Source of the DNA: Trichosphaerium sp. ATCC 40318 | Taxonomy: Eukaryota; Protista; Tubulinea | Direction of reading: 5' to 3' | Assembly: GCA_038496445.1 (NCBI GenBank) | Contig: JALMLS010000320.1 | Location: 62,001-126,000, forward strand | Length of the DNA: 64,000 nt | In this document: positions 1 to 64,000 of the stretch, one piece after another | Layout: the number at the start of each line of letters is the position of its first letter | Position numbering within the stretch: position 1 is the first letter of the stretch | The notes under the pieces: model-generated | Database searches by the model: none | The model's input: the letters and a program-made list of their open reading frames with translations, nothing else | Told to the model about the DNA's origin: nothing | Translations under genes and position numbers: made by a program

Positions 1-10
1 ACTTGTACAG

Positions 11-991
11 TTTGCTCAACATATTTATGACACGTACGTGTATTTTTTTGGTTGGGCGAAAAGATTTGGGGCGATTTAGCAAGTTTTTAATGTAACGCGT
101 AGCTATATTGCAGAGGAAGGCATTAATGCTGTGTCTTTACCTGAAGAGTATGATAGTGTACCTGGTACCAGAGAAGTACTTGGAGAACAAATAAGTAATG
201 GAGAGATTGATCAAATGATGTTTGATGAAATTTGTGAGGTACGGTGTTGCACTAGTTATTGAGTGGAGTTTGGCTGTTTTTGTAGTTAGAAGCCCTGTAC
301 AAAAATAATTGCAATTCTACAAAAATGTTCTTGCCGCGAAAGTCAGAGTTCTGCATCGTTACTAATTACCCGTGTAGTGTATAGAATCTTTAATGATAAC
401 TCATTACAACAAGTTCCAAAACTTGCCAAATGAGAAGTCTTCTCGGACACCTACTACGAGTAGCGATAACCTATGGAAACAACTAGACGGTAGTGATCCT
501 AGATTCACAATAGAGTCTTTTAGAAAGTTTCTAAAGAAAAAGAAGGTCGAACACTATCTAGACTTTCTAGCTAGAGTAGAAAAGTATAAGGATCTATCTC
601 CTGAAGGAGATGATCTTCTACGTGAAGCAGAAGGTATTTGGGATACCTTCCTTTCTAGAAAAGTTAGAAGACATTTGGAGGTTGATAAACGAACCAAAGA
701 AGGTCTTGAGAGTAGGATCGTTAGTAAGAAAGCGATGCCTAATCTTTTTAAAGCTGCTGAAGATGAAGTAGTTACACTACTACATCAGCGTCTATTAGCG
801 TAAGTCATGGTTTTTTTAGCGTGCCTTAAGTTAACTTAATTTACCCTTAAAGACTCGCTTAACTTTGAAGATTTTTTTCTTTTTTGTTGTTGTCCGTGTT
901 AACGTTTTTCTTTTGGTTTAGATTTAAACACAAGAGTCAGAGGAGTAACTCCAAGAAGCGGAGACACAATTCTGGTTCTGGTGGTAGATAA
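11..991 (+). CDS. RGS (regulator of G-protein signalling) domain protein, 3' part, at least two RGS-like domains
   Basis: ORF 393-803 has FRKFLKKKKVEHYLDFLARVEKYK...AEGIWDTFL...LEVD...LFKAAEDEV (RGS pattern). Upstream exons give AQHIYDTYI...FDEICE. Last exon ends GSGGR*. 5' end lies outside the window. Confidence 0.8.
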
Positions 992-1385
992 AGGATTTAC
1001 TTACCACCGCTTAATACCAAAAAAAACCCCAACTTACAGCTTACCGTTTTTACCTTTGTTCATAACACCTTGTAAATAAAAATGGGTTGGTAAGCATAAA
1101 CAAAGAGGAGTTTAAATTAGCTTAGTTTGCAAGTGTCAGCAACGCCTTGGTAAACGTGTTTAATTAGAAGTAAGGCAATAAACTAGAGTCAATGTGCAGG
1201 GCACTAGCATGAAGCAGTAAATCTTCTGTTCTAGTTGATAAACAAGACCTAAAAGAATATAATAGATTGTGCTTGCTAGAAAACAAGGTTCTGGTATGAT
1301 CCAATGTAAAGAGATGTTAGTTTCGGAAGTACTAGTTTAATTTTCTATTCACACATTAACACAATAAAAGACTGGGTTGGACAGG

Positions 1386-2993
1386 TCAACCTAGCATAGC
1401 ATCTTCTATTAGTGTCATACCAAGCAATCGTCCTTCATCATCAAATAGAATACCTTTTGATTTCAGAACATCCATTACCTTTGTAAGAAACTAACCAAAC
1501 ATAAGAAAAATCAAACACATAGTGTGCTCTACCTTGCGCCATAGTCTTTGAAATTCCATTATATCCTTTGGTTTACTATCATAATAAAATACAGCAAAGT
1601 TGAGAAACAGAAGTGCTAAATGAATGAGATACAACAAAGTGAAAAAAAATACAACATAAAACATCACTGATTAACCCATTTATGTCAAGAAAAAATTCTG
1701 TAGAGCCTGGAACCCTTAGAAGCTCTCAGGCAATACATTTTCCACCTTTCACTCAGCAACCCATTAGGTTGTTTTTAAAGATATCTAGAGCTCAGGGCAC
1801 CAAGTGAAATAACAAAGGTTTTTTATCACGTGATTTCTAAAATAAAAATAGGACAAAAAAGGAGTACCATAAACTTTAAAGAACTGTTTCTTTGGATCAC
1901 CATTCCTTAGAAAATGAGAATCTAACTTTCTTGAACAAACAGCAAGCCAATAAACAAATTCTGTTAAATTAATGCCAGTTATAGCCAGCGGAAACCCATA
2001 TCGTGTATCACTAGCCAACCGAAATGTGCGCATTGCAGACCTAAAAGATACCGTCTGTCAGTCATAGCAGTCCATTACAATATCTGTACATACGCTGGAT
2101 ATGTCTTGGCAAAAACTGAAAGACAAACCAAACCAAGCATGCCCATGCCTCTCTGTTTATAAACAAAATTAACAACACTCAAAAAAAAAAACATTGAGTA
2201 CTTACAAAATCTGTTTCTGGAGCTTTTCCTTGAAACCCAAGCTTGCTCCATTGATCGTCAGATGTTCTCAGACTGTTAGGGCAAAGATTACTCCAAAACT
2301 AACTATATATCAGGGCTATGAATACAAAATATAAAACACTCGAAAAGGGTGTTTTTATATGTAACGTACATCTTCTAACATTTTGACATCATCTGGATTT
2401 TTCCTGTCAAACTTTTGAGAACGTATTGATTCCAATGTTAAGTTCTCTTCTTGTATCTCCATATAACTATTCAAGAACACTTTCAAGTTTTTAGAACACC
2501 TAAGAATACAATATAAACATATAACTAAAAAAGAGAAAACTGAGGAAGGGTAGCAACATGCCGAGTCATTAAAGAAAAAAAAAACAAAAAAAAGTTGAAG
2601 TTTCGATTATTAAAATTCCTTGTTTTCATGCTTCTCAACGAACCTGGAGGAATTTTGTTCTGTAATACGCTTTTCTCTAGCAATAAGAAATTGTGTTAAA
2701 CCAACCTAGGTTCATTTAGGAAGGTTATAAGTCAGACACGAAAAAAGGCGTACAAAATTATCTTTATCAGGTGGCGGCATATGATCCTTCATTGCATGGT
2801 ACGAGTCCTAATAGTGTAAATTAAAACTAATTGACGTTTTAACTTCAAAAAAAAGTTTGACAGGTGACGTGGCGACCACTTTGTAAACAAGTGTGGTGAT
2901 AGAAAAAGTGGTTTACGAAGTGTTTGGATGATTTGTTCGGCATTGAGGTGATTAATGTTCACACCCTACCTGAAACGCCTTTGACGCCGCCAT
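1386..2993 (-). CDS. ELMO/CED-12 domain protein (ELMOD-like)
   Basis: Spliced exons give WSKLGFQGKAPETDFRGMGMLGLVCL and YGFPLAITGINLT, both ELMO domain hallmarks. Start MAASKAFQ is inferred. Confidence 0.85.
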
Positions 2994-3693
2994 ACTCCTA
3001 TCTAATGATGTCAGTCTTGTAAAAACCCATTATTGGCAATCACCTAATAAAAGAGCGCGTTTTCCGTCGCAAAGCTTCTCAGACGCCGCTAAACGCTCTA
3101 TTTCTACACTGAAGTGAGCTTTACAATTTTTTGTCGCAAAACGGACCACTCTGTCCTGTTGCTCGGTGATAACAGAATTTAAATACCTAGGTCGCTTTAA
3201 TACAGTGTTTTCAACCTAATAAACGCACTTTAGAAACATAGTACAAAATAGTGCTCCAAATTGTTTCAAGCAGCGATTTTTCGCTTAAAGATGCGTAAGG
3301 ATACACAGGTCTATACTTTCTTATGCTACAAGCTAAGTCGTAGTTATCCATTGGGTGCCAAGTGTAAAAAAAAGGTAAACTAACAAGACTTGACTTAATT
3401 GCACTTGAAACACGTTTTCCACGCTGCTACACCTAAAATACCTCACGCCATTAATCATTAGTATCACTTTTGATGCTAACTCTAAACGGAGTCTAAAAAC
3501 AAAGTGAGCTCGTGTTAGTTAAAACTGTCTCATCGTAAATTCGTGGCCTTGTACAGTTGCATTGACATTTTGTATTGTAATGTTCCCTGTTCTTTTTCTT
3601 CAAGTCAGTGCGAATTAGAAAGTCAAAAGCGATCATTCAAAACACGTGATTTTGTAAACCAAAGATCCTACACAGTGAACCATTAAAGTGACT

Positions 3694-4629
3694 ATGGTAC
3701 TCTACAATCTACCAAGATTTAATTTTAACTATACAATGACAGGATTCTCCAACGGGCAAAAGGCGAATACCGCTTTCAATACAATATCTAACGAAAGAAT
3801 ATGTGGATGAAACTATTGACGTAGCCATTGAGGTATTCTCTCGCTCAAACACAATTGTACGAGCGCTAGAACTCACTAGTGAAGAAATAAGACCATATTT
3901 CTCTTACTTAGTTGAAAAAGCTTCCAAATACCCATCAGTACGCTCTATTGACATTTTCCAAAGAAAATTCTCATCACGTGATTGATTTTTATCATTACAA
4001 TCAATTTCTTGCTCAAGAATTTTTTATTTTTCTCACTTACACGCTCCCCTCCACTAAGTATGCTCAAAGGTTATAGCACTTGATGGCACCACAATTGTTG
4101 GTTTTATTCTTTGCTATGACTATACGGCTAATGATATGGACTACACAGGCGAGCTATCACCTAAGATGCAAATACGAAAGGCTTTCTTATCTCAATGTGA
4201 GGAAGAAGCTCTACCCGCTTTAATACGTGAGGGTATACCAAGGGGACACGGTAACATCATTCATGGGGCAATAGGTGGATTACGCGAGCGTTATACCAGA
4301 CAACAACACTTGGACATAATGGTGCTAAATCACTCTGAGTTTTCTTCCCACTCACTTACTCTTCTTACTAGTTTATGAGATTATATGAAGGATTGTTGAA
4401 AGCAGGGTATACACACCTCTATGGGATAGTAACACATCCTGGGACTCATAGGAAAATTTATAGAAACATTGTTCTAAAAGAAAAGAAGTGGGATTCGTTC
4501 ATTTACAAAGATGGGACAAAACCTCTGGCGAAAATAACAAACCCACGTAGTGTTTTCGTGTTTATTCTTGATATATCACGTGAATTGCGCATTGCAAAAC
4601 AAAAATATAAACAACATTCCCGGTTGTAA
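3694..4629 (+). CDS. GNAT-family acetyltransferase-like protein (AANAT-like), C-terminal PTS1 (SRL); paralog A
   Basis: ATG-only first coding exon then DSPTGKRRIPLSIQYL. Contains VIALDGTTIVGFIL, YTHLYGIVTHPGT and WDSFIYKDGTKPL; ends HSRL*. Clear paralog at 52347-53282. Confidence 0.65.
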
Positions 4630-4834
4630 GCCAAACCAAATAAAAAATGTCAAACCATGCACTTACACAATCTTATACGCCTTTGTCCGTAACTGATGTA
4701 TACGTTGAATTTATTGCAAAGTACTATAATCCGTATCTGTTGAAACGTCAGATATCCGAAAATTTGTAGATGTGTAACAAGACCAGTGAAGACTTTTTTT
4801 CTGTTTTTTTTATTGTTAAAAATCAATATGTATA

Positions 4835-6341
4835 ATGAGTATAGTGACGTCTAACGCCGCTTTGTTATCTATCCAAGACGCTAATAAGAAGTTCCTAAAC
4901 GGGTTGGCAAGTGTAAACCGTGGAAAGACATACCTGTTCTATAATTCCGACTCAATTAGTAAAATTTATATATGGGACAGTTGTAAGGTACCAAAAAATA
5001 TAAAATCTGAACCGAGGCCTTCGCGTTTTAGTAGTTTTTTAATCAACTTTTGGACGCTGTCTTTTGTACCCAACAACCTCCATATTGCTTTTTTGCGTAG
5101 AAAATGCCTTTCGGCTATGTCTCACATAAAAATGCGGAAGTTTTGGAATTGTAGAACAAATGTAATTTTGCTTTGTACAAAACCATTGTTTATATCATTG
5201 TTGCGTGTAAGGTATTGCTGTATGTACTTTGTACAGAGTATTCAATCATTTTTAAGGCTTGAGCTGTTATTGTAACAAGCATGTCGCTAAATCTGTTTCG
5301 TTAACACCTCTAGGTTCATTTCCTTACTCTGCTCAGTTCAACAAAAGCAGAAAGAGATCAAATCATACAAGAATTCAGAGCGATATTTGGAGAAGCAATA
5401 GTCGCGTACAGGCTACCATACTGCGGAGAACTGTAAGATCATTTAAATGTTTTTTTTTCCTCTTTTTTTCTGGGTTTTGTTAATCTGGTTGAACCCTAGG
5501 TTTGATCTTTCCGTCCGTCTTGACGCTATAAGTGTGCTACATTCAGGTGCCGTAAAATACTTTGATTGGAGTTTTCAGAGGTATGAGAAATATCAATATC
5601 TACGATGGCCATCGATAAGACTAGTACTGCTATCTCACTATAAAGACGATGGGTTGTTTGGTATACTTCCAATGGAAATAATTCAAATTATTTTGAATTA
5701 TCAAGTGAAAGAAATGGTAAACTCTGTCTGTTGTGATAAAACAGAAGGATTTACAATCGACAAAAGCTTCTCAAGACTATTTTCTTGTCGTATGTCTATG
5801 AACCAGCTGTTCACGTTGGATTTGCAAAGAGTTTTTTTTAGTGATAATACTTGGTTTGAATTAATGGATTCTATCAAGTTATGTACTTCATTAGAACAAC
5901 TTAAGATTCATTTCTGGAGCGGGTACTTTGATTGATATTACATTCTTAAACCTCACTGGTAATAACAGCTTTATTAGGAATGATAAACTTGGGTTTAAGA
6001 GTGAATATAACCCAGCTCTTATAGAAGCATTGAAGAACACAAAGTCAAATATAAAAGTGTTTTCATATGCTTACATGAAACTTAGCATACCAGAACTAAA
6101 GAGTTTTGCTGACCCATCTTTCTTGCCGAGATTGAGGAAACTTAGTCTATTATTTTTGCCACGTTCTGGGTTTGTATTACAGCAAATAAGATTGATTGTT
6201 GAATCTAGAAGAAACAAGCTTAAGAAAGCTGCGTTTCATGGTGTTCAAACTTGGAGTAGCAATGTGGAACAATGTCGCAAGGAAATCTTTAATTTGCTTA
6301 CAAATAATAATGTTGAGGAAGACTATGAATTGTACAATTAA
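4835..6341 (+). CDS. Hypothetical multi-exon protein with F-box-like motif and RNI/LRR-like C-terminus
   Basis: Consecutive ORFs joined by GT-AG introns; LPMEIIQIILNY (F-box-like), LEQLKI and LPRLRKLSL. 5' exon structure uncertain. Confidence 0.5.
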
Positions 6342-6614
6342 AAAATAACTATTACTTGGTACTTTTTTGAATTAAATCTTATTACACTTGCAATCTTATT
6401 CGCCAATTCTACTACCATGTGTAGCAATTACTTTTCATTAAGCTCTCAAATTTAGTTAAACATGAACAGATCAATGCTAGTGATAGTACACCTACATATC
6501 ATATTGAAACAAATAAAAAGACATTGCAGTAAGTAAAACATTAGACTTAAGTCAAAAAGCACCTCATGCAAACGTGATTATGTACAATACAATTTTTTAT
6601 TATTGAATATCTGT

Positions 6615-7384
6615 TTACAAGATACGGCACTTTTTATATTTCTTATTCTTTCTCTTTGAAGGATGTAAAACGCTTTGTACTGTGATATCAAAAATATCTT
6701 TTATACTTTTATAGTCAGTTTTTGCTGAACATTCCATGTGTTTTACTGCGCCTTGCACTTTAGCCACTGATTGACCTTCTTCTATAGGTATTCCTCCGTC
6801 AGGCATAATCTGTTTTAAGTCTGACTTTGTTCCTACTAAGATAAAAGGAACACCAGGAGCATAATGTGATATTTCTGGAATCCATTTTGTTTTAACATTT
6901 GATAATGAATTCTCATTGGCGCAAGAATAACAAACAAGGAAAATCCCAGCATTTGCGTATGAAAGTGGTCTTATTCTATCATATTCTTCTTGCCTAAAAA
7001 ACATTGGTTAGGTCACAAATCATTAAAACAACAAAATAGTTTTTTGGTTTGCAGAATTCGAAAAGACTTCACGTACCCTGCTGTATCCCAAAGTGTCAAA
7101 TTAATTTCCTTTCCTGTTGATGTGCTTAATGTGCACGCATAGTTATCACTAAAGGAAGCATAAGTCATCTCTTAGTAACACGTGTTCAAAAGGAGCAAGT
7201 AAAAAGTGAAGCACTTACAATACTGTTGGCGTGTATCCTTCAGGGAACTTTCCTTTAGCGTATGTAAGTAGCAAAGCCCTACGAAAAGAGGTAAGAAAAA
7301 AAAGAGTTCATTGCGCTTTCGATCTTACGTTTTCCCTACAGCTCCGTCTCCTACTACGACTACTTTAACTTCTGTTGCTGACAT
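6615..7384 (-). CDS. Rho-family (Rac-like) small GTPase, paralog A
   Basis: 4 exons: VKVVVVGDGAVGKT, YTPTVFDNY, LWDTAGQEEYDRIRPLSY, VGTKSDL, ECSAK; polybasic tail and CAAX (CRIL). Confidence 0.95.
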
Positions 7385-8571
7385 GTTGTTCTTGTTGGTG
7401 TTTGTTTATTTTGATTCCTTTTTCATTGCTCTTAGCCTAACAGTTCTTTTCGGCCGAACCGGATTAAGTGAACCCGAGAAAAAACTGGCTTGTAGAAAAG
7501 CAGCCCATAATATTATATTGAACTTAAGCTAGGCTGCTAGGAGCACCACTAGTTATCGGAGTACAGCACTTGTAATTTTAACTGAACAACTTTTAGAAGG
7601 AAAATCACGTGTTTTCAGGAAAGTCGCTCATTCATGAAAATCGTTATTATATACGCAACGATAGCCATCAGTCACAGATTAACCAACAAAAAAAGACTGT
7701 AGCTTTAAAATAGCAGCACAACCACAATTAACACGTGATTTAGAGAAAAAAAAACCGATTGGTAGTATTTTCCGTAGGTGCGCTTGAAATACAACGTAAG
7801 CGCCCACAGGGGCGAACGAGACCGACAAGGTCGAACGAATTAATGATTATTTATTGGTTAGCCTCCTATCGCCGCCAAACGACAGTACTGGCGTAACCAT
7901 ACAGTCGAGAGGAGTATTTAACATGAAAACCTATTGAAAAAATCCAAAACACGCTCAAGGTATCTGTAGAGGTGATTGTGGCACTCACCGCATCACGATC
8001 CACTCCAAAACAATGTTACATTGCAAAAAAATTTGGTTTTGGGTTTTAAAATCACGTGCCCAGTGCTAGTTCATAATTTCTCCACCAGCAAGCCTCCAAT
8101 AACTTTGGATCTACTAGTTCTAGCAAATTGTCAGTGCTGTAAGAGCTAACAGAAGGTGCAAGATCTGTCAGATCCGACTAAACACGAAAACCAAAAGTCA
8201 CAAACAGCAAAAAGTTGCAAAGTTGAACGATACGGACAATTTAACCTCGATCCATAATATCTAAACAAGGCTAATTCAATAGATTACTTCATATTCTAGA
8301 CAGTAAATAAACAAGCAAGCAAAACGAGGCATCAATAATTAAGCCAGTAGCGAACTTGTAAACAATACACTTTATAGATGGTAAATACAACTAATTTTGT
8401 AAACTTCACAGTCACAAGTAACACGTGATTTCTGCAAAAAAAGCGCCGAAAAGGGCTGCCCTCCGCTGTCTATGATAAAACCACAGTCAGACTGATCAAC
8501 TTGGCGTATCCTCTTACTGGGAAAAAAAGCAAAAAAAAATAATCAAAGCGTTAGTGAACTTGCAAACAACT

Positions 8572-10095
8572 TTAATACTTTGTGTTTACACCACTTTTGT
8601 AGAGTCTATCAGCAAGTTCTTCAGAAATAGGAGGTACAGATATATACACCACCCTTAGCTTAGTACCTAAGAATGGTTCAATACCTTCATTTGTAATTAA
8701 CGGACAAGCCATAGCATTAAATACTTCCACTCCAAGCAACGACAGAACACCCTTATTTGTAATGAGTGGGCATACTTGAAAACGTACTTCTTTGGCACCA
8801 GCAAAACAAGAAATACCGGCATCAGTCAGTTTATCACAATAATCAACATTGATGATCTCTACACCTTTAAGAGCAAAAGCACTCTCATCTGTAATAAGGT
8901 TACAGTGAGAAAGAATAACATGTTTAGCACCAGAAAGTGCTTTAACACCTTCATCTGTGAGTTGGTTGCATCCAAAAAGATTAATCCTTTCCACACCTGC
9001 GAGAGCTTTGACACCTACATCTGTGATATTCTTACATTCATAAAGCGATATATACTTTACACCAGACAGCCCTTTAAGGCCTTCATCGCCAATATTCGTA
9101 TTATCAGCAAACACTTTCTCAGCGCCTGCTAGAGCCTTAAACCCAACGTCTGTAACAAGCTTACAATCGCTAAGCTTGATCCTACGAATACCAGCTAAAG
9201 CCTTGACACCTTCGTCGCCTATTTTTTCGCAATTATCGAGGTTGATCCATTCTACACCTGCAAGAGACTTTAACCCCTCATCTGTTATGACTTCATTGCC
9301 TGATAGGTTTATCTTCCTTACACCAGCGAGAGCGTGAAGAGAAAAATCTGTAACCTGCACGTGTCTTAGTTTAACAGTATGTGCCCCTTTGAACAACGAA
9401 ATACTGGCATCAGTGAACTGTGATTCTTGGTTGACATCAAGAATACGAGCTCCAGCGAGATGCTTAAGGCCTTCGTCGGTCGTTTTGTCATTATATCTCA
9501 TGTGTACTTCTTCAACACCAGCAAACGCTTTTAAGGCTTCATCAGTTATTTCCTCCAAGTTCCACAAATTTAGCACTTTAACTCCTTTGAAAACTGATAA
9601 AGACGCGTCATCTACTTCAGAGCACGATATCGACACTTCTTGAGCTCCTACTAGGTGTTTAAAGCCAGCACTCGTGGTGTTTTTAAGCGAATTCAACCCA
9701 ATTCTCTTGACACCCTTCAAATACGCTAATCCGGCGTCGGTGATACCTTCTCCATCTTCTGCTTCTAAATCTACAACGCCTGCTAATGCTTGAAGGGCTT
9801 CGTCCGTAGTGTTACAACCAATCTTGATTGCTTTAGCTCCGGCCAATTCTTTTACTAGATCTGGGTCTACAGCGTATCCTACGACGATTTTGGTGTTTCT
9901 CAGCAAGTTTTTGTGTTTTGCGACTTGTTTGATGTTGTCATTGTACACATACACTGTCCCGAGACCAAGGTTATCACGTATGAGGCGGCAGAACTGTTTA
10001 CTGCACAGAGAAGCCAAATTCCTTTGTTTTACGTCTGTAACGTTTTTAAGAACTTCTAATACCATTTCGGTGGGTATTGTTGCGAATAAGGACAT
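8572..10095 (-). CDS. Intronless F-box plus leucine-rich-repeat protein (22-aa repeats)
   Basis: N-terminal IPTEMVLEVLKNV...ASLCSKQF (F-box-like), then about 18 repeats resembling ITDEGLKSLAGVEWINLDNCEK. Probable ATG at 10095 (MSLFATIP). Confidence 0.85.
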   Translation of the reverse strand: MSLFATIPTEMVLEVLKNVTDVKQRNLASLCSKQFCRLIRDNLGLGTVYVYNDNIKQVAKHKNLLRNTKIVVGYAVDPDLVKELAGAKAIKIGCNTTDEALQALAGVVDLEAEDGEGITDAGLAYLKGVKRIGLNSLKNTTSAGFKHLVGAQEVSISCSEVDDASLSVFKGVKVLNLWNLEEITDEALKAFAGVEEVHMRYNDKTTDEGLKHLAGARILDVNQESQFTDASISLFKGAHTVKLRHVQVTDFSLHALAGVRKINLSGNEVITDEGLKSLAGVEWINLDNCEKIGDEGVKALAGIRRIKLSDCKLVTDVGFKALAGAEKVFADNTNIGDEGLKGLSGVKYISLYECKNITDVGVKALAGVERINLFGCNQLTDEGVKALSGAKHVILSHCNLITDESAFALKGVEIINVDYCDKLTDAGISCFAGAKEVRFQVCPLITNKGVLSLLGVEVFNAMACPLITNEGIEPFLGTKLRVVYISVPPISEELADRLYKSGVNTKY

Positions 10096-11884
10096 GTTTG
10101 TTATAATTAGAGCACTGTCCACGGAAATTCCACAGATTTTGACCTTTGTTGCCATGTCATTCATTCATTGAAATACACAAACTCTAATTTGTAGTGGTAA
10201 AGGAGGAATTTCTACGTAAAGTTTGTAAGAGATGTTGTAACGCTTGTGTAATTGTTAAATCTGTTTATTACATGAACGTGTTACAAGGTCTTTAATGAGT
10301 GTTTCTAGTGAGTGAATGTATCTCATGGTGTGAAACATCTTGAATAGACTTCGAGTGACTTCGTGAACGAGTTTCGTGATAATAACTGATGTTCATATAT
10401 GCAAGTGGAAGATTGGTTTGGTGCAACTCCAAATGTCAACCTTAGTGCGCACCAGTGTAGGCTTGCTTACAAATGGGGCAGCCCCAAAGCGTGGACAAAA
10501 GCAAGTATAGTAAAGTTTCCTCTTTGCTTGCGAACCACGTGGCTGTTAGAATGCTAGAAAGCCCACAAAACAACGGTGAGCAAATAAAGTAAGGGCAAAG
10601 TGAGAAATACCTAAAGAGCATGATAGGTGCATTTTTTTTGTACACGTACAACAGAATATTGGCACAGAAGGTCAGAAGTAACGATTATTGCGATAAAGGC
10701 AAGTTGTTTGCCTTCCATCAACTATCACCATTTTATTGATACCAAAAGCTGAAGCTGACACATTTAGCGCTCACAGCGTGTTAAATGATAAATTACAACT
10801 TCTACTATATATAATTCGTTTGTTTATTTTACATCATAGATCAATACGCCCGCTATTTTAGGTTCAAACATCTCACGTGTTACAGAGGTGGAAAAAATTA
10901 GGTGGAATGTACTAAAGATGTCGTTACTAGCTAAAAGGACAGTGCTTTTCTTCTCCAAATAGTGTGCAAAGCCTGTTCAGATTTGCAACTTAGTACCAAT
11001 TAATACCACGACAAGCTATAAGTAAAGTCGTCAATTATTTTTAAGTAAACAACATTTCTTCGCTGTCTTTGGGTGGTTTGATAAGATTAGAAACTTGTTC
11101 TAGAAGCCATTGTCCTTGCCACCAAAATGCTGTTTTCTTCCCTAATAAAACTGATGCTATGCGTCTAACAACTGTGTTTTCGCGATTTATTATACGTTCT
11201 AGAGGCCTACAGGTTTTTCAATTGTGAGAATAGTAGTTCAAGAAACCACTACCTTCTTCCATCAAAAGAGGGGACGTTTTTATTTGTCGATAATTTGCTA
11301 AAAGGCCATTGTAGCACTGTTTGAGATCCATAGTTCCAATACAGATTGTGAACACTTTTCTGAACGAACCATGGAAATAGTATTTTTCCGATCAAGTGGA
11401 ATACACAGTGTGTACTGTACTCAAGATTAACAAATGATAGGCCCGTGCTTGTTATCATACGTTTGTATTCAAACGATTCGTCAATACATTCTCTTTTTTT
11501 TAAAACAGATGGCTATGATTGACAACATGAAGCAGGCGCTAGTTAACTTCAGAACCTAAAATGTGCGGGTAACATTTATGAATCCAGGTTCACGTAATAA
11601 ACACGCATGAGAGTACACACGTGTATTGACCTTTCACAACTATTTTTCCGAAGCCAGCATGCTGTGAACGTTACTTAACTAGTTTTCTTCGATATTTTAA
11701 ATACGTTCTGTATCACGTGTTCATGTTGTAGGGCAAGGTATTTTTCTTTGTTGGATCACATCTTTACAGTGAATAGAATTACCGCGTTTTTCGGGCTTAC
11801 TTACTCAAAATAGTGGGAACTGTGACTTATTGGTACTGGTTTAAAATCATAAACTATCAATCCCAACAAGAACAACAACTCAAC

Positions 11885-12162
11885 ATGCAATACCTTACAC
11901 TTCTCGCACTTGCCTTACTTGCTCTCATTGCAATAAGCATGGTAAACTTCCTTTGCTCTTTTGACATTGAAAAGTCACTAACATTACCAAGGCACAAGAT
12001 GATACTGACCTAACTCGTGATCCTTGTGTACAACGCTGCCTCCTCAAAGGCCGTCAATGCATCAGAGTGGGCAAACTCCTTCCTAAAGTATGTAAAAAAC
12101 GTACTCGTGCCTGCCTCGTAAACTGTATATCAGATGACCCAGTTACTGATACTTCAGCTTAA
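11885..12162 (+). CDS. Small secreted cysteine-rich cationic peptide precursor (75 aa)
   Basis: Exon 1 (11885-11941) is the signal peptide MQYLTLLALALLALIAISM; GT-AG intron 11942-11991 with ACTAAC branch site; exon 2 gives AQDDTDLTRDPCVQRCLLKGRQCIRVGKLLPKVCKKRTRACLVNCISDDPVTDTSA*; AATAAA about 25 nt after the stop. Confidence 0.8.
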
Positions 12163-12641
12163 ACTACTTGTAGTACCTCATGCCAATAAAAAACCCGTAC
12201 CCTTCCTCCTTAGCAAACATTGTGTTAAGTTTCTATCGACGTTTTCAATACCATGCTGCAGGTGGGTGATGTTGTCAAAAGTAATAAAAACCGGCACAGC
12301 ACGGCTTGAGCACGTGATGAAGTAAACAAACTCTTACATGTTTGTTAATCTCGTAAAAATGAACGTTATTTCATGCCAATTTCAAAAAATGTTCTTGAGC
12401 CTCCCAAGGTATTATACAAACAGTAGATGATTTAGAGAATGTTATACTGGCAAGTTTAAATGAGACAGGCGATCACGCTAGTTTTACAGTAGTCGAAGAG
12501 GTGGCAATTTTACATTTACTTCTACAGTATTTATTTTTTTTGTTTTTGTTCTTTTTTTTTTGTACATTTTACAGTACAGCCAAGTGTTTTAACATAAAAG
12601 CACTTAAGATGTACATCACTACGTATATATAAACCAATACG

Positions 12642-15600
12642 CTATGTTCCAGTTTCATCAAACAAAAGTAAAATTTGTTCTGCCTAGAAAAAGGGAGTCA
12701 ATAAAACACAAATGTGCATTTCAAAAGAATAATTTTTTTCAGCTAATAAAAAACTCGACCACACAGTCTTACAGACGAAATTCAACTGTGTAAAGCAACT
12801 CAAGCGTGACACTTAATAAAATACAACATGAAGAAAACACTGAGATAGTGATGGAAAGAAATAATAGACTGAAAAAGTTTCAAACAAAAAAAAAAAAGAA
12901 AGCAAAGAAAAAAACTACTCACCAATTCTCTCTTTACAGAATCGGTACTACTCTCGCTTTCTAAGAATCTACCACCAATAGCATCAGATACAATAGAATC
13001 TACTCCATCACGAAGTCTTAATGTATTCGTTTGAAGAGTAGGCTCTTCAGACGCCATAAGTTCACTCCAAAAGTTATCAACCTCATCACGTATAGCCAAC
13101 ACTTGTGGGCTAATACCCGTATTGGAAAATCCTCTATCTCTACCTTTACGTGGAGGTAGAGGTCTTATACTTGGCGTCTGTTCAACAGCATCAACAAAGA
13201 ACAACTCAATGTCATTGCGTATTTGTATAACTGCTTCACTTGGAAGTGAAGCAACAGATAAGTTTCTATGTAGTTCATCTTCTTTATCAACCTTTGTATT
13301 ATCAAAGGCATCCTAGACAAAGAAATGTAAGTACATTCCTCAAAATAACAACTAAAGACATACTCTGACTGATTGACGAACAGAACGTATCCGTTGTTGT
13401 GTACGATTTCGTTCTTCTATGGAACTCTGAAAAAAAGGGTAAGAATAGAATGTAATGACTTGAAAAAAAAAAAAAAAAAAAAGACGTACTCCTCTAGGTG
13501 ATACAATAAGTCTTTCCATATCATCTAATCCTTCTAGAACTTTAGTCCTTAACATATAAAATGAAGAAGGACTCTTTATTTGTTCTTTAATACCGTCTAA
13601 AAACGTAGACAAAGGCTGAGCGACACCAACAACCTAAAGAAAGAAAAACAATTAACAAACAAAAAAAAGCAAGGCAAGTTCACGGAAAGAATGAGTTCAC
13701 AAGAACGTACATTCCTACGTGTTGAGATCTCAGGATCACTCTTTACTTTGCGACCTGTAGGAGAAGTAACACTAGTAATTACATCCGTTGTATGAGGTAG
13801 TTTTGATTCCATAGTCTTGAGAGCTGCCAACCTTTTTATTTCTTCTTCTTTCTCTCGTAGCTCTTTTAATCGTCTCATACTCTCATCATGTTTCTGTCGT
13901 AGCATCTCTTCAAGACGCTTATGCTCTTCAGCTTTTCTTTCTCTATTTAATCTCTGACGCTCTTCTTCTTCTTGCCTCTCCTTCTCAAGCTTCAAGCGTT
14001 CCTCTTCAATCTATAAAGAACCAAAAAAATCAGCTTCAAAACTTTTTTTATCAGTGTACCCTTTGGCGCTCTGCAGCAACTCTTTGCTGCTCTTCCTCTG
14101 CTTGTGCTTTCATTGCAGCTATTTCCTGTTGAGCTGATATCTTCATAGCATCTATCTCTTGCTGAATCATTTCTTTAGCTTCTGCAGCTCGTTTTCTCTC
14201 TTCTTCAGCAACACGGCGCCTGTTGGGTTTTTTTATTTAGTCACACTTTACTATTCACTTGCGTCGTACCATTTAGCTGCTTCCTCCTCGAATTTTTGGA
14301 CGTTAGATTGTGCGGTAGGTCTAGTTTGTGGTTGTGGTTCAATAGGATCTGATGGTTCAGACACATAAAGGTGTTGAGCACTCACGCTTTTTTTCATGGC
14401 TGAAAAAAAAAAAGTAAATGATCATCACCTTTTTTTTACTAATAGGTTAACTGGTTGGGTAACGCACATGTCTTTGTGGACTCTTCAGTTCCATTATCTA
14501 CAGTCAATCCTATGCGATATCTATCATACAATCCCTTGATAGCAGAGCTATCCGATGCAACCGTTGTAGGTGCTTCAATACTGATGTCTTCAGCACTCGA
14601 ATCAAAATCGTCAGCTTCTTCCACAGCAGTGGGCTTTCCAACATCTTCAATGTGCAATGAAAATCGTGGATTCTGCTCTAGATATGCACGTTAACTTTAT
14701 TAACATTATGGAGACGTACGATTAACCTCATACGAATTATTATTGAGGTCGAAGGACTAAAACTTTAAGTGAGTCTTGATGCTTCTAAAAAAAAACAAAG
14801 AGCCGCAACTTACAAACTCATCACTGTCATCCTTATCCTGAGGTAGTTTGAACGATTCATTGTGTGTAGCACGATTTCTTCCACCTTTTCCCCACGTAGC
14901 TTCAAACTCACGTTTCATAGATCTGAAAAAAAAAAGTCAGAACTAATTCATAAATTAGTACTTCAAATCGTACATTCTGTTGTCTATGTTCATTTCATCG
15001 TCAGCTTGTAAATCACGCATTAACCCATCAATACCATCACAAGCTTCAGATAGATTCTCTCCAACATAAGAAGAGGAATCAGAGTCCGAATTATTGTATG
15101 CAGGTCCAGAAGCAGAGGCAACAGGTTCAAAACGTGCACTCAAAATCTCGCTGTCGTTACTATATTGTACAGATAAATTCTTCTTTAGCCTAGGACTTTC
15201 GACATCAAAGCCTCTATCCTCTTCCAAGTCTTTAGCAACAGCTGAGAGACTCTCAGCACTATATAATAAACATTAAGAAATGCTGAACTAAAACAACTAA
15301 ACGTACGTCTCAACGCTACTGCTTGATTCGGAAGAAGATGCATTATCGCTAGCCATAAACAAGCCATCGCTTGTTATTGTTAATTCACGTGTATGTCTCA
15401 TCATACGACGATTTTTACGCCGCTTTAACAGCTCGACTTGTTGTTGCATAAACTCCATACTATCAACACGATCGCGTACATTACTGGCTACTAAAAAATG
15501 GAGTAAATAAACAAGTAATGGTTGTGAAACAAGAACAAGGCGGTGAGAATATCAACGAATGAGATCATATTGAAATTTCGAACCTGGGTTATACGATGAT

Positions 15601-18600
15601 GTGCCAGCAGTTTCCTGTTCTGAATCATGAGGATCCATTGTATGTACATATAGACTTTCAGGAACCATATCTTCCTACATATACTTTAAGACGTCATTGT
15701 GAACAACAAAGAAATGTCTTACCTGTGGTCTTATTCCCTTTAGTACACTCTTTGCTAGTTCATCTTTAGTTCGTGCACTAAGTGGTTTTTGTGGCTGATT
15801 AACAGGATTTTTATTTACTGGAGGGAATGGAGGAAGGTTCCTTAAAAGAACAAACAAGTTAGCAAAAAGTGTTCATCTTTTTTTATATTACCTAGCAGAC
15901 TTCTTGCTTTTACGGTATGACTTCCTTTTATTGGGTCTCTGAGGTAATTCTGGTAAGATACTCTCTTCTTCAGACCGACCATGTTCAATTTTAGGTATGC
16001 CAGAAGAACTAGGGGATATTTGTTGATCATAAGTGCCCACTCTATCACTCTAACAAAAAAACAGTGTTAGCACAAAAAAAAAATACAACAACTTACCTTC
16101 AGCCTAGACAGCTTTCTAAGCGATAACAGACGTTTAACCCTTCTAAACCGTGAAGGGCTTGCCTTAGTATCAGATGTACCAGATAAACTCTCTGCCCTAC
16201 TATGGGATTTCAGTATAGGCACTCTTCTTTGATTAGAACCAGAGGAAGAAGCCTCTTCCTATTGAAAAAATAAGTCATTTGCTTTCCATCTTAACAAATA
16301 TATTCTTCGTAAACATACAGCTGAATTAACTATGTCGCCAATCTCCTTAGCAACATCAATTGCAGGCATTTGAATAGAGCCTTCATGAGAAGCACCATGA
16401 ATATCAATCGTGTTTGCTACAGCAGGCATTGATCCCAATACACGTGAGCGCTGTACATCAAGAGATTTTGTTTGTCGATGAAGTTCTAAGAAAGTAAGCT
16501 TTGCATTTGTTTGAAAGTTAAAATAAGTACCTAACTTTCCTTGGGGGCGTCCGATATTCTTTGGTATCTTGCTAAGGCAATGTTAGAATATTGTGACGTG
16601 TCCACATGTACGTACTTGTTTCCAGGCACTTTAAGACTTTCTTGGCTAATAGAAGTCTTCCTATCTCGTAACTTTTGCCCCAGTTTGGTTCGAAGTGTCT
16701 GCAGGAAAAAAGGTGAGTCTTTGGAATTCAAAAAAACTCGTACAATCACACTAGAACTATCATTCTTCTCTTCTACAGGTGCTTTACCACACACAGTGAG
16801 CATAGCTCCAATGACAGCGAATATAGCTACGAAAATAAGTTAGAAGAAAGGTGTGAAGAAGCATTGAGGTTTTTCAATATTTGACATACATGCTGTTGCT
16901 TTAGTCCTCAGTTGTATCTTTTTAGAATTTCTACTAAGGTCAACATGCTTTAATAAGAATTGATTGTCTTTTAATCGCATCCGTATAAGCTTGATCAAAC
17001 CCAAAGGAATTTTCATGACATGCTAGGATAATAACAAAGTCAACAACAATAACAAAAAAATTAAAACATGTTTTTTGACTTCGTACATTTGATATGACGA
17101 ATGTAACTGTTATCTCTGTAGATGAAATAGAATATACTGTATAACCTAACCAAACCTATAATTATAATAATTATTAGAAGAAAAAAGAAATAAACAAGAA
17201 AGTTTAACGAGCGAAAAAATAACGTACGTTCCGTGGAGAAAATGTTGAACAAGAAAGGATAATACTTTTCCGTTTTTGCATTAATTCATTCACACGAAAC
17301 TCTTTTGTAGAACGAATCTTATCATACAACTCTGTAATTCTGTCCTCAGATAATCCAGTGAATTTATATTTTGTGCCCCTACACGTAATTACAAAACACA
17401 TAAAAACAAAAAAAATCTCCAAAAATTAATATTAAGAAGTTCTCATGTATGCTCACCTGCAATCAGAAATACAAATAGATGTCTGTCTTTTTTCGACAAT
17501 AGAGCAACCTAGGAGTCTTATTACTCCTTCTAGATTATCATCCAATTCAGTAATATCCTAAAACAGATATCAATATCTAAATGTGATCTAATTTATATTA
17601 TAGTACGTTTTTTGCACTGTACAGCCGTATGTGTTTGTTTGTAAGAGCATACCAAACAGGCTTTGATCCACTACTATTTTCTTGTTTTAGATCATCTGTA
17701 TGTATTACAACTTCGTTGGACTGGAGGAGTTAGCATGGCGTTTAAAAACAAAATACTCCAAAACGTACACTTGGTGAACTTCCACGGCTTAGTACTAAAC
17801 TTCTTCTAAATGCAGCTGCCCAAGTATTCCTCTCTTCTAAATTCTCTGCAGTGAAGTGATATGTAGTCCCATTTAACATTGTCAAGGAGAAGTTATAGCC
17901 ACGTTTCTAAATTTTAATGACATTTTTGCAACAAAGTACCAAAAAAAAAAAGAAAATCATTTGTCAAGTGTTGTACTTACATTCTTTATATCTGTGGTTT
18001 TAAGTTCGATACTACGGACTTCTGAAAGTTCAAAGAATAATTTTAGTGTTTGTACATCATTTTCGAACTTCTATAGAGAGGTGTTAAAGAAAAGTTTCGA
18101 AATGAAAACAAAGAAAAAAAAAAAGAAACCATGTCACACAAAAAATACAACGTGAAGCGTACAGGTGGTTTTTCGTAACAGGAGCAACGGTGTGCATGCA
18201 AAATAATGTAACGGCGTCGCCAAGCGCTTCCGACACTAGTTGTACGTGATGTACTTTGTTGTACCCAACCAGCTGGTGCTGCCGCTCTTGAAAATCGCTG
18301 AGCCTCTTTAATTGCATAATTTAAAGCGTATCTAGAAGAGGTAAGGTAAGTATTACTACAAATCCAAAAAAATCATTTCCTATTTTACATACCGCCAGCA
18401 TGTCAATTCATCCTGTGGTGCTGTGAGAATGTACTGTTTATCTATGTTATGTTATTAAGCGTATTATTCTTATCGTTTACAACAGTGTGGATGACATTTT
18501 GTAATTTGTTTAGTAATTTTGTGAGTTTTGTCACGTACTGACGCGTGTCTTTAATACGAACGATTTTTCAGTATCCTTAACAATCTGTGCGCCACATAAT

Positions 18601-18909
18601 ATCAACTGACCCTTCAATTTTTCGGCGTTATCCTCTTCTTGCTTTAAACAAAATGTTACGCCGGTTTGGGTTAGATGCAACGTAAATACAACGTACTGGA
18701 GGTGCGGAATAATAATTAAAGTATGCACCACGCACAACGCAGTATCTTTTCCTTTCGTTCTTTTTTTTATGTCCTTTACCTCCTCGCTTTGACAACCAAC
18801 CACTACGCAGAGTTGTCGTAAATAAAAGTGTATTATAACAAGTGATCGCCTAATATTGTGCTATAATGCGCTATGGTACTTGCCTGCATATTGCGTTAAA
18901 CTCTTCCAT
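12642..18909 (-). CDS. Large protein with three N-terminal PH domains, low-complexity middle and coiled coil
   Basis: Spliced exons give SGWLSKRGG...RKRYCVVRG (PH1), AGWVQQ...WRRRYIIL...EERNTWAAAF (PH2) and PVWYALTNKHIRLY...GVIRLLGCSI (PH3); E/R/K-rich coiled coil near 13800-14300; ends LLFDETGT*. Confidence 0.75.
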
Positions 18910-19153
18910 TTTATTGCGATAAATTTGCTAGATTGCTAGCAAAGCATCCACAACTACGCTATAGCGCAGGTCTGGTACACAGCACAGGTTTTAACGTTTT
19001 GACTGACACTTGACTGTGCTAAACTATCGTTTCAAGTACTAGCAGTTCCTATGCCATGCAAGTACCTGTCTACTAGACTGGCGACTACTGTAATTAAATC
19101 GAGATAAAAGCGTTAAGTCGGTTCTCATCAACTTTACAATTACAAGCGATGCA

Positions 19154-19740
19154 ATGCAAAGGATACGCGAAGCGGAGCTAGAAGACGAAAAGGAAAAGCT
19201 GGCACGCCAAACCTTGGCAGCGTCATTTCTCGATACCTTGCATGGCCCAGCTGACACTAAGCTACGCCCTTTACTTGATGAGTTGCAGTACGTTTTTGTA
19301 AATGTGAATTTCTTTAACAATACGTTCAGAGAGAACCAAGAACGTTGGCAAATGCGCCTAACAGAGGAAAATAACAATATGGAACAACGGTTGGCAAGTC
19401 TGCACTCTACAAGCTATGTGGTACGCTATTAGCGATAAATAAACCTACGTTCTCATTATCTAAGTACAGTTTGCACAACTACCAATTTACCAAGCGAAAA
19501 TGGCTGCTATTAAAAAAGACATGGCGTATATTACAAATACAATGCAAAAACTAAAGACAAGAACAGCCCGATTGCAACAGACGCGTGAAAAGGTACACGA
19601 CTTGTCAATTTTTTGCTCTATACTAATGGTTACCCTAGAACGCTGTTGCGGCTGCCAAGAAAGAAGATTTGTTGAAAGCAACACTGGCAGAAGGTGTCAC
19701 ATCTCCTACTAAAAGAAAAACTCGAGTGTCGAAACAATAG
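19154..19740 (+). CDS. BLOC1S6: BLOC-1 subunit 6 (pallidin)-like
   Basis: LDELQENQERWQMRLTEEN...FAQLPIYQAKMAAIKKDM...KLKTRTARLQQTREK follows the pallidin/snapin coiled-coil pattern. Confidence 0.7.
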
Positions 19741-19918
19741 GCGTTAGTGACGCTCAGTGCCAACGAATTCGATAGCAAAATAGTACTCTTGGGTCAGTAC
19801 ACAAATGTTAAATAACAAGACTGTTGTACAAAAGTCAAAAGCAGCAATTATTGCTCATTATTATAAACAACAGCACTTCTATTTAGTTTACATGGTTTAA
19901 AACCCAAACTAACAGGAA

Positions 19919-22900
19919 ATGTCAATACCACACTTCGGGGTTCTTTATCGATTAATTCTACCTCTTATACTTGTTGGAATAGTATATATACACGCTCAGG
20001 GGCTAGAAACTAGTTATGGCGCTGTGGAACCTGCAGTTCCCCCAAATGATGCCCTACGCGCAGAAACAACGACAGAAGCTCCAGTAAGCGCTCCACCAAC
20101 AAATTCTACGCCAACAGCGCCCACAAAGGCACCAGCTACTCTACCACCTACAACGGCGGCCCCAACAACAGCGTCACCTACACTCCCACCAAGCACTAAA
20201 CCACCAACCACTAAACCGCCCACAACTGACGCACCAACCAAACCACCAACGCCAACACCAACTACAAAGCCACCTACGCTTCCCCCAACAACAGTACCGT
20301 ACGTAAATTTCCAGTGACAAGTAACTAACATTGTAAAAAGACCAACGATGCCTAAAGTCAAGTGTTTATACAACTGTTTTGGTCATGGTAAATGCGATTT
20401 CACAAATGGCAAGTGTAAGTGTACCAAGCCGTATGCTGGAACATATTGTAGATTCCGTACGTTTGTAGTTAAACAAGTCATACACCATCTCTGATAAGTC
20501 TTGTAAAGCACAGCAAAGTGTCAACATAAACAAACCAATGCAGGTTTCTCTTGGTGCCTTGGATGGAGCATACTTTACACACAACGTACGAATATTACCA
20601 TAAAAATAGGAACAAAAAGTTTTTTTTTTTTATTACTTTTCACTTGCTATGACTCCATTGAATATCTTGTTTTATATCTTTATCTACCTTGATACGCGAT
20701 TGTGGCACTTTTAAAGCGACTATAAGGTTATATAAAACTCGCCATCGCTCACACAAGCATAACCTTAACGTGTCATCTTTTTTTAATTTAATATCATGAT
20801 TGACGCTTATGCCTTTTAATTAGATACCATCAATTACGGCCATCCTTACGTTCACAGTAACATCCTCAGAGAGTGACTATTTAATGTTCGTAAGACATGG
20901 AACAGAGTTACCAACACAGTCTGAATACGATTTTTCTAACCAAGACCTTGTACACTTTAAATAACAATTCCTCTTTTGTTTGTTAACAATTTGTAGTCAA
21001 AAAAAGACAGAATAATGGCAATAGATGGTCCGCCTAGTGGTATGTGGACACTTCTTATGATCAATGGACTCAACAGTGAATTCCAATGTACTTTGGATGT
21101 AAAACTTGATGGTATGGAGTACATGAGCATTTAACAGGCTAAATGTTTACTTACACTGTAGATGCTTGCCCAAATGAATGTAGTTCACATGGTGTATGCC
21201 TTAATGGAAATAATGCTGGTAACTGCAGTTGTCACGAAGGATGGACTCTTCCAGATTGTTCCCAGCGTAAGTTTTAAGTTGTTCTCCAAACAAAATTTAT
21301 CTGAGCTTACTTTAAGGTAATACAACATTAATTGACGGCGATCAGATGACTAGTACAATTGCAGTTGCTCGTATGGATACATATCATTTGTATGTAAACA
21401 CTAGTGTGATCACCATGTCAGTGTCTGTCGACCAATCATCTATACCAAAAGGCGTAGAATTGACTTCTTGCGTACTGTTTGCACAAGAGCCAGGCAAGGT
21501 AAGTACCTCTTTATCTTCTTTTTGTTACCTAAAATTTACTCCGGGAATAGGCACTTACATCTGTTGACTATATGTTCTGTGAGAAACTTTCGGATTACGA
21601 AGCGTCTATAACTATTGAGCAGCCTGGAGACAATATTTGGTAACTTGTTATTTTTCACTTTAGTTTTGTACAAATCTAATTATCATTCTCTCTTGAAGGA
21701 CCCTTGGTGTTTGGGGACTTTCCACTTTTCAATATACAGTGGATTGGACAAGTCAAGCAATATGTCCTAATGATTGCAACGGAGTTGTGAAATGTAATTC
21801 AAGTGTAAGTATCATTATCTTGCTGAAAATATTTCTCAAATTTCAAAACGTTCTCACCCACGAGCCCAACAAAACAAAATTCTAATAATTATTTTAGGGT
21901 AAGTGCAATTGCCCAAAACACTATCTAGGTGAAGATTGCTCTGACTGTACGAACTTGTTATGAACTCAAACGTTAAGGGTAATTTTTTTTTCTTATTTTT
22001 TTCTCATAGATACAGAAACGATTCAACCGAACTCCTCAGTTCAAGGAAATCTTATTTCTGGATGGAGATACTATGAAGTAGAAGATCTTATTAGTGACGA
22101 TACTTTTTCTTGTAATATATTATTGGCTATAAACGATCCTGCACCATTAAGTGTATACCTACAATATAACAAACCGCCGACTTCTTTAAAATATTTAAGA
22201 AGAGTTGTTTGTGATAACACGCAATACTGTAATATAACGTACGAATTGTTCTTTTCTAGGTGATATTTTTGGTTTTGCGTTGAGGTTGCACGACTTTAAT
22301 TACAACCTTTTTTGGTTTCATTGTTTTTTTTCTCTTTTTCTTTTTTTTGTTGTTTTTCTTTGTTTCGACTAACTCACTTCAGAGCATTTCAATTACCTCA
22401 AAATGGTACATATTATATAGGAGTTTATCGAGACGGTGATGTTCAGCTTAAATACTCGTTGTCTCTTGGATCAGTTGGTTCGTAGCTCTTTCTTCGCATA
22501 ATATTCTTATTTCTAATTTAACTCTTACCTCTAATTTAGTGGGTTGTCCGAACTCGTGCTCTGGTTATGGTAATTGTAGTATGAATCACACATGTGAGTG
22601 CCCTGAGTTCCGTAACATTAGCAGTGATTGCTCAACATGTACGTCATGTGACTTTATTTTCAAGTTTATTCTTACCACTGTACTAGATTTGCGTGTTTTG
22701 GGTGATGAAGCGGTTGAAAAAGTTCACATACAAGCTGGTATGATATCATGCATTTGAACTTATACCTAGTAACTGTTTTCTAACAGGCGAGTGGCATTAC
22801 TACCAAGCAGTGATAGAAAACGTTACAACTTTATCAGCTGTATTAACATCAGATACAAACGAAACACTTGGGTTGTATGCCAATGTTTTTGATTATCCTT

Positions 22901-25385
22901 CTTTCCTTCAATACGTAGCAAAATCAAGGTCAGAACAGCTAACATCTCAAATATTCTTGGAGGTACGTACATACGAACAAAAGGATTGTTTGAAAAAAAA
23001 GTGTTAAATCTATTCAAAAAAGTTCACTTTCTTACTTTTAGGGTACTTCGAATATTGAGTTTGGAGTTTGGTATTTTGGTATCTATTCACCGGTTGATCA
23101 AATTTATAATTTTCAACTAACATTAGAACGTACATACCTCTGAAGAATGCTTTCTTTCTTTCTTTTTTTTTTCTTTTTTTTTTGGCTCATTCTATCATTC
23201 TGCTGACTGCGTTGTTAGGTAATTGTCCTCGTAATTGCTCAGATCACGGTAGTTGTATTGGTTCAGTTTGCCAATGTCTAAGTCCTTACGTTGGAGGTCA
23301 GTAACACTCGTCGTATTTTGATTCTTTTTTTTTTGTCTTTACCAGAATTTATTCTTGCGATTCTTATCTTGGCTTGTATAGATGATTGTAGTGCTCAGGA
23401 TTTAACCCTAACTCCTGGATTATCTATGTATGGAAAAGTAAAATTTGATCAATGGAATTACTATCACGTTGAAGTCAAAGGTCAAGACGCTCTTAAAATA
23501 GTCGTATGTGTACCACTTATAGCGGCTTCTTTCTTGCTATGGTTTGGTTGATTGTTTTGTCTCTAATCAGCTCTTTTACAGGTAGAAGAAGTAAACGTTA
23601 AACCATCCAAACTTGGTACGTTAAAAGTTATTTACTGTAGTCCCAACATCCTTTGGTATTGCTCCATATTTAAAACGATTTCGCGGTTTTTTTTCTGATT
23701 CTGGTTCAGACTGTCAAGCTCGTATCTTTCTTGATATAAAGGCTTACTTTTAGTCTGCCACGTATTAACCTTATTTTTAGGATTAGTATGGCTATTCCTT
23801 TCAAAGTCTCAACGGCCAACGGTCTACATAAACGACTATCAGTGCGTTAACATTTGTTTTAATTGTTTTAAATTTAACATGCATTTCTTAGTAATCAGTC
23901 GACATCAGGTGTTCATGTCATCTTTGTTGACTCTGCACATGCTGCAGGTACATGGCATATTGGTGTTACAGGTACGTTTAATAGAGTTTATTAGAAGAAC
24001 TTTGCTAATAGCTGCCCAAAAGGGTCTCCACGTATTATTGATCGTAGTGCTGCTTCTTTTGCAATATGGGGTACTTAACATCGTTTATTTCCTATCTTCT
24101 GATTGTTTGGTCCCTTCATAGCGTACAATGGATGCAAGTCTTATTCTTCTTGTGGATTATGCGTTTCTGATCCTAATTGTGGATGGTGTAGAAAAGATCT
24201 TTATGATCCAAGCAAAGGTAAAGATATATGGCTGTTTCGATTTTTTTTTCTTTGTTCTAGCACGTGGTTTTCTCTAACTTTTATCAAGGGTCATGTACAA
24301 CTGGAGATCGTAATACTGCACAAGGAGATTATTGTATACTATACACGTTTGATAGTTGTGCATATGACCACAGTCAGAAGATTACACTTCGCAGAGTGCG
24401 TCCTATAATTAAGAGTTTTTTTCATTGAAAACATTCGTTGTGATTAATGTCTTTAGGGTGTTTGGGTCGGTCTTGTTGTAGGTACATTATTTTTTGCATG
24501 TACTCTTGGTATGTGTGCGTTTATATGGAAACGATTCAGGTACTACTCAGCCTGATTTTTGTTCACCTTTGCATTTGATTGTTAATTTTTTTTTCTTCTT
24601 TAGGAAGGATCGCAAGAAAAAACTCAAACCTCATGACTTTGCTCGCCAAGGTCTGACTGAAACAGATAGTACAGAGAAACCAGATAATGAAGTTATTTAT
24701 CCTAACCCAAGATTGACTTCAATACAAACAAGAGAGAGTAAGAAACAACTTAACATTTTCTATTTCTTTCCACTTTTGGATCAAACTTGTCTTTTTCTTT
24801 CATCTCTATGACTACTAGTACTCACAATAACCTCACTTCGTGTACTATATTCTCGTAGAGATGAAAGAAAAGGTTACAATTTGTATATTCATTGATCTTT
24901 GTGTCTGTATTCGTTCTATTGTTTTATAAGTATTATGTATGTATTATTTTTTTTACTTTCTGTTTAAGCATTTGTAGACACAATAAGTTCTTCAATGTTA
25001 GACGCTTCTGGATACTCCTCATTTGGCGCTGAACTTCATAATAGCAGCGATGAAGTACGTTTATATCTCATCAAACGCTGCGTTTTTTTGACTACAAGTA
25101 AAATCTGCAAGAATACGAAATCACAAAGAACTTCTTTTGCCATCATCACTGACTTTGTAGTTTGGCTTTTTTCTTCCTCCTATCCTTAATTTAATTACTA
25201 TAGGATGATATTTTTGGTCCAGACGTTCAAGACTCCCATAATACACCTGATGTAAGTACCACTTATCAAAAGCGTCAATTCTCATTTTTTTCGGATTTTT
25301 TTATCAGCCTTTTTCTTTCTTGCTTCAGCAACTAATACGTTCTTTTTTCAAGTTTGATTTTTATGAACGTGAAGAAACCATATAA
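19919..25385 (+). CDS. Type I membrane protein: signal peptide, Pro/Thr mucin stalk, five tenascin-type EGF modules alternating with beta-sandwich-like domains, PSI domain, TM helix, cytoplasmic tail
   Basis: CPNECSSHGVC, CPNDCNG, CPNSCSGYGNC, CPRNCSDHGSC; PSI-type CKSYSSCGLCVSDPNCGWC; TM VWVGLVVGTLFFACTLGMCAFIW; ends FYEREETI*. Confidence 0.8.
20060..20297 (+). repeat. Coding Pro/Thr-rich imperfect tandem repeat (PPTT/TKPP)
   Basis: APTKAPATLPPTTAAPTT...TKPPTTKPPTT in ORF 19919-20317. Confidence 0.8.
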
Positions 25386-25844
25386 TAAAATATTACCATA
25401 CCAGATGATATAAAAATATCTCACTACAAACTGTACAAAATAAAAGACCTCAATTTTTTAAAAAAGTTGCAACACCCACATGTTCAAGTGATTAGTTGGA
25501 CTAGGCAAGACTGACAATACAAAGTCTTACACGATATATCTAACACTGGCGAGTAGCGACCAATCAAACTGCAATCTTGAAGAAAAGGGCGTTGACATTC
25601 ACAAAGCCTTTATATGATGTACCCTAAAGATATTGAGATGTACAATTCACCAATACCCTACCACCTATAGCAATTCTACCTAATTGCGTGATACAGTTAA
25701 TCACCTTTACTTACTCCTATAGTACATAAAACCTTAAACATATGGCCATTGTGTTTTTGTGTATTCTACAATAAAGCTTTTATTATTTCCTTTTTTTTTT
25801 CTCCTATTTTTTTTCTCTGTTTTTTTCTCTTTTTGTACAAATAT

Positions 25845-28800
25845 TTAACTACCACGTGGATGGTATGAGTAAGAAAGTTGATAAAGCTTATTTTCATCAT
25901 GTGCTGCTCTAGAAAATACATGGTTTTTAAATTCAGGCACTTCAGTGAGATGGTATGGGATTTTCTACAAAAAAATAAATAAGTAAACAAAATCACCATA
26001 TAACAATCACTATGAGTATAAAAAAAGATCACTCGCTTTCAAACAAACAAGGCAATTGCCTTTCAATCCAACAAGGCAATCCGCAAGGCAAGCGCTTTTT
26101 TTTTCTGTTTTCAATGTCGTGACATGAAGAACGAACCTGAAATTTGCTCAAATCTTGAATAGCACGAGCAAGTTGTCGGCGCTTATCAAAATTAATAAGA
26201 TCCGAGTGATCTCCTTCTTTTACATAATCCTTATTACCTTCATCAATGAAGATTAAGTCTTGCAAGTACACAACTATAAAAAAAAAGACACAAGTCAGTA
26301 CAAACAAAATCAAAAAAAAAAAAAAAAGAGTTCAACGTTTGACGTACCCAAAAATGGAACACAAGGTGGTTTGAGTTTTAGTAAATGTTGTCTAAGTTTA
26401 TTATAACTACCCTCTGACGTAGTCATTGTAATTAACCTATCATAAATACCCTTGATTTTTTTATCAAGCATCTAAAAGACAAACGTTATTCTCTGAACAA
26501 AAAAAAAAATCATCAAAAAAGAAACGTACTCCCCAAGCTTTCAAGCGCCCTACAGCGCCCATATTCAATGCAGCGAAAATTTCCATAATACCATTGACAT
26601 TATTCAATTTATGACATTGCTATAGAAAGAATGTTAAACACGAGAAAAAAACAAGAAAAATAGCTATCTAGTGTACCTCTGCAATTAAAATAAACTTCTC
26701 AATCTTTCTTACTCTTTTCTTCTGTTTATCTTCATTCAAAATCTGCGTTGATACCCACGCAGACATTCTATTAAAATGCTCTGTACAGCTAACTATATTT
26801 GGAGCATTTTCTTCACGTGTTTTCATGTCAGTCCATGCTTGTCCCAAACACTAAGATAAAACAACAAATAAGCCAACATAATCCCTCACAAAAGTTACTA
26901 AAAAGACGCACCTCAAAAGGCTGGATTTGCTTGTAAAGACCATACTCTATGATGGTCATCTGACGAGCAATCTAAACAATTATGAGGGTTTGTTCAATAG
27001 TATAGTACAATCGTACTTCTGTAGCATCAAGGTCAGAAAGAGTAATTGTTGACCAATCAGATACTTTCTTTGGAAGAATAGGCTTTGGTGCAGCTGTATT
27101 GTGTACCACAATACGTTCATCTTGCGGCCCTTTATTAAGTTCATCAATGAGCTTGTGTAGTGTCCTCTCTACAGAAGGGACATGATTGGCCTAACAGAGT
27201 AAGAATCCAAAAACACTGCATCAAAGATAAATAAACTAAGCTTATTTACCGTAGCCAAAGTGTGTATGACTGCATTCGCTTTAGATGGGTTATCTAAGAA
27301 ATCTTGAACCCAAAAATCGTTAATCCACTTGCGTAATAACGCATACGTCCTGAGAAAATGAATGTCAATGAAAAATAAATGTAAACCAAAAATGTAAATA
27401 TTGCTTTTCTCCAAAAAAGGCTTTGAAGCCTAAATACACCCGTGCGTTTTCAATATATTGCTGCTACCACAGCTGCATTCGTACAGTACGCACAAAAAAA
27501 AAAGCAAAATGAATACAGCACCTTACGTTCCCTGGTCCTCACGGACCCAAGTACTGGCAGGGCCATACCATGATTATCTTCGCGGTTCGGAAAGAGACAC
27601 GGAGTTTTCATGGTTGTATGGCCGTATCCATGAGTAGAAAGCAAAAGTTTCGTAGTGGTTGGGTCAAAAATATTTGTTTTTTACGGAAATGGACAATCAA
27701 ATTGACATTGCTTTGTACAGCACAAAGTAACAAAATACAAAACAAAAAATAATATCTCAAATAACGAACCTAACATGTATTACTTGAAGCTGCTTTAAAG
27801 CAGTTTCTGGCGATCCTCAGGTTGTACACGTAATCTAAAAAAAAAGGTAAAAACCAAGAACAAAAAGCTTACAAAACAAAGTACCTATCATCTAACATGC
27901 GAAGCAAATCCTCAGGTGTACAAAAAGAGCGATATGTCAACAAGAAAACATACAACATATTTTGCTCTAATGAAGGAAAGTCAATAATCTATTACCAACG
28001 CACGTGGTAGGTTTTTTTTTCTTTCCCTTTTTTTTTTTAACGCTGAAAACAAAATGCAAACAGTCTTTAAACGTACCGTGACGCTCAGGCGAAGTTATTT
28101 CAGCAATGACACTCTCAAGAGTAGCACCCAAAATTATTTCTTTACCATTTGCATCTTTATCATAGGTAATCATGGTCTCAGCGTGACTTCTCGGTGGAAG
28201 TGGTGGAGGATAGGTTGGAGGCAGTTCATCCTTTGAAAGAATAGGTATTGAAGACCTTGGGTTCGTTGTGTGGTACATGGCTATAAAGCAAGCAAAAGTT
28301 AATAAAAAAAACTGAAAAAAAATACATACCTCCTGGGACAGGTCTTGTTAACCGCCTAGGACCTTGGCCAGGAGGTCTTGAACTTTTCCTTCGTGGATTA
28401 TTAGAGGCACTCTTTCTCACTAAAACACGTTAAGAGTCAAAAAGTAGAAAATACGCTTGGTGCAAGTGAAGAAAAAGACCTACTTTTGCCTTCACTTTCT
28501 GGACCAGATTTGAGTTTTCTATGTTTTGACTTAGCTCTCTTTCCCGAACCTGTCACATTAACTGACTCGAAGTTACGCCTAAACAACGCAATTATTATTA
28601 AATACAAACCACAGACATCAGTAATTAAAAAAAAACGTACAAAGGGCTTCGTTGTGGACCAAGTGCAGAGTTAGAAGGATTTCGTGGTACACCACCACTA
28701 CTAGTAGTATTTGTACGGCGTACAGGCTCACCACCGCTACTAGATCCAATACTACCATTGTAACTACTAGCAGGTGATTCTACTTTATCGCCACCAGAGA

Positions 28801-30067
28801 ATGTACGACGATACTGTTTATAGTTCTTTGTAAAAAGAGTTAAAAAACAATTATTTAAGACACATACCTTAACTTTCTCCGCACGAGATAAAGTCTCTGA
28901 TGAAGGCGTTTCTCTTTCACGTGGATCTCCTGTATTTGACATACTCCTAGAACTCTTACTTTTTGGTATTCTCCTGGCACTATTAGGGTCTAAAGCAGTG
29001 CTCATTTGGCTGATTTCATTCAACATTTGATCATCAGCACCAGTGTTGTAAGGATTCTCATAATTAGAGCGCCGAAGGTCTTCAATTTCACCACACTTCA
29101 TACTTAATTCTGCTTGAAGACTAGCTTTCTCAGCTGTAAGAGATTGATTTCTGTTTGAAAAAAAAAAGACGTAAGTACATTAAACAAAAGAATGACACAA
29201 AACTTCCAGAAAACGGTAAATTAGGAAAGAAAAAATAATTACAGCTTCGCTCAAAGTGCTATCTATAGCTACCTACCTTTCTTTTAATTGTCTTGCAATG
29301 ACAATCATTTGACCATATTTTGTTTGTAGAGCAGTAAGCTGCTCTTGTAAAGTACGCTCATTGACCATATTTTGGCCCAACTGACCACCAACTCTATGAC
29401 CGTTCATTGTCATAACTTTCTCTTCAAGCTGGAACCTCTTTTCTTTTTCTCCAGCCAATTGAGCGAGTAACTACCAAAAACCCAATGTAATTAGAAACAA
29501 ACACTGCGAATAGAATATTGCTTTGGTTGTGAGTGTATACCTGATTATTTTGGTTCCGCAAGTCGTTTGCTGTTTGCTGTAGCTCTTGTATATTACCAGG
29601 ATGCACAATAGTGACACCTGTTGTATTTTGTGTACTACTTGCCCTCTATACAGTGTTACGTCATTGTACAGGTATTTTTCAACAATATCCGAATAAATCT
29701 TCGTTTCTACCCTCCCTACGCACCTTGGCTTCTCTCAATTCTAGTCTTAAGCTCTCCACGGTTGTTGACATTTGCTGCTTAGCAGTAAGAGCCTATGGAG
29801 CATTAAAATTGGATTGTTTGCCGCAATTGGTTATTACGTTAAAATGAAACTTACTTTTTCTAGGTCTGTACGCAAGTCGATTTTCTCTCTCTCTGCATGC
29901 TGTTTGTATTGTCCAACTAGTAACGAGACTTGTTGCACTTTTCCTTTTAATTGCTTATTGGCCTGTGCCAGCAAGTGTATTTTCTGCCTGAGTTTCTCAT
30001 TCTCCTGTTGTGTGGTGTAAGATTGGTAGCGCCACATAATTCCTAAACTTGCCTCTTCGATGTCCAT
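25845..30067 (-). CDS. RasGEF (N-terminal coiled coil, REM and CDC25 domains)
   Basis: ILGATLESVI, FLLTYRSFCTPEDLL (REM), IARQMTIIEY, PPCVPFL, YLQDLIFIDEGNKD, LINFDKRRQLA. One exon carries an apparent 1-nt frameshift (see findings). Confidence 0.9.
27494..27509 (-). terminator. RNA polymerase III oligo-T terminator of the 5S gene
   Basis: TTTTGCTTTTTTTTTT immediately after the 5S 3' end on the minus strand. Confidence 0.7.
27511..27629 (-). rRNA. 5S rRNA gene (119 nt) inside a RasGEF intron
   Basis: Minus strand reads GGATACGGCCATACAACCATGAAAACTCCG...CCGAACCGCGAAG...GGCCCTGCCAGTACTTGGGTCCGTGAGGACCAGGGAACGTAAGGTGCTGTATTC. It has the canonical 5S ends (helix I GGATACGGC/GCTGTATTC), CCGAAC loop, AGTAC loop E, GTGA tetraloop and GGGAA, and is followed by an oligo-T tract. 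Confidence 0.9.
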
Positions 30068-30747
30068 TTTTATTAACCAAGTGTTCTAAGTACAAGCTAG
30101 GTAGTGTTAGGCCAATGTTTAACAAGATTAAAAGTAAAATGAAAGTTATTTGAGGAGAACAGCAATTAGACTGGATAAATAAGCTACCAAGCGCGTTACT
30201 GTCCAACAGGAGTTTTTTAGCTTCGAAAAAATAACGCAGGTTAGCGAGAAGAGCTGATCTGCTGTAGAGACGTTTTACTGAATAAATTAAAGCAAAGAGC
30301 ACATAACGGAATACTAAAAGCGGGTTTACAACAAACACAAAAAGATCAGCTGAATACAATAGATACAAGGTGTATGTGCGTAAAACTACTACAAACGAGC
30401 GTTGTACGCACAACCCTTTTGATTCAGAGTGTAAAGAAACTCCTCGTTGATAGTTTTATGGCACATACCATAAATAGTTTGCGCAAAGTGTGGTGCTACC
30501 TCAAAAGCAAGTGAATACGTTTGATTCTTTTTTGGCTTAACAACTTGACAAGTTTTCGCTAGCTGCAAAACGTACAACACATTCTGGGCTACGGCTTTAA
30601 CATATGACGCTTGGGTTAGCCTAGATGCTATTTGAGTTGTTTATGAGAATTATCGTTACACTCGCGATTGATGTGATAAAGCAAGACTTCAACGTTGACA
30701 TGTAATGTTAAGCCATTGAGCGTACAGATTATAATAACCCTACAATC

Positions 30748-31685
30748 ATGACAGAGCTACCATTAAAGGAACTGATAGGTGGTGGGGCGATGGTTTGTGG
30801 CACGCTGGAAATTAATCAATACGTAAACTAACGCCAGCAGGATTTGCGTTAATGGTGGTACCATTCCGTGAAGTTATGAGTGTCACAAGCCCAGAGAACA
30901 AAGAAGCACCTACTGTAGTTGCCACAACGTATATTGGTACGAAAATCAATACCCAGGCGTATAGTGATGGAGTTTTATAGCTTTGCTTGTCAATTACGTG
31001 TTATGGTCGCTTTTTGGTATTGCTCACCCTGATATGCTTGTATTGGGTCAAAACGGTATTGGCGCGTGCCTCAGCATCTTTTACTTGTATCGTTTGTACA
31101 CAAAGGACGCATTTTCAAAACAGCAACAGGTAAAATGTCATGACATGTTTAACATAAAATAAAATGAGTACAGGGCCAAGTACAGACGGCAGTTGGAACA
31201 TTTGTGATAATGATTGGCTTGTGTATGTATTTCTTGTGGCAAGGCGTTATGTCTAAGGAATGGCTTGGATGGATAGCTGTTGTAGCATCAGTCATTTTAT
31301 TCGCTTCACCTCTTGTGACTCTGGTACGTCTGATTAACATATTTTTTTTTTTTTGACAGAATTCTTGTAGAGCGAGATTATCCGAACCAAGTCTACAAAA
31401 ACCTTATCACTCCCTTTCTCATTGATTGCATGGATGATGAGTGTATTATGGCTCACATACGGTACGAAACAAAACGTGACATTTGAGTAGAAATAACGGT
31501 TTTACAATTTACAAGTTTTTTTTTGTTTTTTGACTTCTTTTTTGTTTTTAGGTTTCATGAGTGGTTCTGCACCAATTGTTGTACCTAACGTAATAGGTGC
31601 ATTATTCTGTTCAGTCCAACTAATATTGTTTCTTGTATACCCAAACCAAGATACAATACCAGCAACAGGTGGACCTATTGTGTAG
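30748..31685 (+). CDS. SWEET (MtN3/saliva) sugar transporter
   Basis: LFASPLVTLSEIIRTKSTKTLSLPFS...LWLTYG...IVVPNVIG...VQLILFLVY (second MtN3 repeat); first repeat has LLVNYVLWSLFG...QNGIG. Confidence 0.9.
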
Positions 31686-31732
31686 TTTTCTTGAAACAAT
31701 AAAAAAATGACATTTTGGTTTTTTTGCCCAAG

Positions 31733-32314
31733 TCAATACTCCGTTTTTATCGGTTTTTTGATATTATCTGTTGCTGACCAAATACCTTCCATTTTGACTT
31801 CGTTTGTGATCTTGTTTAGTACTGTATCAATGTTTTTGCCTATTTGTTTTCGTTTTGCGTCGTTTTGTAACGATGCTTGATTACATTCCGCCTGAAGTGA
31901 TGCAAACGACTATAGAGGCGTCAAAAAAACCAATTGGAATGTCGTATCAAGAAACAGTTAAAGTTATTACCTTTTTAGCGTCCCGCTCGGTTAGGTGCTG
32001 AAGGGATGTTTTAGAAAGCTCTGATTCCAGCTCATTTATTTTTTCTGTGATTTTGTCGTACGTTTCTACAAATATTGAGTTATCTCGGCTAATTACGCAT
32101 GGGGTTAAACATACCTTTCATTTCTGACGGTGGAAAAGATTCATCAAGCGAGTTAGATCTAAACGCCTTGAATTAGTACAAAACCACCTGCTATGTATCC
32201 TAGTACTTATTTTAAACCTCATGCGTACATTTTAACAACGTATTGTTTGCTTAACTGTTCAATTTCTGTCAGGAGCGTTGTCAGTTTTCCTGTGGTTGTG
32301 TTTGGCGCTGCCAT
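31733..32314 (-). CDS. Hypothetical small coiled-coil protein
   Basis: Four GT-AG-joined exons: MAAPNTTTGKLTTLLTEIEQL...TEKINELESEL...KKPIKTEY*. It may extend upstream to an ATG at 32624. Confidence 0.45.
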
Positions 32315-32907
32315 ACCTGCATAAACACTTTTGCTGTAAGTAGACTTTGATAGGCAAATACGTCAAACAATTTATGCAATATTTTGTCAGCCTTTGTTGT
32401 CGTTGCATCTGTAAACCACTTCACCAAAAGAGCATTAATAGTGACAGATCTAAACAATTTCTTTAGACTGGGTGTTCGATGCCTTGCTATCTGACACGTT
32501 GCAATAGCACTACAAGAAAGATAGTTCGTTCAGTTGTTTGTAAGACAACACCAGGTTTTACATAACGTACCTGTGACATCGCTAGTCCTAACACAAAACA
32601 AATAGTAAAAGATGTTGCTTCCATAGTGTTGACGGAAAAAAGAACGAGCACGTGTCAAACTAGGTCTATGATTTCGATGATTGATTGCGAAACGACACTT
32701 TTTGAAAAAAACCTACGGGTGCTTCTCTGAGGTCTCATAGAAGGCAGTACGGGGTGTATTGCATTGCCCATAATTTTTTTCCAAGCAAGGATTGTCAGTT
32801 TATAAACTTGATTTTGGTTGTGACTTACAACACAGGATAGATAGTTTACAAAATAACAGTTGATCGAAAACGTCAAATCGAAACCAGCTGTTGCATGTTA
32901 TACGAAA

Positions 32908-34856
32908 ATGATTGACAAACCATCTCTATCCTGTAGTAGGGAAAGCGTGATAACGAGATGATAGTTGCGCCAGCTTACGACAGCCGCTCGGTCTGGACAC
33001 TCGGGTAGTCAATTGCAGGGAGGCTTAGAAACGCCACACCACAAGTTAGCTCCTTGATGGAACGAAATACACGAGATTTCCTTCCGGTGTGGTAATCCTG
33101 CTTAACCTTTTTGTTCTTTATGGTTCAAAAATATAAACAGCTAACATATGCGAGTTCCCCATATGCTAAACCCGCCACCCAACCCGGTGCTATATCCGCC
33201 ACTCAGCCTAATATGCAATATCCAAAAGTTGACCAGAATCAAAGTTAATTGAAGTTTGGTGCTAACAAGAAGTCTCTAATTTAGTCATGTTGGAGACTAC
33301 CAAGAATTTAGGTGCATTGTAGTTCTTTTAGAGTTGGTAATTGGACTGAAAATATTTGATCCGTTTTTAGTAGTAGGGTGTGACACAAATCAGTGAATAC
33401 GTTGCTTTCACTAGAAAATGACTGTTTTTGGTTCAACAGCAGTCAAAAGCGTTTCTTCATTGTATAGTACTATATATCGCTGTTTTTTCCCCTTGCTTTG
33501 CCTATTACACATAAATGGAGTCTTTTCAATACGCTCAACTATCAAGTGATAAATGTGACATAAAATACACTAAGCTAGATCAAGAAAGCGAACTTACGCG
33601 TGCGTATGCAATAACAATGGAAAGAAATCGCTAATTCTCCATTTTTTTGTTAGCGCGTAGCAAGTCCGGTAAATGGTCATGTTCATGGGATACATGCACA
33701 AATTCAAAGCATTTTATGTTTGCAAGAAAACCAAAAAAAGAAAACACATCCTGTTTGGGGTAAAGACTTTGTATTTTTTTTTAACTTTTTCAAAGCTGTA
33801 TCCGTGACACTTTATCAAGGGTTGTTCGGTTTCAAGTTGGCCGTTTTTGGGAATGTAAGGCAATGCAAGTTCTGTTACTTGTATTTCTAATACTGGATGT
33901 TGTTATCATTATTGGTGAGATAACTGTAGAGCAGTTTAAGCATGGTGTTCCAAAGATTAAACATGATGCAGACTTTCATTCTTTTAACATATCAGAAGTA
34001 TGCTCTGTAGGATTTAATATCACGACTCTGGAGAACTCTTACACTGCCAACACCACGGTATCTCAACGAAACAACAGTTTCTTCATCTTCAGCAGTGAAG
34101 AAGCGATTTTAGAAGTTGTAGAAGTACGCTATGTATTTTTTTTATCACGTGCACATACTGGTACTTGTGCTTTTTGAAAGTTCTGCAATGTATAAAAAGA
34201 GCGAAAGATATATCCAAAGACCTATTCTTTATGTTAATTAAAAATGCTAGGCCACAAAGCTCAAGTTTGTTGATGAAAGACTTCACATTTTAGAAATGAT
34301 ACTTGGAACATCATCTAAAGTTATACTCTTCATTTTCGAGGTTAGTCCAGGAACTTGTAAATTCATGACTAAATTAACAAAAATGTGTAGCTAGAGCTGA
34401 TCTCTTTGATGTTCGCTTTTGGACTTGATTTTTTTGTAAAGGCAATTTATGTCATTGACTTTATCATAGTCACACTCTCTATTATATTCAGTGTATTTAT
34501 ATCATCCTCCATTGGAGCTGTACTTGTTTTATTCAGGCTATGGAGGTTTATACGTATTGTGCATGCTGTCTATGCCACCGCTGATGAAAAACGTGAAAAG
34601 CAAAAGGTACCGCAAAACTTTGTTTGAAAAAAGTTTGATGATTTGTTTTTTATAGAAGCACTTTAAGAAGAAATTAAAAGATTCCACTGAACATTTAGAA
34701 GCATTAAAAAGTGCACAAAGAGAAATAGAAGAACAGGCTTTATATATTATAGAGGATTGTAAGCGTAAAAAGGAAGAGTTAGAAGAATTGAAACAAGTGC
34801 TAGAAAAGCAAAAAACAGAGCTGGAACAAACTAAAACAAAGATTGATAATCGATGA
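32908..34856 (+). CDS. HVCN1: Voltage-gated proton channel Hv1-like
   Basis: S1 LLVFLILDVVII (selectivity Asp), S3 VIDFIIV, S4 signature RLWRFIRIVH, C-terminal coiled coil, no pore domain. 5' exons uncertain. Confidence 0.85.
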
Positions 34857-35129
34857 ATAAATAGTATAGGTAAATATCAAGCTTGAAGTACTCGCCTTTG
34901 CTGCATATGCTTATCATAATTCATGGCAACATGTTGTTGTAAACATTGTATGTATCACATGACCTTCCAAAACTTGGTATCTTGATAGAGCAGCTTGTTC
35001 ATACTTTCACCTAGCTAGAGTTGGGCGTTTAGAGGCTGTAGCCTTAACCTATAAAGCTGTTGAGGCCAAGTCGGAACTGGATCACCTTCTCATACTAATG
35101 TCATTTGCAAGGATTTTTTTATTTTGTAT

Positions 35130-36894
35130 TCAGCACCACCCTTGTACAGCGTAACTGCAAGACTTGTTTTCAGGCCAATGCAAATTATCTTTCACTCGAT
35201 ATTTGTTCTTGGAGTTACGTTCATACCAACTTGAAAAAGTATCATACAATGTTTGTCCTTGAACTTTTACTTGTCTCCAATTCGCATTGATGCAGTGCGT
35301 ATGTATCATACATGCATCCGAAAATGCGCCATTTAAGTTATTACTAGAGTAAACGATAGTATCCAGTGCTGAAAAAAGAAAGAGAGATTAGTTACTAAAA
35401 AGAATTCTTTGAAAAGCTAATAATAAAATCAAGAAAAGAACTGTTCGTTAGAACACATCATTTGTCAATCTTGTTTCTTTTTCGTCTTTTTTTGCAAACG
35501 TGATAATGGATACCTTTCACTAACTCATCACTGTAAGACTGAACCCATCCTAGCTCAGTTTTGTTACAATCTCCCGCTTCTGGATGACATTTCAAACCAA
35601 GTATGAGGTCCAAGCTTTATACAATTTAATTAGTTGTTTCTATCGGTATAAAAGACGACCAACCTTGCTGTATCGTACTGAGCTTCTATAACAAAAAGTG
35701 GTGTTTGTATGTGAGGGTATACATAAGGGGTGAAAAAGCACATCCAAGCCTACAATTCGGATTACAAGAATAACAGTGTTGGACTTATTTTGTTTAAGTG
35801 CGTCCTTAAGTTAGCACTTACATGATCAGAATCCTTTGATGCCACACATGCAGAATTAGGACTAGTAGCGTTCCACAGAGGGATTGCTTTCTGAAATTCG
35901 CCTCTGAAAAAGTACTTACCTGTATACAATCACAAAATTAGGACAACAATCAATTACAATTGTTTTTTGCTCAACAGTTCTACCATTTGTATCCTTAGCG
36001 TCCAGGAAGAATCCTGCATCAGGAGCACCTCTGAGGTTTACCGAACTTGGTAATAAATTTCGAAGATAGTCCATGTGAAGATATGCGCCTAGGCCTCCAG
36101 CGCTTGACCTTTTTTGAAATAAGTATAATTTTTGTATTTGATAATTCTACAAACCCAGATAAAATCACTGATTCTGCTCTATCCATTCCGCTATCTTTGA
36201 GGTGTTGTATTGTCTCGTCGAACACCCTTTTCCCTCTGTAGTATACAGCTGTACCTTTTACAGAGTAAGCACAATAAACAACGTATCACTGGGTACCATT
36301 GAACAAGACTGGGTCATCTCTATTTCCTGTCCACGAGGAACCGTCGCAGTACATAACATAAGCTAAGTTCCAATTGTGGAAACGTGGATTTGCAGTGGCA
36401 TTTGAACTCATAGCACCACCATGGGCAAGAGGTTTTCCAGTCGGATCTAAGGGTATATCTGTCCACTCTACAACAAAACTGTCAACAAATCTAAAAAAGA
36501 AACAAACTTATAACCGGTTTAATTCTGCGCACGTGATAGAGCACGTACCTTTACTAGATCCAATCCTAGTTTTAGATCTGTAGTAGCAACCCTCACTGTC
36601 ATAACACCAACCTCCACCCTAATCGTTGTAGAAATCTTAAAATAGCGACAAGAGTACCTGTAGATGGATAAACCACGAGTTTGCGCCTGAACCAAAACCT
36701 TTTCGCAAGTAATATCTAAAAACCGCTGTTATACACTGCCTCAACCACTATAGGACAAACCCAGCAGGAGAACCATCGAGACATACAGCTCCTTTTTCTA
36801 CAGCTGCTTTTTCGAGCATAACACGTGTCCATGTATCAGTCGAAACTAAACCGTAACATAGAACGAAAAACAAAGCTATCTTCGTAAGTTGCAT
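35130..36894 (-). CDS. Secreted pectin acetylesterase/Notum family hydrolase
   Basis: Signal peptide, GAVCLDGSPAG, GGWCY, YVMYCDGSSWTG, catalytic ILSGSSAGGL (spliced), DAGFFLD. Confidence 0.9.
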
Positions 36895-37221
36895 TGGAAC
36901 CTTCGAAAGAAAATAACAATAAGCACATCGCTTATGTCACTCACGTGTTTAAGTATTGTTTAATGGCTGCTGCTGTTGTACCAGTTATTGTATGCCATAC
37001 TTCACTGGCTGTGTAGTTAGACTAGGAGAGTAAGTTTTATATTTTTCAAATTGCCTTTTTTGGCTGTTTCTAAGGAGGTTAATGTCTAGCCAGTAGAGTT
37101 GGTTCAGAGATATTAACCTGATAACCTACTCAGAATTGCTACGGTGAAGATATTCCTAAATGCCGTCGAGCAACTTAACTACATTTAAGCAATATTTAGC
37201 AACAATCAAAAAAGACAAATC

Positions 37222-38100
37222 ATGTCAGACATGGATGAAATTTTACCTAGCAAATTGTATTTAGGATCCAGGTGGGCTATAAATGGATACAGCAAAGGTA
37301 CTATCAGCTAAATAGACGTAATGTAAGTCCTAAATTTTACAGCAAACCTCGAAAGGCATTTAGTAACTCACATACTGTCTGTTTCGCGTATGAATACGCC
37401 TACATGGCAAGGAAAAAGCATTGGAGAATGTTTTAACCACAAAGTGATTAAAATATCTGACGCTTCGTCTGTACCCATCAATACGCACTTTACAGAGGCA
37501 CACGCATTCATAGGTAAGTAAAACAGGAGCAATCGAAGCCATTTTTCGCTATCAGTTGGCAAAATTCACGTAATTGTTTTTTAACGAATTTCTCGATTTT
37601 TAGATGAAGCCATTTCATCTGGTGGCAGAATTCTTGTCCATTGTGATGCCGGTGTATCTCGTAGTGCTACTATCGTTATATCTTATGTTATGAAGACACG
37701 CAAAGATACTCTAAAGGATGCCTATGAATTTGTTAAAAGCAAGAGAGATTGTGTTTCTCCTAATTTCGGTAAGTTCTTTGATTTTTTGAAAGAAAGAAAA
37801 TAATTTTGTTTGGTTGTTAATGTATGGTAGGTTTCTTACGTCAACTTATGGAATTTGAGGCTATGATACTAGATAAGGAAGTAAATAACTCTTTTCTTGT
37901 TGCCCAGTTCCGTAGGAAAAATATTAAAGCATACCAAATGATGACAGGTACGAAGACTATTGTTTTTTAAAGCTTGAATTAATCACTTGTAAACAGGTAA
38001 CAAGACTACATACACCGATGACCAAATAAGCAAAGCTTTAAGAGAATCAGATTATGATGGTTCCAAAACAGAAAAGGCGTTATGGGGAGAGTATAATTGA
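37222..38100 (+). CDS. Dual-specificity protein phosphatase with short C-terminal helical (UBA-like) tail
   Basis: EILPSKLYLGS, ILVHCDAGVSRSATIVISYVM, SPNFGFLRQL. Confidence 0.9.
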
Positions 38101-38349
38101 AGAACATGCAGATTGTAAACTATTATTGCTAGATTATTTTGTAATGCAATGTAATTTCTAAGACCCAGTGACAGCATCTCGGGTATGTCATCAAAAATGT
38201 ACTTCTAAAATTATGCTACCTACACATTCCTTTCTTTGGCGTGCCAGATAACTTTGAGTCTAACAAGCTGATTGTGTAAGTCAAGTTGAGTTATTTATTG
38301 TACAATGTTTGCTCACACCAGAACATATTGGGGATCAGATTCGTTTGAA

Positions 38350-38960
38350 TCACGTGTCAGATTTTTTTGATGTTGCCCTGTATGCTTCTAACCCTTGTGA
38401 AACTCTGAACCAATTCACGCCGTTTGGGATAAAAACACAAGTAACTCCAAGCTTGCTAACTTGACGTATATTCCTCTCTTCGTCGTCAAAGAAAATCATG
38501 TCCTTGTATTCCACACCACTATCCTTTGCTAGCTCTTTAAAGTGATGAAGCTTTGAACCAGATAGATCTGTTCAAACTAACAAAAAAGGTTTTTAGCGAA
38601 AAGCGTTAAAGGATGTCTTACATTCATGTATTTTTTGATGTCTAGCGCTTTTAGCAAGCTCTGGGCAGCCGATGGGTCAGGTGTACGGCTTGCTGCTGCG
38701 ATTTTGACCCCTTTTGCTTGTAGACGCGTCAAAATATCTCTAGCTTCCGGATAAAGCTCCGCTATGCTGCCGTTGTTATCCTTGGCTTTGTGTTTGCCTG
38801 TTTTAACTATTACGCACTTGAATTTAGTCTAAAACGCACCAAAAGGCGTAAAAGGGCCACTGTATTCAACGTAGAGGGGCCATAGAGTATAATCACAATC
38901 AAATACAAATAACGATGGTAAATCCTTTGACAGTAACTGTTCTGGGTCAACTTGTTCCAT
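38350..38960 (-). CDS. MDP1: Magnesium-dependent phosphatase 1 (HAD family)
   Basis: LFVFDCDYTLWP, LYPEARDIL, AAASRTP, GSKLHHF, MIFFDDEERNI. Confidence 0.9.
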
Positions 38961-39246
38961 CCAATAAGCGTCAAAGACTGCGCACTATAAATTTGTGACT
39001 CAAGTTGTTGTACACTTAACACTTCTTTTTTTGAAAAACACGTGTCCAAATGACAGTTCAAACATAGATTCCTACAGTTTTTAAGCATTTACTAGTATCA
39101 GTGTATGCCTAATTGTAAGGTTTAAGTTTTTTTAAGTTCACGTGTTCATGTAGAATTTGAGACGCAATTTAATTTAGTGCCAAAGAAACGTCTTAATTCC
39201 AGTCTTCCGTTTTATGAAAAGAATAATATCTTCCTATCATTGTTCT

Positions 39247-39551
39247 TCAGGTTTTTTGCAACATAGCTGTCTGAAAAGCAGCATTGGATTCTTCGTACAC
39301 CTCCACCATCTCATTGTCACTACCAGATTCGTGATCATCGGTATTTGTATCGTTACCAGGTACTGTAGGTTCCTTTGGAGCTTTGGAATAAGATACAATA
39401 GCCAATCCAGGAAAGTCTTCGCAAACTGACGCTGTTACGAGTTCGTATTTCCTCCTCACAGAGCTGCTAGTTGTAGCTCTGTTCGTGAAAAACAACTTAG
39501 GGTGAAGTAGCACATTGCTTGGCTCTTCGTGTACATACAAAGGAGGTCCTG
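39247..39551 (-). CDS. Hypothetical terminal exon with acidic low-complexity end
   Basis: 97-aa open frame preceded by a CAG acceptor; no family recognised. Confidence 0.25.
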
Positions 39552-39798
39552 GTGAAAGAAAAATTGGAAAGTTTGGGTAACAAAATCACGTGTTTCCACA
39601 AGACAATTTGGCGAAGCGCTGTTGACGAAGTACTTATCGAGATACTGTCACGTGTTTGATACAAAAAGGTATTGAGGGAGTACCAATATTTTACAGAAAA
39701 CCATTTATTTGTCGAGCTCTTATATTAAAAAAGTATGTACAGAATTTAAAACTGACATTTGTTATTCAATAAATAATGTTCTTCTTAAACTTCACGCC

Positions 39799-41630
39799 TC
39801 AAGGTTGTCTTGATTTTTCAGCTATGATTGATGCGAACTCTTTGGAAGTAATATCGAATGATACATTAGCATTGCGTTTAGGACAGAACCAGGTTACTGT
39901 TGATTGTATCTTCAAAACAGCTTCGATTTCTGCAAATGCTGATTTCCAAACCCTTTCTTTATCAGTTTTGAATGAAAATCTCCATGAGTTTCCTTTCCGT
40001 CTCTTATCAAGGACATTTGCCCATCTAGGATAAACATTAGAAACAATAAGAACTATTTGGCCTCAAAGGGTAAGAATAAACTCCGAGAATACAGACATTA
40101 ACTAGCAATCACGTGCAGCAATGCGGACATTCGTAAAGAAAAACGCACCTCTTTATTGATTTATACGCTCCGTAACTGTCTCTCGGACGCTTATTTTTAT
40201 ACTGATTAAACACTCCAACAGCAGTCATGAACAAGTTATCATTACTAGCGAAGCATTTAGAGATAGATTTGTGAATTTTATCGGAGTTTTGTTTCGAAAT
40301 ATCTCGAATTTTGAAAATAAGGCCCTTCATATGGTATAACAAACCACGTTGTACCATATGAAGTGGGTTTTGAAAACGTGTTTAGTACTAAAATATCTAG
40401 AACTCGCGAATTGTCTAGTTTTGCGAGTTTATCAGTTTAGTTTATCTAGATATCAAAGATATCTAAACATCTCTTCTAATTGAGGAACATTTGTTCGCGA
40501 AGAAAAAAAGGTAAAAAACGTACAAGACCAAAAATACATCGTTCTCCCTATGAACCCCCAATTCCAATTCTACCGTCATACATACAGCGTATAGGTAAGG
40601 TTTCTTACTCTTGCCCATTACGCGCTGTAGTAGCGGTTGGGCACTCAATGGTAGGGAGGAGTTACGATTTGCCTCAGAAGTACCATCCTAAAGCAAAAAT
40701 TACTTGAAATGAAATTTTGGGAAAAAATGGAAGCTAAGAACAGATTTCTTAGGTGTCTTTGTTCTGTTAAGAATCAGTATTAATTACCTCACAGATGACA
40801 TCAGATCCTGGTGAACTTAAGGGTGGATACAGAGCATGATGGTGTTGCCCAACCGTAAGGCTTTGAGGTGAGGTATTTATTGGATCAATAAACGCGTTGT
40901 TTGGATACGGAGATTGTATTTGTATTCTTTCTTGTTTGACGATCGCATGTAATGGTGCTGGTTTTTCACGCGGTATAGGTAACGTGAAGTAATTCGGAAT
41001 GAGATCTGTATCACGTGCTGTCACAAACTGATTTATGTCGTTATAACTCAAGGTATACTCGCTTTGATGTTGTGGGAATGATAGCATAGGCCTTTTGCTC
41101 TCTGGTTGTACCGGAGTACTGTGTACTAAAAAAAGATTATTCAATTGAAATGATACACACGTGATTTCAACCGTCAAAACTCTATGTTTTTTGGTTCGAA
41201 CGTTACGAACAAACAGGAAAAAGTGAGTGCTAGATTTCGGTGCGACGCTGTGCGTGCCATAAAAAAGGAGTTTTTTATGAGACGACCTACGACATAGAAA
41301 AGATAGGTAATAACGAGAAGTTTAAAGAAACGATCAGTGTTGAAGTAATTTTGAGAGAAATGTTTGAGGTTTTTTCGGTGAGTTGAATTTACGCTTACCT
41401 TGGTTGTATTTTGTGTAATGACTTGGTGGAGTTGAGACTCTACGTTGTGCGTTCCAGGGTGGTAAAACATGTTGTCCATTGACAAAGCTTACTCGAGGTC
41501 GTTCTGTATACCTCCTACGATGTTGTGGAATAGTTTTAAAATAGTTTTTTCTTATAGTTGAAATGTTATCCATGCTAGTTAATGTATCTCTTGGATATGG
41601 TGTTCGCGAATTGATGCTCATTTTATCCAC
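39799..41630 (-). CDS. Hypothetical multi-exon protein, P/Q/S-rich N-terminal half
   Basis: Several same-strand ORFs separated by intron-like A/T tracts; last exon YPRWANVLDKRRKGNSWRFSFK...EKSRQP*. Gene model uncertain. Confidence 0.4.
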
Positions 41631-42081
41631 GTTTTTTGTATTTTAAAAATTTTATATTGCCGGACCCAAAGTGACCATGCGTGAGTAGTGACATACCATT
41701 AAACGACTGTTTGGCATAAAATATAATGTTTAAAACATACGAGAGTGTAAGATGACATGAAAAAAATCCAGCATATTTCGCGACAATGTTGTGCAGTAAA
41801 AAAAATCTGGTTTTTGTAGTTTTTTTTTTTCTATTGATACAATAATGGCTATCAACAGAAGTTTTTTTAGTTTTGTGCTCGGAGGTCTCTTACGCAAATA
41901 TTCACTGTAAAATAGTGGTGTTTGGCGTTTGTGTTCACTAAAAACAAAAAGAGAAAGTTGGTTTTTGGTAGTTTTTTTGGTTTATTTTTTTATAGTTTAC
42001 AAACACGTGATAGCGACTTGCCTCAGAAGTACTTCAGTGAAGATTGTCACGCTATTTTTTCCAATATTGCGTCACAATAAA

Positions 42082-44902
42082 CTAAATGCTGTCAACGTAC
42101 TCCTTCGGTTCATTAAAGTCGTCATCGTCAGCATAGTCCATAGCGTTAGTGTTATGAGTTGAAAAATCATCACCAAAGTCATCTTCATCTGCGTAATCCA
42201 TTTCATCATCTTTGCCTATATTACGTGTATCTGTATTCAGCGCATTGCTATTAATACCAAAACGTTCTATAAATGATGCTCCAAGCAATCCATGAGTAGT
42301 TCTCTGTACATGTGGTACTGGTACTAAATCTGTTTCATCGAGTTTTTTAGAAACATAGTTCAGGATTTGTTTCATTGATGATCTTTCTCTCTTGTGGAAT
42401 TGTAGTGACATATTCATAAGCTTTGCAATCTTTGGACAATTTTCTGGCCTAAAAACAGAAAATGTCACGTCAGAAATCACGTGTTATTGGGACAAACCAA
42501 CAAAAAAAAAAGGGCACGTACCTTTCAAGCTGTATGGCATTCCTTGCGACAGATTGTATCACGTCTGTAACATTTGAAAGATAATGGTACGGGGTCTGTC
42601 TGAAGAACATCTAAATTGGTGGTTAACTCGAGACAAACCATACAAAAAGATACAAGTTCGAAATTAATGCTGTTTGATCCGTTTTGAGAATAGAATGCGC
42701 GTGTTTTGTATGTACCTCGTAAAGCAGACATCCAAACATCCAAACGTCACTTTCTTTACTATATTGAATACCTCCTTCCCGCACAATCAAAGACTCTGGT
42801 GCCTAAACTGTTGGTTAAAGAAGAATCCAACGAACTTTTTTTATTTTGTTGAATAATACCATCCATCGAGGTGGACACACTTTCGTTTGTGTCCACTTTG
42901 TAGAGTCTTGCGCACCCATGTGCCTAGAAAACCCAAAATCTGTAACTTTAGCTTGATGCGTAAGCGTTATTAAAATGTTTCCTAGTTGTTATGGTCAGTC
43001 AAAACCGTTACTAACTAGCTAACAGAAACCAGGAAAAAAAACAAAACATTTCCAAAACAACTCAAACTTGGCTGTGAACACAAGGCGCAAGTATTTGGTC
43101 TAAATAAAAAGCCTGGCGCAAAAAAAATCGAGGTTGTCGTACTAGACGCTATATCTCTGTGTACAACATGACAACAATGTAAATGATGTATACCTTACTG
43201 AATGTTAGTAATTTCTAACGTTTTGAAGTTGACACAAAAGCGTACCAGCGCTGACATTCCGTATAACGCCTATCAGAAATCTAGGAGATAAGTCTTCGCT
43301 CCTTTCATAAATATAATCTTGAAGAGATCCACCAGCAACATACTCAAGCACCAAACCAAGCTTATCATGCTTAGTCCTTGTCAAGCCTGAAAAACAAAAG
43401 TCAGATTATCTATCACACGTGATATCCACGTGCCATAGAAATTTACAACGAATGGATGCGGTGGTAGGCGACTCAATTGCGATAACTCTGCTGTACAAAG
43501 AATTAATAACATGAATGCAAAAAAGGAAGAAACGTACATAGTAAACTTTCCGTAGAACCTTGAAGAAACTGTTTCACCGCAACCTGAACACCGCAAGTAA
43601 GAGATATGTCGTAAAATTATAATATAAGGACATACGTGTGCGCCTCTCCATGTAGCCAAATTTACAGTCGCTTGAGCTCTATATACAGCGAGTGAGATAT
43701 TTTTTTTCAAAAAGTGATCAGAATAATGTGCTTTTCGATGTAAAATAAGTGGTCTAACCCTGAACCCAGTGTATGTTCTATTTCTAGCTCTTTATAAGAT
43801 ATATGCGTTAATCCTCTGTCTGTTTCTAGTTCTTTTATTTTCTTCATTAGATTTGTAATCTCTGACTTTAGGGTTCCAATTTGATTATCACGACCAACAA
43901 GTATTGAAGTTAGTTTTTGTTTTTTGGCTTTCAGCTTATTGTAATCTTGTATAGGCACAACTGAATCAATGTTGACTGCGCCTGGATCAGAGTTTCTATG
44001 GACAGACATAAAACCAGTACTAAAAGCGACGATTAGGTCAAGATGTGAAGAGGGAAGGTAGTCAGAAAATGTACACAAAAATAAAAATAAAAAAGGTTTA
44101 TAAAACCTAAAAAAATACGCACTCTGGTGGTTGCCAAGAAGAAGAAGAAAAGGCGGTCACAGCGGCATTTCGTTTTAGAGATCGTCTACCAGATATTGTA
44201 TTACTCTTATTCTTTCTACTAGGTAATACATCAGAAGAAAAAGAAAGTTTTGTATTTTTATTTCTAAATTTTATTTCAAAAAAGATCGCGCACGTGGTGC
44301 ACGGGGTTACAACGTCTGAGAACGACTGGCTGATACTATGGCGTCAAAGAGTAAAAAAAATGTCTCTTTTGTTTTGTTGTAACAAGTAATCGTATTTTGT
44401 TTCATACACGTACCTGCGACTTGATACCTCTGGAAGAGAAGATGCAGAAGCATTAGGCGATCCTTTACTTGATGGAAACTCACTCATATATTCAGTATGA
44501 CGCGTACGCTTTATAGGCCACTATAGAAAAGGAGGTAAACAGTTTGTCAATTTCCTTCAAGTAAACGGGGAAAAAAAAAGATTGTCAACCTCTTTCTCCG
44601 GATTTGATTCTGTATGAGCTGTGGAGGTGTCAAAATTAATAACCATAACGTCGTTATCCTTCCTTGGTATACGGACAACGCCACGCTTGCTCAATTTACG
44701 AGCTTTTTCAATCTCTCTAGACATTTTACGTCCAAAAAACTCCCACTCATTTCTAGAGTTCCAAAACCTATATTTTTTAGTAAATATAAAGTAGTACTAT
44801 CACGTGGTAAGGTTTTTGTTTTGATCAAGCGAATCAAAAATAAATAAAACCACAAAAACTAGTAATGACGTACATCCATCTTGTCTTTGCCCTTAAGGAC
44901 AT
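42082..44902 (-). CDS. Tyrosine-kinase-type (TK/TKL) protein kinase with N-terminal WWE-like domain and coiled coil
   Basis: LGSGAQATV, VAVKQF, HPFVVNFYG, HRDIASRNIL, DFGFSR, PPRWMAPE, SDVWMFG; N-terminus WMFWNSRNEWEFF...IEKA...VINFD...WPIKR. Confidence 0.88.
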
Positions 44903-45282
44903 GATGCCTTTATAATTAAAAACTTAAATTTGCTGTCCGTGCTGTATTTGCAGTGCAATAGTAAACCAAGGATTTTCAGTTACTTGAATTTATCTTGACT
45001 TCTTTAACTGTTTTTACCCTTCACGTGCATAACCTCATAACAACTCTTCAATAGTGACTTTCTTTTATTGCCACTATTAGTGTATTGTGATTGTGAGTCT
45101 TTACCATCATAAATGTTCAACATCACGTGATGTACAAGGCCCAAAAAAAATAAATAACAACAGCGACAAATCTTTGCTTTTATAATTTTTTTTATTTGTT
45201 TCAATAAAAACTGTTAGTTGTTTTACAAATGCATGGCCAGCGGAGAATAATGTGGTTTTTCTTTTTAGAGTAATACGTAAAT

Positions 45283-47218
45283 CTATACCAGTGGCCATGG
45301 TCCTTCTGGTGGTGTGTAGTAACGACCAGCTTCTTGCTCTTGAGACAATTCGTCGAGGAGTGCTTCAGACCTAAAAAATCGTAAGCTGAAAAAAACAACA
45401 AAGCAATACCTGTAACGACGTAAATAGTCTACAGCTGACTCTTCAACTCTCAATAGAGACTTTTGTGTCATACCCAAGTCCTTACAAGACAAGGCTTCAT
45501 CAGGAACAATCCTATCACTAGTTTCCTTCAAAGGAGACGAGTTCAAACGCCGTTGCCATGGATGTAAAACAAACACTTTTTCTTGCACTTTAGCCATCAT
45601 GCTAACAAAGAGATTAGCAACAATGGTAACCTCCAAATACAACAAGTCCTCCTCAACAAACGGAGGTGAGTACGTACTACATAATTGGCCAAGGAATAAC
45701 AGAAATACGTCTATTGTAATGACCAGTTTCTTTGCGAACATAATGAACGAGATCGGCCTCACGGTAAACCTGAAAAAAAAAACACAATTAGTATCTTGTT
45801 AACCAGAACGCTTATTAAATTTTTTGTGTTCACTAAATTGATTGAGGGATACTTACAACTGGTCCACCAACATGGTATGTTTTACCAGCAGCGCTAGGCA
45901 TATCAATAGATCGAACAACAGCTTCTGCAAGATCATTTACCTAGAAAGAAGTAAGCAACGGTAACAAACACAACAAAATAAATCGTTTTTTAAAAAACCG
46001 ATGGCGTTAGACGTGCCCACAATGGTTGATATAATCGCTCTGGTTCAGTGAGCATAAAAAGAGGCCACTTGGCCATCATGGAACCCATATTATTTAGCAA
46101 TCTAAGCGAGTGAGTAAGCCAAAAAAGGGTTAAAAATAAACCACAAAAAAAAAATGAATTTACTGAAAAAATAATAAACATTTGCGTGTATTTGAATTAA
46201 CGCCAGTGGCTTTCACTTATGAAAACGCTCGTACGTGTCACCGTCTCCAAACAAATCACAAGCCTTAATTATAGTAGCTTGCGGAAATGCTGCCAAAACT
46301 GCGTCTTCACCTTGTTTCTTGAGCCTGTAGTATTCGCTCGGCGAGTCATGAGAAGCGCAAATATGTGATACATGTACAAGACGCTTTACGCCCATCTCAG
46401 CACAAGCCTAGTGAAACACACTCAGTACTAGTTATGTCGTTGATGTAAAATAGCAATAGTAATCAGAGAACCAACTAAGCAGCGTTACGTACCTTTGCAA
46501 TGAGGTATGGACCATTTACAAGTACTTCTTCGTATGTAAAACTTTTTGTTGGGTATTGACGATCAACAGCTGTAATAACGACTTCGCTGTGTTTTACTGC
46601 ATTAAGAATAGAGTCGTAGTGGCGAATATCCCATCGCACTGGCGAGAGGTTAGTGTACAGGATTTAAATTCAAAAAACCCTCCTTTAGCGGCTATTCTTG
46701 TTTCTTGAGTGTGAAATCAGCGTACCTGGTACAATTTGACCCAAATCACCCATGACTTTGTAATCACGAATTTTTGTTTCTTCTCCTCTGAAAGGTAGTA
46801 CTACTTGTGTACCAACGCGTCCTAGCGTAATTTTGTCAATAATTATGACAATCAGCTAAAAACTTGATTATACCTAGACGAGCGGATAGGGAACGTCCAA
46901 GGAACCCAGTGTTACCAAAGATTGTCGTAATTAAGCCTGTAGTGGACGAACGACCACCAGAAGCAAGAGAATTTTTCACTCGTGAGCCAGTATCACGCGA
47001 AAATATATCATCTCCCCATTTTCTAGAGCGTGACATACTACCTTTTGGTTTTGGTTTCTGAGTAGCATATGCCTGTATTTCGTTATTTTCATGCTATTAG
47101 TGGAGCTATTCGTACCCTCTTAGTCGTGCGTTGCACAATTGCTCCACGAGAGCCTAATTGTATTAATATTTCGCCCACACAAAAGCAATTTACCGTATAA
47201 CGCGCTCTTAGAAAGCAT
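45283..47218 (-). CDS. NDUFA9: NADH dehydrogenase 1 alpha subcomplex subunit 9 (39 kDa)
   Basis: GGRSSTTGLITTIFGNTGFLGR, QVVLPFRG, KVMGDLGQIVP; mitochondrial presequence-like N-terminus. Confidence 0.95.
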
Positions 47219-47324
47219 ACTGTAGTTGTTTAATCTAGCGCCTATTTATCTACCAATTTCGTAAATTGTTTTCTGTTGAGAGAAAAAATCACGCAACATA
47301 ATACTCACTGATTTGCTCTCTACA

Positions 47325-47690
47325 ATGAGCTCTCTGGATGGCCAACAGAGAGACGAAACGATTGACGGTAATATAACGCTGTTTAATAGTTTAAACTGAA
47401 AAATTGAGTTAGTACTACACGAAATGTCTAATTTGATGGGTTGCGGATTGAACAAAGAGACCCTTGAGATTGTTGTAGCGTTGATAGCTCAAGGTAAACA
47501 CTTGTTAACATTTAATCATTAAAACACGCGTAGGAGTAAGCCCTGAAGCTCTTGCCGCCACAATAAAGGTACAATAACTTTAAACGACAGTCTGACATGA
47601 AACATGCTATAAACGCTCTTTTGTCCACAATAATTTATACGTACGTAGTCACTACGCAATATAGAAGGCCAGAGCAACGAAAATGAATAA
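47325..47690 (+). CDS. MZT1: Mitotic-spindle organizing protein 1 (MOZART1)
   Basis: Four exons: ETIDVLHEMSNLMGCGLNKETLEIVVALIAQGVSPEALAATIKSLR. Confidence 0.9.
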
Positions 47691-47790
47691 ATGGCGGGTA
47701 CGCAAAAAACACCAAAAAAAAAAATCAAACAATTTATTTAAAACTTATGTACACGCATTCAAATGACTTGAAAGACTCAACTCAAATGTT

Positions 47791-49059
47791 CTATAGGATC
47801 TTGAGAAATAAAATTGAGAAAAGTGTCCCTGAGAGACTCATCCTTGGCCCAATTGACACCACTCTCTAGAATCATAGCCTATTAAACACCTTGTAAATAA
47901 CAGAAAGACAAAATTAGAAAATCTTTTTTTTTTTGATTCTAGAAAAAGTATCCAAACCTCAAAGACGCTACGAAGTAACGTATTCTGCTGTTGCTTGGCC
48001 AATAATTCTTGTTGTTTTTGTTGCATTTCATCATCACTCCAACTACATTGTTCTTCTACGTCCATTTCATTTGATGTATACTCCTGGTACTTCTCACTGT
48101 TACTTTCTTTAAGCTCTATCATACAAAAAAAGTCAACAAAAAAAAAATGTCACAAATATTATTTCAACCCTTAACGCACTTAAAATGATTTGTTGCTGTT
48201 CGCGGCACTCAGCATCAAGTTGCTTTAGCTCTTCGTGTAGATTTAAAAATGTAGTCACTTTGTCATCGCGTATTTTGAACTTCTCACGAAGAATTCTTAA
48301 TGAAGAGTTATGAGAAAAAATCGAATAGCAAAAAAAAAAGTGTCAAACGACTAAATCATGCATACTTGTCTTGTGTTGTCTGGTTCTCGGGTTGAGGGAA
48401 TATTAAGTTCCTCATTACAGGTTGCTCTGCAACTCTAAAAGACGTGGTAAGAACTTTGTAGTAAGTGAAAAAAAGGAATGACATTAAGAAAAGTAACCGT
48501 TTTTTTTCAAGATTGTTAATATACTGCTGCAGTGCTTGGCGTTAGCGTGTAATTGACGTTTTTACTAACCTTCGCGTCAGTAACTTATCTTGAAGCACTT
48601 TATCTTTTATTTCTCGCAATGACGCCTGTAGTGCCGCTGCTTGATCATTTAGAACGTTAATTTGCCATTCTTCTGTTTAAGTGTCAGATACTTGTAGATT
48701 AAGAATGTAAGCAAATTTTCATACCGTCTGTTGCGTCTGCTGGTAGCTGTATATCAGAAGTATCATTCGTTAGAACGTTATAGAATTGTAGTCTTTGTTT
48801 GAGATGTTGTAACCGACTGTATAGCGTATACAACTTATCCTTTATCTTGTCTGGTATTTTTATAGCCTAAATACACCATTATTACTGAAAAATAGAGCTT
48901 TTGTACCCCAATCGGTGTATTCACCACAGTTTGTAATAAATCTGTGCACGATTCTTGTATAGACTGATATAAGGCTGCTACCTTCTCTTCTTCCTAACGT
49001 TTTGTTAAATTTGCCTTACATAGGTTATACCGATGCTTGACGCGTATTTTTCCCTCCAT
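47791..49059 (-). CDS. CENPH: Centromere protein H-like coiled-coil protein
   Basis: C-terminal RSVFEAMILESGVNWAKDESLRDTFL matches the CENP-H/Fta3 motif (LILGSxVNWAED). Confidence 0.8.
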
Positions 49060-49183
49060 TGGAGCGGTTCGAAGACCGTTGAGAGTTATGCATGGAGTAC
49101 AAGCGAGAAAATTTAAAACTACGTAAATGGATTAAGTCACTGTCCAAAAACGCCTTTACTACTCTTAATAAACTTCCAAGAGG

Positions 49184-51946
49184 ATGAAAACAACACATAT
49201 GTACTATCTATTGTTTCTACTAGCGTATTAGCTTGCTAACGACTTTTAGATCATCTGTTATAGTTAATAGTCAGCAAACTGCTATATCGCGGCCTAAAAA
49301 GCGCAGAAGAGTAGTTAAACAAGCTTGTGACACATGTAAAAAAAGACATTCAAAGTGCTCAGGAACAAAACCTTGCGAGCGATGTAGCAGGTTGTGCATC
49401 ACGTGTATTTTCTCAGCACCCAAAAAGAGAGGTCCAGCAGAAGGCGAGGATCTTTTTAAAACTTCAACCGGTCAAATTATTCACCGAGAATCTTAGACAG
49501 TGACAAACGTTGGATTTTCATAAAACCTAAAATAATGCATTTTAAATCACGTGCCTATTTAATTGGCTTTTTGATCTTTTTTTTTTTCAAAATCGACTTG
49601 ACAGGCTTATTTTCGAATTAGGGTGGCAAGCTCAACACTTTGCTGAGTTGGACAACGTTAAAAAAGAACTACAAGATACTAAACGCGACGCAGCTAGATG
49701 GAAAAAGCTGTATCAACGTAGTGTTAAGGTACGGATTTTGGGTTTATTGACGACATGTTGAGTCTTTTATCCCACGCTTGGTTGACTATCGATAGGCTTC
49801 AAAGTGGAAAAAGGAGTCCCACTTTGCCTTGAGCGCATCAACGGCAGGGTATATAGAAGTGTACCGCCAGTGCTTACCTTACTTTGTATGTGTATTTTTT
49901 GACGTTGGTAAAAACTTGTTTACTTGCAAATAGAACCCGCCGAAATTGGAAACTCCTGCTATTCTAGATGCGCTACAGGATAGTTCAAGTGTGTTCACTT
50001 TTCATTCGCTTAATTATTGACAATTGTAGATTGGCTAGTATGTCCTCATATGCTCGTAGCTCTGATGAGTATGGCATGGGGATCGCTTCTTCAAGGATTT
50101 AAAAATCATGCTGATAGTTTTATAAACATGAGTAAACAAATCATGAGGAACTTATTTGATTCAGAAGACGTTATTGTTGCAAGTAAGGTTTCTTTAAAAG
50201 TTATTTTCTAAAGCCTTCAATATATTTTAAATGCAACATATACAAATTTGTCTTCATACAAAGCTTGTAACAGTGCATTAGCAGTAACATAACATTGAAT
50301 TGGTTTTTTGAAAAAGTTGAATGAAATTCGCGAGATATGTTCTTATAATTTATTAGTTGGAGCTTATGCTCTAGGCATGTATTTGGCTGGCTTTGATAAT
50401 ATGTCGCAAGGTGTGTTATACTTAAACATGGCGAAAGGTATGAATATTCTTTCAATATCAATAAATAGTTATGAATAACTTTCAGTCTGTGCTTAGCAAT
50501 AACAGAACGTCTCAAAACAAATTCCTTACTCCCTACCAAAACAGAAGAAAGCGTGTACGCTGCGGTTATTTCTAGAGGAGTAGAGTTGTATGATGTACAG
50601 AACTATCACAAAAAAACAAGGTAAGTAAAGGTGCTCATAACTTGTATTTGTAAGTCGTTTTCCTTAGGACTGAAATTGTGGATGTATATGTTAACATTCA
50701 CGAAGGAGCTCTGTTAAACCTATCAAACAACTTTGACGTATCTGCACGAAAACAGGAGGTTGCTCAAGCACTGTGGGCGGCCACAGCAATGGTAAGAAAG
50801 TATCACGTTTTTGAGGCTAAAACGACTTTAGACTTACTTCAAAATTCTAAGCTTGCCTTGGTATCGAGACTCTTGGGGAGAGTCACCAACAAAGTTTCAA
50901 TATATAGTACAAACATACGTTTTTTTAAGGTACGTTAACTAACTTATATCGAAAACAGGGCTTTGAAGAGTACAAATATCAGATAAAACATCTCAATGAA
51001 AGCAAAGCACTTCTCATTGCTGAACTTGCTCTAACATCGCCTGTCATTGTTTGCTGTTACTCTATATCAATTGAAGCACTAAAAGGCATAGTTGAGCTTG
51101 CTGCTTCTCACAACGAAAGCGCTTTACTAGTATGTAGAAGTGTAGAAGTGTTTTTATGACTAAAAATGTTTAGCAAGCAAGAACAACATGGGCTCAATAT
51201 CAAACTGCTTCTGGTATGAGTTTCTTCCCTGGTAACTCTGGTGCTGTTTATATGTGTTGCTTTGTTGCTATTAAACGCCATGATTTGGAACTTTTCTTTA
51301 GTGTACACATACTAAAATGAAGAAAAATTTGAGATTTATTTTGTTTTAGACATTTGAAGCACTTGCTAAACTTTGTACGTTTTGGAAAAGGGCAAGTTTA
51401 TATTTAAGGTGAGTTTTAGTATCGCTATAATAACATGGGAGTCGTTAATATCTACGTAGATTTGCCTTTGATGAAGCTAAAAGTAATGGAATAAATGTAT
51501 CAAGTTTAACCCATTTGATGGATTCTGTCAGGCAAACTAAGCCAACAACATACACTGAGTTGTAAGTTACAACTTAAAATGATACTACTAGCGAGTATCC
51601 TAACACGTTATTATTGTGTTTTTTTCGTGATACTCATGCGTTTTTAACACTTTCTTTTTTTAGTCTCAAAGGACAGGATGTAACACGTGTTGTCGATAAA
51701 ACAAGAACTATTCCCATTGATATTGAGGAAGTTATTAATGAATCAGAAATGGTTATTGATGGTAGTAATAATATTGAAGTTGGTAATGAAAGAAAGGAAG
51801 AGAACATCTTTGCTGAGACAGTACACAAGCGGGATGCACATGATCTTAACTCTATGTCAGTGTTATCTTCCCCAAGTTCTGATTCTTTTTCTTTTCTGGA
51901 TGGTACTTTTGATGAATTTGAAACCTTGGAAGACTTTCTATCATAA
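49184..51946 (+). CDS. Zn(II)2Cys6 binuclear-cluster transcription factor
   Basis: ACDTCKKRHSKCSGTKPCERCSRLCITCIF followed by PKKRGP, a coiled coil, a helical middle region and an acidic C-terminus. Confidence 0.9.
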
Positions 51947-52346
51947 CTTCTTTTTTATCGTACAAACATAAATATCAATGTACTATAAACAATCTTACCC
52001 CACATACTGTTAGCCCGTCAATTGATAACTATGACGAGAAACAAGCATGGCTGGTAGTACCACAACATATTGACTGGACAGCTAGAGTAACTTAAGTAGA
52101 TGCTTATGTGCGTCCTCTTTTATGTACTAAGCACAAGCACAGCGTTCATAAATCGTTTTTTGCCAAAAGGTGAGGGCATCAAGGTAGAGGTGGCAAATAC
52201 CCGTTCGATACAGCTCCGGTTCTGAGTTATCAGTTTTGTGGCCGAGGTTGGGCAGAGAGGTCACTTTCTGTGAACAGATGCTGGAACTTGCTTCTAGCTC
52301 AGCAGAATTAAGAGAAAAACACAAACAGATGTTAATTTTTATAGAG

Positions 52347-53282
52347 CTACAACCTCGAGTATTGTATGCGATTTAAACCTGTATCACGTGATATACAGTA
52401 AGATATCTCCACAATAAGTACTTGAGCACTAGGTGGATTTTCTATGTGCGCAAGAGGCTTTGTTCCATCCTTGTGTATGAATGAGTCCCATCGCTTTTCG
52501 TGTAGAACTATGTTCCTCTCAGTTCTTCGATGAGTAACAGGATGTGTTGTAATACCATAGATGTATCTATAACCGCCCCTTATGGAAGCTTTATATACCA
52601 TCACTAGCTAGTGACAGATGAGTACATACCAAAAAAAACCATTGCGTACCATATTAGCTAAGTGCCGTTGTCTAGTGTAACCTTCTTTCACTCCACTCAT
52701 TGCCCCATATATGATATTACCGTGCTCCATTGATATTGCGTGACGTTTTAAAGCATGAAGAGCCTCATCTTCGCATTGCGCTATGAACGACTTCCATATT
52801 TGCATCTTGGGTGAAAGATCACCAGTGTAGATCGTGTCCTTGACTGTGTAGTCAAAGAACAGAACGAATCCAGCAACTTTAGTGCCATCGAGAGCAACAA
52901 ACTAGTTTGTTAGATTGGGTTATGATGTAGCGGTTGACATAATGTTAAAACGTCAAAAATCAAAGCAATAGTTTCTGGTGTGAAAGTCACGTGATATCGC
53001 TAGCTTTTGTTGTTGAAGGGTGAAAAAGCGTACTGATGGGTATTGGGAAGCTGTATCAACCATACGAGCGAGATAAGGTCTTATTTCATCGCCAGTTAGA
53101 TCTAATGCTCGTACAATTGTATTTGAGCGAAGAAACACGTTAACAGCAATATCAACCGTCTCTTCGAAGTAATCACGTGTTAGGGGTTGTATTGATACCT
53201 CTTTTGCCTTCATAGGAGTTGGAAAACCTGATGTCGTTTACTACTTACTAATTATTTAGTGTAGAGTACCTGAAGAGTGCAT
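52347..53282 (-). CDS. GNAT-family acetyltransferase-like protein with PTS1 (SRL); paralog B
   Basis: Same exon structure and motifs as 3694-4629 (RSNTIVRALDLT, YTRQRHL, IYGITTHP, WDSFIHKDGTKPL); ends YSRL*. Confidence 0.65.
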
Positions 53283-53847
53283 GTAATAAGCGATAACTAA
53301 ACCAACTATAGAATCTATTCAAAATGACTGTTTTATAACAGCTGTTTATAGTTTTTCTCAGGCTCTCACGTAGCACACGTTTCCCCGAAATCAGTATCTA
53401 AACTGCAAAAAGTGTTTGCTAACTTACTGTATTCCACGTCTAGTCAAAGCAACTCTGGATTGTTATCTACAATTACAGTAACAGTAAAAAGTTTCTTTAT
53501 TCGAAGCGACATACTAACAGTATATGCTATTATTCGCTGGCATAACTCGTACAAGAAAGTTTTCGGAATGGCATTCAAGTTGGCGGTTTTAGCATCTTTT
53601 CATATTTCTGTGCTTGGTCACTTTGCACGTGAAATGAGTTGGTCGTGCATGACGTACTTAATGTTTTTAGAGTAGTGTTCTCAATGTACATTTCATGTCC
53701 ACAATACATAGATTGTTAGTGTCTTATCACGTGACGTTTACCATAAAAAGTTACAATGGTATCACCAGTTTTTTGAACAAAAAACTGCCTTGCGGATGCT
53801 ATTTATTAAGCAGGGTTTTTGAACACTTTTTTAGAAAACAACTGAAA

Positions 53848-55367
53848 ATGGCGCAAATTGCTTTGCCTGCCGATGTTGTATTGGAAATATGTAGGCAATT
53901 ACCCCCAGAGTCTTTACCATCTATTTGTGTATGTAAGGAATGGGTTAAAGCCATTAGAAGCCAAACGTTGTGGAAAATGTACTTTACAAACGAATTTCAG
54001 CCTGCTAAAGAGCCAAAAGATGATTGGCGAGCGGCTTATCGCAGTGGTAGCCTCTAAAACGTGAAACAACACTAAACCGTTTAGAATCTAATAAAATATG
54101 GCCTAAATGCGCTGATGGGTACCTTAGATATGTTAATAATGCGTCTAGACTTGAAATAAATGGTTTGGTGTACAAATATTTTGAGGTTCGTTTCAAAAAA
54201 ACAGCGTTATACTTGTTGACACATGTCAAGTGGATAAATGACGTACCATCAGTCTCAATACGACGCTCATTAAGACGGTGCGAGTTTCACTAAAGTTCAA
54301 TCTTTAAACAGCGTTAAAATGCTTCTTTAGGTTCATACGACGTACAGAGATCATAAATACAGAAACCTTAGCGGCTGAAGTGGAGAGTTTCAACCAAGGA
54401 ACGACATTAACAAGAAAAATTAAAATCAATTACAAGACAACATTACCAAACTGTGAAGCTGTGCTGTTTGAGCTGAGTGCAGAAAGACGAATACTTGTAC
54501 GGATTTTAATTATTTATGTCACAATATGCTGGGCTTTTGAGGCATTTCAAGAATGCCAGAAATGCTGTGTAGAAATTCCCGTAAATGCCTAAAAAAGTGT
54601 ACATAATTTTGTTGGCTAAGTCAGTACTTTTTCTCGCCTCAGGAATGCCATATCGTTCTAAACTTTGTATACGGGTATTATAGCATTATTACTACAATAT
54701 CCAAAACGCAGTAGATAGTAGGTATGCGTATGGGTGAGAAAATATGGATTTAAAGCATTTCTTTGGCTCATCATTGCTCAATCATTCTTGGCGTTTTTGG
54801 AAATGTCTCAAAAGCCATACAAGCCCATTATCATAATTTTTTGACATTTGAGTTAGTATGGAAGCGGCCATAACCCAGATAAGCCTGTTAGTAGATCAGT
54901 TGAGTCTATAACTATTGATGGAAGGAAAGTTTATAGTGCACGTTGGCAAGGATTTAAGAATTCTCAGTCCGGAGATGTTAAGCCGTATTGCAAGTTAGTA
55001 GATGGCTATAACCTCAGTATGTTATCTGAGTGTATGCCAGCATTAGGATTTAGAGAGGAGGATATCTGTAAGCCGGAACGAAGATAGAGACTATCATGTT
55101 TCTTACTTTTTTCTTTTTTTCTAGGTTTGTTTATTACTGTTCTTCGCATGTTTGAAGCTCTCCCAATCCATAACAATGATCCTAATATGTACGTAGTACT
55201 TATTTAATAGACGTTTATTATATAAGGATTAACAAAGTTGTAACAACAGGGTTGGGCGTAAGGTCCTTGTGAATCTAATCAAACTGTTCAAAGACCCAAC
55301 CTTTAGTGCTTATAAACCACATTGCCTCTTCAGCGCTGTCAAAAGATTCTCCAATCGAATAAATTAA
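53848..55367 (+). CDS. F-box protein
   Basis: LPADVVLEICRQLPPESLPSICVCKEWVKAIRSQTLWK at the N-terminus; the multi-exon C-terminal region was not recognised. Confidence 0.75.
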
Positions 55368-55634
55368 ATTCAATTATTTTGCGTCCTGGTAGGTGACACT
55401 TGAAACTTGTGTAGTGGTTTCTTGATTTGCGACAAAGGTGATACAAGAACTTACTTAAACTTTTAAACATGGTTTTAAGTTCATGTCGAATTTTTTTTTA
55501 ACGGGTAGTGCAACAAAGACATTAGAGGTACAAAGGAAGATCAAATTGGACAATGTTGTTTAGTAATTTCATTTTGTTAAGCATATCTATATGTATTGGT
55601 ATTTAGAACTCAAGGATGCCCGTAAAAAAGAGTA

Positions 55635-56864
55635 CTAGTTTATTCCAGAGTCATAGTTTTCATCAATCCTCAAAGCTGGTAGGGCCTTTTTAAGCGCATT
55701 TACTTGGCCACGGGATACTTTTTTGAATTGCCAACTACTTCTTTCACGTGTGTATCCATGAATCACAAGTGTGGTTAATCGAGATAGAGAAGACAATTTA
55801 GCAAATCCATAATCAGAAATTTTATAACAATATGATAAATCCAAGTATTCTAATTCTACTAGTGAGCTTAACTGTTCTAGTAATTCATCAGTAGTTTGTG
55901 TAAATCTAAGTGCAAGCTTCTTTAGACTAGTGAGTGAAGGAATAAGTCTCAAATCTTGTCCGGAATTAGTATCCTTTGATGCAAACTGTAATTTTTCAAG
56001 TGAGGTGAAGAATTCTAGGTCAAATGTAGTACTACCACCAAATATCTTAAGAGACTTTAGATTCTTCCAGCTTTGTCCAAGTATACTACATGCCTTTGAA
56101 GCACGCTTATGTAAAACTAGTGCTATTGGTATTTGTACATGGAATGAAGTTATTGATGTCAGTGACTTCAGCTGACTTATTGCTGAATGTGATAAATAGC
56201 ATGCCATGATTTTGAGCTTTGTAAGGTTTTTTAATGAAGCAATAGGTAAAAAACTGGTAATAGTGTAGGTGTAGGTGTAATATCTATGCTTTATGCTGTA
56301 GTCTTCTCCACCATTTAAGTCAAGCCTCTGGAGTGTTGATAGCTGACATATTTCTCTTAAACCCTCATTGGTAACACCCATACACAAGGAGAGGTGTTTA
56401 AGGTTAGTAAACACTGTTAATTTGTATAAAGATTCGGTTGTTAGCCAAGTGAATTTAGCGGCCATTTTCGCTGCTTCTTCCATTGTTATAGGTTTGTTTG
56501 TTCTTGACTCGTGTGAACTAAACTCTTTGTAGTATCCAGGTGCATTTTTTAATTGCAGGGTTGTTACCTTTGTCACAAAATCGAATTTTTCAGTGAAATA
56601 GTTTAGATTATCGATGTTATGTGCTGCGACAGTTGATTTAATACCAGTTGACCATAAAAATGTGTTCCACAAAGAAGACGTTGATGCAAGTCTGTCCTTT
56701 GCACTTTGGTCTAGATAAGCGCTAATACAGTACCACGGGTCAATACCTAGTGAGTACCAATCTGTTTTGGCGTCTGAAATGATATCCGAGCTTCATAATT
56801 AGTATTAGCAATAAAATAGTGACGGAAACATCACAGAGCGTAAATATAAGTACCTTGTAGACAT
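55635..56864 (-). CDS. LRR protein with degenerate F-box-like N-terminus
   Basis: Short first exon MSTS, one intron, then DPWYCISAYLDQSAKDRLASTSSLWN and LRRs (LEYLDLSYCYKISDYGF). Confidence 0.8.
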
Positions 56865-57033
56865 ACAGTCTTTACCTGACTGTAGCATAACTATTTGATG
56901 CTATGGTATCATGGTTTTGGTTCTCGTACTCTATGCAAAACGCACGTGGGAACTACACTGCGGTTAAGGCATTGTTAGCAAACTTACATAAGGCATACTG
57001 GTTTCCTTTTTTGAATTACTCAATACATCGTGT

Positions 57034-60016
57034 ATGAGCTTTGGTAACTATGTGCCACCAAAGTGCACGTTTCTAGGTGCTCCACCTCCTGAAAACGCGA
57101 CGTTTGGGTTTCTTGGAAGCTTTGTACCGCCAAATAATACACAGACCCTCAACACCAACCAGTACGCTTTTAATTTGGTATTAACAAGCGCTTTTAATGA
57201 TAAACTAAACAACAGAATACCAACGCCTCTAAATGTACCCCAACACATTCAACGTGCGCCTGCGGCGCCCAAAACGAGTCAAACATCGCTTGTAAACTCT
57301 TTTCATAAACCACAGGTCGGGTTTGGGCTGTACGTTAACGCCATTACGCTGACTACGCTTCCTGACTATACAATAGCTCTGCCCACCCATCACAATATTC
57401 GCAACAACCTCCTTCACAACTACAACTTAATGCACAGCAACAAAAGCCTTCAGTGCAACCCGTTAGCACTGTACATACGCATACGCCTCAGTTTGAGCCA
57501 CAAAATCCGCCACAGTTCGGATTCAACCTATCTTCTTTGCCTCCAGCATCACAACAGATGGGATTTAATCCATTTTCTTTTTGTCCGACTCTTGAAGATC
57601 AGGAACCAACAGAGTCGATAAACATGGAGCTAATAAATGTAAATAATATAAGGGTTACAGGATGCGAGTCTAAGAAGAGCTTGAAAGCACTACAAGGGTT
57701 AAATGCTGTAAAAGGTACCGTGCTATTTAAGTTGCATCAAAAGGACTTAATTTATGAACAAGCTAAGGATGGTTGGGATGTTGATGTTAGTTTATATGAT
57801 ACCCTTAAATCTAGTCTTGAGGATCTACCTAATGTTGTTGTCAGTTGCCTTCCAAGAGATATAGTAAACCTATTTCTAAGGAATGAGGTTTCCTCACTCA
57901 CGGATACAATCAGTTACGTCCATAAAGTTGCTTGTTTACTCTTTTTTGTTTCTCACAATCTGAATGATTAGATGAAGATGATGTTTCAAAGAAAGTACCA
58001 GAGGTTCTTTGGAAAGCATTGTATAACTATCAAAAAGAGGGTGTATAGTAAGACAACCACTTGTAACTAAGGTTTTGTTAATTTAATGCTGAACTTAGTT
58101 TTGGTGTTCGTCATAGAGGCAGACTTCTATTGGCAGATGAAATGGTTCCTCACCTTTTTTTCGAGTTGTTTTCTTTAATACTTATAATTTATAGGGTTTA
58201 GGAAAGACGCTACAGGCTATAGCTATAGCAACATATTATATTGAAGAATGGCCTCTTTTAGTTGTAGCTCCCTCTCAAATGATTGGGACTTGGCTTGAGG
58301 TGAGCAAAGTCCTTTGATAGTCTCTTGTTTTGACTTAACAACTAGGAATTTGCTACTTGGGTTCCAAATGTTACAGCCAAGAAATTATCTAAAAATAGCC
58401 CTACATGTGATGTAAATGTCTTGTCCTTTGATATGGCAGTCAAGTTACAAGATAAGATATCTGGTATTGGATTCAATGCTATAATCATCGACGAGTGTCA
58501 TATGTTGAAGAATCATAGCACAAAGCGAGCCAAAGGCATTCTTCCTTTTGTACAAGTACACATGTCAAATTCTTTCAGTACAATAGCTTATTTTTTATGA
58601 CTTAGAGTAGCAAGGTTTCGATTTTACTATCTGGAACGGCTACACCTTCTAGACCAATTGAGGTATTCTCACAGATATCAGTAAGTCTTTTTTTTCTTTC
58701 CTTTTTTTTTTTTCTCTTTCCGTGCTACTTAGACACTATCTATTTTTTTGATTCTAATTTTGTCATTAAGGCGTTACAACCTCATATATTCCCAACAGTA
58801 TCACGGTTTGGTGCTAGGTATTGTGGGGGTGTAGAGGTACGTTTCTTATTTCTTTCTTAGAATATATGTATTTCTAATGTTTTAAATGTAGGCTGGATGG
58901 GGTGGTGCTTATAAAGGTGCATCGAACTTGAATGAGCTTCATCTTTTATTGTCAAGTACTGTGATGCTTAGACGATGTAAAAGCGATATTGTAAATGAAC
59001 TACCGCCTAAAATTCGATTTAAAATCGACATGCAATTATACAATGTACAAAACAACCCAAAAACAACTTTTCTTTTATTTATTTCTATTGGCTCTCACTC
59101 TTTCCATGTACTGTTTACTTATGTTTATGTACTTAGGATGCACCTGATGTGCAAGGTCTTAGTAAAGATGAAGCAGAAGCTTTTCAATATGCAACGCTGT
59201 TCGAAGGACCGTCAAAAGAAAAGCTTATGCAGTTGTATAATGATAGCGCTCGCATCAAGAGACCTCTTGTTTTGGACTACATAAGAAATCTTTTATCTAA
59301 GAGAAATGACAAGATTCTTGTATTTGCATACCACAAAACGATGATAGAATCACTTTGCGAGTTATGCGAAGTACGTTCTTCTTTTTTTTTCCTTTTTTTG
59401 ATGACATGCTTAACTTTACTAGTCTTGTGTGAAATACATACGTATTGATGGTAGTACACCTTCAAGTGCACGTCATAGTCTTGTGAAACAATTTCAGAAT
59501 GATCCTGGTACACGTGTTGCTGTACTTTCATTGGTAGCAGCTAGTACTGGTATTACATTAACACGGGCAAGTATCGTTGTTATGGCAGAACTTTACTGGT
59601 AAGTCTACCCTCTTTGTTGATCCTTCTGTTTACCTAAATTGATATTTTATATCTTTTGATTGTGATTGTTTTACTTTTGCATTACCAAGTCACGTGGCTT
59701 CAATCGACTCCACTTTTATTTTTTTTCTTTTCTTTTTCTAATTTTTTTGTTTAGGAATCCTGGTACTTTATGTCAAGCTGAAGATCGTGCACATAGGATA
59801 GGACAAGAGAATAATGTAGAAGTTCATTATCTTACAACAAAAGGGACTATTGATGATCATATATGGCCCATGATTACTGAAAAATTAAGTGTTACTGGAA
59901 AAATTCTTGATGGACAAGAAGCCGTTTTAACTATTGATACAGATAGTACAGCACATAAAAGAAAACAAACATATATCGACTCGTTAAAAAGTAGTAAGAG
60001 AATTAAACTAAAATAA
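57034..60016 (+). CDS. SMARCAL1: SMARCAL1/HARP-like SNF2 annealing helicase
   Basis: [58 protein letters not shown]; HARP-like segment upstream of the ATPase. Confidence 0.85.
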
Positions 60017-60869
60017 ACCACAACCTCACAAAGGCTATTTCATAAAGAAACAAAACGTAAGAAAGTAACCAGAGCTGATTTCGAAATATTGCTACTTTTT
60101 AAACATTTCTTCAATCATTAGCAAGGACGTGCCTTTCTCCTCTTACCTACACATAGTTTTACATAAGGATATTTTACTGGTATAGCACGCATAGGCTCGT
60201 GACCAACACAACAAGTGCCATAAAAAGACATGATAGTGGTTTCAGGAATCAGCCTCAACTCTACTACATATTCTGTTCAACAGGCTCTGTGATATGATCG
60301 CTGGCTAGACTAAACGAAACAACAACCCCCAGAAAAACACAGCTAAATAATAGACGTAGTATTGTCACGTGATTACTCTGCATAAGTAATATGTTGCTAT
60401 ATAGTATTATCTAGGACCTTACGGAGCTCGTGAGTCTTTGATCATTAACTGAATATCTGATACTTCCAGCGTTTAATAAGCTAATAAGACTAAGAAGTTA
60501 TTATCACGCAAGCTGTGAGAACGCCAAGGTGTTTGCTAGAGATTTGTGTAATAAAACGTTTTCTCACGTGACAAAGTACATTCCGGCTCACAAAACTATT
60601 TTATAAGAAAGTTGCCAGCTGTGTTGGCTGTTTGGTATGATGCTCCTGGATAGGAATCAGTCGCAAGAACACAACCCTAAGCAATTACAAGATAACGATG
60701 GAACAAACGATGGATATAGCTTCACTACAGATAGCGATAGCAGCTCAAATATACGATATTAAACGTTCATAGTTGTTGATGTCATAATTTGGTAGTTTGG
60801 TAGTTTTTATTAGTTCCGTCATGGAGTAAAAGGAAGTTCATCATATAAATAACGACACCAACACACAAC

Positions 60870-61394
60870 ATGTCTTATATTGACGTTTTCTTCGCAAACA
60901 AAGCAACCCAAGGACCTGGATATCACAGCATAGCCTTCAAGATTAAAAGAACAACGACCATCCCAATAGGAAAGGCTCTCGACGAACTAATTACAAAGAC
61001 AACTTCTCCTGGTTTCCACTTTCCTCAACCAAGCAACAGAGTCGTTGTGACATGTAACAGATATCTAAGAGAAAATGACCTCCCAAGTGATATCCCTAAA
61101 TTTTGCAGCTACATCATTGTATTCCCTAGAGGATATAATAAGGAATTGGTCACAAATGCTTTACTTCATCTCACAAAGAGTTCATCATCTGGAAGAAGAG
61201 TCGATAGAAAAAAGTGGTTGACAAGAATGAAATCATCACAACTATTGAGAACAAGAATAACAAAAAGAATCACAAATAATACCCAACCTCGCGCATCTCT
61301 CACCAAGAAAACGCGTATCGCTAAACTGAAAAAGGGTGCTCTTGCCACACAAAAAAAAGCAAAGAGTTTCCTTATGTCAAGAGTGGGTGTTTAA
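60870..61394 (+). CDS. Intronless basic protein with possible ubiquitin/SUMO-like N-terminal domain
   Basis: 174-aa ORF in CAACATG start context; IAFKIKRTT...RYLRENDLPSDI...IIVF; K/R-rich tail. Confidence 0.6.
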   Translation: MSYIDVFFANKATQGPGYHSIAFKIKRTTTIPIGKALDELITKTTSPGFHFPQPSNRVVVTCNRYLRENDLPSDIPKFCSYIIVFPRGYNKELVTNALLHLTKSSSSGRRVDRKKWLTRMKSSQLLRTRITKRITNNTQPRASLTKKTRIAKLKKGALATQKKAKSFLMSRVGV

Positions 61395-61800
61395 AGAATT
61401 GACATATATTGTATATAAGAAAAAAAAAGTTCCAAACTGTTTGTAAATAAAAATAACCTTGTACAACACAAGTCTTTGTTTGTTTGTTTCCAGTACTGTT
61501 AAATACTTTCGCTCCTTTGATAATTATTTTTATAAGCGAAATAAAACATGAGGTCATTCTGTGGTGGAAAAAAAGAAGGAATAGAACTTTATGAATTAGG
61601 CGAATCAATCACGAAAGCACGTGATTTTTTAATGATTGAAATACACTTCTGACGTACGAAAGCCCATCACCCGAAACTAGTTTGGCTGCTACACAAGCTT
61701 TCATCGCGTTTCACATAAGGCAATCCGGTTTGGCGAAGAGAAGCGTTAGGCTAAAAGCAACAAAAAAACAGATACAATAACCAAACACAACGAGAATAAC

Positions 61801-62566
61801 ATGTCAGCTATAGAAGTCAAAGTAGTTGTAGTCGGAGACGGAGCAGTAGGCAAAACGTAAGATCCAAAGCGCAATGAACTCTTTTTTTCTTACCTCTTTT
61901 CGTAGGGCTTTGCTACTTACATACGCTAAAGGAAAGTTTCCTGAAGGATACACGCCAACAGTTTTGTAAGTGCTTCACTTTTACTCGTTCCTTTTGAACA
62001 CGTGTTACGAAGAGATTACTTATGTTTACTTTAGTGATAACTATGCGTGTACTTTAAACACATCAACAGGACAGGAAATCACTTTGACACTATGGGATAC
62101 AGCAGGGTACGCGAAATCTCCGAAAACTAAACAAAAAAATAATTTATGTTGTTTTCAAACTATCAATGATTTATGATCTAAGACATGTTTTAGGCAAGAA
62201 GAATACGATAGAATAAGACCACTTTCATATGCAAATGCTGGTGTTTTCCTCGTTTGTTATTCTTGTGCCAATGAGAATTCTTTATCAAATGTTAAAGCAA
62301 AGTGGATTCCAGAAATTTCACATTATGCTCCCGGTGTTCCTTTTATCTTAGTAGGAACAAAGTCAGACCTGAAGCAGACAATGCCTGACGGTGGTGTATC
62401 TACAGAGCAAGCTCAATCACTGGCTAAAGATCAGGGCGCAGTACAACACATGGAATGTTCAGCAAAAACTGACGAGAAAAGTATAAAAGATATTTTTGAT
62501 CATTCTATTCAAAGCGTTTTACACCCTTCCAAGAAAAAGAAACATAAAAAGTGCTGTATCTTGTAA
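61801..62566 (+). CDS. Rho-family (Rac-like) small GTPase, paralog B
   Basis: Same 4-exon structure and G-box motifs as 6615-7384; ends KKKKHKKCCIL. Confidence 0.95.
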
Positions 62567-62950
62567 ACAGATATTCAATAATAAAACCTGTATTGTATAT
62601 ATCCATGTGTTAAAAAGTACTCAGAGGATTAACCGTTAAACCCAAAGAAACTGTTGCTTTTCAAGAGACGTAGAAGTACAAAAATGTGAAAACGTAATTT
62701 AGTTGGCATTCAATAGCTGTAACGCACGTGCGTGACGTTCACGAAAAACAATATTTGTTTCTGGTTTCCACTTTCTTTAAACTCTTCCCGTACTCATAAC
62801 CGCACCTACACTAATAGAGCGTTTTATATACCGGCGTCAACATAACGCATTTCGTTTACGTAGAAAAAAGTAGTACAAACTGCAACAAAGTACTGAAAGT
62901 GTGGTTTATGTGTTGCTTGTACGTATTTATCACGTGACTACAGGTTAAAT

Positions 62951-63761
62951 CTAACACCTTACGAAAGAGCATTGCATGACCCAGTTTCTGCGTCCTTTAC
63001 GAGCGACACCAGTAACCCAAGTATTTTCTGGGCAAGATTGAACGATAGAATTCTTGTTCATCACTGGTACTTCTACACAAAAAAAGACATGTCAGGTACA
63101 AACAAATGAAGAAAATATAAACAAGTTATGAATATCTCGCAAATCCAACATTTTAAGGTTGTGCACGTACTGAAGAGACTGTAGAACATATCGACTCTGC
63201 ACTCTTTAGATACACCTTGGCAGGCAAATTTAAAAGTTCTACCAGAGCTGGAGACGCGTGTAGCGTTCACACCTAAATGTAAACATCAGAAATTTAACTC
63301 CGTAAAAAAATAACCAAAGAGTCGTCTGGATCTTCGTTCGTACCGACCATAACGCCATGCTCGCAGCTGAAATCGAAAGCGGTAGTATAGTGTACATCAC
63401 TCCATTCACGTGGCTCGTTATTGTAAACGTTTTGGGCTGGTTTTGAAGATACAAGGTGAAACAAGCTGTCCTTGATGAAGTTAGAGGTTTTTCTTGTCAT
63501 AAAGGCATAGCCATTGTCTCAAACGTACTTTTGCCAATAGACTCATGCTTAATCCTCTGATACCATGTTCTTTTGGCACGATACGGCTCCACTCAGTACC
63601 AGCAGGTGTAACTTCGAGTTTATTGTCAACAGTACGCCTATTATCACGTGTTATAAGTATAGGTTTCCAGATAGACTCTTTGGTGACAAAACAACGCACC
63701 CAACGTTTGTAATGGCAAAAGCTACAGCAATCAAAGCGCATAAAAGAAGAGTTACTCTCAT
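62951..63761 (-). CDS. Secreted protein with dermatopontin-like repeats
   Basis: Signal peptide MRVTLLLCALIAVAFA; WSDVHYTTAFDFSCEHGVMVGV...RTFKFAC and SCPENTWVTGV...RNWVMQC after splicing four exons. Confidence 0.6.
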
Positions 63762-64000
63762 GGTGGTGAAGGGATGGTTTCTTTTGTTTTAACAATAATC
63801 ACAGGTCCGTGATTTGGATTCACATTCTCGTTATAGTGGCAAAAGAGGCGAAGATATGAATGTGGTATAGTGCACGTCGTAGCTATAAAAAAACAAGGGC
63901 AGTGCTTACAATGAAATTGGCTTTGAACTTAAGGATCTTTTTTTTGTGTTTTCTAATAATCGTGGCAATAGTCGCGCTGGGCGTAGTAGTATGATAGCGA

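Follow-up and report, generated by a model that had tools for sequence, protein, structure and literature searches.

The antimicrobial effectors known from amoebae are mainly saposin-like pore formers and lysozymes. Amoebapores and naegleriapores, which are small, disulfide-rich and helical antimicrobial effectors of amoebae, carry their six cysteines in a five-helix saposin fold. The cystine-stabilised alpha/alpha scaffold, found in plants, scorpions, cone snails, a nemertean and a sea anemone, is seen as convergent (PMC11722136, PMC13608440). Cationic disulfide-stapled helical hairpins of plants are antimicrobial, including single peptides cut from multi-module precursors; cell walls, membranes or DNA are the targets of the Arg-rich plant alpha-hairpinins, maize MBP-1 being a DNA binder (PMC7191063, PMC11591084). 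Two cysteine motifs describe the alpha-hairpinins, a four-cysteine one (4C, C-X3-C-X(4-20)-C-X3-C) and a six-cysteine one (6C, C-X3-C-X3-C-X(4-20)-C-X3-C-X3-C), with X not being Cys (PMC11591084). The same scaffold carries inhibitor and toxin activities in plants and animals (PMC7191063, PMC11722136, PMC13608440). Among the papers searched, none connects hairpinin-like peptides with amoebae.

The locus described here lies in a 64-kb stretch of DNA from Trichosphaerium sp. ATCC 40318, which is called the window in the following; positions without a contig name refer to it. It is a two-exon gene on the forward strand, the spliced product being a 75-residue pre-peptide. An ATG at 11885 opens a hydrophobic leader of 19 codons (exon 1, 11885-11941), which, judged by eye, is a signal peptide with a hydrophobic core of ~15 residues and small residues at its end, as had been proposed from the sequence before. 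It is followed by a 50-nt phase-0 GT-AG intron (11942-11991) with a branch-point-like CACTAAC at 11976-11982. The coding part of exon 2 (11992-12162) comprises a frame of 56 codons begun at 11992 and closed by the stop codon at 12160-12162; it encodes an acidic N-flank, a cationic six-Cys core and an acidic C-flank. The minimum 5' UTR (11854-11884) is given by the start of the longest spliced contig (run X1), and the 3' UTR extends over 12163-12209 with an AATAAA at 12185-12190, a motif kept in the nearest paralogue, and with contig ends at 12187-12209. Left unspliced, the frame from the ATG at 11885 meets a stop at 12013, so that a plain list of open reading frames misses the mature part. The sequence-only reading, made by a model from the letters alone, had held that the intron hides the mature region from the ORF track, and the transcript contigs, which skip the intron, bear this out.

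Assembled contigs of public runs were placed on the region 11300-12800 in order to test the splice; such contigs are silent on expression level, strand and true transcript ends, and the library type of the runs is unrecorded. Contigs of two runs, X1 and X2, both from one sample, jump exactly from 11941 to 11992 with GT..AG borders, confirming the splice joint that had been predicted. A contig of 284 nt corresponds with zero mismatches to 11854-11940 plus 11991-12187. Exon 2 and the 3' UTR are furthermore covered by X3 (12033-12206), which comes from a different study and carries a different organism label, and by X4 (12048-12202) from the sample of X1 and X2. At 100% identity, exon 2 has a single genomic locus, and this locus contains the intron. 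The intron-less contigs are consequently RNA-derived, and an origin from a retrocopy or other DNA was rejected. The two-exon gene for a small secreted cationic peptide is real, spliced and transcribed. For annotation, this provides a lesson: ORF-based gene calling misses a class of genes whose 50-nt intron parts the signal peptide from the mature peptide.

The gene had been described as sitting alone in about 2.5 kb, which is roughly right, the nearest long open reading frames ending at 10164 and beginning at 12800. The former is an intron-free leucine-rich-repeat ORF (LRR_6 / LRR_4 in the domain scan; 8572-10164, reverse strand), a second one of this type being found at 55635-56672 (reverse strand), and a full-length 5S rRNA gene lies at 27510-27629 on the reverse strand (Rfam RF00001, 92 bits). 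Downstream of the gene, 104 nt (12398-12501) are ~95% identical to positions 545803-545924 of contig C5. In the public contigs over this segment, the other version is present, with 4 differences, and continues into unrelated sequence at either end, so that the segment represents a fragment copy of a transcribed locus elsewhere.

The core of the peptide spans 34 residues (12025-12126, forward strand) and holds six cysteines in the mirror-symmetric spacing C-3-C-6-C-10-C-6-C-3-C, exactly as first noticed. Its composition was likewise read correctly from the sequence: five Lys and five Arg stand beside not a single Asp or Glu, resulting in a net charge of +10. Each of the two 11-residue flanks has a net charge of -3, and the entire mature product reaches only +4 if these acidic tails are retained. 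A search for the six-Cys pattern (with a loop of 4-16 residues) in the six-frame translation of the window returned one match, compared with none in 100 shuffles. The hydrophobic moments (helix 1, 0.52; helix 2, 0.21) do not reveal a clear amphipathic face, and neither a dibasic nor any other recognisable processing site was seen in the peptide.

For structure prediction, AlphaFold2 was run on the exon 2 product with a 31-sequence alignment. The model has a mean pLDDT of 78.8, with ten-residue blocks over the core at 92-95 and the tails below 60; residues 11-26 and 31-47, numbered along the exon 2 product, each form a helix, and the acidic tails are predicted to be disordered. The helix-loop-helix put forward earlier is thus returned as a confident helix-turn-helix with a core pLDDT above 90. 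The positions of the cysteine pairs 12 and 45, 16 and 41, and 23 and 34 each sum to 57, i.e., they mirror each other about the turn and would face each other in the hairpin, and the three cysteines of each helix follow at i, i+4 and i+11 on one helix face. From this mirror geometry we infer a nested pairing C1-C6, C2-C5 and C3-C4. Taken together, it is very probable that the gene encodes a secreted, disulfide-stapled helical-hairpin peptide, with the signal peptide deduced from the leader and the pairing from the mirror symmetry.

Structural searches did not connect this fold with a characterised protein. The best Foldseek match in the PDB had an E of 3.9. VIA-align, run on 48,161 chains, reached a best Z of 6.0 and returned thousands of generic helical hairpins; these matches were rejected as a sign of kinship, Z values of ~5 being background for any helical hairpin. 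In a shape search of the ESM Atlas, the top ranks went to bacterial proteins of 85-88 residues labelled 'cysteine rich repeat' (TM ~0.65 by query), and a feature search of the same resource gave no usable match.

Compared with the described systems, the peptide is closest in principle to the plant alpha-hairpinins, as had been suggested, since both show a helix-loop-helix, here a predicted one, with mirror-placed cysteines. Like MBP-1, EcAMP1 and the vicilin-buried peptides, it would be a secreted and very Arg-rich helical hairpin of the kind often seen in that group; nested disulfides between CX3C pairs are found there, and a nested pairing is deduced for the amoeba peptide. Based on the model, it is thus expected to work like a cystine-stabilised alpha/alpha peptide. 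The spacing is nevertheless a different one, C3-C6-Cn-C6-C3 with rungs at i, i+4 and i+11 instead of CX3C...CX3C, and the amoeba gene differs further in having an intron at the junction between signal and mature peptide. Neither the 4C nor the 6C motif fits, for the outer CX3C pairs lie 24 residues apart with two cysteines between them, and the inner spacing is X6. A sequence relationship to alpha-hairpinins was detected neither by a profile against PDB sequences nor by word search or Pfam, and the vicilin-buried peptide VBP-8 obtained a VIA-align Z of 4.8, which is within the generic-hairpin background. Membership in the alpha-hairpinins was rejected on these grounds.

The animal hairpin toxins acrorhagin I, Cerebratulus B-IV, scorpion kappa-KTx and conotoxin vil14a share the cystine-stabilised alpha/alpha scaffold that is expected for the amoeba peptide. 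Among PDB sequences, a profile of the module reached none but acrorhagin I (PDB 6UX5), whose cysteines were aligned at a non-significant E of 8.6. The outer spacing of acrorhagin I, C3-C6-C ... C6-C4-C, is the one of many of the modules encoded in the Trichosphaerium genome (see below). By VIA-align it scored Z 5.0 (rmsd 3.0 over 46 residues), tied with many unrelated hairpins. It differs, according to two reviews and to papers citing its structure, in its four disulfides, of which one reaches the loop, and in being His-rich and not cationic. Given these four disulfides, an acrorhagin/B-IV type was rejected, six cysteines allowing three bridges at most. A target-specific function, either as a trypsin-inhibitor-like hairpinin or as a channel- or metal-directed toxin against competitors or predators, would be in line with the activities that this scaffold bears in plants and animals (PMC7191063, PMC11722136, PMC13608440), with the outer spacing C3-C6-C ... 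C-6-C-3/4-C recurring in acrorhagin I and with the Arg/Lys-rich loop. We consider it very unlikely: the sequence match to acrorhagin I is not significant, its structural Z is at the level of any helical hairpin, and the loop, the would-be reactive site of an inhibitor, is the least conserved part among the paralogues described below.

Two further six-Cys or twin-Cys classes could be set aside. Saposin-like amoebapores are likewise small, disulfide-rich and helical with six cysteines, although with another Cys pattern and the five-helix fold; neither SapB nor any other Pfam family was detected in the window peptide at E up to 10, which agrees with the earlier statement that the Cys pattern does not resemble that of amoebapores. 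Small Tims and CHCH proteins are synthesised in the cytosol and have no signal peptide. A mitochondrial twin-CX3C/CX9C protein was rejected in view of the hydrophobic signal exon and the lack of a Pfam match.

The exon 2 product was searched against the organism's own 70.3-Mb assembly, and relatives, which the sequence-only reading had suggested seeking, were indeed found. Besides the window gene, there are three distinct intact cationic paralogues, one of them on two near-identical contigs, and one pseudogene. Their identity to the window peptide amounts to 69% for the copies on contigs C191 and C542, 56% for the one on C79 and 46% for the one on C70. As the C191 and C542 loci are 99.2% identical over 1.2 kb, they represent alleles or an assembly duplicate. 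The member on C43 (L006, ~139690-139900, reverse strand) is the pseudogene, with an in-frame TAA in helix 1 and frameshifts that affect both its signal exon and its loop. The view of the gene as an orphan is not supported; it is one of four distinct intact cationic copies, accompanied by a pseudogene, within a larger module superfamily. The set remained unchanged when the search was repeated with the two most distant members; the family size rests on protein searches and represents a lower bound.

All cationic paralogues have an identical or near-identical 19-codon signal exon. In every family member, a phase-0 intron with a length of 50-66 nt sits at the same position. The intron of C191 and C542 starts with GC instead of GT (L002/L003: C191:64161-64452, C542:15175-15466) and is a putative GC-AG intron. 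Common to the family are also the AQDD..DP N-flank and an acidic C-flank of Asp, Pro and Thr. The 3-6-10-6-3 core is kept throughout at net charges of +6 to +10, and the non-Cys residues that are invariant among the paralogues include G-R before Cys3 and R-T-R before Cys5.

Upstream of these genes, a 17-nt palindrome, GGCCGCA-NNN-TTCGGCC, was recognised. A pattern search of the 70-Mb genome located exactly four occurrences, compared with zero for the reversed control: C70:133090-133106 (reverse strand), C79:224353-224369 (forward strand), C191:64515-64531 (reverse strand) and C542:15096-15112 (forward strand). All four exact copies lie in sense orientation ~100-130 nt upstream of the ATG of a cationic paralogue, which makes the palindrome a candidate for a family-private promoter or 5'-leader element. 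In the window, a degenerate form matching 13 of the 17 positions could be aligned by eye at 11780-11796 (forward strand), ~90-105 nt upstream of the ATG.

Comparison with the nearest paralogue revealed how unevenly the window copy has changed. Exon 2 differs by 17 non-synonymous substitutions and one synonymous substitution (dN 0.147, dS 0.027), the core alone by 11 and none, and the signal exon by none and two, respectively. The contrast between exon 1 and exon 2 is significant (Fisher p=0.016); taken by itself, exon 2 shows a non-synonymous excess of marginal significance (binomial p=0.057). Over aligned columns, non-coding divergence amounts to 9-10% in the UTRs, 18% in the intron and ~24% upstream. 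Set against the 9-18% of UTRs and intron, dN indicates that the replacements run at about the neutral rate and not clearly above it. We make no claim of positive selection; the ratio of 17:1 is suggestive only at this p-value and with a dN that does not exceed non-coding divergence.

The polarity of the core changes was determined by taking the more distant paralogues, two in number, as outgroups. On the window lineage, at least 7 of these 11 changes are derived, namely two I->L, two R->K, one E->K, one V->L and one change of an acidic residue to V; through these changes, the window copy alone is left devoid of acidic core residues. Its core charge of +10 is the highest, compared with +6 to +7 in the paralogues, and with a GRAVY of 0.04 versus -0.6 to -0.9 it is far less polar. 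In combination with the degraded upstream motif, the window copy looks like a case of functional divergence or of relaxation of one duplicate. Another reading is a decaying duplicate that would be transcribed under relaxed constraint and have no role of its own. A dN that roughly equals non-coding divergence, the degraded family motif upstream and the fact that the C43 member is already a pseudogene would all be expected in this case. It is nonetheless hardly probable at all, given that frame, both splice sites, poly(A) signal and all six cysteines are intact, that the replacements are directional, toward K and L and away from D and E, and that transcripts occur in two studies.

The substitution pattern also bears on a possible function as secreted signalling peptide (pheromone, quorum or differentiation factor) with a receptor of its own. 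Such ligands are usually under purifying selection, unlike the 17 non-synonymous changes to one synonymous change seen here, a core charge of +10 would be extreme for a ligand, and neither a receptor linkage nor a neighbouring partner gene was found. Despite the small secreted and disulfide-rigid scaffold with invariant surface motifs among the paralogues, their private upstream element suggesting coordinated regulation, and a genome rich in LRR-type proteins, we therefore rate a signalling role as quite unlikely.

The weakest match of exon 2 in the assembly fell in a 286-residue frame consisting of six modules (L007/L008, C1:651663-652520). Used as a query, this frame led to proteins of ~9-10 modules (L009 at C1:364377-366002 and L011 at C28:18463-19986) as well as to two-module proteins and several proteins of ~149 residues. 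Across 31 aligned modules, only the six cysteines are invariant; the loop varies between 6 and 12 residues, the last spacing between 3 and 4. Invariant cysteines around a variable loop are as expected for a helical hairpin with a free turn. The repeat modules are mostly neutral to acidic (+2 to -7), which contrasts with the +6 to +10 of the cationic single-module cores, and they are joined in the multi-module proteins by linkers of the PTDMPTDM- or PTPRPTEEP-type. Pfam/NCBIfam holds no family for the multi-module relative. The large acidic multi-module proteins may be mucin-like coat or wall proteins or, alternatively, multi-peptide precursors.

An hhalign comparison of the four cationic genes with 27 repeat modules resulted in a probability of 89.8% (E 1.8e-6, 36 columns), with single-sequence matches between the two groups at E 1e-3 to 3e-2; the closest type of repeat module likewise has a loop of 10 residues. 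In the multi-module genes, the signal exon comprises 18 codons and is followed by a phase-0 intron, and the mature part starts with AQPTSDPC or GQTNDPC. A short signal exon, a phase-0 intron between signal and mature part, and flanks or linkers of Pro, Thr and Asp are consequently common to the cationic and the multi-module genes. By sequence and gene architecture, we assign the cationic genes to an unnamed superfamily of C3-C6-Cn-C6-C3/4-C modules. Plant alpha-hairpinins likewise comprise single peptides as well as linker-separated tandem modules in one precursor (PMC7191063, PMC11591084), and they differ in that the Pro-Thr-Asp linkers of the multi-module relatives here show no obvious cleavage sites.

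This relationship changes the interpretation of the flanks. Their acidic nature was recognised from the start, but their proposed role as propieces with DP cleavage is weakened. Nearly all modules of the multi-module proteins keep a Pro immediately before Cys1 (DPC, NPC, PSC), which is thus characteristic of the module in general and most simply explained as a helix N-cap, and the C-terminal DDP / PTDDPTDDP flank aligns with the PTDMPTDM inter-module linkers. As a consequence, the acidic DP-bearing flanks look like linker remnants plus a helix N-cap and not like cleavage sites. Acidic propieces and acid-labile Asp-Pro cleavage were downgraded accordingly, the flanks matching the linkers of the multi-module proteins.

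The superfamily also suggests a different function, in which the cationic peptides would be accessories of the matrix, coat or cyst wall: as cationic partners, they would bind the acidic multi-module proteins or acidic glycans and help to assemble or cross-link a surface layer. Homology and a common gene architecture link them to the acidic proteins, the charges are complementary (cores of +6 to +10 versus modules mostly of -1 to -7), the Pro/Thr/Asp tails resemble linkers of a type usually glycosylated in mucin-like proteins, and a defined partner would explain why the RGR and RTR motifs are invariant. Fast amino-acid divergence together with loss of the upstream motif in the window copy would be unusual for a structural partner, however, and the multi-module proteins are themselves of unassigned function. 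We consider this role rather unlikely. The sequence-only reading had named homology to a known structural protein, combined with a lack of activity, as an outcome that would speak against an effector. What was found lies in between: the module is homologous to mucin-like secreted repeats, but the proteins carrying them are uncharacterised.

A word-based protein search with the exon 2 product gave no match. In Pfam/NCBIfam scans, neither the peptide and its paralogues nor the multi-module relative and the external matches retrieved a family, the output being only noise. More sensitive detection was obtained with the module profile, which was scored against 1.84 billion representative proteins and led to 108 matches at E <=1e-3, six at <=1e-10 and none at <=1e-30. 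The missing matches at <=1e-30 indicate that proteins of this organism and its close relatives are absent from that library. The best matches are hypothetical fungal proteins with Ser/Thr-rich linkers (Purpureocillium lilacinum OAQ85104.1, Septoria linicola USW52792.1) and hypothetical bacterial or metagenomic proteins, e.g., a 74-residue one from Pyrinomonadaceae (MDQ1560625.1), the fungal and bacterial matches covering E 3e-22 to 1e-3. The exact C3-C6-C(4-16)-C6-C(3-4)-C module is held by 33 of the 108, most of them with signal peptides and Ser/Thr-rich linkers, and the inner four-Cys part by 105. The fungal and bacterial repeat proteins are mostly neutral or acidic, multi-module and without exception annotated as hypothetical. 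As cysteines dominate the profile score, we take them as relatives on the level of the framework, common descent being unproven. The module in the external proteins P0001, P0002, P0066, P0102, P0105 and others lacks a Pfam/NCBIfam model and is a candidate for a new domain. Defining it would annotate scattered 'hypothetical' secreted proteins of fungi and bacteria.

Considering all of the above, the explanation we prefer is a secreted polycationic defence or prey-killing, i.e., antimicrobial, peptide, which we put forward by analogy as a plausible though tentative assignment. Removal of the signal peptide would leave a product of ~55 residues that folds into an antiparallel helix-turn-helix with disordered acidic tails, the hairpin being held by the three nested disulfides. 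It would bind the anionic surfaces or membranes of microbes, or polyanions such as nucleic acids, comparable to the Arg-rich alpha-hairpinins. The cationic genes form a small, dispersed and lineage-specific subfamily that arose from a 10-residue-loop module of the multi-module secreted proteins. The window copy is a member whose divergence is recent and strong and has raised both its positive charge and its hydrophobicity above those of the relatives.

Secretion, small size, rigidity and the extreme charge suggest such a defence role, and so does, on the sequence level, the conserved signal in front of a diverging mature part with a drift toward Lys and Leu in the window copy. Against it stand the weak amphipathicity, a mature charge reduced to +4 if the tails stay on, and the fact that the nearest genomic relatives are large mucin-like proteins that look structural. 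With the G-R and R-T-R motifs being invariant among the paralogues, a defined binding partner fits better than a generic membrane attack.

What is new is the cationic single-module subfamily, its derivation from a repeat module and the divergent window copy. A bolder proposal, which we regard as doubtful, is that this lineage freed one hairpin module to form stand-alone genes for polycationic, triple-stapled effectors, which would amount to an independent protist version of the alpha-hairpinin strategy on a new 3-6-n-6-3 framework; the window copy would then be neofunctionalising toward a hydrophobic, membrane-active antimicrobial under a rewired promoter. Peptide engineering can draw on the natural core charges, which reach from strongly acidic values to +10. 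If the defence role is true, the family would represent a new class of amoeba effectors on a very compact three-rung scaffold of 34 residues. It would also mean convergence with the plant alpha-hairpinins and the animal hairpin toxins, including the coexistence of multi-module and single-module genes.
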